The notes beneath the pieces are model-generated. The model worked only from the letters and a program-made list of their open reading frames with translations. It searched no databases and was not told the origin of the DNA. A stretch of 57,293 bases of DNA, filler included, from Sphacelaria rigidula (lineage: Eukaryota), in assembly GCA_964200075.2 (NCBI GenBank). It is 7 parts of 7 records of this genome, joined end to end, with 100 filler letters (N's around TTAATTAATTAA, not from the genome) between each part and the next. Parts side by side here need not be neighbours in the genome. Positions count along the whole stretch, not along the records: positions 49,195 to 57,293 come from CAXNAA020012309.1; 6 more parts are not named here. The stretch is one strand, 5' to 3'. The first letter of the stretch is position 1. Each line of letters opens with the position of its first letter. The translations under genes were made by a program, and so were the position numbers. Below, piece after piece: positions 1 to 57,293 of this stretch.

Positions 1-913
1 CGTTGCTTGCCTCCGTGTGATCATTGGCCACGCATCCCTTTCGAGACGGAGCAATGAGGGGGAGGGGGAAAGTGTTTGACTGCACGGAAAAATGAGGGTC
101 GCGAACGTGTTACACGACCCTACACACCACGACTGGATGTCCACATGGGCGGGAACGGTGTCAAGTGGTTTGAAAAGGAACTTGATATTTATAGCAAGAT
201 CATTTCGTATGGATACTCCTGTCTTCAGCAACGTTTCAAAGTGGCTCTTTCGTGCAACGACTGATTCAAAGCACTCCTCCCCTATCGTACGATCACTCAT
301 TTGCGTCCGGGGACAGCATTCTGTCGTCTACATGTTGACGCACGGTACAATGACGCTATCTAAGTCGAGCGGATCCAGCGGACGAGAAATGTGATGTGCA
401 TACTATGTATCCGGACTATCACTTCATTCTGCCGGTTCCCCTACCCTCTTCTTTTTCCGTGTTGCGTGCGTTCATTTTCGGGTTCGTTTCGTGTCGAGTG
501 TTTCTGAACCTGTTGACGATCCCGAGGGATACGTGCATGTCGTGACCGCAACTAGGTTCCTGACAGATTACTTTTTGTACCGCATCCAATCAATCAATAC
601 ACGGAGGAGCACGGAAGTAGAGTCGAGGGTGAACGTTTTCCCCCATTTTTATTGCTGTGTACAGTATAAGGATGGAGAGAACGAACACAGCAGTAACAGC
701 GTGGGAATAAGTCCGATATGTATTACGTAAAGCAGTACCGTGTTGTATTGTGTCTTGAAAAACACAGTTCATGTTACCTCAGCCACTCTACGGTAAGGGA
801 GGGGGGGAGTGCACTCATGATCTTGCACGCCGCAGTCAAAAGGTCATTGATCTGGTATCCCTATGACGCCGGGACGAAGCATGCCGGGATTTCGCTTGAC
901 CAGGCTCGTTAGC

Positions 914-1235
914 GGTAGGGAGGAGGGGGGATATACTCATGATCATGCATGCCATAGTCATGAGGCCGTTGACCTTGCATCCTTACAAAGCCGGCACGGA
1001 GCACGCCAGATTTTCGCCGGACCAGGCTTGCAATCAATCACCAAGCATGAAGCGCCGTGATGTGTTCGGCGAGTCGCAAGAAAGGTGAGCTGAATCCTGC
1101 TGAGATTGTTCGGTCCGAAGCCTTCTGATTATCTTGAACTTCGAATGACGTCCTCGAATGAGTTGCTTCATTTTCTGGTATCGCCTCTTCCAGAGACGGC
1201 CACGGGTTACAGACTGCCTCATGAGTGTCTCACCA
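914..1235 (+). repeat. Unclassified high-copy dispersed element (family A), about 320 bp
   Basis: GGGAGGGGGG..TACTCATGATCATGCATGCC...CTGCCTCATG(G/A)GTGTCT. Copies or fragments at 1-55, 794-908, 10178-10231, 24430-24497, 32624-32696 (-), 40505-40788 and 40790-40866. Confidence 0.9.
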
Positions 1236-1607
1236 TTCAAACAGTATGTGGCATGATCATCTCCTTTTCGCGGAATAGAGGTTCTCTCACCCCGCACAGT
1301 ATGATCTAGCTCGACCCATCATCATGGTGTTGGCCAAAAGAATACGGAGGTAAAACGGCATGCTGTCAAACTATACATATATGCATGTGCATTTTGTGTG
1401 GACAAAGCGTGGCCGTCAAGCTTCCGTCTCGTATCCAGACGTCGCCAGATATCGACGCCGAGACCATTTGTGTAGCGACTTTTAGTGTCAGCTACAAGGT
1501 GCAAGTGTGTCTGGTAAGTGTGTTTGGGCAACGAGTTGGTCGACCCCTCCCCTTTCCCCCCTCCCCAACGGAATGGCCCATTTGAGCTTATGCAATGGTT
1601 CTCTTAC

Positions 1608-1664
1608 CTCCTTGCCGAACTGAGTACCGAAGAATAGACTGCCGAGGCAGGTAGACTCGCATAT
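1608..1664 (-). CDS. WSC-domain protein, 57-nt internal exon (middle of the WSC domain)
   Basis: gatacag|ATA...GAG|gtaaga boundaries. Translates ICESTCLGSLFFGTQFGKE, continuing the 5152-5433 exon in frame (C-x3-C...FGTQ.G.E motif). Not in the ORF track. Confidence 0.88.
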
Positions 1665-4295
1665 CTGTATCGTACAAAGGGAAATTCAGATAGGGTACGT
1701 GCATCGGAGGGCGGGCAGGCACGGCGACCGAGGTGGGGCGGGGGCGTCGCGTTTAGCCGTGTATTTTGCTGCGTCGCACGCCGCAGCTATCAAGATGAGC
1801 ATGTCACACCAACCTGGAATGTGTGTGCATATATGTCTATACGCACACGGCGTCTGAGTAAATTCTGTACATGGCTAAATCCCGGTAATAGTGTAAATCA
1901 GATTCTACGCCAGTTTTGTGTTTCGTCAACACAGATAATTATTTCATTTTTGTGAATAATAACTCGTCTGGAGATTTCGCCCTTTAAATTTTTGTTGACA
2001 TGCGACCCGTCGGTATTTCACGGAAGGTCACACACTGTAGCTGTCGAGGTGAGGTTATCACTCCCAGCTGGAATGTGTACATAGACAGTGTCCAAGTTTT
2101 TGTCGCCCGTAAAAATCACAGCCTACTTCATAAAACGTTTGTCGCAATTTCGTCATCACGAGTCTAACAGAGGACGTAACAATGTCAAAAATCGATTCCG
2201 CCAAACCCTTGCCACAGGTTGGGGCTTGGTGGTGTACTTCAGTATTTTGTCATATTCCACAACGATACGGGACATGTGGATCATCTTTCACGTTCAATGT
2301 CTGCGCGATAACAAATCAAGAGAAGTCTCCGATAAAGTGAGCGGATGCGACAAAAGTGCATACGTGCTGTGATCAGGACGATGTCCCGCGGGGAGCTGAT
2401 GGCCACGAAGAACGTTCGACAGGATACATGGATTTGAGGCAAAAACATGGAGCCGTTTCTGTTCACATAGTGTTCGCTATTCCGGTCAATGAAAACATTA
2501 TTGCAGAACAGTGCTACTTCATGCAACGGTTTTTTTTGTTCCAAGCAGCGGTGTCCTCAATGTCGCCGAGACCGATGTGATGAAATAAGCAGTTTCAGAA
2601 ATGTTTTTTTGCCGTCAACGGAACTTCTTCGAGTATCATTATATATATAACAACAGGGAGGGAAAACATAGAATATATTTGAGTTGATAGCACAACACAT
2701 AATTCACCAATGTACACTGTAGAATAATGTAGAGCCACATTGAATGTTCACCTGCAGTAGCATGAGTATGACAAATACGACACAAGAGCATTTCACAATA
2801 ACACTACCCACGATCAATGTAAGGTAGAAAATACATATGTTACGACGCGTAACCATCCATCAGAAATATTCCTCGTATGCGATACTATAAACTCGCACCC
2901 CGGATTGATATTTTGCGCACCGTACAAGATATATGACGCGAGGAACAGGCGATTACGAGCTTCGCTGTAAAAACCGGTCAGTACTTGTCCCAAGGAAGAG
3001 TACAGGAGGAATGTCCGAGCGTATAAGAAACGAATGAAGACAAAAATATGAAAACGTACGAGGGTCCCACCATGGTGTGGCCATGCGGTGTGAGACCCCC
3101 TCTGTAGAGTAGGTTACGAGGTGTAACTTGCATGATTTGCCTACTACCAATCATGTCACCGTGGTTTCCGACGGTCACTGAATTGCAATAATTTTGAGTG
3201 TCTAGATACGCGGAGACCTGAACAGTTTCTAAAAACCTCTTCTTCATATGTAAACAGGCAAAACTGACCGCTCTAGGACAACAAGCACGGGGTACATGGG
3301 GTTTCCCGAATCGGTATGGTCAGATACTGTGTGTAAGTGTTCACACTCACAAACGAATCTTTCGAGACTGTCTGAGGCCGCGTCCCATCAAATTATTTTC
3401 GACTCGAAAACGCACGGCGGAATCGAGTTTGCTCGAACGCGATACGTACACGGCATTCATGTTCTCAACCATCTGGGAAAATAAGTAGCGTGAACGAATC
3501 AGTAACGAGGGAATTTTATTCGACCGCACGCTTTCGACACGAAAACAATTCGATAAGACACGGCCTGGTGACCTTTTCTCGAAACTTGCTCGTGCTGCTG
3601 CATGCTCACTCGCTACCTTTTCTTCATCCTTCGTACCAGAACTGCCTTCCTTAAACAATATTTTCGTGAGATTGAGAGTAGAACGCGAATTGAGAGCGGC
3701 TTTGATCACTCGCTTTGACTTCGCTAATTCATCATTCCATGTGTGCTCTTCTTTGCCTCTATCACTGCCGTGTGCTTACAGCTACACGTCGATATTCTAC
3801 TCAGTGATATCAAGCGCCTCAGTGGCACGCTACTACAGAAAGCATATTGGGCCTGGTGGAGGTGCATTTCGGAACTGAAACGATTCATTCACTACTAATT
3901 GAACGCTTTTCACTCTCAATCGTATCCTCTACTCTCAATCTCACCAAAACATTGTTCTCAGCGTTTGTATAACCAGTTTATGCGGTCGTATACCACCGCG
4001 CCCCGAGAAAAATATATCCGTACCGCCAGGGCGAGAGCTACGGGTTCGAATGTCAACAGACGGGGTATTTTTTATCAGAATATGGTCTGCGTCGTTGAAA
4101 AGGTGAGGGCGCGAGTAGCAAGAGGAAAAGCACGAGGATCGACGCGCTGCGGGAGAACTGATTCAATCCGCGAAACCAATAGTCTATGTCAGACGGGTAT
4201 CGCGTCAGAAGGGGAGGGGTTGCTTCTTCGAGGTGACGAACTCGTGCCGTAGAAGTACGAGGGGGGAATGAAGCCTGTCAAAGATGCTCATCACA

Positions 4296-4645
4296 AACGA
4301 ATGAAACCAATGTAACAATCAATGGAACAATCAATGGAACAATCAATGAAATAAAACGAAGGAGATAAAACCAATGAAATCGATGAAAGCGATAAAATCG
4401 ATGAAATCAGTGGACTTCATGAAATCATTGAAACCAAGAAGAAAAAATCGTAAAAAATAGAATCAATAAAACCACTGAGATGATGAAAAATCAATGAAAC
4501 AATGAAAATCATTAATGGAATGATAAAAATCAATGAAATCATGAAAAATTGAAATAATTGGAAACAATGGAGTCAATGAAATCAATGGGATCAGTGGAAT
4601 CAATGAAACCAATGTAATCAATGAAACTAATGGAATCAATCAGTA
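4296..4645. repeat. AT-rich degenerate tandem repeat, about 9-12-bp units (CAATG(A/G)AAT)
   Basis: Dozens of AATGAAA/AATGGAA units. Confidence 0.85.
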
Positions 4646-5151
4646 CAAAATCTATCAATAGAGTGCCTCCAAAAACATACCTTCATTCATAGGCCCTTCG
4701 TTTCTCGAACATATAGCTGTTATTGGGCTCATCACCTGGTCACCAAGGGACTGATGTCAACTGACACTGACAAGCGTATGTACGCTTTTAACTATTTTGG
4801 AACCCATTGACGATTTTTGTTCTCGTGGATCGGCGCTATTTTGGCTTGAAAATGACTTGAAAATGATGCCGATTCACAAAAACAAGCATCATCAATGGGT
4901 TCCAAAAGGGTTAAAATTCTGAGACCTCGCGTGATGAAGCACGCACTGATGGCTCTCCACGAGGAAACACAGTACAGTCGACAAGTTAATGTAGAACACA
5001 AGTTCTCGCAAACGCTGGAGCATGAAAATCAATCAGTCAGTAGTATGCAGCGGCGTTGCCCCTCCCGCGGCTGTGTCCGCAAAGAACGGACATACTCGTC
5101 TATCGCCATTAAACTCTCCCGTGCTTGGTTTTATTGTTGTAGTAGGAATAC

Positions 5152-5433
5152 CTGAGTGGTCATGCCGACATCGCTCGCACCCATTGTTCTAAAGAGTCGA
5201 TCCGAGCTCACGTCGGTCCAGCAGCCCCTGGAAGTAGCATCGCTGTTGGTGTTGTCAGTGATGGTAGCAGCATCTCCGTCGTCTGTCGAAGATTCGACGC
5301 CGATGGAGTCGTTGGTGTAGACACTGAGGGCGTTGCGGCCACCACAGGTCTCGCTCAAGTCGCCGGCGCAAGCCATGTTGCACGTGGCCTCGCCCAGTGC
5401 GTCAGGGTCGTCGCCTACCACACCACAGAAGCA
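5152..5433 (-). CDS. WSC-domain protein, internal exon (end of one WSC domain, linker, start of the next)
   Basis: catgcag|TGC...CAG|gtattc boundaries; 282 nt, phase 0-0. Translates CFCGVVGDDPDALGEATCNMACAGDLSETCGGRNALSVY...SRGCWTDVSSDRLFRTMGASDVGMTTQ, matching the WSC cysteine pattern. Confidence 0.9.
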
Positions 5434-8099
5434 CTGCATGTGTGTTGAACGCCGATCCAACACATACGCGAACATGTACCGTGAGACGTTAACGCGTGGC
5501 TAGTACAGTATTCCAAGGTCACTTCGACTCGTATCGAACCTACTCGTTGTTCGGCTTTTTTCTCGGAATATGTTACCGGCATAGTCTGCCTTCCTGCCGG
5601 CGGCTATTTTGTGGTGCAAGAGTTTCGTTTGGGTAATGCCAGTGTTTATGGGAATGAAATCGTATACGAGTACTGTGTGAGTGGCAAGGTCTGTCGTGAT
5701 CACTGATGGTACAGTAGTGACATGCATGCGTATGAGAGGACTCCACACTGTGATGCAGTGTAATGTATCATCGTACCTTACAATACATGGTGCAGGAAAT
5801 ACGTTGTGTGGCAGAAAAGGGTATAACACTACTTTGATTCCACGAACATTGCTGTGCAATTCATTTCAGTGGACAGCTCAGTATACAGGGCATATGTAAC
5901 ATTATGATTAATCATTTACTGCAAATGAAGCTGGGAACTTTCTAGAGCGGCTGGCAGGCCGGCATTTCATTCTCTCGAGTTCTGAGAGGCGAGCATCTTG
6001 CCTCCTCTTGAGTTTAAAGTCTTTTTTTTTATGCAACCTCTGTCAGTGCTCAAGAGACACTCCGCTTTACCTTAGGCCACTTTTCATGTGTAAAAAACGA
6101 ATCTTGTTAAAAAATGCCTTGTCGACCCTTATCCGTCGTTTTGCGCCTGAATAGAGTACTAGGCGAATGCTGACACCTTGGAATGATTTGCTCTACTCGT
6201 TGCGACCCGGCTGACGCGCCTACCTATACCGAAAGGTGTAGACTGGAGTCCAGCATAGATGGGACGACAACGCACAACACACAACACCAGACCCACGAAC
6301 CGTGATACTCTTGAAGGCCCATTTATTTGGCCCGCGATGGAAGTGATACTACGATGGGACTGGGAGGGGAGGGTGGGGTGCTTGATTCAACGAAAAAAGG
6401 GCTCATAGGTGTGTCAGATGACCTAGCACACTCGGGTTGCGCTTATATTTGGGTAGAAACGGTTCCAAACAGTATGAATGTACGTTATTTATCGTTAACA
6501 AGCGGGTTTGAACAACCGTTGCTGCTTTCCACGACGATTGTAAGTTGAGTTTTGTGGAATATGGCCAACCGCCCCCTCCTCCCATATGCTGCTTCGCCTC
6601 GAAATGGATGCGTGGTCGATAGCCAAACGACCAAGGCAGGTAATAAATGGGTACCCCCTTCCCCCCTGCGCCCCTCCCCTATCGTAGCATGACGCATGGC
6701 GAAACAGCTCATTTCTTCCTCTCGAGCCCGTTTTCTTTGATCATCAAAGCTAGCCACAGCATCGCGCACAACAGGGGAGCGAGGCAGCAATGTTAACAAA
6801 ACGTCGCGTTGTTATCGTCCTTCCATCGACAACTCAACGTTTGCCCACTCGGCCATCTAGGCAATATACTCTTCCGGTACCACCGTAGTAGCAAATGGAT
6901 GGCACGCGGGTAACGGCGGTCAAGGTCTAGAGACACCTTCAAAGAGCTAGCGATTTGGCTCAGAATGTGTGGTGCCCTTATTTTGTACTTGCCGCCCGCT
7001 TGAAAAGTCTCTTTTTCAGTTCGATCAAAGATTTAATGAGAGCTCACCCATGGTACTCCTCGATATTAAAAGTGTAATATATGAATGGCCAGAATGATAT
7101 GTAAGCTGACATGGACTACGTGTCGATTCAGGCCGTTGTTCGGTGTGCTGTCTGTTGCGCTGACTGCTGCAGGGTACGGCGTTTACAGAAAGCAGCGCAC
7201 GCTATCCGACTCACAAGCACGAGGCCGAAGGCTGCCTGACAACTGCCGTGATTCATTGTAGCGTTTAAAAGTCGGGCAGGGGAGCAATATGTTGATCGCA
7301 TCGACTGCTAAATGCGTACGGTCTGTTGTGCAGCGCAATCCTGATGACAAGAAAAGCTCAGGAACTAACCAACCTTGATTCTCGCAAACAATATCTATGC
7401 ACCATCGATGAACGACAGCTAGTGTTCAGGTTTGGTTTCGACTCGGCAAACTGCACGCCAATACTAAACCCGATAGAACTCTTGGTAGGTGCTGAGCGAA
7501 GCTGTCTCCTTTTCGAATATTGTATGATGAACACCGATCAGCACTTGCTGGGAGGTTTGAAGAGCTACATGATGCTCTCATGTCTTTGCGTGAACGTTTG
7601 TTGGAGAACGGCCGGGGCGCTCTATGTTCCTGCAGAGCAATTTGAAGCCGAGGGCACGGCGGCCTCGGAAAGTAGCATAAAAACGATCATCTCGGAGTTT
7701 ACTCAAGAGCACCAGGACAAGTCGCTCCGGTCGTCCTCAGTGCTTGAGGCGTAGGGAAGGATTGGGACAAGTTGAGGCGCACTATTGTACGTGCAATCTG
7801 GGGCGACGTAGCCGAAATTCGCCGTACTGAAAGGGCATGTGAGGGGTTTCGAAGCATGCCGAGATAGGTGTTTTCTCCCTACACGTAGACCGGGAAACAT
7901 AGTGGGGTGGGAAAAAATAAAAATAAACAAGAATGACTCATGTTGTCCTTCTGTTGCCCAACTAGTTCCTCTCCCAGTAAAGTGAGGACATGAGCCAACA
8001 GTAGAAGGAAGGGGGGGGGGGGGGGGGGGGGCACCCCTTTTTTTGTTTGCTTGTTCCTTTTTCTCGTTCCCCCCCCCTCCCTTCTGGTCCGGCGCAGAG

Positions 8100-8199
8100 N
8101 NNNNNNNNNNNNNNNNNNNNNNNNNNNNNNNNNNNNNNNNNNNTTAATTAATTAANNNNNNNNNNNNNNNNNNNNNNNNNNNNNNNNNNNNNNNNNNNN
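8100..8199. other. Artificial 100-nt spacer N44-TTAATTAATTAA-N44 (identical spacers at 16299-16398, 24498-24597, 32697-32796, 40896-40995, 49095-49194)
   Basis: Six identical spacers separate seven segments of exactly 8099 bp (7x8099+6x100=57293). The 12-mer carries stop codons in all frames. Confidence 0.98.
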
Positions 8200-10599
8200 G
8201 GCGAAGAACTTACTGGCAGTAAGCCCCAGTAAGGGCGGGGGCAATCAAAAAAAATCATTTGAAAAAAAAAAAACTCGGAGAGAGGCAAAAAACGGCCAAT
8301 TGGGGGCCGACTACTTTTTTCGCAGCTGTTCGGCGGCATGGTTCAAGCACGAGCTGAAAATTTTCAACACATTTTCTTTACCCAAAAAACACCGTAGAGT
8401 TCACTGAAAAAAAATAAACGATCAGACATCGTTGAGGGCCCATACAAATTTAGGGACCTTTACTCATGGGACGGAGGAAGTATACAGATGGGAATGTCAG
8501 GATCTCGCACAATCGTTACGATGACTATATCATCCGCGTCCCCCACGAGACTGTCGTTCGAACCGTGGTTCATTTCACTGCTCTTGTACCTCTATGACGG
8601 CGTGCTCGTCGGAGAAGACTCACAAGCTCCCTGGGTTTTACCCGGATAGGTCGCCTTTGCACGCATGTTGATTCATGTATACCGACATCGAAATATATAC
8701 GGGAGTTGATCGTGTGATCACCCCGGATTATGATTTGTTCGATCGTCAATTTTATTTGAAAATCGGTCTAGCACTACCGTACAATATCCAATCTTCGCTG
8801 CCGTGCTTGATGAGAAAATTGAGTGTAGGAGACTTTTCTCGCTCTCGCGGGTGATGATATACAGCGTCACTTACCACGTATATCGCGCTATCAATACAAT
8901 AATCGTTTATCTATCAGCCGAAAATTTCCGTTACATGCCCTGGTATATCGACACTTATCGCTACTTAAGTACATTCAGTGGCTCTACCCTGTCACCGGAG
9001 GCCACGCGGCAGTGACCTGTTCTTCCGTCTCTCGTCCTCGCTTTTACGTACTGCATTTTCTCCGTCTTTTTCCATCCTTCCATATTCTCGAGTTGCCGTG
9101 CGAGTGTATCTCGTTTAGTTGCCTCGGGTAGATCCATCTTGCAACCGCGGCTCTCGTCGTGTCGCATCACGCTTACTATGCCAACGACCACTCAATCAAC
9201 GGCCAGGCGAGCGAGGTTTCCCGCAGGGTAACAACGGCGTGGATTTGGCTCAATTTCATTGGTTCATTTGATGTACATGGTCTGCACAAAGAATCGGAGG
9301 AATGAACAAGATGGTCCCTAGCACAGGTGCAAAGATTGTGGTAATCCATCGGTAGTGCAGCACAACTCGCCGTATCTACGGGTGACCCAAAACGGCAAGG
9401 TACAGTTGTTCATGTACATTGCTTCCTTTGATCTTGCCTCTTTTCTGTCCAACGCTGGTCGATTCTGACCACATGGTATCTTGTTTCGGCCTTTTGATGC
9501 CCGTTTATCGACAAAATACGGTAAGTACATGGTGTACGTTTGTGCCTTGCTTTTCGATTTCTCTGGGGGAAAAACTCCCGAACCGTTGTGTACCTTTTTA
9601 CGATCACTCCACTTATCGATACATGAGGTCGATGTGAGTAGCCCGACTGATATGTAGTCGCATTTTCATCGAAGTCGGCTCTTCGAGGGCGAATGGGCTC
9701 GTAACCCGTGTACACATATGATTGGTCAGGGCTTCAACGCCCCCTGGTCGGTGGTAGCCATGAGAGCGTCGTACGTAATAGCTTCCTTGAAACTCCGTAT
9801 CTAGGCGCTAGCCACAGTGTGTCATGAGGCACAGCGGTGTATATTTATCTGTTCTTTGGTATATGTTCTTGTCTGCGTGTGTTTCATGTTGGTTTCAGTA
9901 CAAAATCGAAGTAAATGGGGCGGAACCCCCCCCCCCCCCCGCGCGCGCACGCTTAGCAACCATTACCTCTTGCTTTTATGTGCACAGGGATACAGACTAA
10001 CGTTGTGGGGTTTTTATTTTCAGGGAACAGGGCCGGACCCTCCGCTGACAATCCCCAGAATTTGGGGGAGTGGTTTTGGCAGGCTTAAAGGGGCGCTGGA
10101 AAGGATGTAGGCGCTTCGCCTGGGGTGTCTAAAATATTTCACGGCCGATTGGCGTGCAACTGATTTTGTCATGAGCAAGGGAGGGGGGTGTACTTATGAC
10201 CATGCATGCCGTAGTTATGAGACCATTGATCTTGGATGAATGAATGGGAGAGGAGGGCGCACATTTTTTTTTCTTGATGGCGCCGTTCCACTGTGTGTAC
10301 TAACATCTTCGTGAAAATATATCCACATCTCCCGCTGGCGCAATTACCGTAGCTGTTTCGCGGGACTGAGACCGCTGGCCGTGGCCTATGCACATGAAGT
10401 TTGATGCACGGCATATGTCTGTTATGTAATGGTATTTTTCTACGAAGGTATTGTCTCTGCATCGGGAACAAGTATTCCGACCGCCCCCCCCCTTCGTACC
10501 CCAAAGCTCGCCAGTTTCGCGGCCAACAGGGGGTCCGGGCGTTCAATTGGTCAACCCCTTTCACCTCTTGTTTTCGTTCCATGATCTGAAACAAAACAG

Positions 10600-10785
10600 C
10601 TTCCCCCGCTCGGAGCGTCCGCGGGGGAGGGAGATGGCGACAAGAAGAAAGCAGCCGGCCTGGGCATCATCTGGGCAGCCTACATGGGCCTGCTTGACAA
10701 GCAACCCCTCCTCACGAAGTCGCTCACGTCCATGGTCGGCTTTGCTCTCGGCGACCTCCTGGCGCAGAAGGGTGTGGAGAAGAAG
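10600..10785 (+). CDS. Mpv17/PMP22-family membrane protein, first visible exon (5' exons not identified)
   Basis: aaaacag|CTT...AAG|gtaggg; 186 nt. Translates LPPLGASAGEGDGDKKKAAGLGIIWAAYMGLLDKQPLLTKSLTSMVGFALGDLLAQKGVEKK, with the Y..LL...PL.TK.LTS...GD.LAQ family motif. Confidence 0.9.
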
Positions 10786-11076
10786 GTAGGGTAGAACACG
10801 GTCTACACCAGGCATGCGTTGTGTACCACCTCAACTCCCGAATAAGAGTCCCGTGTGATCAGTTTTTGGCCAGCCGTACCACCAAAACAATCGGTACGTC
10901 GAATACTACTCATCCTCGCTCCCCTTCCGTAAATACCATCCCGTTGTCGCGAATTGCTGAGCTCCAAAACACTTGCCACGTGAAGATCGTGCATCCCGTG
11001 TTCCAACGGTATGCATGTAAGCGCTCGACGCTGTCTTTGGTTCTAAAATCAAGAGCGGGGTTTTATGAGTGCGATT

Positions 11077-11386
11077 GCGACCCGGTGGTGTAATGGTCCG
11101 ACTGTCGCCATTAGGATAGAGAGAACAAGGGTTCGATTCCCCATGCGTTGGGTTTTTTCTTCGTAATGTATGATTTTCACCGTGGAAAGCGTAAGAACGT
11201 GAGTAAACAAAGTGATCGGCTGGATTTGTGTGACGAGGGAGTTGACGCGGTGCGGGAGTGCTGACCCAATCCGCGAGACCAAAATGGAAGGTGCGTACCG
11301 GGGAAGAGATGGGTTGATCCCTTGAGACCACGGCGTCATCCCGAGGAAGGGGAGGGGTCCGAAGTGCGAGGAAGGAAGAAATAAAA
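11077..11386 (+). mobile_element. tRNA-derived SINE, family 1 (in an Mpv17 intron)
   Basis: A box TGGTGTAATGG (11086), B box GGTTCGATTCC (11130), A-rich tail; homologous copy at 22901-23204. Confidence 0.8.
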
Positions 11387-11399
11387 TCTGCGCCAGCAC

Positions 11400-12750
11400 G
11401 TGCGGGTCAAAGCGCCTCCATCATACACGTCCGACCCCAGCTTGGTATTTTGAAGTAGCTGTGCATGATATTCTGACCGATTGTGGTGAAGGCGGGTTGA
11501 CCACACGGCTCACTAGGGTGGGTCTCGGCGTTACACAGGTCATGATACAGATGGTGGCGGTACATGTACACCGAAGGTCTCTTACGCTGATTACTCCGTT
11601 CATCCAGATAATCCTACCGCGCCAAAGCCCCTTATATCATATGTCAGTAGAGAGCGATTTTCGACTGCAAAGGTTGATCGTGGATGTGCGCGCGTGACGA
11701 TTCATGTTTTGTGGTCATACCAAGAAGCATAACCTCGTTCGGTCGTCGTTTACGTTGGCAGTCACCACTCACTTACTCCTGCTGCTCCTTTTCAAGGCTC
11801 TTGATTTCGCTGTTTGTCAACGCAGTGACGGGGCGCAGGGATAAAAGTATATCACGGCTTCTCATTGGTCCACGACCCACCGGGGAATGTGCTCGCGAGA
11901 TACCCAGGCTAAATTACTCTCAACCACTTGCGAAAATGTCCCTCTGCCGTCTCTCGGCATGGCGCTTTCACCACATTGAACCATCGAATTGTCGGGCGTA
12001 CTGCAGCGGCCATGCAGTCAGGGTTAGATATCTCAACCTTCATATATATTGTTAACGGCTGGCGCAGCTCGGCAGCGTGACCGGTGGTACATTTCTGTGC
12101 ACAATTGTGACAGCGTCCCTTCCCACCCACCATTGATATTGAGAATGCTGCCAGACATCGCAGATGTGTTTGGCCTTTCGCTCGCTGCAAGGGTCATACA
12201 AGAGGACCGCTTCCGGCGATACATGCGCCTCTTGTCTGAAGCAGTACCTACTACTTTCATCTCTTTCACGTTTTTAGAGGGTGAACAAAAGTTGCGTCTG
12301 TGAGGACGAGGTGGGGTGTTGCAAAAGTGTAGTTTTTTTTCTCGTGTATCGGACGAGGATGTCGCTCCTTCACTTGTGCAAGACAGATCAGACTGCACAC
12401 AGGCGAGCTGCATTACTCGGCGCTTCACGCTAGCTGCAGGTAGCTACTCCTACGGCACTGCTTCGAAGTTCCCCCAAAGCTGCACACATCTCCCCGATGA
12501 GAGGGAAGAAATAAGTACGATGCAGAGCCTTCCGGTTTTTTCACCAGGTGTTCACCATGACTGTACGTGAAGACATGAGCAGAGTACATACACGTGCTGA
12601 TTATCTCGCCCGCCCGTCCTCTCCTTTTTCTGCTGGATTGATGAGGGGTTTTTGTCAAGTCATCGGTCAAAAGTAGACGTTTGGTTGACCCGGTGAGCAC
12701 ACCTCCGGGTTTGCTGCACTTTTTCCTGTAAAATGTCTTTTGGAAACTTA
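11400..12750 (-). pseudogene. Very decayed Gypsy-like RT/RNase H relic inside an Mpv17 intron
   Basis: Ordered remnants LVKKPEGS, DTREKKLHFCNTP (cf. D.EKTAF.TP) and RGFGAV; heavily frameshifted. Confidence 0.4.
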
Positions 12751-12873
12751 TTTTCACGCCAGTTGCTTCTGCCCCAATGTATCATGTGCTTTCATCAACC
12801 AAGCGAAACATGAACGGTTTCCCCATGTCGAAGGTCCATGATACCCCCCTGCCCCCCACGGAAACCGCAACAG

Positions 12874-13023
12874 GAGGAGATTGACATGACCCGGCTGATG
12901 AAGCTGGCTTCTTTCGGTGCCCTTGTGCACGGCTCTACCGGGCACTTCTTCTATAACTTCCTCGACTCCAAGATCCCCGGCACTGCCGCGTTGACGGTCG
13001 CCAAGAAGGTCTTCATCGACCAG
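12874..13023 (+). CDS. Mpv17/PMP22-family protein, exon
   Basis: caacag|GAG...CAG|gtattg; 150 nt. Translates EEIDMTRLMKLASFGALVHGSTGHFFYNFLDSKIPGTAALTVAKKVFIDQ. Confidence 0.92.
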
Positions 13024-14011
13024 GTATTGCGCGTATTTTGAGTGTGTTCTATGTTGCTGCTGGAGGACCGCAAGATTCTGTAACACTTTCTTATAGGTAC
13101 CAGACAGTTCTGTAAGTTCCGTGAGGAACCTCGTACCCTACGGAGCACGACCTTGCAAATTTTGTCGAGGCTTCCCCACCCGGTGCCAGTGCAGCCGCGG
13201 GGTTGTGTGGGTATGCTTGGCAGCAGTGCCGTGCACCTCAGGCGGTAATGGAGCAATGACATACCACTTTACAGGACGGGACATTTACATCCTCTACAGA
13301 CGGTGTAGTACTACACATTAAATGAACGTGCGCGCCGATGGATATGATACTGTATTGCGTACCTCGTCGCCATGGATCTCGTCTACAGCTGAGATGACCC
13401 TACGGTCAGTCGTTTCATTTTACCGTTGTTGAAACGATCATGGAGGCATGTGGGGATTGGTGTGCAATGTACGTTTCTTGTTGTATGTGCAGGTCTACTG
13501 TTCCCAAGAAAGACAACACGTGGAAGTATTCGAGAGCAGCAATTCTCGTGGATGAGTGGTTCATAGTTCGTCGCGGAATAGTCGTCTGTGACCACGGGTT
13601 CGAGAGATCGGACTCATGTGCGGACGTGATGATATTAGTAAGTGAACGCAGTACACTTACCCTGACGTACACGAACATATGCGCGTGCGTGCTGCACTTA
13701 CCGATTGCAAATGATCAGGAAACCCCACGTTCATGCATGCTCTGCCATCAGAATAAAAAAGTAGAATCATGCTGTGAAACGCGATCGCACACGAGGCTCT
13801 CGAGCACAGACCACTGGTATGAATTGACACTCGTATAGTCAGGAAGCTTTGGTGTATGTTCTTCGTGCTCGACAGATGAATTGCGTGATACTTAACAGTT
13901 GCCCCGCACACACATCCGCGCTTGTTTTTTGTGGTTTGTTCTTCGTCTGGGTCGCCTGAGCACTTGCTTCCCTGCCTGCCCATCGCCGGTCCTGCCCATC
14001 GTCCCCATTAG

Positions 14012-14122
14012 ATAATATGGAACCCCATCTTCGGGTGCATGTTCTTCGGCTACATGGGCGCGGTGGACGGCTTGGGCGTCAGCGCTGTTAGCGACAAGAT
14101 TAAGAACAACCTATGGACCTCG
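14012..14122 (+). CDS. Mpv17/PMP22-family protein, exon
   Basis: cattag|ATA...TCG|gtacgt; 111 nt. Translates IIWNPIFGCMFFGYMGAVDGLGVSAVSDKIKNNLWTS. Confidence 0.9.
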
Positions 14123-14760
14123 GTACGTGCACCAAGTGACTCGTTTCAAGCACTCTTGAAGAATCGTGGGTTTATTCGCTCTCCACCCCCGCCCCCCCAC
14201 CGTTCTTCCTGGTAGGATGTCTACTTTTGTCTCTGATCTCTGACTAACCTTTGTGTGTGTGTAATCTGGGTTTGATGAATTTTTACCCTTATTATACAGT
14301 AATCTGGTTCTTTCATGTGTCGGGGTCTCTGTGATGCCTTCGCTCTGTACATCTTGAATGCACGTTCGGGATCTTTGCGTCGTTTGACACGCAATCACCA
14401 CAGACGTTGGGCTCCCGTACTTCCGGCTGAATATTATGGGCAGGCTACCATATCTGGGGTACTTTCCGATGGACCCCTATTTCGTCGTGAAAACACGCCC
14501 CTCCAACTTACACATTCATTCACGCTAAATCGCCACTTCTGTAGATACTGCTGATTTCCATTCTGTGCGCATGGCGCTCGTTATCACGCGACTACGGGTA
14601 CCGTTGCGGTGGACGGGATTTTAATTCATCGCACACCGATAACTTCGTTTTGTCCCACAAGTACCGCCGCTTGACTTGCGTCGTCAGTTTCTACCTCACC
14701 CTGCTTATGTGTATGCGTCATTCTCCACTGCTGAACAAATTGGGAAAAAAAAAAAAACAG

Positions 14761-14901
14761 GTGAAGGGATCGTGGACCGTGTGGCCTGTGGCGCACGTCA
14801 TCAACTTCCGCTTCATCCCCACGTCGCAGAGACTGCTGTATATCAACACAATCCAGATCTTCTACAACTGCTTCCTCAGCATCATCTCTCAGCGGGAGTA
14901 A
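14761..14901 (+). CDS. Mpv17/PMP22-family protein, terminal exon
   Basis: aaaacag|GTG...TAA. Translates VKGSWTVWPVAHVINFRFIPTSQRLLYINTIQIFYNCFLSIISQRE*, with the W..WP....NF.F.P...R....N...Y..FLS signature. Confidence 0.93.
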   Translation: MKGSWTVWPVAHVINFRFIPTSQRLLYINTIQIFYNCFLSIISQRE

Positions 14902-16398
14902 CTGATTTAATTAATCAACGCTTGCCGCGGGTCGTTTCCAGACCCTCATGTGGTACAAAAATAAGTTACTGGCTTCACGCACCTGCTCAGTAATAATTGT
15001 TGGTATAGTCGGGGAGGCGGGAGGATATATGGGGCGGGAGAACGCTCTTGGGGAGGAGGGGCTCGTTCCTAACTGTTATCCTGTAAGGCGACATGGGCGT
15101 TATAAATAGAGGGCAGCTGCCACCTGCGATCAGTTTTATTTGTTGGGGGGTGTTGAGGCTCTTTTAGAGGTGATTCATCTCAAGACGAGGTCGCCCAGTG
15201 CGGATGGCGATTGAGTTGTGGTTGCTTTTATTTTGTTTTTTGTTACCTATTTTATGGTGGTGCCTATATTTTTGTCCCCTTGAATCCCTTGGTGAAACGG
15301 TAAAAACACATGCTATGTAAATTCCACCCCTGAAGCAGCTTGCGCTCTGTTTCGTGTTTTCCCACCCCAAGCATGTTCTTTGATGGATGAATTCGACGAG
15401 CTTCCAACGCAATAATATACGGAATACTTGCTTGACGCAGTTCTTGATTGTTACAATGAGACTCGATTGACCCCATTTTTTTATGCGGCATGACGAGAAA
15501 GGTCGACCTTGCCCCGTATGCGTCGGTTCACACCTCCTGGTGATTCCTCGCCGGCGAATGAGAGGTACTTTTCCCTCGTGGATCTGCGCATGTATTGCGA
15601 TCGACGCCCCCACCTTATTTGTGCGCGAATATGTTTTTTGTTGCCCACCAAGGACTTTTTCTTGGCTTGGGCACATCCAGTTTGCCTCGTCAACTTTTGT
15701 TTTGTCGTTGTATTCCACTCTGCGCGGAAACTCCCCCTGCTAAGCGTTCGGGTGGGTGTTGCCGGCGCGATGGACAGCATCGCCTGTCTCAGTTTATCCT
15801 GGCCCGCCGCCTTTCTTTGGTGCCGGAGATGATTTACAGGCTAGTTCACGCTGATACCCAAAATTTAAAATCCATTCATCCGCAAACTGTTCACGCCGAC
15901 GTGAGAGTCAAGACTCTGAAAAGTCGTACACATATCGGGGGTCCCACGGTGTCCTGCCACGTCACATGCCCTTCTGGGATCGCCAATACGAGCTGGGCCA
16001 GCTTGAAAGCGGCTAAGAGCTGCTCACACCACAGCCTCCCCAGTTTCGCGAATGAACCCGATGTAGGCGTATTACTGTAAAGTGTAGACCAACCTCGTAA
16101 CACGGCACCGCCGCTGAATTAAAAAAAAAATGAAGTAAAAATGTACTGCATAATGTATAACCTTAACGGACGAAAAGAAAATAATCTGTCGGGATTCGAA
16201 CTCATGATCTGACAACTTTCTACGGTAGCCCCCCCCCCCAAACCAGCTAAAAATGTCACGAAAAAAATGGCCATACAGCGCCTGATGTTCGGGTTCGGNN
16301 NNNNNNNNNNNNNNNNNNNNNNNNNNNNNNNNNNNNNNNNNNTTAATTAATTAANNNNNNNNNNNNNNNNNNNNNNNNNNNNNNNNNNNNNNNNNNNN

Positions 16399-16846
16399 GC
16401 GGCATCAAACTCTCGTATGCGATCCTCTTGATCGGCCACAACTCGGTCGACCTCGCAGATGCGCATGCTGCGCTCTGCTAGCCGCGGGTGCCTCCGAAGG
16501 AACAGTTCGAGCCATTTGCGGCCTGGGCCTACTGCCGGGTCCCATGGCACCGGTCGATTGTCGCTGCAGAGTGCCATAATCGCCTGTTCGAGGTCATCTC
16601 TGGTCAGGCCCAGTTGACGGCCTGCAGCGAATTTCAGGATATCTTCGACGGAATTTTCTCCCTCCGTCAATGGAACAGTGCGTGGGTCAACCCTGTTACC
16701 TATGCTCACGATGCCATTGGCACGCCTCTGCAGCGAAGCAAGGAAGATGGCAAAGGTCTTGCAGCAGCGCGGAAGGTCATGCGACCGCTGCGTACCGCTT
16801 CTACGGCCTCTGCTGCACGTTCTGAGTCCACCCTTGCTCTTGGCAT
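16399..16846 (-). pseudogene. pogo/Fot1-like (Tc1/mariner superfamily) transposase N-terminus with psq-type and CENP-B-type HTH regions; frameshifted and truncated by the segment edge
   Basis: MPRARVDSERAAEAVEAVRSGRMTFRAAA joins via a 1-nt frameshift near 16758 to TFAIFLASLQRR...GPGRKWLELFLRRHPRLAER. Confidence 0.75.
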
Positions 16847-19569
16847 GCTTAGCAGCGGATCGCCCAAAAGCTGATCTAGGAGAGAGACGCACACGCGCTT
16901 ATTCGCAGTGCTGTGAGACTGTGTTTTCTGGTGCTATAGGCACGTGCAGCAGCGCAAACGAAGCGTTGTGCCCTGGTGCGCACGCAGAAAAAGCAGGATG
17001 GAAAACAATCAATATTTCGCGGAGTTATGGGGGATTGAATAAAAATGGTCCATTTTATTGGCACTGTTCCGAAATAGGGATGTTTACTCCATGATACTAC
17101 ATCGCAAGAGGTCAGGTCAATGCCTTATTCACGGGAATAACTGTACCATAATATACTGTCTCCGAGTGCCGGTATACACCAAAGGGTCAAGTAGCGTGCT
17201 GTTAGCTACGATGGTGTACACTGTTATGTAGCGTGCGGCTGGCTACAATGCTGCTGTACTGGACATGCACACCTTCAGGGCACGTCGGTTGACCCACACG
17301 GAGGGTGACCACGCACGCCGACACCGTCGGGATCGGGCAGCAAGACGCGTTGCACTCCGATCCGCGCGTGTTATTTACAGCGTCCGTGCCGTGCAGTCTA
17401 TAGGGCTGTATCATGAAAGCTGCTAGCTGCAATGTTCGACTATCGAAGCACTTATGCAGGGGGTGACGCAACCACCGGTGCCCTGGCGCTTGACCACATT
17501 GGTTAGGCAGCTGATATATGAAGCTTATGTCTTCATGTCGACTGTGTACGTGATGGGAACGCAGTCCAAAGGGGTGGGACATTATCCCAGCGTTCCCCCA
17601 CGTCCATCTCAAGATCAGGCGATTCTAGAGATGAGGTTGACCGCAAAAATGAGGCTCCAGCCCAAAAATGGTGTTTTCCCCACTCTTACAGGGTCTTGTT
17701 GTGTTGGCATCATGCTCCTCCATCGCGAACATAATTCCTCGAAGCGTTATACCGACTCTGTGAGCTTCCACCGCTGGGCAAAACCCTCGCCCACCCCGGA
17801 TACCCTCCACCCCCCCCCCAAAGATATGAACGAAAGACATAAGTGATTCGCTCAACGGCGGAAGTTCACGGAGTCAGTAAAAGTCTCCGAACAAGTATAT
17901 ACGGGAATAAGGGGCATCGCGACAACCGAAAAGTCGCTACAAGTGTGGGGAAAGCACTGTATTGGAGTTGAATACCGCGTTCGCCGAGACCCAATTGTAT
18001 ATACTTGTCTGTTTGATATCAATGAGGGTGCCCCCTCTCCCCCACCCACGCGCGCGGAGCACGCCTATAACCAACGATGGTTCAGGCCCTATGTTATCTC
18101 CACGCTGTTGTTCTCAGGCGCAGACATGTTGCCTCCATTATCCCCCAATGAATGACTGGGTTCCTGTGTCGTGAATGTGTGCGTCACGGCGGATACCGTA
18201 CACACCGAATGTCCATGTTAGTACGCAGCTGAGCTGCAGAGACGGATCGGCAGCACATGGGTGATGACGACAGTCGCTCTCGACCGCGCAATCGCGCCTG
18301 CCTTCCATCATTGTGTCGGGGTTTTTCGCAGCTCTGTGATCATGGATATGCGCCGTGGGGATCCCAGGGCGATGGACCAGCTCTCTGACGAAGGACAACC
18401 ACACACACCTGGGACACCGGTGAGATAGATCGAATTCGTTCCATGCCACCATAACCTTACATGTTTCACTCTCTGCCTTGTAACATGCTCCCCGCCTCAC
18501 GGCGGAAACTCGTACATGCTCCTCTTTACCGCTGTAGAAGAGCAACGTTCGCGGCTGGGTGGGTAAACGTTGTGTAATACTGTCTACAGTTATCTCAGGC
18601 CATGTTCCCGGTGTGAGTGGTGTTGGGAGAGGAACGGTCACATACGAGAACCACCCCCATGCATACTCCACCGCACGCTCCACTCTCTCGACGCCATCGC
18701 CGTGACCGTTCCCCTTCAATTTCTTCATCGCCGCCGTCATCAACACCGACAGCAGGTGGCGCCCGGAAGCCTCGCAGATCCATGACGAAGGCCAACGTTG
18801 TTGCCAACGTATCTGAACACCGCGTATCGACCCCACGGGGAGAATCAATCGTATTCTATGCGGGTGTGAGCCATCGGCGGGCGAGAAACGCAGGTGCAAA
18901 CGCAACTGCAAATGCGCAAAGCTGGGGAAGGATTGTCATCCCATCCTGTGTGGGTGCAAGGGGCGGTGCGATCCGGCTATCGACGCGCAAAGCGTACCGG
19001 TTAGCGAAGGGTTGAAAATAGTGAAGTGGATTCCGGGGGTGAGAGCGACGACGAAGCAGAGGCGACTTCGGATGAAGACAGAGTGTCGTAGCAGCACGTC
19101 ATCGGAGGAGCCATGTGCTTCGTACGGAGAGACGGGCCGGTCCGTACTGGAATGGTACTTAGACTGGATAAACGACGTGTGGGAGAATGGTCCACGCACA
19201 AGTATGATACCGCGAGCTTTGGCGAAGCAGGTTTTCGTCAATAGTCATCCGCCCCTGTCCCCTTACGTTCATTATGATCCCCAGACCCGTACAATAACCG
19301 CAATCTCGAAGAATACTCTGTTTGATATTAGGCGGCTCCTTATAGACTGAAAAAACTCACTGAAAAAGTTCGGGCGGACGACTTTTCTCAGAGACTTTTT
19401 CCAGAGAAGTCAGGTTTCAAAACCCCACCTTTTAGTCTATATATCGCTCTGCTTTGCATTGCGGTTCCAATTTTCCTATCCTTTCTAACGTTGAAAATGT
19501 AATGGAAAAGGGACAGAGGAGACACTCGTTTCATTGAAGAAGAGGAAGAGCGTCAAGCGTATAAACAGG

Positions 19570-20580
19570 AGAGAGTGTGCTAGAGCTGTTATATATAGAG
19601 AAACAGTCAGCAACCCTACGATTACGGTTCCTATTTGACATGCACGCGACCGCCTCTCATGCAATACTGGACGGTTGTCCGTCAAACAAAGTCTGTCTTG
19701 TGTGGATGATGAGCTCAGCTCGAACAATGCGCGTGTGAGTGGTGGGCGTCTATGCGTCGGGTCCGAGCTCGTTGTGTCGGCTCTGTGCTATGTCGTTGCG
19801 TCTTGTCCGCTGCACTACAGTGACATTTGACTAACGTTCACGTCCGACTGCCGAATTTGATACCTGTGCGCAGATCTGGGCTTCGATCTCAACATAACTG
19901 CTTGCCGATGAAACTCATCACTGGTGGTTGTGGTGGCATCACTTCTCCGCAAGTGTTTTTTTGAAAAGTGATAGGGGCACTTTTGATACGACCCTTGTCT
20001 TCACTTCCACCGCACGTTGGGCTTGAGCTTTGGCGAGGCTAGCTGATAGTCTCGCAGCCCTCTGTTGCTTCAAGGCTTGAAACCTTTCTAACCTGTCCTC
20101 GCGCATGCCATGGCGCCCTATTTGTTGGGTGACACAAATGGGTTCTGTTCGGGCGGCCGCCCCTTCCTTGGCGTCATCTCAGGCTACGGCGTGAAGGGTA
20201 AAACATGAGAGAGTGCTAGAGTTGTTGTATACCTAAAAAGTCAGCAACATTACGTTTTCGGTTGCTATTTGAAACGCACGCCATCGCCTTTAATGAAATA
20301 CTGGACGGCGTTCCGTCAAACAACGGCTGTCTTGTGTAGAGGACGAGCTAGCGCTTGAAAAATGCACGTGGGATGTGGGCGTCTATGCGTCGGTTTTCGT
20401 GGCTCGATGTATCGGCGCTGTGCTACGTCGTCGGTCTTGTTCGCAGCACTACAGAGTTTCCGGGCTAATGCTGCTTCCAGAACTGGCGCAATTTTTACCT
20501 GTGCGCAGATCTGTGCCTCGATTCAAGCATAACTTTTTGTTGATGAGACTCATCACTGGTGGTTATGGTGGCATCACTTC
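19570..20580. repeat. Diverged direct duplication of about 375 bp (19570-19944 and 20208-20580)
   Basis: Shared blocks such as AATACTGGACGG, TACCTGTGCGCAGATCTG and ACTCATCACTGGTGGTT.TGGTGGCATCACTTC. Confidence 0.85.
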
Positions 20581-20811
20581 ACGACCGGAGACGTGTTCAC
20601 TCGACCGGTCTCCCCGACGCAAGACAGCAATGCAGAGAGACTATCGCGACACACAAGGTCTGCAACGAAGAGTGCGTTTGGGCACGTCGTCACAAGGTTG
20701 GAACCGCAATGCGAAGCAGAGCGATCTAATTGAGTAGAAACTGTCAGCCCCCACCTCTGCAGAGAGACGGGACCCGCAAACATTGCTACTGCGGCAGGTT
20801 CGTCAGTCGTG

Positions 20812-21730
20812 TTGACGGGAGTGGTATGTGTGGGGGGTGGGGGTACGCGGGAAAAATATAACGGGGGGGGAGGGGTGGTGTGCGAGGGGTCAAACGTACA
20901 TATTCTAACAAATTTATTGCTGTGAAAGGTTCCGCACACTGCACAACTGCTTTATTTCTTGTGTTCAGTGTACTACTCTGCACTTCATGTACCACTGCAG
21001 AGTTGTCTTGTGCTGAGTACACATGATCCGACTGGGTAGTACGGACGCGAGAGACATCATTTTCAACCAGCCCCATCGATCGTCTTCGAGGCCCCGTCCC
21101 AATGGGTCAGCACATACTTTTTCGCATGCACATGAAATGTTCGGTCTTCATCATTTTATTATCCATCAACTTCGAGTCTCTCGATGATGAACATCTCGAA
21201 CGCATGTACACACCTCCTTCGCATGACTCTGAACTTCTAATTAAAAATGATTGACGAGAGTGGTATATATGGGGGGTGGAGGTACGCGGGAAAAATGTAA
21301 CGGGTGGGGGGGGGGTGACCTCGAACGCATGTACAAACCCCCTTCGCATGACTCTGAACGTCTATTTCAAAAATGATCGCACAGCTCAAGAAAAACGGTA
21401 AGCACGTAGAAGACGCAACGAAAAAAAGGAGTGTACACATCAGCTTTCCAGCAACATGATCCCACTGTGTGTAGTATGGACGCGAGACAAATCATTTTTA
21501 ACCAGCCCCATTGATCGTATTGTTGGCAGGAGTGGTATATATGGGTGATGGGGGTACGCGGGAAAAAATGTAACGGGTGGGCGGGTGTGATGTGCGAGCG
21601 GTCAAACGTACATATTCTGAAAAAAATATTGCCATGAAAGGTCCCGCACACTGCAGAACTGTTTATATCTTGTGTTCAGTGTACTACTCTGCACATCATA
21701 TACCACTGCAGAGTTATCTTGCGCTGAGTG
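20812..21730. repeat. Three degenerate copies of a G-rich unit (GAGTGGTAT...GGTACGCGGGAAAAAT)
   Basis: Copies start near 20812, 21250 and 21525. Confidence 0.75.
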
Positions 21731-22009
21731 TACCAGCCTGTACTCCAGATAATGGGGTCATCTTTTGAGCGATTCTTGAAAACTTCTGGTTTTTTTTTTT
21801 TAAGTTCTCGAAAAGTTCTGCTCGTTTTTCTGTCACAGAAATCCAATACCGGATCTGGAGTAGCCTGAGACAACAACCAATTTGAAAATTGGAATGAGAA
21901 ATTCCTGGGTATTTGTACACCCCAGGCCATTATCTAGCCTGCGTGAAGACGGTGGTAGTGGTCCTCATTTGCATTTCGTGCTTGTGCCACCTGCGGTAAA
22001 CTGATACTT

Positions 22010-22314
22010 CGTAACACGTAAAGAATCCCGTCCAGGAACAGGATAGATGGCATGGCAACACACACACACACGCGCGCGCGCGCGCACACACGCACACACG
22101 CACGCACACACGCACGCATAGAGTAGCTACTGGTATAACAGCGATAGAAGTGACAGGCGTATCGACCCGAACTTCAGCGACCGCCGCTTGATACAGTAGC
22201 AGGGTCGCAAGCGGTGCAGTGGGGAGCTGTACGGTTTGTGCAATCCCACACACAATAAACTCACGTGACAGTCCGTAGTACGGTAGCAGCCGTGTCAGTA
22301 CACAGAATGTTACA
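22010..22314 (+). mobile_element. Probable solo LTR (305 bp)
   Basis: (C)GTAACA...TGTTACA inverted termini, flanks TACTT/AACTT (4 of 5 match), internal AATAAA and a CA/CG microsatellite. Confidence 0.55.
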
Positions 22315-22900
22315 AACTTGACACACGGTGGCGGACACGACGAGCATGAAACGACACGAGCAGTCAATACAGCCAGCAGGGGCGACATATTTTTGAGTAG
22401 TAACGCTGCCGGCGAAAAAGCACTGTGCTGTCTGTACTGCCTGCCCCTGGTCCTACGGCCATGAGACAATGCACGGAGTGCTGCAGCAGCTACGCTGTTG
22501 CCACGGCACTGTACATACAACATGCGTAGCTACCTTTGCACTGACTGTGCTACACTTGCATGCGACGAGTATGTGATGGAGCACTGACTGTACCATTGCG
22601 GGTGGGGTGTGCGAGGAGTCTGTGATGGAACGTTAACTCCCAGACAGATAAAAGTCTCTGGGAATCAATGGTTTTTCTTGAAGAAATTTGGGAAAATCCC
22701 GCTGTCTGGGAACGGTGGTCAGTTTCCAGGGATTTTTCATGAAAAATGGCCCTACAAAGTCGAGTTTTGAAAAAAGTCGGTGGAAACTGACCAAAACGAC
22801 TCTTCTCAGTGACGTTCCTTAGTCTAGAAGAGGTGGCCTTATGTTGGATGGATGGGGTTGCAGTGTGATTGCAGTAATTTTGGTGTTGCAATCTGCCGCC

Positions 22901-23204
22901 GCGCCCCGGTGGTGTAATGGTCCGACTGTCGCCTTTAGGGGGGGGGAGAACGGGGCTTTGATTCCCGATGCGTTGGGTTTTTTCTTCGTAATGTGTAATT
23001 TCCATCGTGGAAAGCGTGAGAAGGTGAGTAAAGAAAAGTAGTCGACTGGGTTTGTGTGACGTGAGTTGACACGGTGCGGGAGTGCTGATCTAATCCGCGA
23101 AATCAAAATGAAAGGCACGTACCGGAGGAGAGATGGGTTGATCCCTTGAGACCACAGACTCATCCCGAGGAAGGGGAGGGGTTCAAAGTGTGGGAAAAAA
23201 AAAA
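22901..23204 (+). mobile_element. tRNA-derived SINE, family 1, second copy
   Basis: Collinear with 11077-11386 over about 300 bp and ends in poly-A. A more diverged relative lies at about 39352-39684. Confidence 0.8.
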
Positions 23205-23429
23205 GCGAAAAATGTGATTTCGTTGGATAAGGGGAGCACGATGTGGCTGTCGTACATGGTCTTGGAAGGTGGCTGCCAATGAGTGAGCAACGGGAAACCA
23301 GACCTCGTAGAAGTTTCGCGAGCATGCTGCATCCGATTTAAGCCGAATAGTCAAGCTGCGCCCCGACGCCATCCCATTTCCGGTACTATCGTGAGGTATG
23401 CCCTCCCCCACTCCGGGGGGCTCGAAAGA

Positions 23430-24420
23430 AATACGACTCAGGCTCGCCGACCCTCTGTGTCTATCAATCACCGTGTGCGTTACATTTCGCCTCAAATGCA
23501 CAAACAGCGGCGAACCCCGACTGTGAGGCTGCCACGGGTTGCATCGCGGATGGATGAAGACTATGTACACCGTAGGATGTCATCTTGGGTCATTCAAGGG
23601 TCGGTTGCCCTTTACATTATGCGCTTGACACGTTCGTGCAATATCTGCACATGTGCCCGCGGCGGCGGCGGTAGAAGGGTCGACGGGCGCGATGTCTTCT
23701 CGGCTTTTTTTCCATGAAAAGTCCGAGTATTTGTTTGGTATTGAACGACGCCTGCGCACCGTGCATTTTATTGTGGGCGGTCGACATTTCCTCGAACGGT
23801 TTTACGGCCTGAACTTTCCGCCGCTATGAAGGACATTTGTTTGGGACTAAAAACGCATGACTCCCGCAATCTAGCGCCGATTTCTTTTTTTCCAGGGAGT
23901 AACATATTGGAAGAGTCTGCAGTGCCGGTATCCCTTTTCGAAATGCACGATGTCCGTAGGGAGAATACCTGCGCTCAACACTCAATACCTGATGGTATGA
24001 CAACTGTATCCTTCGTAACGGCGGAAAGTTCAGGTGGTGACACCGTTCGAGAAAATGTCCACGACCGCCGACATCAATATGCACGATACGCCGGCGTCTT
24101 TCGATACCCAACAAATCGTCGGACTTCCTATGGAGAAGAGCCGAGAGGAAATCGCTCCCATCGAGCCCTCGATCGCCGCCGCCGCGGGCACATCTGAAGA
24201 TATTGCGCGGAGATGTCAAGCGCATAATGTGAAAGACAATCGATCCTTGAATGGCCCAAGATAACATTCTACAGTGTACATGGCCTTCGCCCATCTACGC
24301 TGTAACCCATGGCAGCATCACACTCGGGGTTCGCCGCCGCCGCCGCCGCCGTTGGTGCACCTGAGTCGAAACGTAGCACACACGGTGCACAGAGGAGCAG
24401 CGAGCCTGAGTCGTGTTTCT
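23430..24420. repeat. Diverged inverted duplication with arms of about 400 bp and a spacer of about 195 bp
   Basis: About 23430-23823 is the reverse complement of about 24019-24420 (e.g. CCTGAACTTTCCGCCG / CGGCGGAAAGTTCAGG). Confidence 0.85.
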
Positions 24421-25347
24421 TTCGTGCACGGGAGAGGGGGGGGGTGTACTCATGATCATGCATGCCATAGTCATAAGACCATTGGCCTCGCATCCCTNNN
24501 NNNNNNNNNNNNNNNNNNNNNNNNNNNNNNNNNNNNNNNNNTTAATTAATTAANNNNNNNNNNNNNNNNNNNNNNNNNNNNNNNNNNNNNNNNNNNNGTT
24601 TGAAGGGCGCTGATTGGCTGAGACTCATTTTCGTCCATAGCGCCACCGCTACGAACTCAAACAAAAATCCCGCTATGTCACCCTCTTTGTATCTTCATTG
24701 CGGTCAGTATGATACCATATATGCGACTATTCGGTGCGCATTGCGGAAGGCATTTGCTGATGACACAATTTTGGGTGATCACCGCGAACCAGCCTGTACT
24801 ACGTTTTGGATCCCTTGAATGTGTTTTGCCTCGTGGCTACCCCCCCCCCGTGATTTCTAGCCTCCCCAGGGTTCTCATGAGTAACCCTGCGCGTTTATCT
24901 CTTGCACCCCCGCATCGGGTGAACAACGTGACTGCCGCTACGTTGTTCCCGTGCATTTCGATTGAGTCGCCCTGATTTTCGGGTTTGTCGTTTACCAATT
25001 CGAGCATGACCCAGGCGGTGACTACCATCCCCAGGAGTTCCAGGAGGTTAATGGTGATCGTGCATATTTCGCGAAGTAGAGCTTTTATTTTGAGTTCTGC
25101 GGTAAGTTCCGGTGGTGAGTCGTATTTCCAGTATGTTCTTTTCTCTGGGCAGTGGCCGCCTACGGCTTCGAAGCTTGCGTGCGAGAGGTAGTGTCGGCGG
25201 GCAGGTCGCTTTACTATGGAGTAGCAGGGTGCACTAAGAGATTCATCATTCTGCAGGAGTTTAGCCTCGATCGCCCTATTCTAACGATTCAGGCCGGCGT
25301 GAAATTCTCTGGTTGTCTCTCGCTGTAGAATTGTGGAGCCCTGCAAG

Positions 25348-26759
25348 TCACAGAGTCCTCCAGATGAAATACTTTCCTGGTCGCATTGCGTATGTGAGGT
25401 TCCACAACTTTCCTGCCAGGCTCAATATTTTTCTAGCAGTCGCTGAACGTCGAGTGTGGGGCCACTCGGTAATGAACATTTGTTGGAGCGCCTCAACTTT
25501 CTCGCGGGGTACGGAAACCCGCAAAGTGTGCGAGTTAACGGTCAGGCCCAACGCCTCTGTCTCAGTATCCCAATCTGTACTCCTTTTAGGGGCTAGGATA
25601 GGTGTTTCGCCTTCTTCTCCGTGGCCGAAGAGTCTGACGTGGTCCGATGCGAAGGACGCGGACGCGATCAAAGCGCTCGTGTCGCCATCGGAGTGCTGTA
25701 CGCAAATCTGCAGATAGTCGTCTACGTACACTGACGTGAAGAAATAATCATGTAAGCCTCCTGCTGGGTGTGGGGTGGTAGTAGAATCTTTTGGAATTGG
25801 TGTGGGGTCCCCCGTTTTCCACCTATCGCCTGTCTTTACGTGAGCTGTCATCTCCTTGCCTTCTGGCAGTAAAACCGCGTTGTCAACGTTCGTGTTGCAG
25901 TGCGCGTGTTCGCCCGCCGATGCCAATACTCCCCAGAAATCTGGCGAGCCTGACCAGCCGAACGTGAGCCGGAAATCACACACGACCAGGTTATCCACAA
26001 CGTGGCCGAATTGATGGGCGTGGTCTGGATCTATCCTAACATTACGGAACGCATCCGATACGTCTGCTTTTGCCATTAGTATGCGTTTTTTGGGGTATTT
26101 TTTTCGTAACGAAATGAGCTCTTTAGGAACTTCTGCAGCGCTTCTCCGCATAAACAGGCCGGCGCGTCTTCAGGGTTTGTGTCACCGTCCAACCCTCCAA
26201 AGAAGAATCGTTGATTATGCGAACTTTGTGTGTGGTTACTGCTCCCATGGGGGACAACCGCAGGTTCGGGATTTTTCGGGCGGCCGACGTTTCGACTATC
26301 AGACACTTTCCCCTGCGTGCATCGTGTCCCAGTTTTTTCCCATTTTTTTGGTAGTTGATCGTGGGCGCTACTGTGGTTGCCGTACTGTAGTGCGCAGTCG
26401 AGGTTCTCTTGCGTGGGGGATGCAGTGACTGTCGCGCCGACGGGGACACCTGTGGATGCTATAGTAACGAGTTCGTCTGTCTGCGGGAAACCCTTTTCCT
26501 CCCCGAAATATTTTCTGATCTCGTGCGGGTCTACCGGCGGCGTGACTAGCGATCCCCCGATAGACCTCGCGACATCCCCAATGCGTCCACCGTGTTTTTC
26601 TGTGATGCGCGTGCAGATATTCGCGAGTCTGTACAGTATGTCTTCTTTTTTCTTGGCTGTGATACCTGATTTTTCCAACTCTCCGTTTTCTGAGTACCAC
26701 AGGGCTACTAGCTCAGCGTCAGACTGTCCCGACTCATCTCCGCCGTTAGGAGGCGGCAC
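25348..26759 (-). pseudogene. Reverse transcriptase of the DIRS/Ngaro-type element (frameshifted)
   Basis: Overlapping ORFs 26076-26759, 26123-26449 and 25348-26151 join into one RT with YVDD; several frameshifts are needed. Confidence 0.85.
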
Positions 26760-26874
26760 TGCCGCCGACCCGCTAGACTGAAAACCAACAAATGATACGC
26801 GTGTTTTCTGTTCTACGCCGGACGCGGAACTACTGGCTCCTTGATCCGTTGAGGAATTACTAGCGGGGTAACTG

Positions 26875-27556
26875 GCCCCTGGTTCGCCGAAAGGTTAACT
26901 GGCCCTGTGTTCACTGAGGTGGTAACTGATCCTACGATCACTTTTGGAGTCACCGGCCTTGTGCTCACTGGAGGGGTGACTGGCCCCATGGTCAGTGACG
27001 GGGTAACTAACCCCATAGTCACTGGTGAGGTGACTGGCCCCGCGATCAATGATGGGGTAACTGACCACATGATCACTTGAGGGGTAGCTGGCCCCACGGT
27101 CAGTGAAGGGGTAACTGGCCCCATGATTACTTAAGGGGTAAGTGGATCCATGCTCGTTTAAGGGGTGACTGGCCCCACGGTCACTGAAGGGGTGACTGGC
27201 CCCACGATCACTTAAGGGGTAACTGGCCCCATGATCGTGTAAGCGGTAGCTGGCCCCATAGTCACTGAGGGAGTGACCGGCCCCGCGGTCAGTGATGAGG
27301 TAACTGGCCCCATGGTCACTACTGGGGTAACTAGCCCCACGGTCACTGAAGGGGCAACTGGCCCCATGATCACTTGAGGGGTAACTGGCTCCATGCTCGT
27401 TCAAGGGGTAACTGGCCCCACGATCCCTGAAGGGGTAACTGGCCCCATGGTCACTGAGGGGGTGACTGACCCCTGATCGGTTAAGGGGTAACTGGCCCCG
27501 TGGTCACTGAAGGGGTAACTGGCCCCACGGTCATGAATGGTATAACTGCTCCCCGA
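26875..27556 (-). repeat. 27-bp tandem minisatellite, about 25 units, coding GPVTPSVTM-like nonapeptides inside the retrotransposon ORF
   Basis: Plus-strand consensus GGGGTAACTGGCCCCATGGTCACTGAA repeated head to tail. Confidence 0.95.
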
Positions 27557-28140
27557 TGCATGCAAAACTGGCGTGGCTTCTAATGTGCCAGGGGTCATTG
27601 TTGTCGGTGGCGCTACGCCGACCGCCTGTGACAGCGAAACATAGTGGGTGTCGGCTATCTGGTAGGCTACGCGATCATGTCCTGAACTAAGTGACGCGAC
27701 ACACTGGCGAGGACACACTGATATCCCATTTCCTTCGTAAAACTGATTCCCCATGTGCTCACAACCCCGGCCGCAAGGCACCGCTACCTCTGTCTGCTCT
27801 CTACATCTCTCACCATGAAACACGGTCGCTGGGGCCGACCCAGGTGAAGGTGTGCCGATAAGCCCCACGGACCTAGAGGCGTCCGCAAACATCGTGTTCA
27901 CGTCACTACCCGCTTCTCCTCTAAGTTTCGGCCGTGCCGGTGGGCAGGGCCCGCGCCCTCATCCGCTCTCGTTTCCTTTCTCGCCGGCGGCGCCCCCCCC
28001 CCCCTTTCCCCGCCGCGCCCTCCGTAGCTGTGTGAGTAAAGTGCTACCGGTGCCTGGGCGGGCGCCGATTACTGGTGCTGGGGAGCGGGCAGTTGGTGCG
28101 TCTGAGGTAGTGTATGCTGTGCCGGGTTGCCGGGGGCTGC

Positions 28141-28176
28141 GGGGGCGGGGGCGGGGGCGGGGGCGGGGGCGGGGGC
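28141..28176. repeat. (GGGGGC)6 repeat: poly-Pro on the - strand, G-quadruplex-capable on the + strand
   Basis: Six perfect GGGGGC units. Confidence 0.9.
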
Positions 28177-30902
28177 GGTGTTTGGGCCGGAGCCGGCACC
28201 GTCGGCGTCGGCGTAGCCTGCGCCTGCCCGGATGCCAGTGGAGACACGATATCGTGTGAGAACCTACAGTTGTTCCGCGTGCACGGTTGGTTTTGCCAGT
28301 GCTGGACGCAAACATCTTTTGGGGTCTGCCACTGGACCTTTCTCTGCGCGAAGGTCGACGGGGTCCCGCCGGCGTGGTGTCGCTAGAAGAGGGGGGAGCC
28401 GCGGAGCCTGCCTGCGACCTCGCTTTACGTTTTGCGTTGGGTTTTGCCTCCCCGACCGGCCGGGATGCAGGTTTTTCGATGAGGCAGTTGGGCCCTTCCT
28501 CGGTGACGAGGACTTTGAGTTTTGTAAAAGCCGGCGCCATTACCGGCTCTCCCGTCGTCGACGGTGGAACGACGGCCGGAAATGTCCTCCGCAACTGTTG
28601 TGCCTGAAGTGCCACCCGGTAGAAGAATTCCTCGATGCCGGTGTCCATGGTTCTTTGAAGCGTGACGCGGACCGTCGTTCTATGTGGGTACTATGATGTG
28701 TAATGATGATCTGTATACTCCCTTACTTGGTTGGCTGCTGATTCGAACTCCGACTGAAGGGCACGCGTGCGTGTCTTGCATAGGTCGGGAGCATGCTCCA
28801 TGGGGGTGAGCAAAAGTGTGAACAGGAACGCGACGAAGGTGTGAAAATACACATCAGCCGGTATTCTTACAAGCGTCGAGCCTGGTTGCACCGGTTTATT
28901 GAAGTCCACTGTCTTGAAATTGGCCAAGTTTTGCCGCTGATTAGCGGATGCGTGCGTAACGTGAGCTACCTTCCTGCGTGAGCTACCTTCCTGGGCGTAA
29001 GTTGTTGGAGGTTGAAAGTGAGATCTTCTCTCACGTCAAAGCCTCCCCTCACGAGAAAAAACATGGGCCCAGTGGTGGCCCGCCACGAGTCGACGGCATG
29101 TTTTGTATTTGCTTTTATACCCGCCTGTTCGGCTGCGGTCCGTTGTGCCGCCGCTTGCGCGCCAGCTGCTGAAACATGCAAGTGTGGTGGTTGTTGCCAC
29201 TTGTTCCCGATCTGTAGCGGTGGTTGTTGTGGAGGTGCCTGCGGGAGTTGTAGCGGCTGCGGCTGCTGGTTATTCTCGACAGCCTGCAGGCGACTGGTGA
29301 TCTGGGCCAATGCGGCCGGTATGTGCTGCTGGAAAGCCTGCTGCGACATCACGGGCCCTTGCAGTACGCCCTGGGTTTGGTCGGCTGCCGCTGCTGCTGC
29401 CGTGTGTGGGGTTTTATGCCCTGTCACCACCTCGCCGCCTTGGTGTGTTCGGCTCCCGCCGCCATCTGTGGGACCTCCACCGGCCCCTACCCCAGCCATG
29501 CCAGATTTTCATCTCCGCCTGCTTGGGCTGCGCCCCCGCCTATACCAGACACAGTGTAATAATCGATCGATCCTCTGCGAAGCGCGCTAGTTCTTGCCTA
29601 CTTCTACCCATTTGTGCTGCTGAGACCAGTAGGCCGCTGCTAGATGAAGGCTACTCGTTGCTGGTGACAGTATCTGTACTCGTGTGTGCGGCACCCTAGC
29701 TGCGATGGTCAACGTTTCTCCTGGCAGCGGCACTGCGGACGAGAAACAAGGACAGACGACGTACCGCATACATTAGCACGTATATTTCTTCTGTGTGTCC
29801 GTCCCACATCGTCAGAATTCGTACACGCCTCCGCAGATACCGCTTTCATACTGAACGCTACAATTCACCTTTGTTGCCCCGATTAGCACCTCTAACAGTG
29901 CATTGCGATCCATTGAACTATTAGACTACTGTACAGCGATACGGTACAGACAGCCAGTTGTACAAACAGCAGTACAGACAGTACGGTGCGCAGCACTTTC
30001 AAACAGCAGACCTCGGCCGCATTGCGATGATTTTTCCACATGCCACTCACAACGGTGGTGCAAGACGTGATGATCTCTCACGGGATGGAAATACAGCGAG
30101 GTGTACAACTGCTTGTGCGCTGTAGACGACGAATCGTTCCCACCGTCTTCTTCCAGCTGAAGCTGGCAAGAGTAAGGAACCACACCCAACGCAACGTGCA
30201 CCTGTCGAGCATTTGAATATTCACGCAACACAACCAAGCGGATTGCTGATGCCATGGCGGCGTCAGGGAGGTCATGTGATTGCGATGCCAAGCTTTTCTA
30301 CTCCGTGAGTGGCCCATTGAGATGAGTATGGCAGTTTTGATGGGTGATGCATGTCCCACTTTCACTTGTTCAGGTGTATTGACTTTGGACTGGACGTGAC
30401 CATGGTGGTGCAGGTGTGCGTGGTTCTTTTTCATTCCGCTATGAACTCTGAGGAGGAACAACGGTTTTCAGCGTGAAGTGGTGTAGACGCGACTATCATT
30501 CTGAAAAATTCGCGCTGAAAAAAACTTCATAGCAGAAAGTGCACCGCTACCGTCTATTTTCCCTTCCGCTCTGACTCTAGGATTTGAAAAAATCTTTTCC
30601 GAAACTCTCTCTCATCGTGTACTGTGCTCATTGAGTGTACTGCACTGCATCATACCCTACGGTACCGCGGTACGATGCTGCTCTTGAAGGATTATTCCCT
30701 CCCTGCCTATTCTTCGGCTCCACTGTGATACCACACCCGCCAAGAAAATGATCGTTCGTGTACAGAACAATTTTAACAAACCTGGGAAGCCATACAGGGG
30801 TATACGCGAATCTGGGCTGGGTTTCACGAATTTGGGTCCCCTTGATTTGGCACACATTCGGGTCGCGCCAGATTCGGGATTGGCTGCCCTACAAGATAGT
30901 CT

Positions 30903-31387
30903 AAGGCCGGATGTTATGGCACACAGATTTTTGGCCCACGGATTGTTTACTTTTGGGACTTTTGACCCACCTTTGACCCCCAAGCAGGGAAAATCGTCAG
31001 CACACGTCTTGAACACTTTGCATCACTCCACAGAGAGGAGCCTAGCCCACTTTTCAGATTCGCTTGGCTCCGAGGTTTCGAGAGTGGCCCCTGAACAATA
31101 ATCCGTGTACAATAAAATCTACGGCGATGTCCACAGATTATTGGGCAAGCCGCCGTATGTTGGCAAGCACAGATCATTGCACACGGATCATTGTTCGGCG
31201 GGCAATCTCGAATCCTCGGAGCCAAGCGACTCCGAAGAGTAGGCTAGGCTTCTCTCTATGGGGTGGTGCAAAGCGTCCGAGACGTGTGTTGGCGATTTTC
31301 CCTTTTTGGGGGTCAAAAAGTGGGTCAAACGTCCCAAAAGTGCACAATCCGTGGGCCAATAATCTGTGTGCCATAACATCCGGCCTT
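30903..31387. mobile_element. Fold-back MITE, 485 bp, with about 215-bp imperfect arms
   Basis: AAGGCCGGATGTTATGGCACACAGATT...AATCTGTGTGCCATAACATCCGGCCTT; TSD ambiguous. Confidence 0.85.
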
Positions 31388-32796
31388 GAAATACTAGAAC
31401 ACCCCAAACCAGAGAAGAACATGAATGAATACGAACCCGACCCACTTTTTTTGTTCATTTTGCCCTAGCGAGGTCCGACACAAAATTCCAATACGCAAAC
31501 ACCAAACCCAGGCCGGGAAGTGGCCTACGAAATACGGATCCTCATTTTTACCTACCCGGCTTTCAAGCGGCCCATTCGCAATTGAATAGTGCATGATAAC
31601 AATATTTACCGTCGACCCGAAGACTTTTTGTTTTCATGAGTGAAGGGCAATAAGGAGTTTTCAAGTTTGAGTGAAATGCCATCAAACCATGGAATAAAAA
31701 CAATTTGGGTCCACCGGTATTGCTTTTTATTATGGCCGATTTTGGTTTCATATCAAACGTTAGGGTCTTACTCTGAGCAGTCGATTGCAAATAAGCCTGC
31801 AAACTCCATAAGCGCTTCTAGGTTGGCCCAGTTCGTAGATGCAGGACAGAGTAAATCGCACTGGTCTTCTTTTTATACCTATCAGGAGGTCAGAGTGTGC
31901 AGAGCGGTCTCATTTCGTGTGAAGAAGCGATTGTTTCTGGATTTTTTCATCCTTCTCAGACACAACGATACACACGCGGCCATTCGGCTACCTCGTAGAG
32001 GAATTTCCAAACGTCATCCTCGGTTCCGTCCGTTTTGAATTCGTCATTAGAGGATCTTGGGTATTCGTGATCCTCTAGAGAATTTTCGATGTTGGGGCCC
32101 TCGAAGGTATGTGCCGATATTGAAATCCCCTGGATTGTTTTTGGAGGCACAAGTGCTATGGAAATCTGGAATTTTTGCAGCCTCTGCTGTTCGAAATAAA
32201 TCCTCATTCCGAATTATTGGAATCGGGAAAAAATGATTTATTTCGAACAGCAGAGGCTGTGCAAATCCCATATACGCTCGCAGATGGGATTTGTACACCA
32301 GAAGCTGTTCGAAATAAATCCTCATTTTGCCCGCCAAATACCTGAAACTGGGCAAAAAAAGAACTTGTTTGAGAGCAGCTTCTGCTGTTCAAGCAGTAGA
32401 CCTTACGAAATGTACGTGAACAATGGTTGGTATTCGATTTCACTTGATTTTAGACTGAAGAGAGTTCTGAGAAAATTCATGACTTCGGGCAGGTGAGCAG
32501 CGGTGAGCAGTAGACCCAGCTCGTCCAGAACATGTTTTGGTCCAAAATCGGCTCAAGGGCGTCGATTTGAGCTCTGGCAATGCACCCGTAGCCGACGAAA
32601 CACTTCGGGCCCCCCTGCCCGAGGGTTAGACACCCATGAGGCAGTCTACAAGCTGTGGCTGTCTCTGGAAGTGGCGATACCACAGAATAAACCAACNNNN
32701 NNNNNNNNNNNNNNNNNNNNNNNNNNNNNNNNNNNNNNNNTTAATTAATTAANNNNNNNNNNNNNNNNNNNNNNNNNNNNNNNNNNNNNNNNNNNN

Positions 32797-32853
<57 letters not shown>
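32797..32853. repeat. (AAT)n microsatellite at the segment start; other microsatellites are (GAT)n at about 34784-34813, (GTT/GCT)n at about 36372-36438 and (TA)n at about 39801-39824
   Basis: Visible simple repeats. Confidence 0.95.
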
Positions 32854-32935
32854 TGTATACTTATAATGTATGACAGAAACAAACCATAAACCCTGTTTAA
32901 TGTTAACAATACATACGGATATCGAAACGACACAG

Positions 32936-33096
32936 GAGAGATACCCCCGACCCGCGGAGAAGCGTTTCTGGGCGGCTACAACGTACGTCGCGACCCGGAG
33001 GCGATTCATCGGCTGGTGGGTTACTGCCCTCAGTTTGACGCCTTGTTCGAGACGCTCACGGGACGGGAGCATCTCAAGTTGTACGGTGCTATCAAG
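32936..33096 (+). CDS. ABCA: ABCA-subfamily transporter, NBD2 exon (gene 5'-truncated by the segment start)
   Basis: acacag|GA GAG...AAG|gtatat. Translates EIPPTRGEAFLGGYNVRRDPEAIHRLVGYCPQFDALFETLTGREHLKLYGAIK (Q-loop GYCPQFDAL). Confidence 0.95.
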
Positions 33097-33181
33097 GTAT
33101 ATACCTCGGAGTACAGTATTTATGAGCATGTATTCTATATATACATATATATATACATACATTCATCATCAACAGAACATA

Positions 33182-33368
33182 TCACACCCTGGACAATACA
33201 TATGGTCAATAATAGGTGCAATAGACGAGAAGTGTACTGCATTAAGTGTAGGCCTATTGCAACTATTGCCGGCCGACAATAGTCGCAACAGGCCTATACT
33301 TTATGCAGTACGTTGCTTGTCTATTGCAACTATTGACCATATATATATATATATTGTCCCAGGTGTGA
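33182..33368. mobile_element. Fold-back (near-palindromic) MITE-like element in an ABCA intron
   Basis: TCACACCCTGGACAATA...TATTGTCCCAGGTGTGA; the arms pair imperfectly almost to the centre (about 33270). Confidence 0.75.
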
Positions 33369-33875
33369 AATATATAGGGGTGCACACGACATTAATTTAG
33401 GAGCAACACTCGTGCATTATAACTAGCCTCTAAGACTCCTTATTTCAGTACTGTACATACTATTCGGGCAAGTTCGGATCCCTTATTTCCGATCGTACAC
33501 TGTGGAACAAGCAGCGTGTTTTGCCAAGCTATCGTACCATGTTGCATACTACTCCAATGCTGCACGACGCCGTAACAGAGCTCAGTACCTTGCTGCCGAC
33601 TTCCGGTGTTGTCGCTATGACTGCTCTGTACATGTGGTGGGGCGTGGCAAGAAAAATCCACTGATCGACATGCACCATTATTCCTGTCCTGTCCAACGAA
33701 ACCTCACTGCCTCGTACCGCATGTTCTCGAGAGAAAGATTATCACGTCGCCACCTCGATTGATTTTTTTCTGAAAAGATATCTCCTAACGCCGCGGTTAC
33801 TAACGGGCGTGTGTGCTTATAAAGGGGTCGATGCCCAAACCCCCCCAGTTGAGCTCAGAAAAACACGTATCCTCG

Positions 33876-34086
33876 GAGAGTTTCGGAAAGTTTCGGAAAA
33901 CGCTTGTTTTGTCATTTCAGAGTGGAAATATCTCAGGATTAGAGTTCAGAAGAAAAACAAAAACTCATCGGGAAATGATGAAGGGGATACCACATTTAAT
34001 GTAGGGGATTTTTTTTTTTTTACGCTCTGATCCTGATTTATATTTGCACTCTGAAGTGACAAAAAAACGCGTTTTCCGAAACTCTT
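33876..34086. mobile_element. MITE with long terminal inverted repeats, copy 1 of 3 in ABCA introns
   Basis: GAGAGTTTCGGAAAACGC...GCGTTTTCCGAAACTCT with about 60-bp imperfect TIRs. Confidence 0.85.
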
Positions 34087-34334
34087 TATTTATTGATTGA
34101 TTTTGATGGGTGGATCAGTTATATTTTTTATTGCGTCTTTCAACACCGAACATGACACGAACGCACGGCGCTGTGTGTGAGCGAGAGCGCATCCGACCGC
34201 CCCGTACTGGGCAACCATTGTAACATCTCTATCGTCTGTGAAGATCCCTCCGACGTATTTGTCCACTCTCTTCTTTCTTCAATCTTGACGGTTTGTATAC
34301 CGTTTCCGTGTGATTTGGAACCGTGCGTTCTCAG

Positions 34335-34484
34335 GGTATCCGGTCTACTGAGTTGGGCGCTGCTGTCGAGAAAAAGATCGACGAGATGGGCCTTAGGCAG
34401 TATGCGGACAGGTTGGCTGGGGGATACAGCGGCGGTAACAAGAGGAAGCTGTCCGTGGCCATTGCTATGATTGGAGATCCGCAG
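34335..34484 (+). CDS. ABCA: ABCA transporter exon with ABC signature motif
   Basis: tctcag|GGT...CAG|gtaaca; 150 nt. Translates GIRSTELGAAVEKKIDEMGLRQYADRLAGGYSGGNKRKLSVAIAMIGDPQ. Confidence 0.95.
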
Positions 34485-34782
34485 GTAACAAGCCTAGAAG
34501 TGGCCTGCGTGTGTATCAACCTGCATCGTTATTATGAGAAAACAACACGCCAGTGATCGATTGAGTGATAAATTGATGGATTCATTCGTACATTTATTCA
34601 TTTATTTATTAATTAATTCATCCATTCATTGATCGACTGATGGATCGATTGTCGCACTTTAACTGATCCCCGAGGGACAAACCCAGTCCTGGCCATTATC
34701 CACGAGATAGATTTAATGCTCAAGGTGAAGAAAACATTGATGCGTTGATGTTTTTCCCCGCTGTTTGTGTCGGCAGTAATTA

Positions 34783-34815
<33 letters not shown>

Positions 34816-35104
34816 AATAATAATGATAACAGCAATGGCTGATGCTCGTGATGGATGATGACAATGGGTGATTGTGATGGTCCTGGCCATTGCGATAAAT
34901 TCTGACGTCGAAGAATTGAATCATCCCGCACAAGAATTTGTGGGGGGGAAAGAAGAGCTTTGTGACTATCGCGGTCACAGGATCCGCAGGTGCAGCAGCC
35001 ACACTCACGAAAAACGAAACCAGGAATAGAGCCAAGTTATGTTACTCTTCCGCACTGCACAGCACAACACGGTAGCATCTTGCTGTAATATAATTAACAC
35101 ATCG

Positions 35105-35318
35105 GAGAGTTTCGGCGGGGGAAAACGCTTTTTTTTGTCATTTCAAAGTGCAAATATCTCAGGATCAGAGTGCAAAATAAAAAATAAAAACACCTAATCG
35201 AAAAAACGTTAAGCAAGGGGATTCCACATTTCACGGAAGGAGAAATAAGTTTCTGTCACCCGTTGATCCTGAGATATTTGCACTCTGATATGACAACAAA
35301 GCGTTTTCCGAAACTTTC
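35105..35318. mobile_element. Same MITE, copy 2
   Basis: Same TIRs; TA follows the right end. Confidence 0.85.
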
Positions 35319-36102
35319 TATTGTTGTGTATACCATGCGTTCACAACACCGCATGTATGACCAAAACTTGCTGTGTGTACACGCCGTCAATAGCACGACC
35401 CTTACTGTTAGTAAGTCGATTCCAAGCTTTACACCTGATGAAACAACAACCTGAGGCACTCCACCACAGAGACACACCATATATATACGGTAGTGGGCGG
35501 TCTATAGTAACTATTCGTTTTGTGGCATTTTGTGATTTTTTCGTACTTGGCGATTCCTTTGGGCTCTTTTCGCTTGCCACCGCTTATCGCATCGGGCATC
35601 TGAAGATGTTTGTATCCGCTCCACATTCCAAGGAGAGAAAATCCTCCGTACTCAATACTGAGTGACTTACGGGCTGATCGGTCATCGGGGGTCCTGCCAC
35701 GTTTCAGCCCAGATTCTTACTCTTCAGTATTTTCGGTCGATCGAGCACGTCCCGATCATATTTGTAAAGAAGTGTACGGTTTTATTTTTTCGAAATTCTG
35801 CCTACTCATTGCACGAGGACGGAGAAACTGTGTTTCACGGTCAATAACACCCTCCTGATGAACGGGGTATTCACTTGTTTCGCCCGATAATACCATCTAA
35901 CACTGACTTGGGCACTGTGTTTCGAGGATGATCTGCTTTTTTGTACCAAAAGCTACCGACGCTAGCGATTTCGAGTTCTATCGAAGAGCAGTACACGAGG
36001 AAAACCCCAAGACACCCGTAAATATTTAGACCTCCCACTACGGCATATGAAAAAACAAAATATTTTGGATCACATCTGCCGGCACTACTTTCTTAACGCC
36101 AG

Positions 36103-36224
36103 ATCGTATTCCTGGACGAGCCCAGCACTGGAATGGATCCCATGGCAAGGCGGATGATGTGGAACTACGTGAAGCGCACGGTCACTGAAAATAAGGAGTG
36201 CGCCATGATCCTCACAACACACAG
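36103..36224 (+). CDS. ABCA: ABCA transporter exon with Walker B, D-loop and H-switch
   Basis: cgccag|ATC...AG|gtcagt. Translates [40 protein letters not shown](S). Confidence 0.95.
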
Positions 36225-36393
36225 GTCAGTCGGGTGTCTGGCATATCGGTTGGTCTGAGCGCAGCGGAAGCAGGGCGGTCGAGAACGTCAGAGTAGCTGA
36301 CTGATGGCGGAACACGAAACAATCTCTCCCGCTTTTGTTGTATTCTGCTGGCGTTTTTCTTGCCTCCATCCTTGTTGTTGTTGTTGCTGCTGC

Positions 36394-36427
<34 letters not shown>

Positions 36428-36832
36428 GCTGTTGTTGTGTTTTTCCGTCGGCAACCTTTTACCTGTCTCTGCTCTTATTCGATCCCTTTTCGACTTAGGC
36501 ACAATATTATTATCGTCAATGTTTGGATAACTCAAATAAGAATGGACATGATGACTGTCGACTACTTCAGAGCGTCACGGCGTGCACATACAGGGCAGCT
36601 CTCCGAAGTGCTGGGTTGCAGTCCCAAACCTTCAGAAAAAAAAAACGCTTCATTAATGGAGAAGCCCACACGCAGAGTACGGCATGTCTGAAAAGTTCAG
36701 AGGCCTCCGAAAATACAGTGTCGAAAAATAATAACGGGCCTTATACTTCTTCAACTGACTGTTTTATCGGTTTTCCGTTTCTTACGCTTGACCCTGGTAA
36801 CGTTGGATGTTTTTGCTCTTTTTGCTATACAG

Positions 36833-36977
36833 CATGGACGAGTGTGAGGCGTTGTGTCAGAGGATTGGCATCATGGTCGGCGGGCGCATGAGGTGCTTGG
36901 GAAGTTCTCAGCACCTCAAGACTCGCTTCGGCAAAGGCTTCATGCTCGAAGCGCGCATCGAGGCTATCCCCGCCCAT
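36833..36977 (+). CDS. ABCA: ABCA transporter exon
   Basis: atacag|C ATG...CAT|gtaagc. Translates [48 protein letters not shown]; phase matches the previous exon. Confidence 0.95.
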
Positions 36978-36995
36978 GTAAGCACACAAACAACA

Positions 36996-37214
36996 GAGAG
37001 TTCCGGAAAACGCTTTTCTATTTTCGTCATCTCAGAGTGCAAAAATATCTCAGGATTAGAGCGTAACGAAAAACTGTTTCCCCCTCCGTCAAATGTGGTA
37101 TCCTCTTGCTTAACTTTTTCTCGATGGAGCTTGTTTCTTTTTTATTCTGCGCTATGATCCTGAGACATTTGCACTCTGAAATGATGACAAAAAAAAACGA
37201 TTTCCGAAACTCTC
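36996..37214. mobile_element. Same MITE, copy 3
   Basis: Same TIRs; starts 18 nt downstream of an ABCA splice donor. Confidence 0.85.
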
Positions 37215-38000
37215 TAATGAGCCGAAGTGACCAAATGGTGGCCGGACTGCTTGCCGCCACGAGCGTGTTTACGCTTTCGCCCTCGCCGTATGTGTTATTT
37301 TCCACGTTTCAAACATGATTGAATGTTTCAAGAGTGTGTTCGGTAGGGTAACTTCCCTGCGTTTATTTAGGTATTCTCAAAAACTCGTATCTCAAAGTAT
37401 CCAACCCTCGGGTATAGGGTACATGGATCGTACCCGACTACAATACTCGGATATTGGGTAGAGTATTGGGGTCATACCCAATTCTATTTAACATCTGGGT
37501 AGAGGTTGGAGATCGGGTCATCTCAGCACGACATCCGGGACAGAAATACCCGGGTATTTCACATCCTTGGAATAATCTTTCAAGGGCAGATCAAGTAGAG
37601 TATACTCAGGTGCGGGGCATTTCGAAAGACGTACTCGAGGTATTCAAACTAGGGTAGAGTGTCAGCAGTCGTACACAAAAAATAATTGAGGAGCGATCCC
37701 TAAAACCCTACCCCTGATTTGTGTACTTCAAGCTCGACTTTCGGAATACCCCTCAATTGAGTATACTCCACTCGACCTGCCCTCGTAATGTTTGTTCGCC
37801 GCTGTGACCCAGGTCCCCAAAGGCGGTTAGGGTGGGGCACATGTTCGGATACCCTGGATCCTCAGTCGATACCCTCCTCATGACTAGAAGCAAATTTGAG
37901 CGTGTGGTGCCGACTGTTTCCTATGTGCCGCCACCCCTCCGACAGCCTGAAATACTTTCTCCCCTTATAACTTCAATTATTTCGCAATCTTCAATGACAG

Positions 38001-38228
38001 GCAACCGAGGCCATGATGTCCAGCATCGCGCCGGCCACGAACGGCGAAAGCGACCTTCCGGTCACCTCCTTGGGTCCGGCGCTGGACGCTGTTCACATGC
38101 CCGAGCTGGCCCCTCAGATCGCGGTCAACGGATTCGGCGCTGGTATTTACAACACATTGCTGCACCACGGAACGGTGTCGGCTAGGGAGTTTTCGACGTG
38201 GCTGTGCCTGGAGCAGAAGTGTTCAAGG
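38001..38228 (+). CDS. ABCA: ABCA transporter exon (regulatory-domain region)
   Basis: tgacag|GCA...AGG|gtgagc; 228 nt, open and in phase. Translates ATEAMMSSIAPATNGESDLP...SAREFSTWLCLEQKCSR. Confidence 0.85.
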
Positions 38229-38862
38229 GTGAGCTAAAGTGCCGCCCGTGCGGTAAAGTAAAGTGCTACTGACTTGGCTCTAGTAGGATGTATCGAGTAC
38301 GCAGGAGTGCAACTGCAAGTTGTTTTGGCGAGAAAAAGCAATGGGGAAAACGGGGGCAAACGTGATGCGAGGCAAGAAACGGATGGATTGCTTTGTACAA
38401 AGGGCTTTGCATGTAGGTTGCTACAACAACAGGGCTTGTTAATGTTCGTTTTGCCGACGCCATTCCTATTATTGAACGACTGGCTTCCTCTGGGGCAGAA
38501 GTGCCCGGGGGGAGAGAGGGGGAGGGGGAGGTGCGGGCGAGATAAATACAAATGGATTTAAATGAGCTTATGGTAGGGTAAGGAGGATATTTTATTACCT
38601 TTTCAATGTGAATGACCTCAAAATGAGCTTATGAAAGGGTACGGAGAGTATTTTTTTCCCTTTATCCCCCGAAGAGTGCCGGGAATATTCAAGTCTTTTT
38701 TCAACTTATTTTGCAGGGGTGTCTTCCCAGCGTCTACGGAAACACAAATCACAGAAAATGGTCATACATGTGTGAGCTCTCAATAGTTTCTCGCCACTCG
38801 TTCCGCTCACTACACCCCTTCCCGCCCCCCGCCCCTTCCATCGCCTGCCAAAAAAAACGTAG

Positions 38863-38988
38863 ATGATTCAGTTTATGATGAACAACTTCCACGGTGTGGT
38901 GATCCGGGAGAAGCAGAACGCCAAAATGCGATTCGAGTTTCCGCAGCAGGAGACTATGACTCTGGCCGATATTTTCGGCGTTATCGAG
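38863..38988 (+). CDS. ABCA: ABCA transporter exon
   Basis: acgtag|ATG...GAG|gtgagt; 126 nt. Translates MIQFMMNNFHGVVIREKQNAKMRFEFPQQETMTLADIFGVIE. Confidence 0.9.
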
Positions 38989-40289
38989 GTGAGTAAGGAA
39001 ACACGCACGCACAAACGCGCACAAAAATATTAGGTATTGTGTTCACCCGATGTGCCGCAGACGTTGGTGTCATAGAGGTTAGTTGGCTAACGGCATCACT
39101 TCCCTCCCAACGTTGCGCCCAGATATCCAAAATATATTTTGTTGGTTCTTCTTCTTTCTTCTCTTCCCTTTTTGTTTTTCTTCTTCTCCTTTCATCTTTT
39201 GTCATGTTTTCAAGTTTCCGCTCCGGCATGATATTTCCAAACCCATCAATCCCCCCCCCCAGCCGCCTGGTGTGTCCATGGACCAGCACTACTACACCCT
39301 AGCGGTTGTCGTCGAATTTCATTCCAACGTAAAGGTATCCCCAATCCTAGCCGCTGCACCTCGTTGGCCTTATGGTACAACTAACACCGTTAGGGCGGTA
39401 ACAAGGCGGGACAGATTCCCGTTGGGTATTTCTGGTTCGGTTATCTTCCCACAAGTTGCTGATTTCCGTTGTTGAAAACATGGGATCGTGAGTAAGAAGC
39501 AATTGTATGTATATGTATGAGGGTCGACGTGGTACGGAGGTGTGTGCTGATCATAATCCATCCAACCCGCAAGACGAAATTGCGAGGCGTGTGCAGGAAG
39601 AGAGGAAGGGGTTGATCCCTTGAGAATATCGACTTGTGCCGTGGAAGGGCATGCGCGAGAAGTGAGAGCGGAAAAAACAAAAAACGTATGTTTACGGCAA
39701 TATTATTGGTGGTGCCATTTTTGTTCGGGTCAATTCTTGGAAATCCGGCAGCAACTTTTACGCACTCGTTAACTTCGCGGCTTGCAATTTTTCATCACGA
39801 TATATATATATATATATATATATATTCCTGTCAAAAATTTACTACGGATAAAGGAAGAGAAGCAGCAGATTCCGAAATGGTGTGTGTGTGTGCGTGTTCT
39901 CGTCCCATCTATTCTGGACGCCGGGCTACACCTTTCGGTATATGTGGGCGCACCAGCCGGGGTCACACAGGAGGAAGGTCAACGCAAGAGTTTTCCTTTT
40001 TTTCTTATGTTTAAGTACTCCACCTTCCTTCTGCGGTGCTTGCCTTTTTATTTTTATCGCGAGAGGGGTTCAGCAATCCCTTTCCCTCGTCGACCGTGAA
40101 GTCGATTTTTTTGGTACAATGGAAAAACTAGCATTCATTCACCGTATGATACAACTGCCCTCGCCCATTGACAGTTTTTCTGTACCAGGCACAGACGTGG
40201 CTACTACAGTACAGCAGCCGAACGGTACCCATCGAGCGCTTGTCTTCACCACACAAAATGCCCGTGAACCAAATACACCGCTGTTGCAG

Positions 40290-40412
40290 GAACATGTCGC
40301 GGGACTGTGCGTGAGCGAGTACGCCCTGAGCCAAACCTCGCTGGAACAGATATTCAACGGTTTTGCCGCGCAGCAGGAAGAGGAGACGCATCGTGCAGCG
40401 GGAGTGATGTAA
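40290..40412 (+). CDS. ABCA: ABCA transporter terminal exon
   Basis: ttgcag|GAA...TAA. Translates EHVAGLCVSEYALSQTSLEQIFNGFAAQQEEETHRAAGVM*, with the ABCA C-terminal Y.LSQT.LEQ.F motif. Confidence 0.93.
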   Translation, partial: EHVAGLCVSEYALSQTSLEQIFNGFAAQQEEETHRAAGVM

Positions 40413-40504
40413 TAGTTGTAAAGTGAACTCAAGTGAAGCAGTGCGATGTAAATACATTCACCATAACAGTAGTACAGTTCACCATATTTCGTGCGTATCG
40501 TGGG

Positions 40505-40866
40505 AGTTGTAGTCGTGAGACCATTGACCTCGCATCCCTACAAAGCCGGGACGGAGCACGCTGGGTTTTCGCCGGACCAGGCTCGCGCTCAATCACCAAG
40601 CGCGAAGCGCGAAGCGCCGTAGTGTTTTCGGCGAGTCGCATGAAGAAGGGTGAGCTGCATCCTGCTGAGACTGTTCGGCCCGAAGCCTACTGATTATCTT
40701 GCATTTGGATGACAGTTGCTTTATTCTGTGATATCGCCACTTCCAGAGACAGCCACGGCTTTTGCACTGCCTCATGGGTGTCTAACCAGTGGGAGGGGGG
40801 CGTACTCATTTGTTGCTTGCCTTAGTCGTTCGACCATTGACCACGCATCCCTTTCGAGACGGAGCA
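40505..40866 (+). repeat. Family A element followed directly by a short related variant
   Basis: Collinear with about 955-1235. The second unit shares the GGGAGGGGGG..GTACTCAT..GACCATTGACC.CGCATCCCT head and matches 1-55. Confidence 0.88.
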
Positions 40867-41027
40867 TCGTTCCTACTCCTAATAGAGACACCTCCNNNNN
40901 NNNNNNNNNNNNNNNNNNNNNNNNNNNNNNNNNNNNNNNTTAATTAATTAANNNNNNNNNNNNNNNNNNNNNNNNNNNNNNNNNNNNNNNNNNNNGAGCA
41001 GGAAAACTATGTTTCTTGGACCATTTA

Positions 41028-41500
41028 CGGTCAATGACACCCTCCTGATAAACGGGGTCTTTACCCGGTATCGTCCCCAAGACACCAACTTGGGCGCTTG
41101 TGATTTGAGCACGGTTTGCTCATTTTTCCAGAACTATCGACGCTAGCACTTTCAAGTGCTCATGGAAAATGTTATGCTGATGGAAAATGTTATGCGAAGA
41201 AACCTCGAAAATAGGTCATCCGCAGAAAATGCCAGACTGAGGTCTGTGCAGTATAGGAGGGAAACAAGATCTCGATCGTTATTGTGAAGAACTGAATACG
41301 TATTCATTTATCTGGATATTTACCATTTCGTCGCTGAAGGGCGGGAAACTGCTTTTACTGAACCAAAAACGGTCAATAACACCCTCCTGATAAACGGGGT
41401 ATCAATTCCTTCTCGCCCCAAAAGCACCAACTTGAGCACTGCAGTTTTAGCGCGGCCCACGTTTTCTCCCTAAATCTACCGGCGCTAGCACTTTCAAGTA
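41028..41500 (+). repeat. Two copies of a dispersed repeat (ACGGTCAAT.ACACC.TCCTGAT.AACGGGGT...GACGCTAGC), third copy at about 35838-35990
   Basis: Direct comparison of 41028-41160, 41370-41500 and 35838-35990. Confidence 0.8.
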
Positions 41501-42244
41501 GTAGTGAAGAGTAGTACCCCAACAAGCCCAAAAAAATAGAACAACTACGAATTCTGAAAACTTCTGATGCTGACTACTATAGTACAACCGAGGTGGAGTT
41601 TGGGGTGTTGCCAAGTAACGTCTAGGTAGCTGTTACAGCTACCTAGCCGTATATTCCGCTCGGGTGCGGTAGTCGTTAGTGCACGTGCATGTAATTATTC
41701 TTGTGTTCGGGGAGAAACCCCTGAGCCCTCCGAACACGTGGTTGCGGACTTGTTATACTGCACGGACTTGTTTCGAAAATGATATAGTAGAAACCCCCGA
41801 GCCCTACAACCCCATGGTTACCCCTCCCACCTCATGGTTGCGGACTTACTGAACTGTACAGTCTTGTTTCGAAAAAAAATAGTACAGTCTGTGGTGTTGC
41901 CAGATGATGTCGGCTAGCTAGCTAGCTACCCACCTCGCCATATATCCCGCGGACGGTCGACGAGGGAAAGGCAGTGCTGATCCTCTGTAACGATAAAAAT
42001 AAAAAAAGGCAACCACCATATAAAGATACAGCTCCGAATGGGGGACATTGTAGTTCACCTGCTAACAGTAATATTTTTTTCACGAGACTCAAATTTTTAT
42101 GCTGCATATCATTCCACGATAGGTGCTGCCCTGTACGCAGGACTATGTCTCTAATACAGCAGCTGCATGCAGGACTTGTTCAAAACACTGTACTGTGGCT
42201 GCCAAGGTACACAGACAGCTCTCAAAATCTCCATTATTTTGCAG

Positions 42245-42546
42245 TGCCGGTCGCCCCAGCCGCTCACTTGGTACTGTAACCTCGAAACCTTCTGAATGTT
42301 GGGTCGTGGGTTCAAATCTCGGAGCAGTCTTGGATTTCTTTTCCCACCATGCTCAACAGTGGAGAGCGACTATGTTTTGGGTACGCAAAAGGGAGATGAA
42401 GTACTAAATGCAAATCAAAAAGAAAAAGCTCATGTGTTGACCTTCCTCCTCTGTGACCACCTGCCACGGCTGGTGCCCATACATATACCGAAAGGTATAG
42501 ACTGGCGCCCAGAATAAATGGCACGCTACAAACACAACAATACAAC
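42245..42546 (+). mobile_element. tRNA-derived SINE, family 2
   Basis: tRNA-like head with B box GGTTCAAATC (42309) and an (ACA)-rich tail. The 3' part recurs at about 39879-40120 (-) and about 6195-6290 (+). Confidence 0.72.
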
Positions 42547-43007
42547 CTAGCCGACACCCGAGGAACTTTCCTCGTGGTCATGATTTTCCAATGAACAGGA
42601 CCCGTGAGACCTCAACGTAGAACTATAAAGGCTGTTCAGTTCGCATGAGTGTACGTTTTAACCCTTGGACCGCGGCGACGGTACTCCATCTCGACCACGC
42701 ATACGCTTTTCAAGTGAATATTGATGCCGATTCAGCAGGTGACCTGCCCTCGCGGTCAAAGGATGAACACCGATATCCTCTTTCAACTTATCTCACTGAT
42801 GTTCTTAAACATGCTTTTGTGGGCTGTTGAGTTCGCACAACGGGGACCCACATGACCTAGATATGACGGTATTAGCCGCTTCATGTCAAAACTAAAGAGA
42901 AAGAGATTTCAGATGTTTCGACTTGTGTTCGTGATGAAGAAGTGCCCCACCATGAACACGCTGCTTTGGTTGTGGTTCTTGTTGAGAGTTGTTTACGATC
43001 TCGAGAA

Positions 43008-46000
43008 GGCTTTTGTGGTTCGGGATCGACACCCCGCAAAAAAGAACCAGTGTGGGCGACTGTCGTCGGCCAGAACACGCGCCACAGGTATCAGATGACA
43101 CCCAAACCTGAACTGTAGTGTACCGCTGACCCTCCTTCGTGCACTGCAAAACAAAGCGGAGGCTAAGATGCCTTTCAGCCAGAGAAAACTCGGCAAAAGT
43201 GGTAAAAAATGCGAAATGATACATGTACATATAAATATATATATTGCATATAATATGTCATACAAGGTTTCCCTCCGGAAGGTTGATACGGGCCTCCCGG
43301 GGGTGACGCAAGTCGAAAATATATTTTGTCATATATATTTTGTCAAGCTTTCCACGATCTTGCAAGAGGCTTTTGTGGTTCAGGATCGACACCCCGCGAG
43401 AAAGGGCCAATTTGAGCGACTTTCGGTGGCCAGAACACGCACTACAGGTTTCAGATGACGCCCAAACCTGAACGGTAATGTACCGCTGAGCCTTCTCAGT
43501 GCGCTGCAAAATGAGGCGTGGGAAAAAATGCCTTGCCGCCAGAGGAAACTCGGCAAAAGTGGTGAAAAATGTGGAATGATTCATGTACGTATTATATATT
43601 GCGCGTAAAAGCACTGACAGCGCTTGCACGACCGTTTCTCCTGAAGTGATTTTTCCTCTACAGGCGATACCAAGATAGGTACCGCGGAAAATGACATCAT
43701 CCAGAGTGTGCCCAATACGGATCGGTGCTTGTATGTAGGGCCAGGGATGACAGAGATGTCCTTGTGACAAGGGTGCATCCCTACACAAGTACTTCACAGA
43801 GGGGAGCTAAAGAAATGTACGTAAACAATGGTTGTTAGTACTATGAAGATAAGTTTAACCCTGACATCGACCAAGGCATACCCAGAACTCTCGGGCAAGG
43901 CAGGTGCAGAGTGTTTCTTAAGGGCCTTTATTATCGACACAGTACACAGTGTTTTGGGAGATCGCCAAGATTTTAGGCGTTTTTGCACCTGGCGCTTGGC
44001 GTTCTCCGAAAATGGAGCGGCTAGATGTTTTCGCCAAGCCTTCACGGTTGACGAACGCCAAATATTTCGGACCGCAGCGCAATACTCCGCAGACCTGCCC
44101 TTGGCGGACGCCGTGGCGTTCGCAAGCATGCGAGAATCATCAGGAACCTTGCTAATGACACCCTGGGCTATGTCGTAGAATGAAAAGCACCGCGAGTTGG
44201 CGATATCTATCTCCTTAGACGGTGTGCGCCCCGGCAGCGGTGTTAGAGCTGTTGGGGCCAAGCACGGTGATTGTCGTTTGCAAACATGCGCACTTTCGAA
44301 GTGAGGAGCAGAAACAATCCAGTAGCTACTTACTTGTCTGCAGTGCTGCTACGAGTGTACGCTACCGCACCGTCTGAAAAGTGTAAAGCTGGTGGTTTTG
44401 TTTGGTGTATCTGCGCGTACAACTCACAGAAAGCAAGCATGCTACAATCTATGCACCGGATTTTCTACAGTCGGTATTTTTACTCATGCGTGCTGCTGCA
44501 GCATCTCGAGAGAGCCGGTCGATCACGCCCTAGCCTGTCCGACTGCTACCCCGTGTCACAGAGAGGTTGTGAGAAAGGTGTTTATCACAGTTACGAACGC
44601 CATACACGGGCAGGTAGCATAACCCTGTCCCATATGTTTCCGGCGAAGGCAAGCTAAACGACGAGATCAGCACCATTTGCAATGAGATATCTAACAGCAG
44701 CAGAAGATCTAGATAATAACGAGGCATAGGCGATTGCCGAAATCTTAGACCCTCTCACATTTTGTTCTCTCTCGATAATAAACGCCCTCATTTGCCGGGG
44801 CAGGAGCCACTCAGCAGGTCATGATGTGGAAGTGAGCGCATCTGCGTGTCCACACATGCATTCACGGACGTCTCACGCAGTCTGGGCCGAGTGGACTCCG
44901 TTTTGAGAGCATATCGATGGCATTGCCCGAAATCCGTATTCGCTTCGTGCGTCTGGCGCACCACGTGAAACGTGCCGCCGATCCGTAAGTATGATGTCTG
45001 TGTTGTGGTCTATCTCTGTGCCAATTTTCAGGCTCCTTCGTTTAGACACGGCGGAGGAATCCACAAGCAAAGTAACGCTTGGCTTGTACTGAAAATACCG
45101 TACGAAGCCGTCGGAGGATACATGAGGTGCGTACTCGTATGATCCTCCCTGCCATTCCTGTCACAAGGACAAACCTGTCAATCCTAACACAAGGACATCC
45201 CTGCGCCTGTACTTCACAGGTGCATCCTTCGGGGGAACTTTCGCTTACGGGTTGCATGCTCGCAGGGATTTGGCACCCCCCTTATTTGCTGGTCCTGAAC
45301 ACGTAACCCACAGTGGGGACGTTTGCCCACGTGTGTGCCTTGTTCAACTCGTCAGCGGCTCATCGCACGGTCTTGTATTTGCTGCTGACTAAGGCCAAGG
45401 CAATGATCAATTGTTTTCAACTGCACCGCTCTCATATTGTCATGACATTGGCGGCATAAGCGGTGTGCTCGTGCTCCCAAATGAATGAGAACCCGGCAAA
45501 GGGAAACACGGGGGGGAAATACCCCGCCAACAATTATCCTGCTGCTTGAAGTTTCACGAACTTGGGTAGGCTTTTGTGGTTCGGGATCGACACCCCGCGA
45601 AAAAGAGCGAGTGATGGCCAGAACACGCGCCACAGGTTTCAGATGACACCCAAACCTAAAAGGTTATGTACCGCTGTACCTTGTTCGTGCACTGCAAAAG
45701 AAAGCGCGTGATAAGAGGCAGAGACAACTCTGCAAAAGTGGTCGAAAATGTGAAGTGATAGATGTACATACAGTATATATCAAAGAGAAGAAGAAGCTGT
45801 ATAATATAGACCTATAATATAGACCTATATTATATGATAAATAATATATGAAATATATATTTGTATGTACATGTATCATTTCGCATTTTTCACCACTTTT
45901 GCCGAGTGTTCTCTGGCTGCAAGGCATCTTAGCCCGCGCTTTTTTTTTAAGTGCACGAAGGAGGGTCAGCGGTACATTACAGTTCAGGTTTGGGTGTCAT

Positions 46001-49000
46001 CTGATACCTGTGGCGCGTGTTCTGGCCATCGAAAGTCGCCCACACTGGCTCTTTTTCGCGGGGTGTCGATCCCGAACCACAAAAGCCTTTCCAAGATCGT
46101 CGAAAACTTCAAAGAAGAGTAACAAAAGCTCGCTCATGGCGGGGTATTTTTCAACCATGGTTTTCTTTGCGTTCTCCATTATTTGGGAACACGAAGACGG
46201 TGGTTACGCAGCGAGTGTCAGGAGAGCATAAGAGCAAAGCAGTTGAAAACAGCTGGACAATGACTTGACTTAGTCAGCAGCAAACACGAATCGAATGATC
46301 TGAGATCCCTTATCCCTTAATTTCGACGTGAAGCCTCTATCATGGTCATATCTGCGTACTATGTGCCCCAATTATGCGAACGTAACAATCCACAAAAAAA
46401 GCATCGTGAAGAACACTGAAGAATGTGTAGATTGTTACTACAGGAAGGGGTCACAGTCACAGCTGCAGCGGGGAAAGTCGCTGATGGCCCAGTGTGCATT
46501 GATACGGTAGATACCTACGGTGCGTGGCATTTTGTTTTTTCAACACCCTGCTGTCTGATGACGGCTAGATAGGGTGGGTAGAGTGATAGTTGATCACGCA
46601 GGCTGCGACGGATCCTGCCGGTCTCATCATCAATCTTCGCCCAGTTATGGACGAACGCTCGAAGAAACCCAGCAAACAAGCATCGTTTATGGTCCGCTAT
46701 ATATGCGAGGGTTGGGAGCTGAGCATTTCCGCTATAACAAGCTCGACAGTCGAAGATTGAGCTCCTGTCGCGCGACCAGTGGGTGGTGCTGCGGACCCTT
46801 GCCGGTGTACCTGGCACTGGGAGCGACATCCCGGTACAGACAGTCCCATCACTACCGGAACGACCGTGCACAGGCCGGCAGCCGGAACGGCCGTTGCACT
46901 GGTGTTCTTCTAGCGTTATCAACTTAGAGTACGGCCGCGCAAGCTTTGCACGCGAATATTTCGGTGATCGCCTCACTTCCACTTCGGCCATGTGCTGTGG
47001 ATTATTTGATTATTTCACGATCTCACCGCCTGATATTTATGGAAATGTATTACACCCTAGACAAGAGCGTTTTACAGTCAGTATACAATTTTAAAACATG
47101 AACTGTGCACAGTATAGACTCTATTGCCTTCTGTGACGTGCAGAATACTCGTACAAAAGTGGGAACTGCGCGCAGTATGACTTCAAGACAGTGTAGAAAG
47201 CTCCACGTGGTAAAAATTGTAACAGCGGGCTTGCGCACCATACACATAGCGGCTGTGTTACCATCCGCTCAAGATACAGGCAGGAATTATAGGGGCAGAG
47301 GCGGCCTATTACTCTTGCGTGCGCCACCTAGGACAAATACACACTTAGCTGCAACACCGACCGCTGCACTAGATGTGGCAGAGTGAGGGGTGGTAAACCA
47401 CGTACACACGACAGCAAAAGCAGTATCATACATATATACTGCATGCGCGCGGGGTCGGGCCGGCATTTAGAGAACTCTGCACAAGTTCGCCGTGTACTAC
47501 CGGGACGCGACCGTATTTCAGTAGCAATCACTTGCGATGTGTGCTGTGACGGGTCTCGTGCGTGATGGTGTTTTTTCCACCTCCGCACACCGCCCGTGAA
47601 GTGAGCTCTTCATTCTGAAAGTGTTCACCGCTCTTCCCGTCACTCTTGGTCTGAGGCATTCGAAACTGCGAAATATGACAGTACGAGTATATACTGGAAC
47701 GTACATATTCTCCCACACAATTGCCTCCATAATGTGAGAAAGTAGTAACACTGGTATATTTTCGACTTGGGTCACCCCCGGCAGGCCAGTATCAACCTCC
47801 CGAAGGGGAACCATGTATTATATATGTACATGTATCATTTCACTTTTTCACCACTTTTGCGGAGTTTTCTCTAGCTGCAAGGCGTCTTATCACGCGCTTT
47901 CTTTCGCAGTGCATGGAGAAGGCACAGCGGTACATTACAGTTCAGGTTTGGGTGTCATCTGAAACCTGTGGCGCGTGTTCTGGCCATCGAAAGTCGCCCG
48001 CACTGGATCTTTTTCGCGGGGTGCCGATCCCGAACCACAAAAGCCTACCCAAGTTCATGAAAAACTTCAAGTAGCAGGATGATTGTTGGCGGGGTACTTC
48101 CCCCCCGTGATTCTCTTCGTCGGGTTCTCGTTCATTTGGGAGCACGATTACACCGCTTATGCCGCCACGAGAACATGAGAGCAATGCAGTTGGAAACAAT
48201 TGAACATTGTCTTGGCCTTAGTCAGCAGCAAACACCGGACCGTGCGGTGAGCCTTTGACGAGGTGAACCAGGCGCACACGTGGGCAAACGCCCCCACTGT
48301 GGGCTACCTGTATTGACCAGCAAAGGGCGGTGCCGAAATCCCTGTGATCATGCAACCCGTAGGGCGCAGGGGTATTCTTGTCGCAGGGCTGACAGTGTAA
48401 TGCGTGAGAGGACCGCGTACTTAGAGGACCGCATCGGAATGTGAATATCCCGATGGTTACGGTTAGGATTAGGGTTATGGTCAGGGGCGTAGTACCTGCA
48501 GGGACTGGCCCGATTGGTTTTGAAAAACGTCGATCCTGAGGTGTTTTGAACTACGGTACGATCCTCCACGCGGTCCTCTCACGCATTACAGACAGGTTTG
48601 CCCTCGTGACAGGGATGACAGGGAGGATCATACGAGTACGCACCTCATGACAGCTTAGTACCGTATTTTCAGTACAAGCCAAGCGTTACTTTGCTTGTGG
48701 ATTTCTCCGCCGTGTCTGAATGAACCAGCCTGAAAATTGGCGCAGAGGTTGACCACAACACAGACAGCATATTCCCGTATCGGTGGCACGTTTCACGTGG
48801 TGTGCCAGACGCACGAAGCGAATACGGGTTCTAGGCAATGCTATCGATATGCCCTCAAAACGGGACTCCCCTCGGCCCAGACTGTGTGAGACGTCAGTGA
48901 ATGCATTTGTCGACACGCACATGCGCTCACTTCTACATCATGATCTGCTGAGTGGCTCTTGCCCCGGCAAACAAGCATCGATCCGTATTGGGTACACTCT

Positions 49001-49094
49001 GGATTATGTCATTCTACGCGATATTTATCTTGGTATCGCCTGTAGCGAGGTACTCACTTCAAAAGGCACGGTCGTGCAAGCGCTGTCAGTGCTT
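43008..49094. repeat. Cluster of direct and inverted copies of a decayed intron-containing module
   Basis: A core of about 220 bp occurs at 43008-43230, 43367-43590 and 45569-45770, and inverted at 45865-46090 and 47820-48050. A long inverted duplication pairs about 44790-45770 with about 47820-48970. Confidence 0.9.
48396..48590. mobile_element. 195-bp non-autonomous TIR element, TGT...ACA termini, 5-bp TSD GACAG
   Basis: Perfect 23-bp TIR TGTAATGCGTGAGAGGACCGCGT. GACAG at 48391-48395 and 48591-48595. A paralogous empty site with a single GACAG lies at 45175-45179 (- strand). Confidence 0.93.
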
Positions 49095-49399
49095 NNNNNN
49101 NNNNNNNNNNNNNNNNNNNNNNNNNNNNNNNNNNNNNNTTAATTAATTAANNNNNNNNNNNNNNNNNNNNNNNNNNNNNNNNNNNNNNNNNNNNGGTGTT
49201 GAGCCTTCAGTGATATAATAATATATAATAAAACAATTGTGTGCATTTTTCTCCCAGTTTGTTTGTGTATACGGACCTGCTGTGCTGGCCGTGACCAGCT
49301 GCACCGCAGATTTTGTATCGTGGCACCACGAGGTACGAAAGTGCCCCTCTTCGACTTACACCCTACCTGCTGTCGGTTCGTTGTCGCGTTGACGTGCAA

Positions 49400-52300
49400 G
49401 TCTGCCACTGGCGACCCCACATCACGACAGGCTCACGCGGGTAAAAGACGATTCGTCCCCTGTAGTTCCAAGTTGATAGCCCAGACGTCCACGGAGCGTC
49501 GAGCCCCTTCGTAGTCGAGCAAGGTTATTCCACTGTGGATCATGTCCACAGGGAACCCTAGCTTTCCGTTGCTCCTCCACCTCCGGTGGCTCCGGGCAGG
49601 TTCTACTCTTCAACGGTTAAGTGTGTTCAGTTCTTCAACGACAAGCACCTCATAGCACGACCTTCTGCCTCGGCTTTGATTGCTCTACCCAATGCCACGG
49701 CATTCCATGTTTTGTGGGGCAAAACGTAGCTGGTTGCGTTTCGACATATGTGTTCGGACAGGAAGATGTATTTGTGCAAAACGGACGCCAGTCTTCTTTC
49801 GGGCGTCTACGCATTGATGTAGTACCCAACCAGTTATCGAGGTATGCTTCGGCTCCGCTTCCACGTACACCTCTTTTGACGTATACCCCAGCACCAGTAC
49901 CACTTCCCCAAGTGAGGTCGAGCAAAACGTTGATTATCATAGACCAGTTTCAGCTATTGCATTGGTTGTGGCTGCGTTGGATAACGACGCGGAAGCCGAC
50001 ATCCCTCAAATAGTGTTCGGTTGTTTCTAGCCTCAGTAGCGAGCAATGTTTTTCCGACTAAAGAATGACGTTCCACCACACCTGTCACATCACCCTCAAT
50101 CTCAACGGTGCCGGTTGTACCGTAGCGGTCATCGACAAACTTGTAGATGTTCTGATCCGCTATACCGCACGATTGTCCACCTCACCTCTGGATTTGGGTC
50201 GATGCACAATGGCTCCGTTTAAAGTTAAGGTGCTGTAAGGAACGCCCCCCATCGCCACACGCCCGTCTAGCACCAATCCGCTGCTGACTGATCAAGTATA
50301 CGTAGTCGTGGTTAGCTACCCAGCGGCGGAAATCATTCGCGTACGCTTCGAAGACTCCAGGTTTGAGCATGAGTGGGCTGAAACCGAGACTCCGGGTTTT
50401 GGCATGAGTGGGCTGACACCGAAGAAAAACGTCCGGTTGCGCATGAGTGGGCTGACACCTTCTGCCCCGAAAACGGCGCCCGGTGGTTTGCCCCCTCGAT
50501 TCCCCCTCTTCGTTTGTGGGAATGCCAACACCAATGCAAGAACCAGATTTGGATAGGGCCTTTTCCGTGTGGTTTGGATAAGACCCCCGCACAAATGCTG
50601 CCGCCGCTTCGGAGCCCACCGGTCCCCCTTGTTGTTTTCATTGTACAAGTACACGATCTCATTTCTCGTAAAACCAGGGTAAACACGAAAAAAAACAAAA
50701 ACAAGGGAAAATCACGTTTTTTTCTCCCCGCCAAACATTGCGCCAGGACAATTAGCCGAGCTTACGTGCCGCGCAGCAATACATCACCTGTTCCATGATT
50801 GCCCAAGTCGATTCCCGCTGCGGATATCCTCGAGCCCATCGGACGGCGCGGGCACCCATGCAGGATGAAGTGTTGAGCTGGCTTCACATGCAAACTACAC
50901 ATGGATGAGGACGGCACTGTATTTTTCATCCACAAACCCGCGCGGACACCTCAGTCAGGCCGTCCTACCGGTAGATATGTTCGACTGCTCGTTCGAGAAC
51001 CACTGCACGTACGTGCCGATGCTGCCACGACCATGGGTCCTGCACCGGTGCCATTTCAACATTTCGATCAATATGGTCACAACTCGGATGATCTAGTTCT
51101 TCGAACGATTTTACTGGTGAGTAGGTGTAGACCAAAGTGTCTGTTGGTGGGTATGTCGTTGTTTGATTTGTCAGGCGCGCAAAACGTCTCCCTAGTCTGG
51201 GCGTTGGCCAACCATGTCCATGCCGCTCCCCAGTGGGCCCCATGAAGTTATATCTTGAGAGCAATTCGGACCGTTGCCGCTCATGAAAAGTAGCAACAAG
51301 TACATTTTGTTGATGACTGATTGATTCAGTTGTCACTCCGTCATGCATGCCGAACCCCGGAAGTTGTCCGTCGATGGCAAAAAAATTCCGGAAAATTTCT
51401 GCTGCGGTCAGTACACCACTGGGTTTCTATTGCATCTTTGTGAACCCGTACCATCCCCAACCGAACGGTGGAACGGAACGTGTCAGCCATACGATGGCGC
51501 AAATGCTGTCAGCCTTCACAGACGAACGGAAAAACAAATTAGGATCTGTGTGTGCCCTTATTCCCACTGAACTACAACAACTCGGTCCACACCGCCACCA
51601 GGCTTGCACCAAATGAGTTTCACATTGGTCGCATGCCGCGGGTGCCGTTGACCAATTTAAACACCGTAACGTGGGCGATCATCAGAGTTTGGACAGGGAT
51701 ATCAGGGAGTATCAGGACCTTTTGAGTCATCATCTGTGGTTGGCGTATGGTTTGGTGCGCGAGCAAAACCAAATCAATTTGGCAAAAGCGGTTAGTGCCA
51801 ATGCCACGTTGGATGCAGTGATGCATTAGCACCCAGTGTGGAAGATAGGTGCCTGGGCGTGGGTGTACAACGTTGTACAGATGATTCGCCAAGGAGCCAG
51901 CGCGAGTAAGGATTCGCCGGATAAGGTGTTGAAGGCCAAGCTGTCCCTCAATTGGACTGGGCCGTGGAAAATTTTGAGTGTTGGGCCAAGTGCTATAGCA
52001 CCGGATGATCAACCGTCGGGGAAAACCTCTTGTACCTCGATTTCCCCACGGATGAAGCTGGGCCTCCGCAGAAAACCCGCGTGTCTGTCTGGCGCTGTGA
52101 ACCCTGCACCGCTCCGCACGACACCACTGATATGCCCAAACCATTGCCGTTCGGACTCATCCAGTACGTCTTGACGAGGCATGTCATGAAGTCACCGCCT
52201 TTTCATGTCACCCCTGTGGAACGCGTGGTAGTCGATCATATCAGCGGACACCAACTGGTCCGCGTTCGTGGTGGTAAACTAGCAGTGATGTACCAGACGC

Positions 52301-52818
52301 ACTGGAAATGGTTAATCCTGGTCACGTGGGAACGGGAAGTCGACTTGCGGCATTTCCGTAGACAAATTTTGTTGTACTGGGTAGGCGATGTTGCGCAACA
52401 CCGTGCGTTGAACCGAAGATACAGGTCTATGCGGAAAGGGGCGCCGGCACGGGAGCTGGCCCGGGAGCATTCGGCCCGGTTCGTCATGGCTGGCTATAGC
52501 CTTGTTTCGCGTGCGCAATACTTGCTTTCTTTTCGCAGGAAACGTCTACCGAAAGGCGCGTACTTCTGGTACAAGGCGCAGGACTCTCTCTGGGGGCTGA
52601 GCAAGATTCACTTACCAGCACTCGGCTCCGACAACGCCTACTACATCCGTTTCCTAGATGACCCCGGCCCCCTGAAGATTCTTTTGGACGACGCTTACTA
52701 CACTAAAGCACCGTCCGCTCGCCGCGGGTCCTGGTGTCTCCAGCATCATGACGACGGCAGCATAGACGACGCCATCCTTCGGAATACCGACAATTCATGG
52801 AGAGAAGGCGCGACTTGA
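49400..52818 (+). mobile_element. Decayed Ty3/Gypsy retrotransposon pol (RT/RH remnants, integrase, chromodomain)
   Basis: Integrase zinc-finger remnant RFYW.VGVDQSVCWWVCRCLICQARK, core FGPLPLMKSSNKYILLMTD and PYHPQPNGGTERVSHTMAQML, GPY/F-like LSLNWTGPWKIL, chromodomain-like VDHISGHQLVR...MYQTHWKW...TWERE. Many stops and frameshifts; left boundary uncertain. Confidence 0.85.
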
Positions 52819-53379
52819 TGCGTTCTGTCCTGTTTTGTTTTGTTGTTGCTGTGTGTTTGTGTATGTGTGTGTATGCGCACGCCCATTGGCGTGTATGCGT
52901 GTATGTGTATTTGGGTGTATATGGATATGTGTATGCGCATGTGTGTGTACCTGGGCCTGGTCGCGTTTTCATGTCAATCTGGAGCCGCTGCATGTTGTAG
53001 GTCGGGTTGAACTGATTCTGGAATTGTGATGCCCTTTTTCGAGCACATTTGTGTCCCCAGACAAGGTGATACAAGCGCGTTGGCACGAGCGTATTCTTCT
53101 TTTGACCCGTTTCGACAGTTGGCTCGACCCACTGTCATTGCCCGCCGTATGGTTTTTGTGAAGACCCCTCATTGAGGTTTTACATCCAACAACTCACCTG
53201 AAATTGGTGACCTGGTGATATTTTGAGGACGTGTGTGTGTTCATCGTATTGAGTTGTGAGTGGCGAATCTCTCGCAACTTCACTCTTCCGTCCTCGTTTG
53301 GCTCGACGTTTCTGGAGAACAGAGACTACGATTGTAGTCTTTCCCTCCACCGTCGTCCATTTTATGTTGAGCTACCCCT

Positions 53380-54039
53380 TGCACTCGCTCCTTGCTAGCT
53401 GTGAGAGTCTCAACTTTTTTTTTCTCTCGTTCAGTGTTTCGATTTTTCTTGTTCTCGTTCCTGCGTCTCTCCGACCTCACGGAAGCCACAGTCACCAGCG
53501 GTTCTACTGGCCTGTCGGACCCGAGACGCCCCGTCTCTTCTCTTCAACCGAACATTTGCGAAAACGGATGACGATACCTCAAGGGCTTCCTCAGTAAGTG
53601 TTCCTTTATATGACCGGCTGTGTGTTCGACATTTATGCCATCGGATGGCCGATACCCCAAGGGCTTCCTCAGCAAATTGTCATGTGTTGGTGTCTATTAT
53701 ACTTTTTTTTTCTCTCGTTTATTTTCTTTTCTTGTTCTTTGTTCCTGCGTCTCCACGACTCTCACTCCCTCGTGAATTGTTGAACCCGAGACATCCCGTC
53801 TCTTGTCTTCAACCGAACATTTGCGAAAGCGGATGACCGATAACCCAAGGGCTTCCTCAGTAAATGTTACTTTATATAACCGACTGTGTGCTCGACATTT
53901 GTGCCAACGGATGACCGATACCCCAAGAGCTTCCTCAGCAAATTGTCCGGTGTTTTTGGGTATGATGACGGTGGTTTTTGTTTGTCGGCGAGTGCGAAAA
54001 CGGGTGACCACTCCCCGCGGGCTTCCTCAGTACGCGCCG
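53380..54039. repeat. Tandem duplication of about 270-300 bp containing five copies of a 54-nt motif with invariant GCTTCCTCAG
   Basis: Motif copies at 53550-53603, 53628-53681, 53816-53868, 53894-53947 and 53986-54039. Confidence 0.9.
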
Positions 54040-57000
54040 CGCGGCGATTATCGCTGCACGATCCTGGAGCTTCAATCGGTCACTGCTGCCGCTCCGAGAT
54101 CATACACCGCGAGCTCTCTCGTTTGTCTTTCCCACCGGTATGAGTTTTTGCATGCACTATCTCAATGTTGAAAGTGATGTCTTCTTGATCGTTGTGCCTT
54201 AGTGGGCCCCTTGCAACCGATGAACGTGAAATCCTATCGCTAGTGTTGCGCTCCTCCTTGATGTTCGTTAGACTGAGGATGAAACAGCTTCCGTTGCCTG
54301 AGGAATAGTCCGGCTTGAGTGGGCTTCCAGAGTGTTCGTCGTGAGACCATCCGCCTAACGCACAAATGCTATCGGCGGCGCGTATTTGTTTTTATGTTGA
54401 TGGGTTGAATTTGATCGTCCGGGTAACTTGCTTGTCTTGTAGGTTGTGTTGGCAGGCGAAGCGCCTTCCCTGTGTGTACCACAGTCTCGTTGATCGCACA
54501 ACAACAGGCAACCTGCGCCGGAGCTGGACCTCCGTCATTTGACATGCTGCAGCAGTTCCCTTGCTCTTGATCCTTTTCATCGTTTTTTTCTTTTTTCTGT
54601 GGTGTGGGAGATGGTGGTAAAACGTGAGCCTTCGAAGCTCTTCGAGCTTCTGCATGCTCACCTTTTAAAGCGGGCTATTGTTATGGTATTTGAAGGAACT
54701 GGCGTCGATAACGTACGGTGGCGCTGCGTACATCAGATTGGCTGCCGTGGCTCGTCAGCTTGTTGGAAGATGCAGATATACAATGTGTTCTGGATAGTCG
54801 ATGAGAGATACAGTATGACTGAAGTCTGCACATCGAATAATCATGTGCACAATAAAGAGTGTTCCAGGAACGTTCGTTGGATGGAGGACCTCTGCTCTTT
54901 GGTTATTGTATTATGATTTGGTGTGGATATATTTCCTGCGTAAGGTGGTTACACCATCGATCCGAGCGCATCTGAGCTCACTTCATTTTGGGCCCAGGAT
55001 AACATCAGCCTTGCCGCCGTTGCTCTGAGTTTCAAGTGAGTCCTTTCTGGAGAGTTGTGGTCTTGGGGAAACTAATGGCTCCGGTTCGTATTGTGAATTG
55101 GAAAGAGATAATCTAATTTGTTTGTGGGACACCTGGACTCGATTACTGCTGCTGTCACAGTATTGGGCCTGTATTGATTTACTGCACTCTGCTGAGCGCT
55201 TTGCAACCTACCTCTCCCAGCTTGAGCCTCTGTTCGTGAGAACATCAGGGCAAAGGTGGACTGAGACTGCCTTCACCAAGGCGATTTATCCATAAGTTCA
55301 TAGTATATGGGGTTTCAGCTTGTAGCGATCAAGCTCTTGTTGTGTGCTGCCTAGTGCGTTGCAACGTGTTCTTGTCTGCTCCCCTGAGGGTGTCTCCTGC
55401 ATATAATTTTTCTGTGTAACAGCCTGTTTCAGCCCCGCGGCTCAATTTTGTTCTCTTCCCTCGCGCTCCTGTACGCTGGGTTGTCCTGGACTACCGCCTG
55501 CAGCAGGAACACTAGTAGTATTCGAGTGCACTCCTTTGCCGCCTCCATTGAACGTTTTCTGGTCTGTCGTGTCGACTGTTTTGACAGTCGTGCTTATGTG
55601 CATATCTTGCGTGTGCTAGAGCAGTCAGTCGCACTTTTGATACCAAGCGTTTTTCATTTTTCTGATGTGCGGGTGTGCTGTTGTTATAACTGCACGTCTT
55701 TTCTTTTCTCGTCTTTGGAGCTCCTTCCTGTGCGCACGTTCGCCCCTGGCTTCCGCCGACACAAGTAACGATCGTCGCATCAGCGCGCACCTCCACGCTC
55801 GCTATTGTATATAGTGTGCTTTGGTTTTGGGGATTCTGTACAATCTGCGATCGTTCCCTTGCCGTCTACCCCATTTCCGGCGCGAAACAGTACGTGTATA
55901 ACTGGTTTCAGGTCCGTACAAAAACGCCCCAAGCGGGCTGCGAGGTCTGTGTGTACGGAGCACCGAGGATCATCATCGTACGCCACTACACTACCTTCGT
56001 TCACGATGTGCACTCTACACCACTCCCGCCGTTCCATTTCTATATCAGCACCGGCCATATTCCCTTGCCTTCAGTTTGTTTGCGCACGCCTGGAAAACCC
56101 GTGTGTGCAGCACCAGACCCTTCCAGTGTGGGAGTCGCCCTCCATGCGTGCGGAGCAATATATAGTACCTGGTACAGTTTATTTGCTGTACATTGCTCTG
56201 TTTGATTGTTTTTTTGATGCCACGACATCACAGCATCGCTACCCATATTGATGGGTCGTGGTGGGAGAAATTCACCACCCGACCACTTCGCCGCGAACGC
56301 CGAGGTTAGTTTGTGTACGGCACTCTTCAACGGCAGCGCATCGATGCCTTGCTGATATATAGATATGTACATTTTTTTCGGTTCTGTGCAGTAGTCCTTT
56401 TGCTCCGTTCCTACACTCTCTCATGAGAATATGCGGAGTGTCTACTCACTGTCTTTCATATACACATGCGGAGTAACTGCGCACATCTGTGCACGTTCTT
56501 GAGTGGCCTGTTTCCGTGACATATGCACATTGCACACGTTTGTGTGTGCACTTTTGTGTTGTGTCTTGAGGTGGTGGGCCGACGAACGATGAGCCCAATA
56601 GCAAGACACAAGCACCCCTTTCCGGTGTTTCGTGTATGCCCTTGGCAAATAAAGCTACCCCACAACGCAACACACGAGCACAGACGAACCGATTTGTTTC
56701 CTCCCCGATTTCTCACACCAAATTGTATGTGCCCACGCCTGTAGCCTCTGATCGGCAGATGCGTTGCTGCCATGGACGATGCTCCATCCCGAATGTATGT
56801 TTTGTTTCATTTTTGTGTTTTTTTTTCGTGGCAGCGTTGGATGCTGCACTTTTCGGCGTCGCTGTCAACAACTCCCATCTTCTGGTGGGTCTGCTAGAAT
56901 TTTTGAGTGGCCTATTCCCTGTGGCCTGCAAGTTTCCATAGCCCATGCCCGCGGTCGTGATCAAATCGATATCCTGGCCGAAACAGCGACGTTGTGGTTA

Positions 57001-57293
57001 CGAATGCCTTGGTTCCATGTACTCTCCAGTACTGAACTCTCCCTGAACTTTCTGTAGCGTGCAGGGTAACTTAAAACACTGCACTTGGTGGACGAACGGA
57101 AGAATATATTTTTTGTTCTGGTTTTGAAACGCTCTGCACTACAGTACAGTAAATTTGAGACGGGTCGTACCATAGTACATTTCTGTCATGGTTCCGATAC
57201 GGTCCACCAACCCCGCACCACGACCCGTTCAGCGATAGGTGTGCCTGAACTCAACAGGGTTGCCAGAAAAATGAGAACGTATTTTGAAATGAG

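Follow-up and report, generated by a model that had tools for sequence, protein, structure and literature searches.

Type I hammerhead ribozymes occur as short tandem motifs in Penelope-like elements and in retrozymes, where they sit in the sense transcript. Reiterated cis-acting stem-loops are also found toward the 3′ ends of RNAs from retroviruses or retrotransposons, as in the constitutive transport element of type D retroviruses, which lies between env and the 3′ LTR. Arrays of tandem repeats that separate pol from the 3′ LTR are described in the plant Tat/Ogre and Retand retrotransposons as common, hypervariable and family-specific (PMC7004042; PMC11963269).

The locus analyzed here, from Sphacelaria rigidula (GCA_964200075.2), shares features with each of these systems. 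It lies in a 57,293-nt stretch of DNA, hereafter the window, whose positions 49,195 to 57,293 correspond to CAXNAA020012309.1. Our preferred reading, which we consider probable, is that the locus consists of repeated copies of a 54-nt module in non-coding sequence 3′ of pol, within a high-copy LTR retrotransposon of Ty3/gypsy type, and that it is not a hammerhead. As far as the excerpted descriptions of Tat/Ogre and Retand go, the resemblance to their arrays is close: a short tandem array lies 3′ of pol in the same orientation, its length varies among copies, and the host is a high-copy Ty3/gypsy-type element of which some copies are non-autonomous deletion derivatives. Unlike the elements in those descriptions, however, this one resides in a host that is apparently not a flowering plant, and its repeat is a two-module higher-order unit of 266 bp. 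Moreover, a compensated inverted repeat closes off the near-invariant interior of every module, and the same excerpts do not mention this for plant arrays. Whereas the plant arrays occupy the region that separates pol from the 3′ LTR, the array studied here, which is likewise 3′ of pol, could be in that spacer or in the 3′ LTR.

The array contains five copies of a 54–55-nt module within positions 53550–54039, all on the + strand. Copy c1 (53550–53603) is of type A, with the closing stem GAACATTTGC/GTAAGTGTTC and GGGCTTCCTCAG in its interior, and c2 (53628–53681) is of type B, with one bulged base in its closing stem. Copies c3 (53815–53869, type A) and c4 (53894–53947, type B) are the duplicates of c1 and c2 in a second 266-bp unit; the A at 53928 in c4 is a private change, as most family contigs have G. 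Copy c5 (53986–54039) is of type C: the outer 5 bp of its closing stem are replaced on both arms (CGGCG/CGCCG), whereas the arms of types A and B are A/T-rich, and its 3′ arm overlaps the G+C palindrome CGCCGCGCGGCG. In the first higher-order unit (53413–53688, + strand), a T-rich stretch and then a small hairpin precede module A, which a 24-nt spacer separates from module B, and the second (53701–53954, + strand) is its tandem duplicate, with 79% identity over 279 nt and a unit length of about 266 bp. The array thus comprises two 266-bp units and a fifth module. Since c1/c3 and c2/c4 are halves of a duplicated unit, there are only three independent module types. Just 5′ of module A in unit 1 is an inverted repeat, GAGACG-CCC-CGTCTC, which is present in altered form in unit 2 (53523–53537 and 53779–53813).

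A reading made earlier from the sequence alone, the sequence-only reading, had described five copies sharing an invariant box on the − strand, and this description held. The box, CTGAGGAAGC, is identical in 5/5 copies. When GGCTTCCTCAG was matched with at most one mismatch across the 57-kb window, seven matches were found, five of them in the array, as compared with a mean of 0.77 and a maximum of four in shuffled sequences (n = 100), none of which reached seven. A covariance model built from the five module copies (R1) gave 20 matches in the window at E ≤ 10. Five were the copies themselves, at 69–81 bits (c1, 77.3; c2, 73.8; c3, 80.6; c4, 76.8; c5, 69.2), and the other 15 scored at most 11.2 bits, with E of at least 1.1. 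Comparison of the two higher-order units showed that the modules are better conserved than the intervening spacers, with 98/109 and 120/163 positions identical, respectively (Fisher p = 0.001). Homogenization between modules, instead of selection, could be the source of this better conservation.

Several other identities for the repeat were considered. A coding repeat was rejected, as the box-to-box spacings (78, 188, 78 and 92 nt) are not all multiples of 3 and, within the frame at 53776–54171, the frame of c5 differs from that of c3 and c4. A miniature inverted-repeat transposon was also rejected, as the modules were seen by eye to lack duplicated flanking target sites. No tRNA or tmRNA was found in 52000–57293.

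The closing stem was the second feature to hold up, including the earlier statement that it changes sequence and keeps pairing, with the stems as then quoted. When 54-nt spans with 10-nt arms were scored at 55,620 other window positions, eight or more Watson-Crick pairs occurred at only 0.06% of them; c1 and c5 each have 8 of 10. The stem of c5 reaches 8 Watson-Crick pairs, or 9 with G·U, despite differing from types A and B on both arms in its outer five pairs. On the hand-checked structure, 85.9% of pairing cells were paired, as compared with at most 45% when the partners were slid by 1–3 columns. Do the copies covary, as the sequence-only reading had proposed? In part: five pairs are changed on both sides, all of them in the closing stem, but all come from the single copy c5, there are three independent module types, and the shuffle control was borderline, with 28/500 shuffles also reaching five double-changed pairs.

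Strand asymmetry was likewise borne out, since wobble pairs had been noted earlier to favor the + strand. With G·U allowed, c1 forms 10/10 pairs on the + strand versus 8/10 on the − strand, and c5 forms 9/10 versus 8/10; both remain at 8/10 on the − strand because the + strand G·U positions become A·C there. The pair probability of the closing stem is about 1.0 on the + strand and lower on the − strand. RNAalifold recovered the closing stem on the + strand, with 4 compensatory pairs, whereas the − strand gave a different fold that lacked the closing stem and had 0 compensatory pairs. The + strand is thus favored, provided that the hairpin matters as RNA.

The interior fared differently. The sequence-only reading had placed two hairpins inside the closing stem to form a three-way junction, and this part was not upheld. 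The CCC-NN-GGG hairpin consists of 3-bp complements around a 2-nt loop, and the pairing probability of CCCNNGGG is about 0 in 10/10 strand/copy folds. The second hairpin reaches a pair probability of 0.72 on the − strand of c2 and at most 0.27 in the other 9/10 folds. Both inner hairpins, whose helices are of 2–3 bp, are imperfect in c1, c4 and c5. Single copies did not differ significantly from shuffles in folding energy on either strand (z of −0.92 to +0.53 on the − strand and −1.68 to −0.23 on the + strand), and a rough structure conservation index was low, at about 0.57 on the + strand and about 0.45 on the − strand. What holds up, therefore, is the repeat, the box and the closing stem, while the description as a three-way junction and as five covarying copies went too far. 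A stem that varies in sequence yet stays paired, together with an interior that hardly changes, is suggestive of a selected stem-loop on sense RNA or cDNA. With only three independent module types, however, a selected stem-loop and a homogenized neutral repeat are inseparable.

What element carries the array? The assignment is based on the protein matches of one open frame and on tblastn. The frame, at 52009–52818 on the + strand (stop codon at 52816–52818), encodes the C-terminal part of a Ty3/gypsy-type Pol, 3′ of the integrase core, and matched 20 proteins at E ≤ 0.001 among 829 candidates (best 1.1e-85). PF00665 is present in 18/20 of these proteins; 3/20 are full-length and also contain PF00078, PF17917 and PF17919. 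The domain set of these Pol relatives is rve, RVT_1 and RT_RNaseH. When the three full-length relatives were used in tblastn, the integrase and C-terminal part mapped to 51010–52797 and the matches as a whole to 49699–52797 (+ strand). An integrase-core remnant with broken frames lies at 51010–52015 (+ strand; tblastn with P0002, P0008 and P0011), and Pfam searches of its short frames gave nothing at E ≤ 0.01 or E ≤ 0.05. A gag-side (N-terminal) polyprotein remnant lies at 49699–50340 (+ strand), where tblastn aligned residues 87–300 of P0002, with the alignment resuming at residue 1022 and continuing onward. As roughly 700 residues are absent between the gag-side piece and the integrase, where reverse transcriptase and RNase H would be expected, this copy is internally deleted. 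No relatives of the Pol C terminus were found in viral contigs.

The array begins 0.73 kb 3′ of the pol stop codon, on the pol strand, and its modules extend from 0.73 to 1.2 kb downstream. With pol on the + strand, the CUGAGGAAG box is antisense to the element. That the array belongs to the same element as pol is probable from their adjacency and from similar contig counts; contig depth dips at a microsatellite (52834–52900), and among the contig pieces listed none bridges pol and the array. Self-BLAST of 52819–57293 against the window found internal repeats only and no second LTR, so the array may occupy a spacer that separates pol from the 3′ LTR or may be part of a long 3′ LTR (U3). The purine run GGAGAGAAGG (52799–52808) stops 8 nt short of the pol stop codon, with a TG/GTGTAT microsatellite after it, and the cover of family contigs drops sharply near the run and microsatellite (52799–52950). 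This run and another at 55100–55108 are both ambiguous as a polypurine tract. An element boundary at 53107/53108 was considered and rejected: the low-agreement loose ends there resemble the window's own upstream sequence and so reflect a variable T-run.

To place the array among its relatives, contigs from four public runs were aligned to 52700–54700 at a likeness of at least 80%. In three runs, 801, 794 and 813 contigs matched, in all identity classes and all 30 bins. With about 800 contigs per DNA-type run, 52700–54700 is part of a very abundant repeat family, which is present in the source organism and in a sample labeled "algae metagenome." All of this evidence consists of assembled contigs, which show neither RNA strand nor ends; the same applies to the 20 contigs that cover the array in run X8, a run taken for RNA by guess only. 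Some contig joints skip 77 nt (c1 to c2), 265 nt (c1 to c3) or 344 nt (c1 to c4), and others go back by 150 or 248 nt. As the skipping joints link equivalent places inside different modules, module number differs among family copies. Three of the module changes private to the window (53635, 53928 and 54004) have the module consensus in most contigs, and altered boxes are apparently present in some family contigs. Scans with the core pattern returned 3 loci in metagenome sequence, 3 in prokaryote genomes and 0 in viral contigs. All 6 loci are in G+C-rich, bacterial-type sequence, with no complementary flanking arms by eye, and appear chance-like. The array sequence thus appears to be family-specific and not common to unrelated genomes in the collections scanned.

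If the array is a reiterated module in the tail of such an element, how might it work? Each module is built of a closing stem of 9–10 bp that encloses about 34 nt of conserved interior. The relevant strand would be the sense (+) strand of the element, as RNA or single-stranded cDNA, on which the module is predicted to form a plain stem-closed loop, not a three-way junction. Recombination, or template switching by reverse transcriptase between modules, may cause the array to grow and shrink. The conserved interior, if selected, could be a reiterated cis-acting site of the genomic RNA with Gag/nucleocapsid or a host factor as a putative partner. A more ambitious proposal, which we regard as unlikely, is that the module is a new sense-RNA cis element of an apparently algal Ty3/gypsy family, with a near-invariant loop of about 34 nt on a compensated 9–10-bp stem, reiterated from one to more than five times, that serves as a putative Gag/nucleocapsid or host-factor platform in packaging, dimerization, export or strand transfer; in its boldest form, the module would be a new self-cleaving class. 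The fallback offered by the sequence-only reading, a cis-acting RNA or DNA structure of a retroelement, agrees with an array 3′ of a pol remnant in a high-copy family and is plausible.

Could the module instead be a divergent hammerhead, or a new self-cleaving class, on the − strand, possibly functional as a dimer in the manner of Penelope-like elements and retrozymes? We consider this highly improbable. CTGAGGA, which fits CUGANGA, is invariant on the − strand in 5/5 copies, the copies are in tandem inside a retroelement, and a closing helix exists beside the box, all as in the type I hammerheads of those elements. However, the other half of the core is missing. The position of GAAA reads GUAU in three copies, UUAU in one and G-AGU in one, as had been noted earlier, and a GAAA box with G12, the residue that serves as general base according to the part of the hammerhead literature used here (PMC6155905), is absent in 5/5 copies. 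There is likewise no A15.1-U16.1/H17 arrangement at the cleavage site, as no A15.1 is available to pair, and the stretch from the second hairpin to the closing stem reads UUUUC, AUGG, CUUUC or UUGG. Hammerheads have three stable helices; here the closing helix alone is predicted, the inner helices of 2–3 bp have negligible pair probability, and on the − strand the stem has A·C mismatches where the + strand has G·U. In Rfam 15, cmscan of 53000–54600 on both strands at E ≤ 10 returned three weak matches, all non-ribozyme, and no ribozyme family: the hammerhead, HDV-like, twister, twister-sister, pistol, hatchet and hairpin models had no match, and the whole window gave 0 matches at gathering score. 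The sequence-only reading had called for comparison with the hammerhead and HDV-like models, and its suggestion of a divergent ribozyme is supported neither by these results nor by the setting, as the box is antisense to pol, the adjoining element is Ty3/gypsy-type and 0/141 frames of at least 105 aa contain a Penelope-type reverse transcriptase or GIY-YIG endonuclease Pfam domain. In our reading the module is not a hammerhead ribozyme, and its CUGAGGA box, on the antisense strand, matches in part and by coincidence. Two further CTGAGGA boxes are found at 54273–54313 on the + strand, opposite to the module boxes; the first is followed directly by TGAAAC, there is no helix II between them, and they had no Rfam match at E ≤ 10.

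Two readings that involve no ribozyme also have to be weighed against a selected stem-loop in the sense strand. The array may be a neutral by-product, a degenerate tandem repeat of a variable tail whose arms were inherited from the founding unit or from a strand switch and whose likeness is kept by recombination. We hold this to be less probable than our preferred reading, and a possibility to be taken seriously: array length varies freely among family copies, as the joints show, folds are no more stable than those of shuffles, the structure conservation index is low on both strands, and some contigs have altered boxes. In addition, by one account (PMC11963269) it is still not known where such arrays come from in plants or what they do. 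Set against a neutral origin, c5 keeps 8 Watson-Crick pairs with its outer five changed on both arms, for which chance would be about 0.1–1% for five fixed positions, and a nearly invariant interior with a free stem is the usual mark of a selected stem-loop. Another possibility is that the GGGCTTCCTCAG box and its neighbors are reiterated double-stranded DNA sites where proteins bind, as part of the promoter or enhancer of a long 3′ LTR (U3) or as part of an antisense promoter, and that the inverted repeat is incidental. In the U3 regions of LTRs, short repeated modules that share an invariant core are typical, and the purine run directly at the pol stop codon, followed by TG, means that an LTR could begin there and include the array. 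We nonetheless think DNA sites quite unlikely, as the array has no 5′ LTR counterpart in the window ahead of the gag-side remnant, and a duplex site would give no role to the compensated stem or the G·U asymmetry. GAGGAAG may resemble ETS-type sites, but ETS factors are known from animals, and one of the samples with the family is labeled as algae metagenome.

If the array is indeed a reiterated module in the tail of a Ty3/gypsy-type element, it is nothing out of the ordinary, since LTR retrotransposons commonly have a variable tandem array 3′ of pol. Most descriptions of such arrays come from flowering plants, and this one would be in a high-copy element of an apparent alga. The locus also carries a warning, in that a CUGANGA box beside a helix does not make a hammerhead. 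Like the stem-loops of retroviruses, the module is placed after the last coding region and before the element's 3′ end and has a conserved loop, a helix of free sequence and multiple copies; the likeness to the constitutive transport element is one of position and layout, with the strand and function of the module putative. A unit with a compensated stem and an invariant interior would provide a tractable case for distinguishing selected RNA structure from strand-transfer errors in 3′ arrays.

Other features of the window were recorded in passing. Paired 44-base N blocks recur every 8199 bases (8100–8199, 16299–16398, 24498–24597, 32697–32796, 40896–40995 and 49095–49194) and derive from preparation of the window, not from biology; one pair immediately precedes the gag-side remnant, in the place where one might look for a 5′ LTR. 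Direct repeats of about 227 nt (45886–46112 and 47844–48070), 89% identical and separated by 1958 nt, also lie upstream of the gypsy-type remnant, as does another repeat family, of three copies (43007–43232, 43367–43592 and 45553–45719); these repeats, at 43007–48070, could be terminal repeats of small elements. A degenerate TTAGGG-type, telomere-like run of about five GGTTAG units (76% matches) is present at 48455–48486. At 26865–27537, about 25 repeats of a 27-nt unit (72% matches) lie inside long − strand open frames (26898–27503 and neighbors) and may encode a 9-residue repeat. The window is otherwise ordinary eukaryotic gene space in which genes are sparse and split, with exon-like frames for a WSC domain at 5134–5499 (− strand; E 1.3e-06) and an Mpv17/PMP22 domain at 14545–14898 (+ strand; E 3.4e-15).
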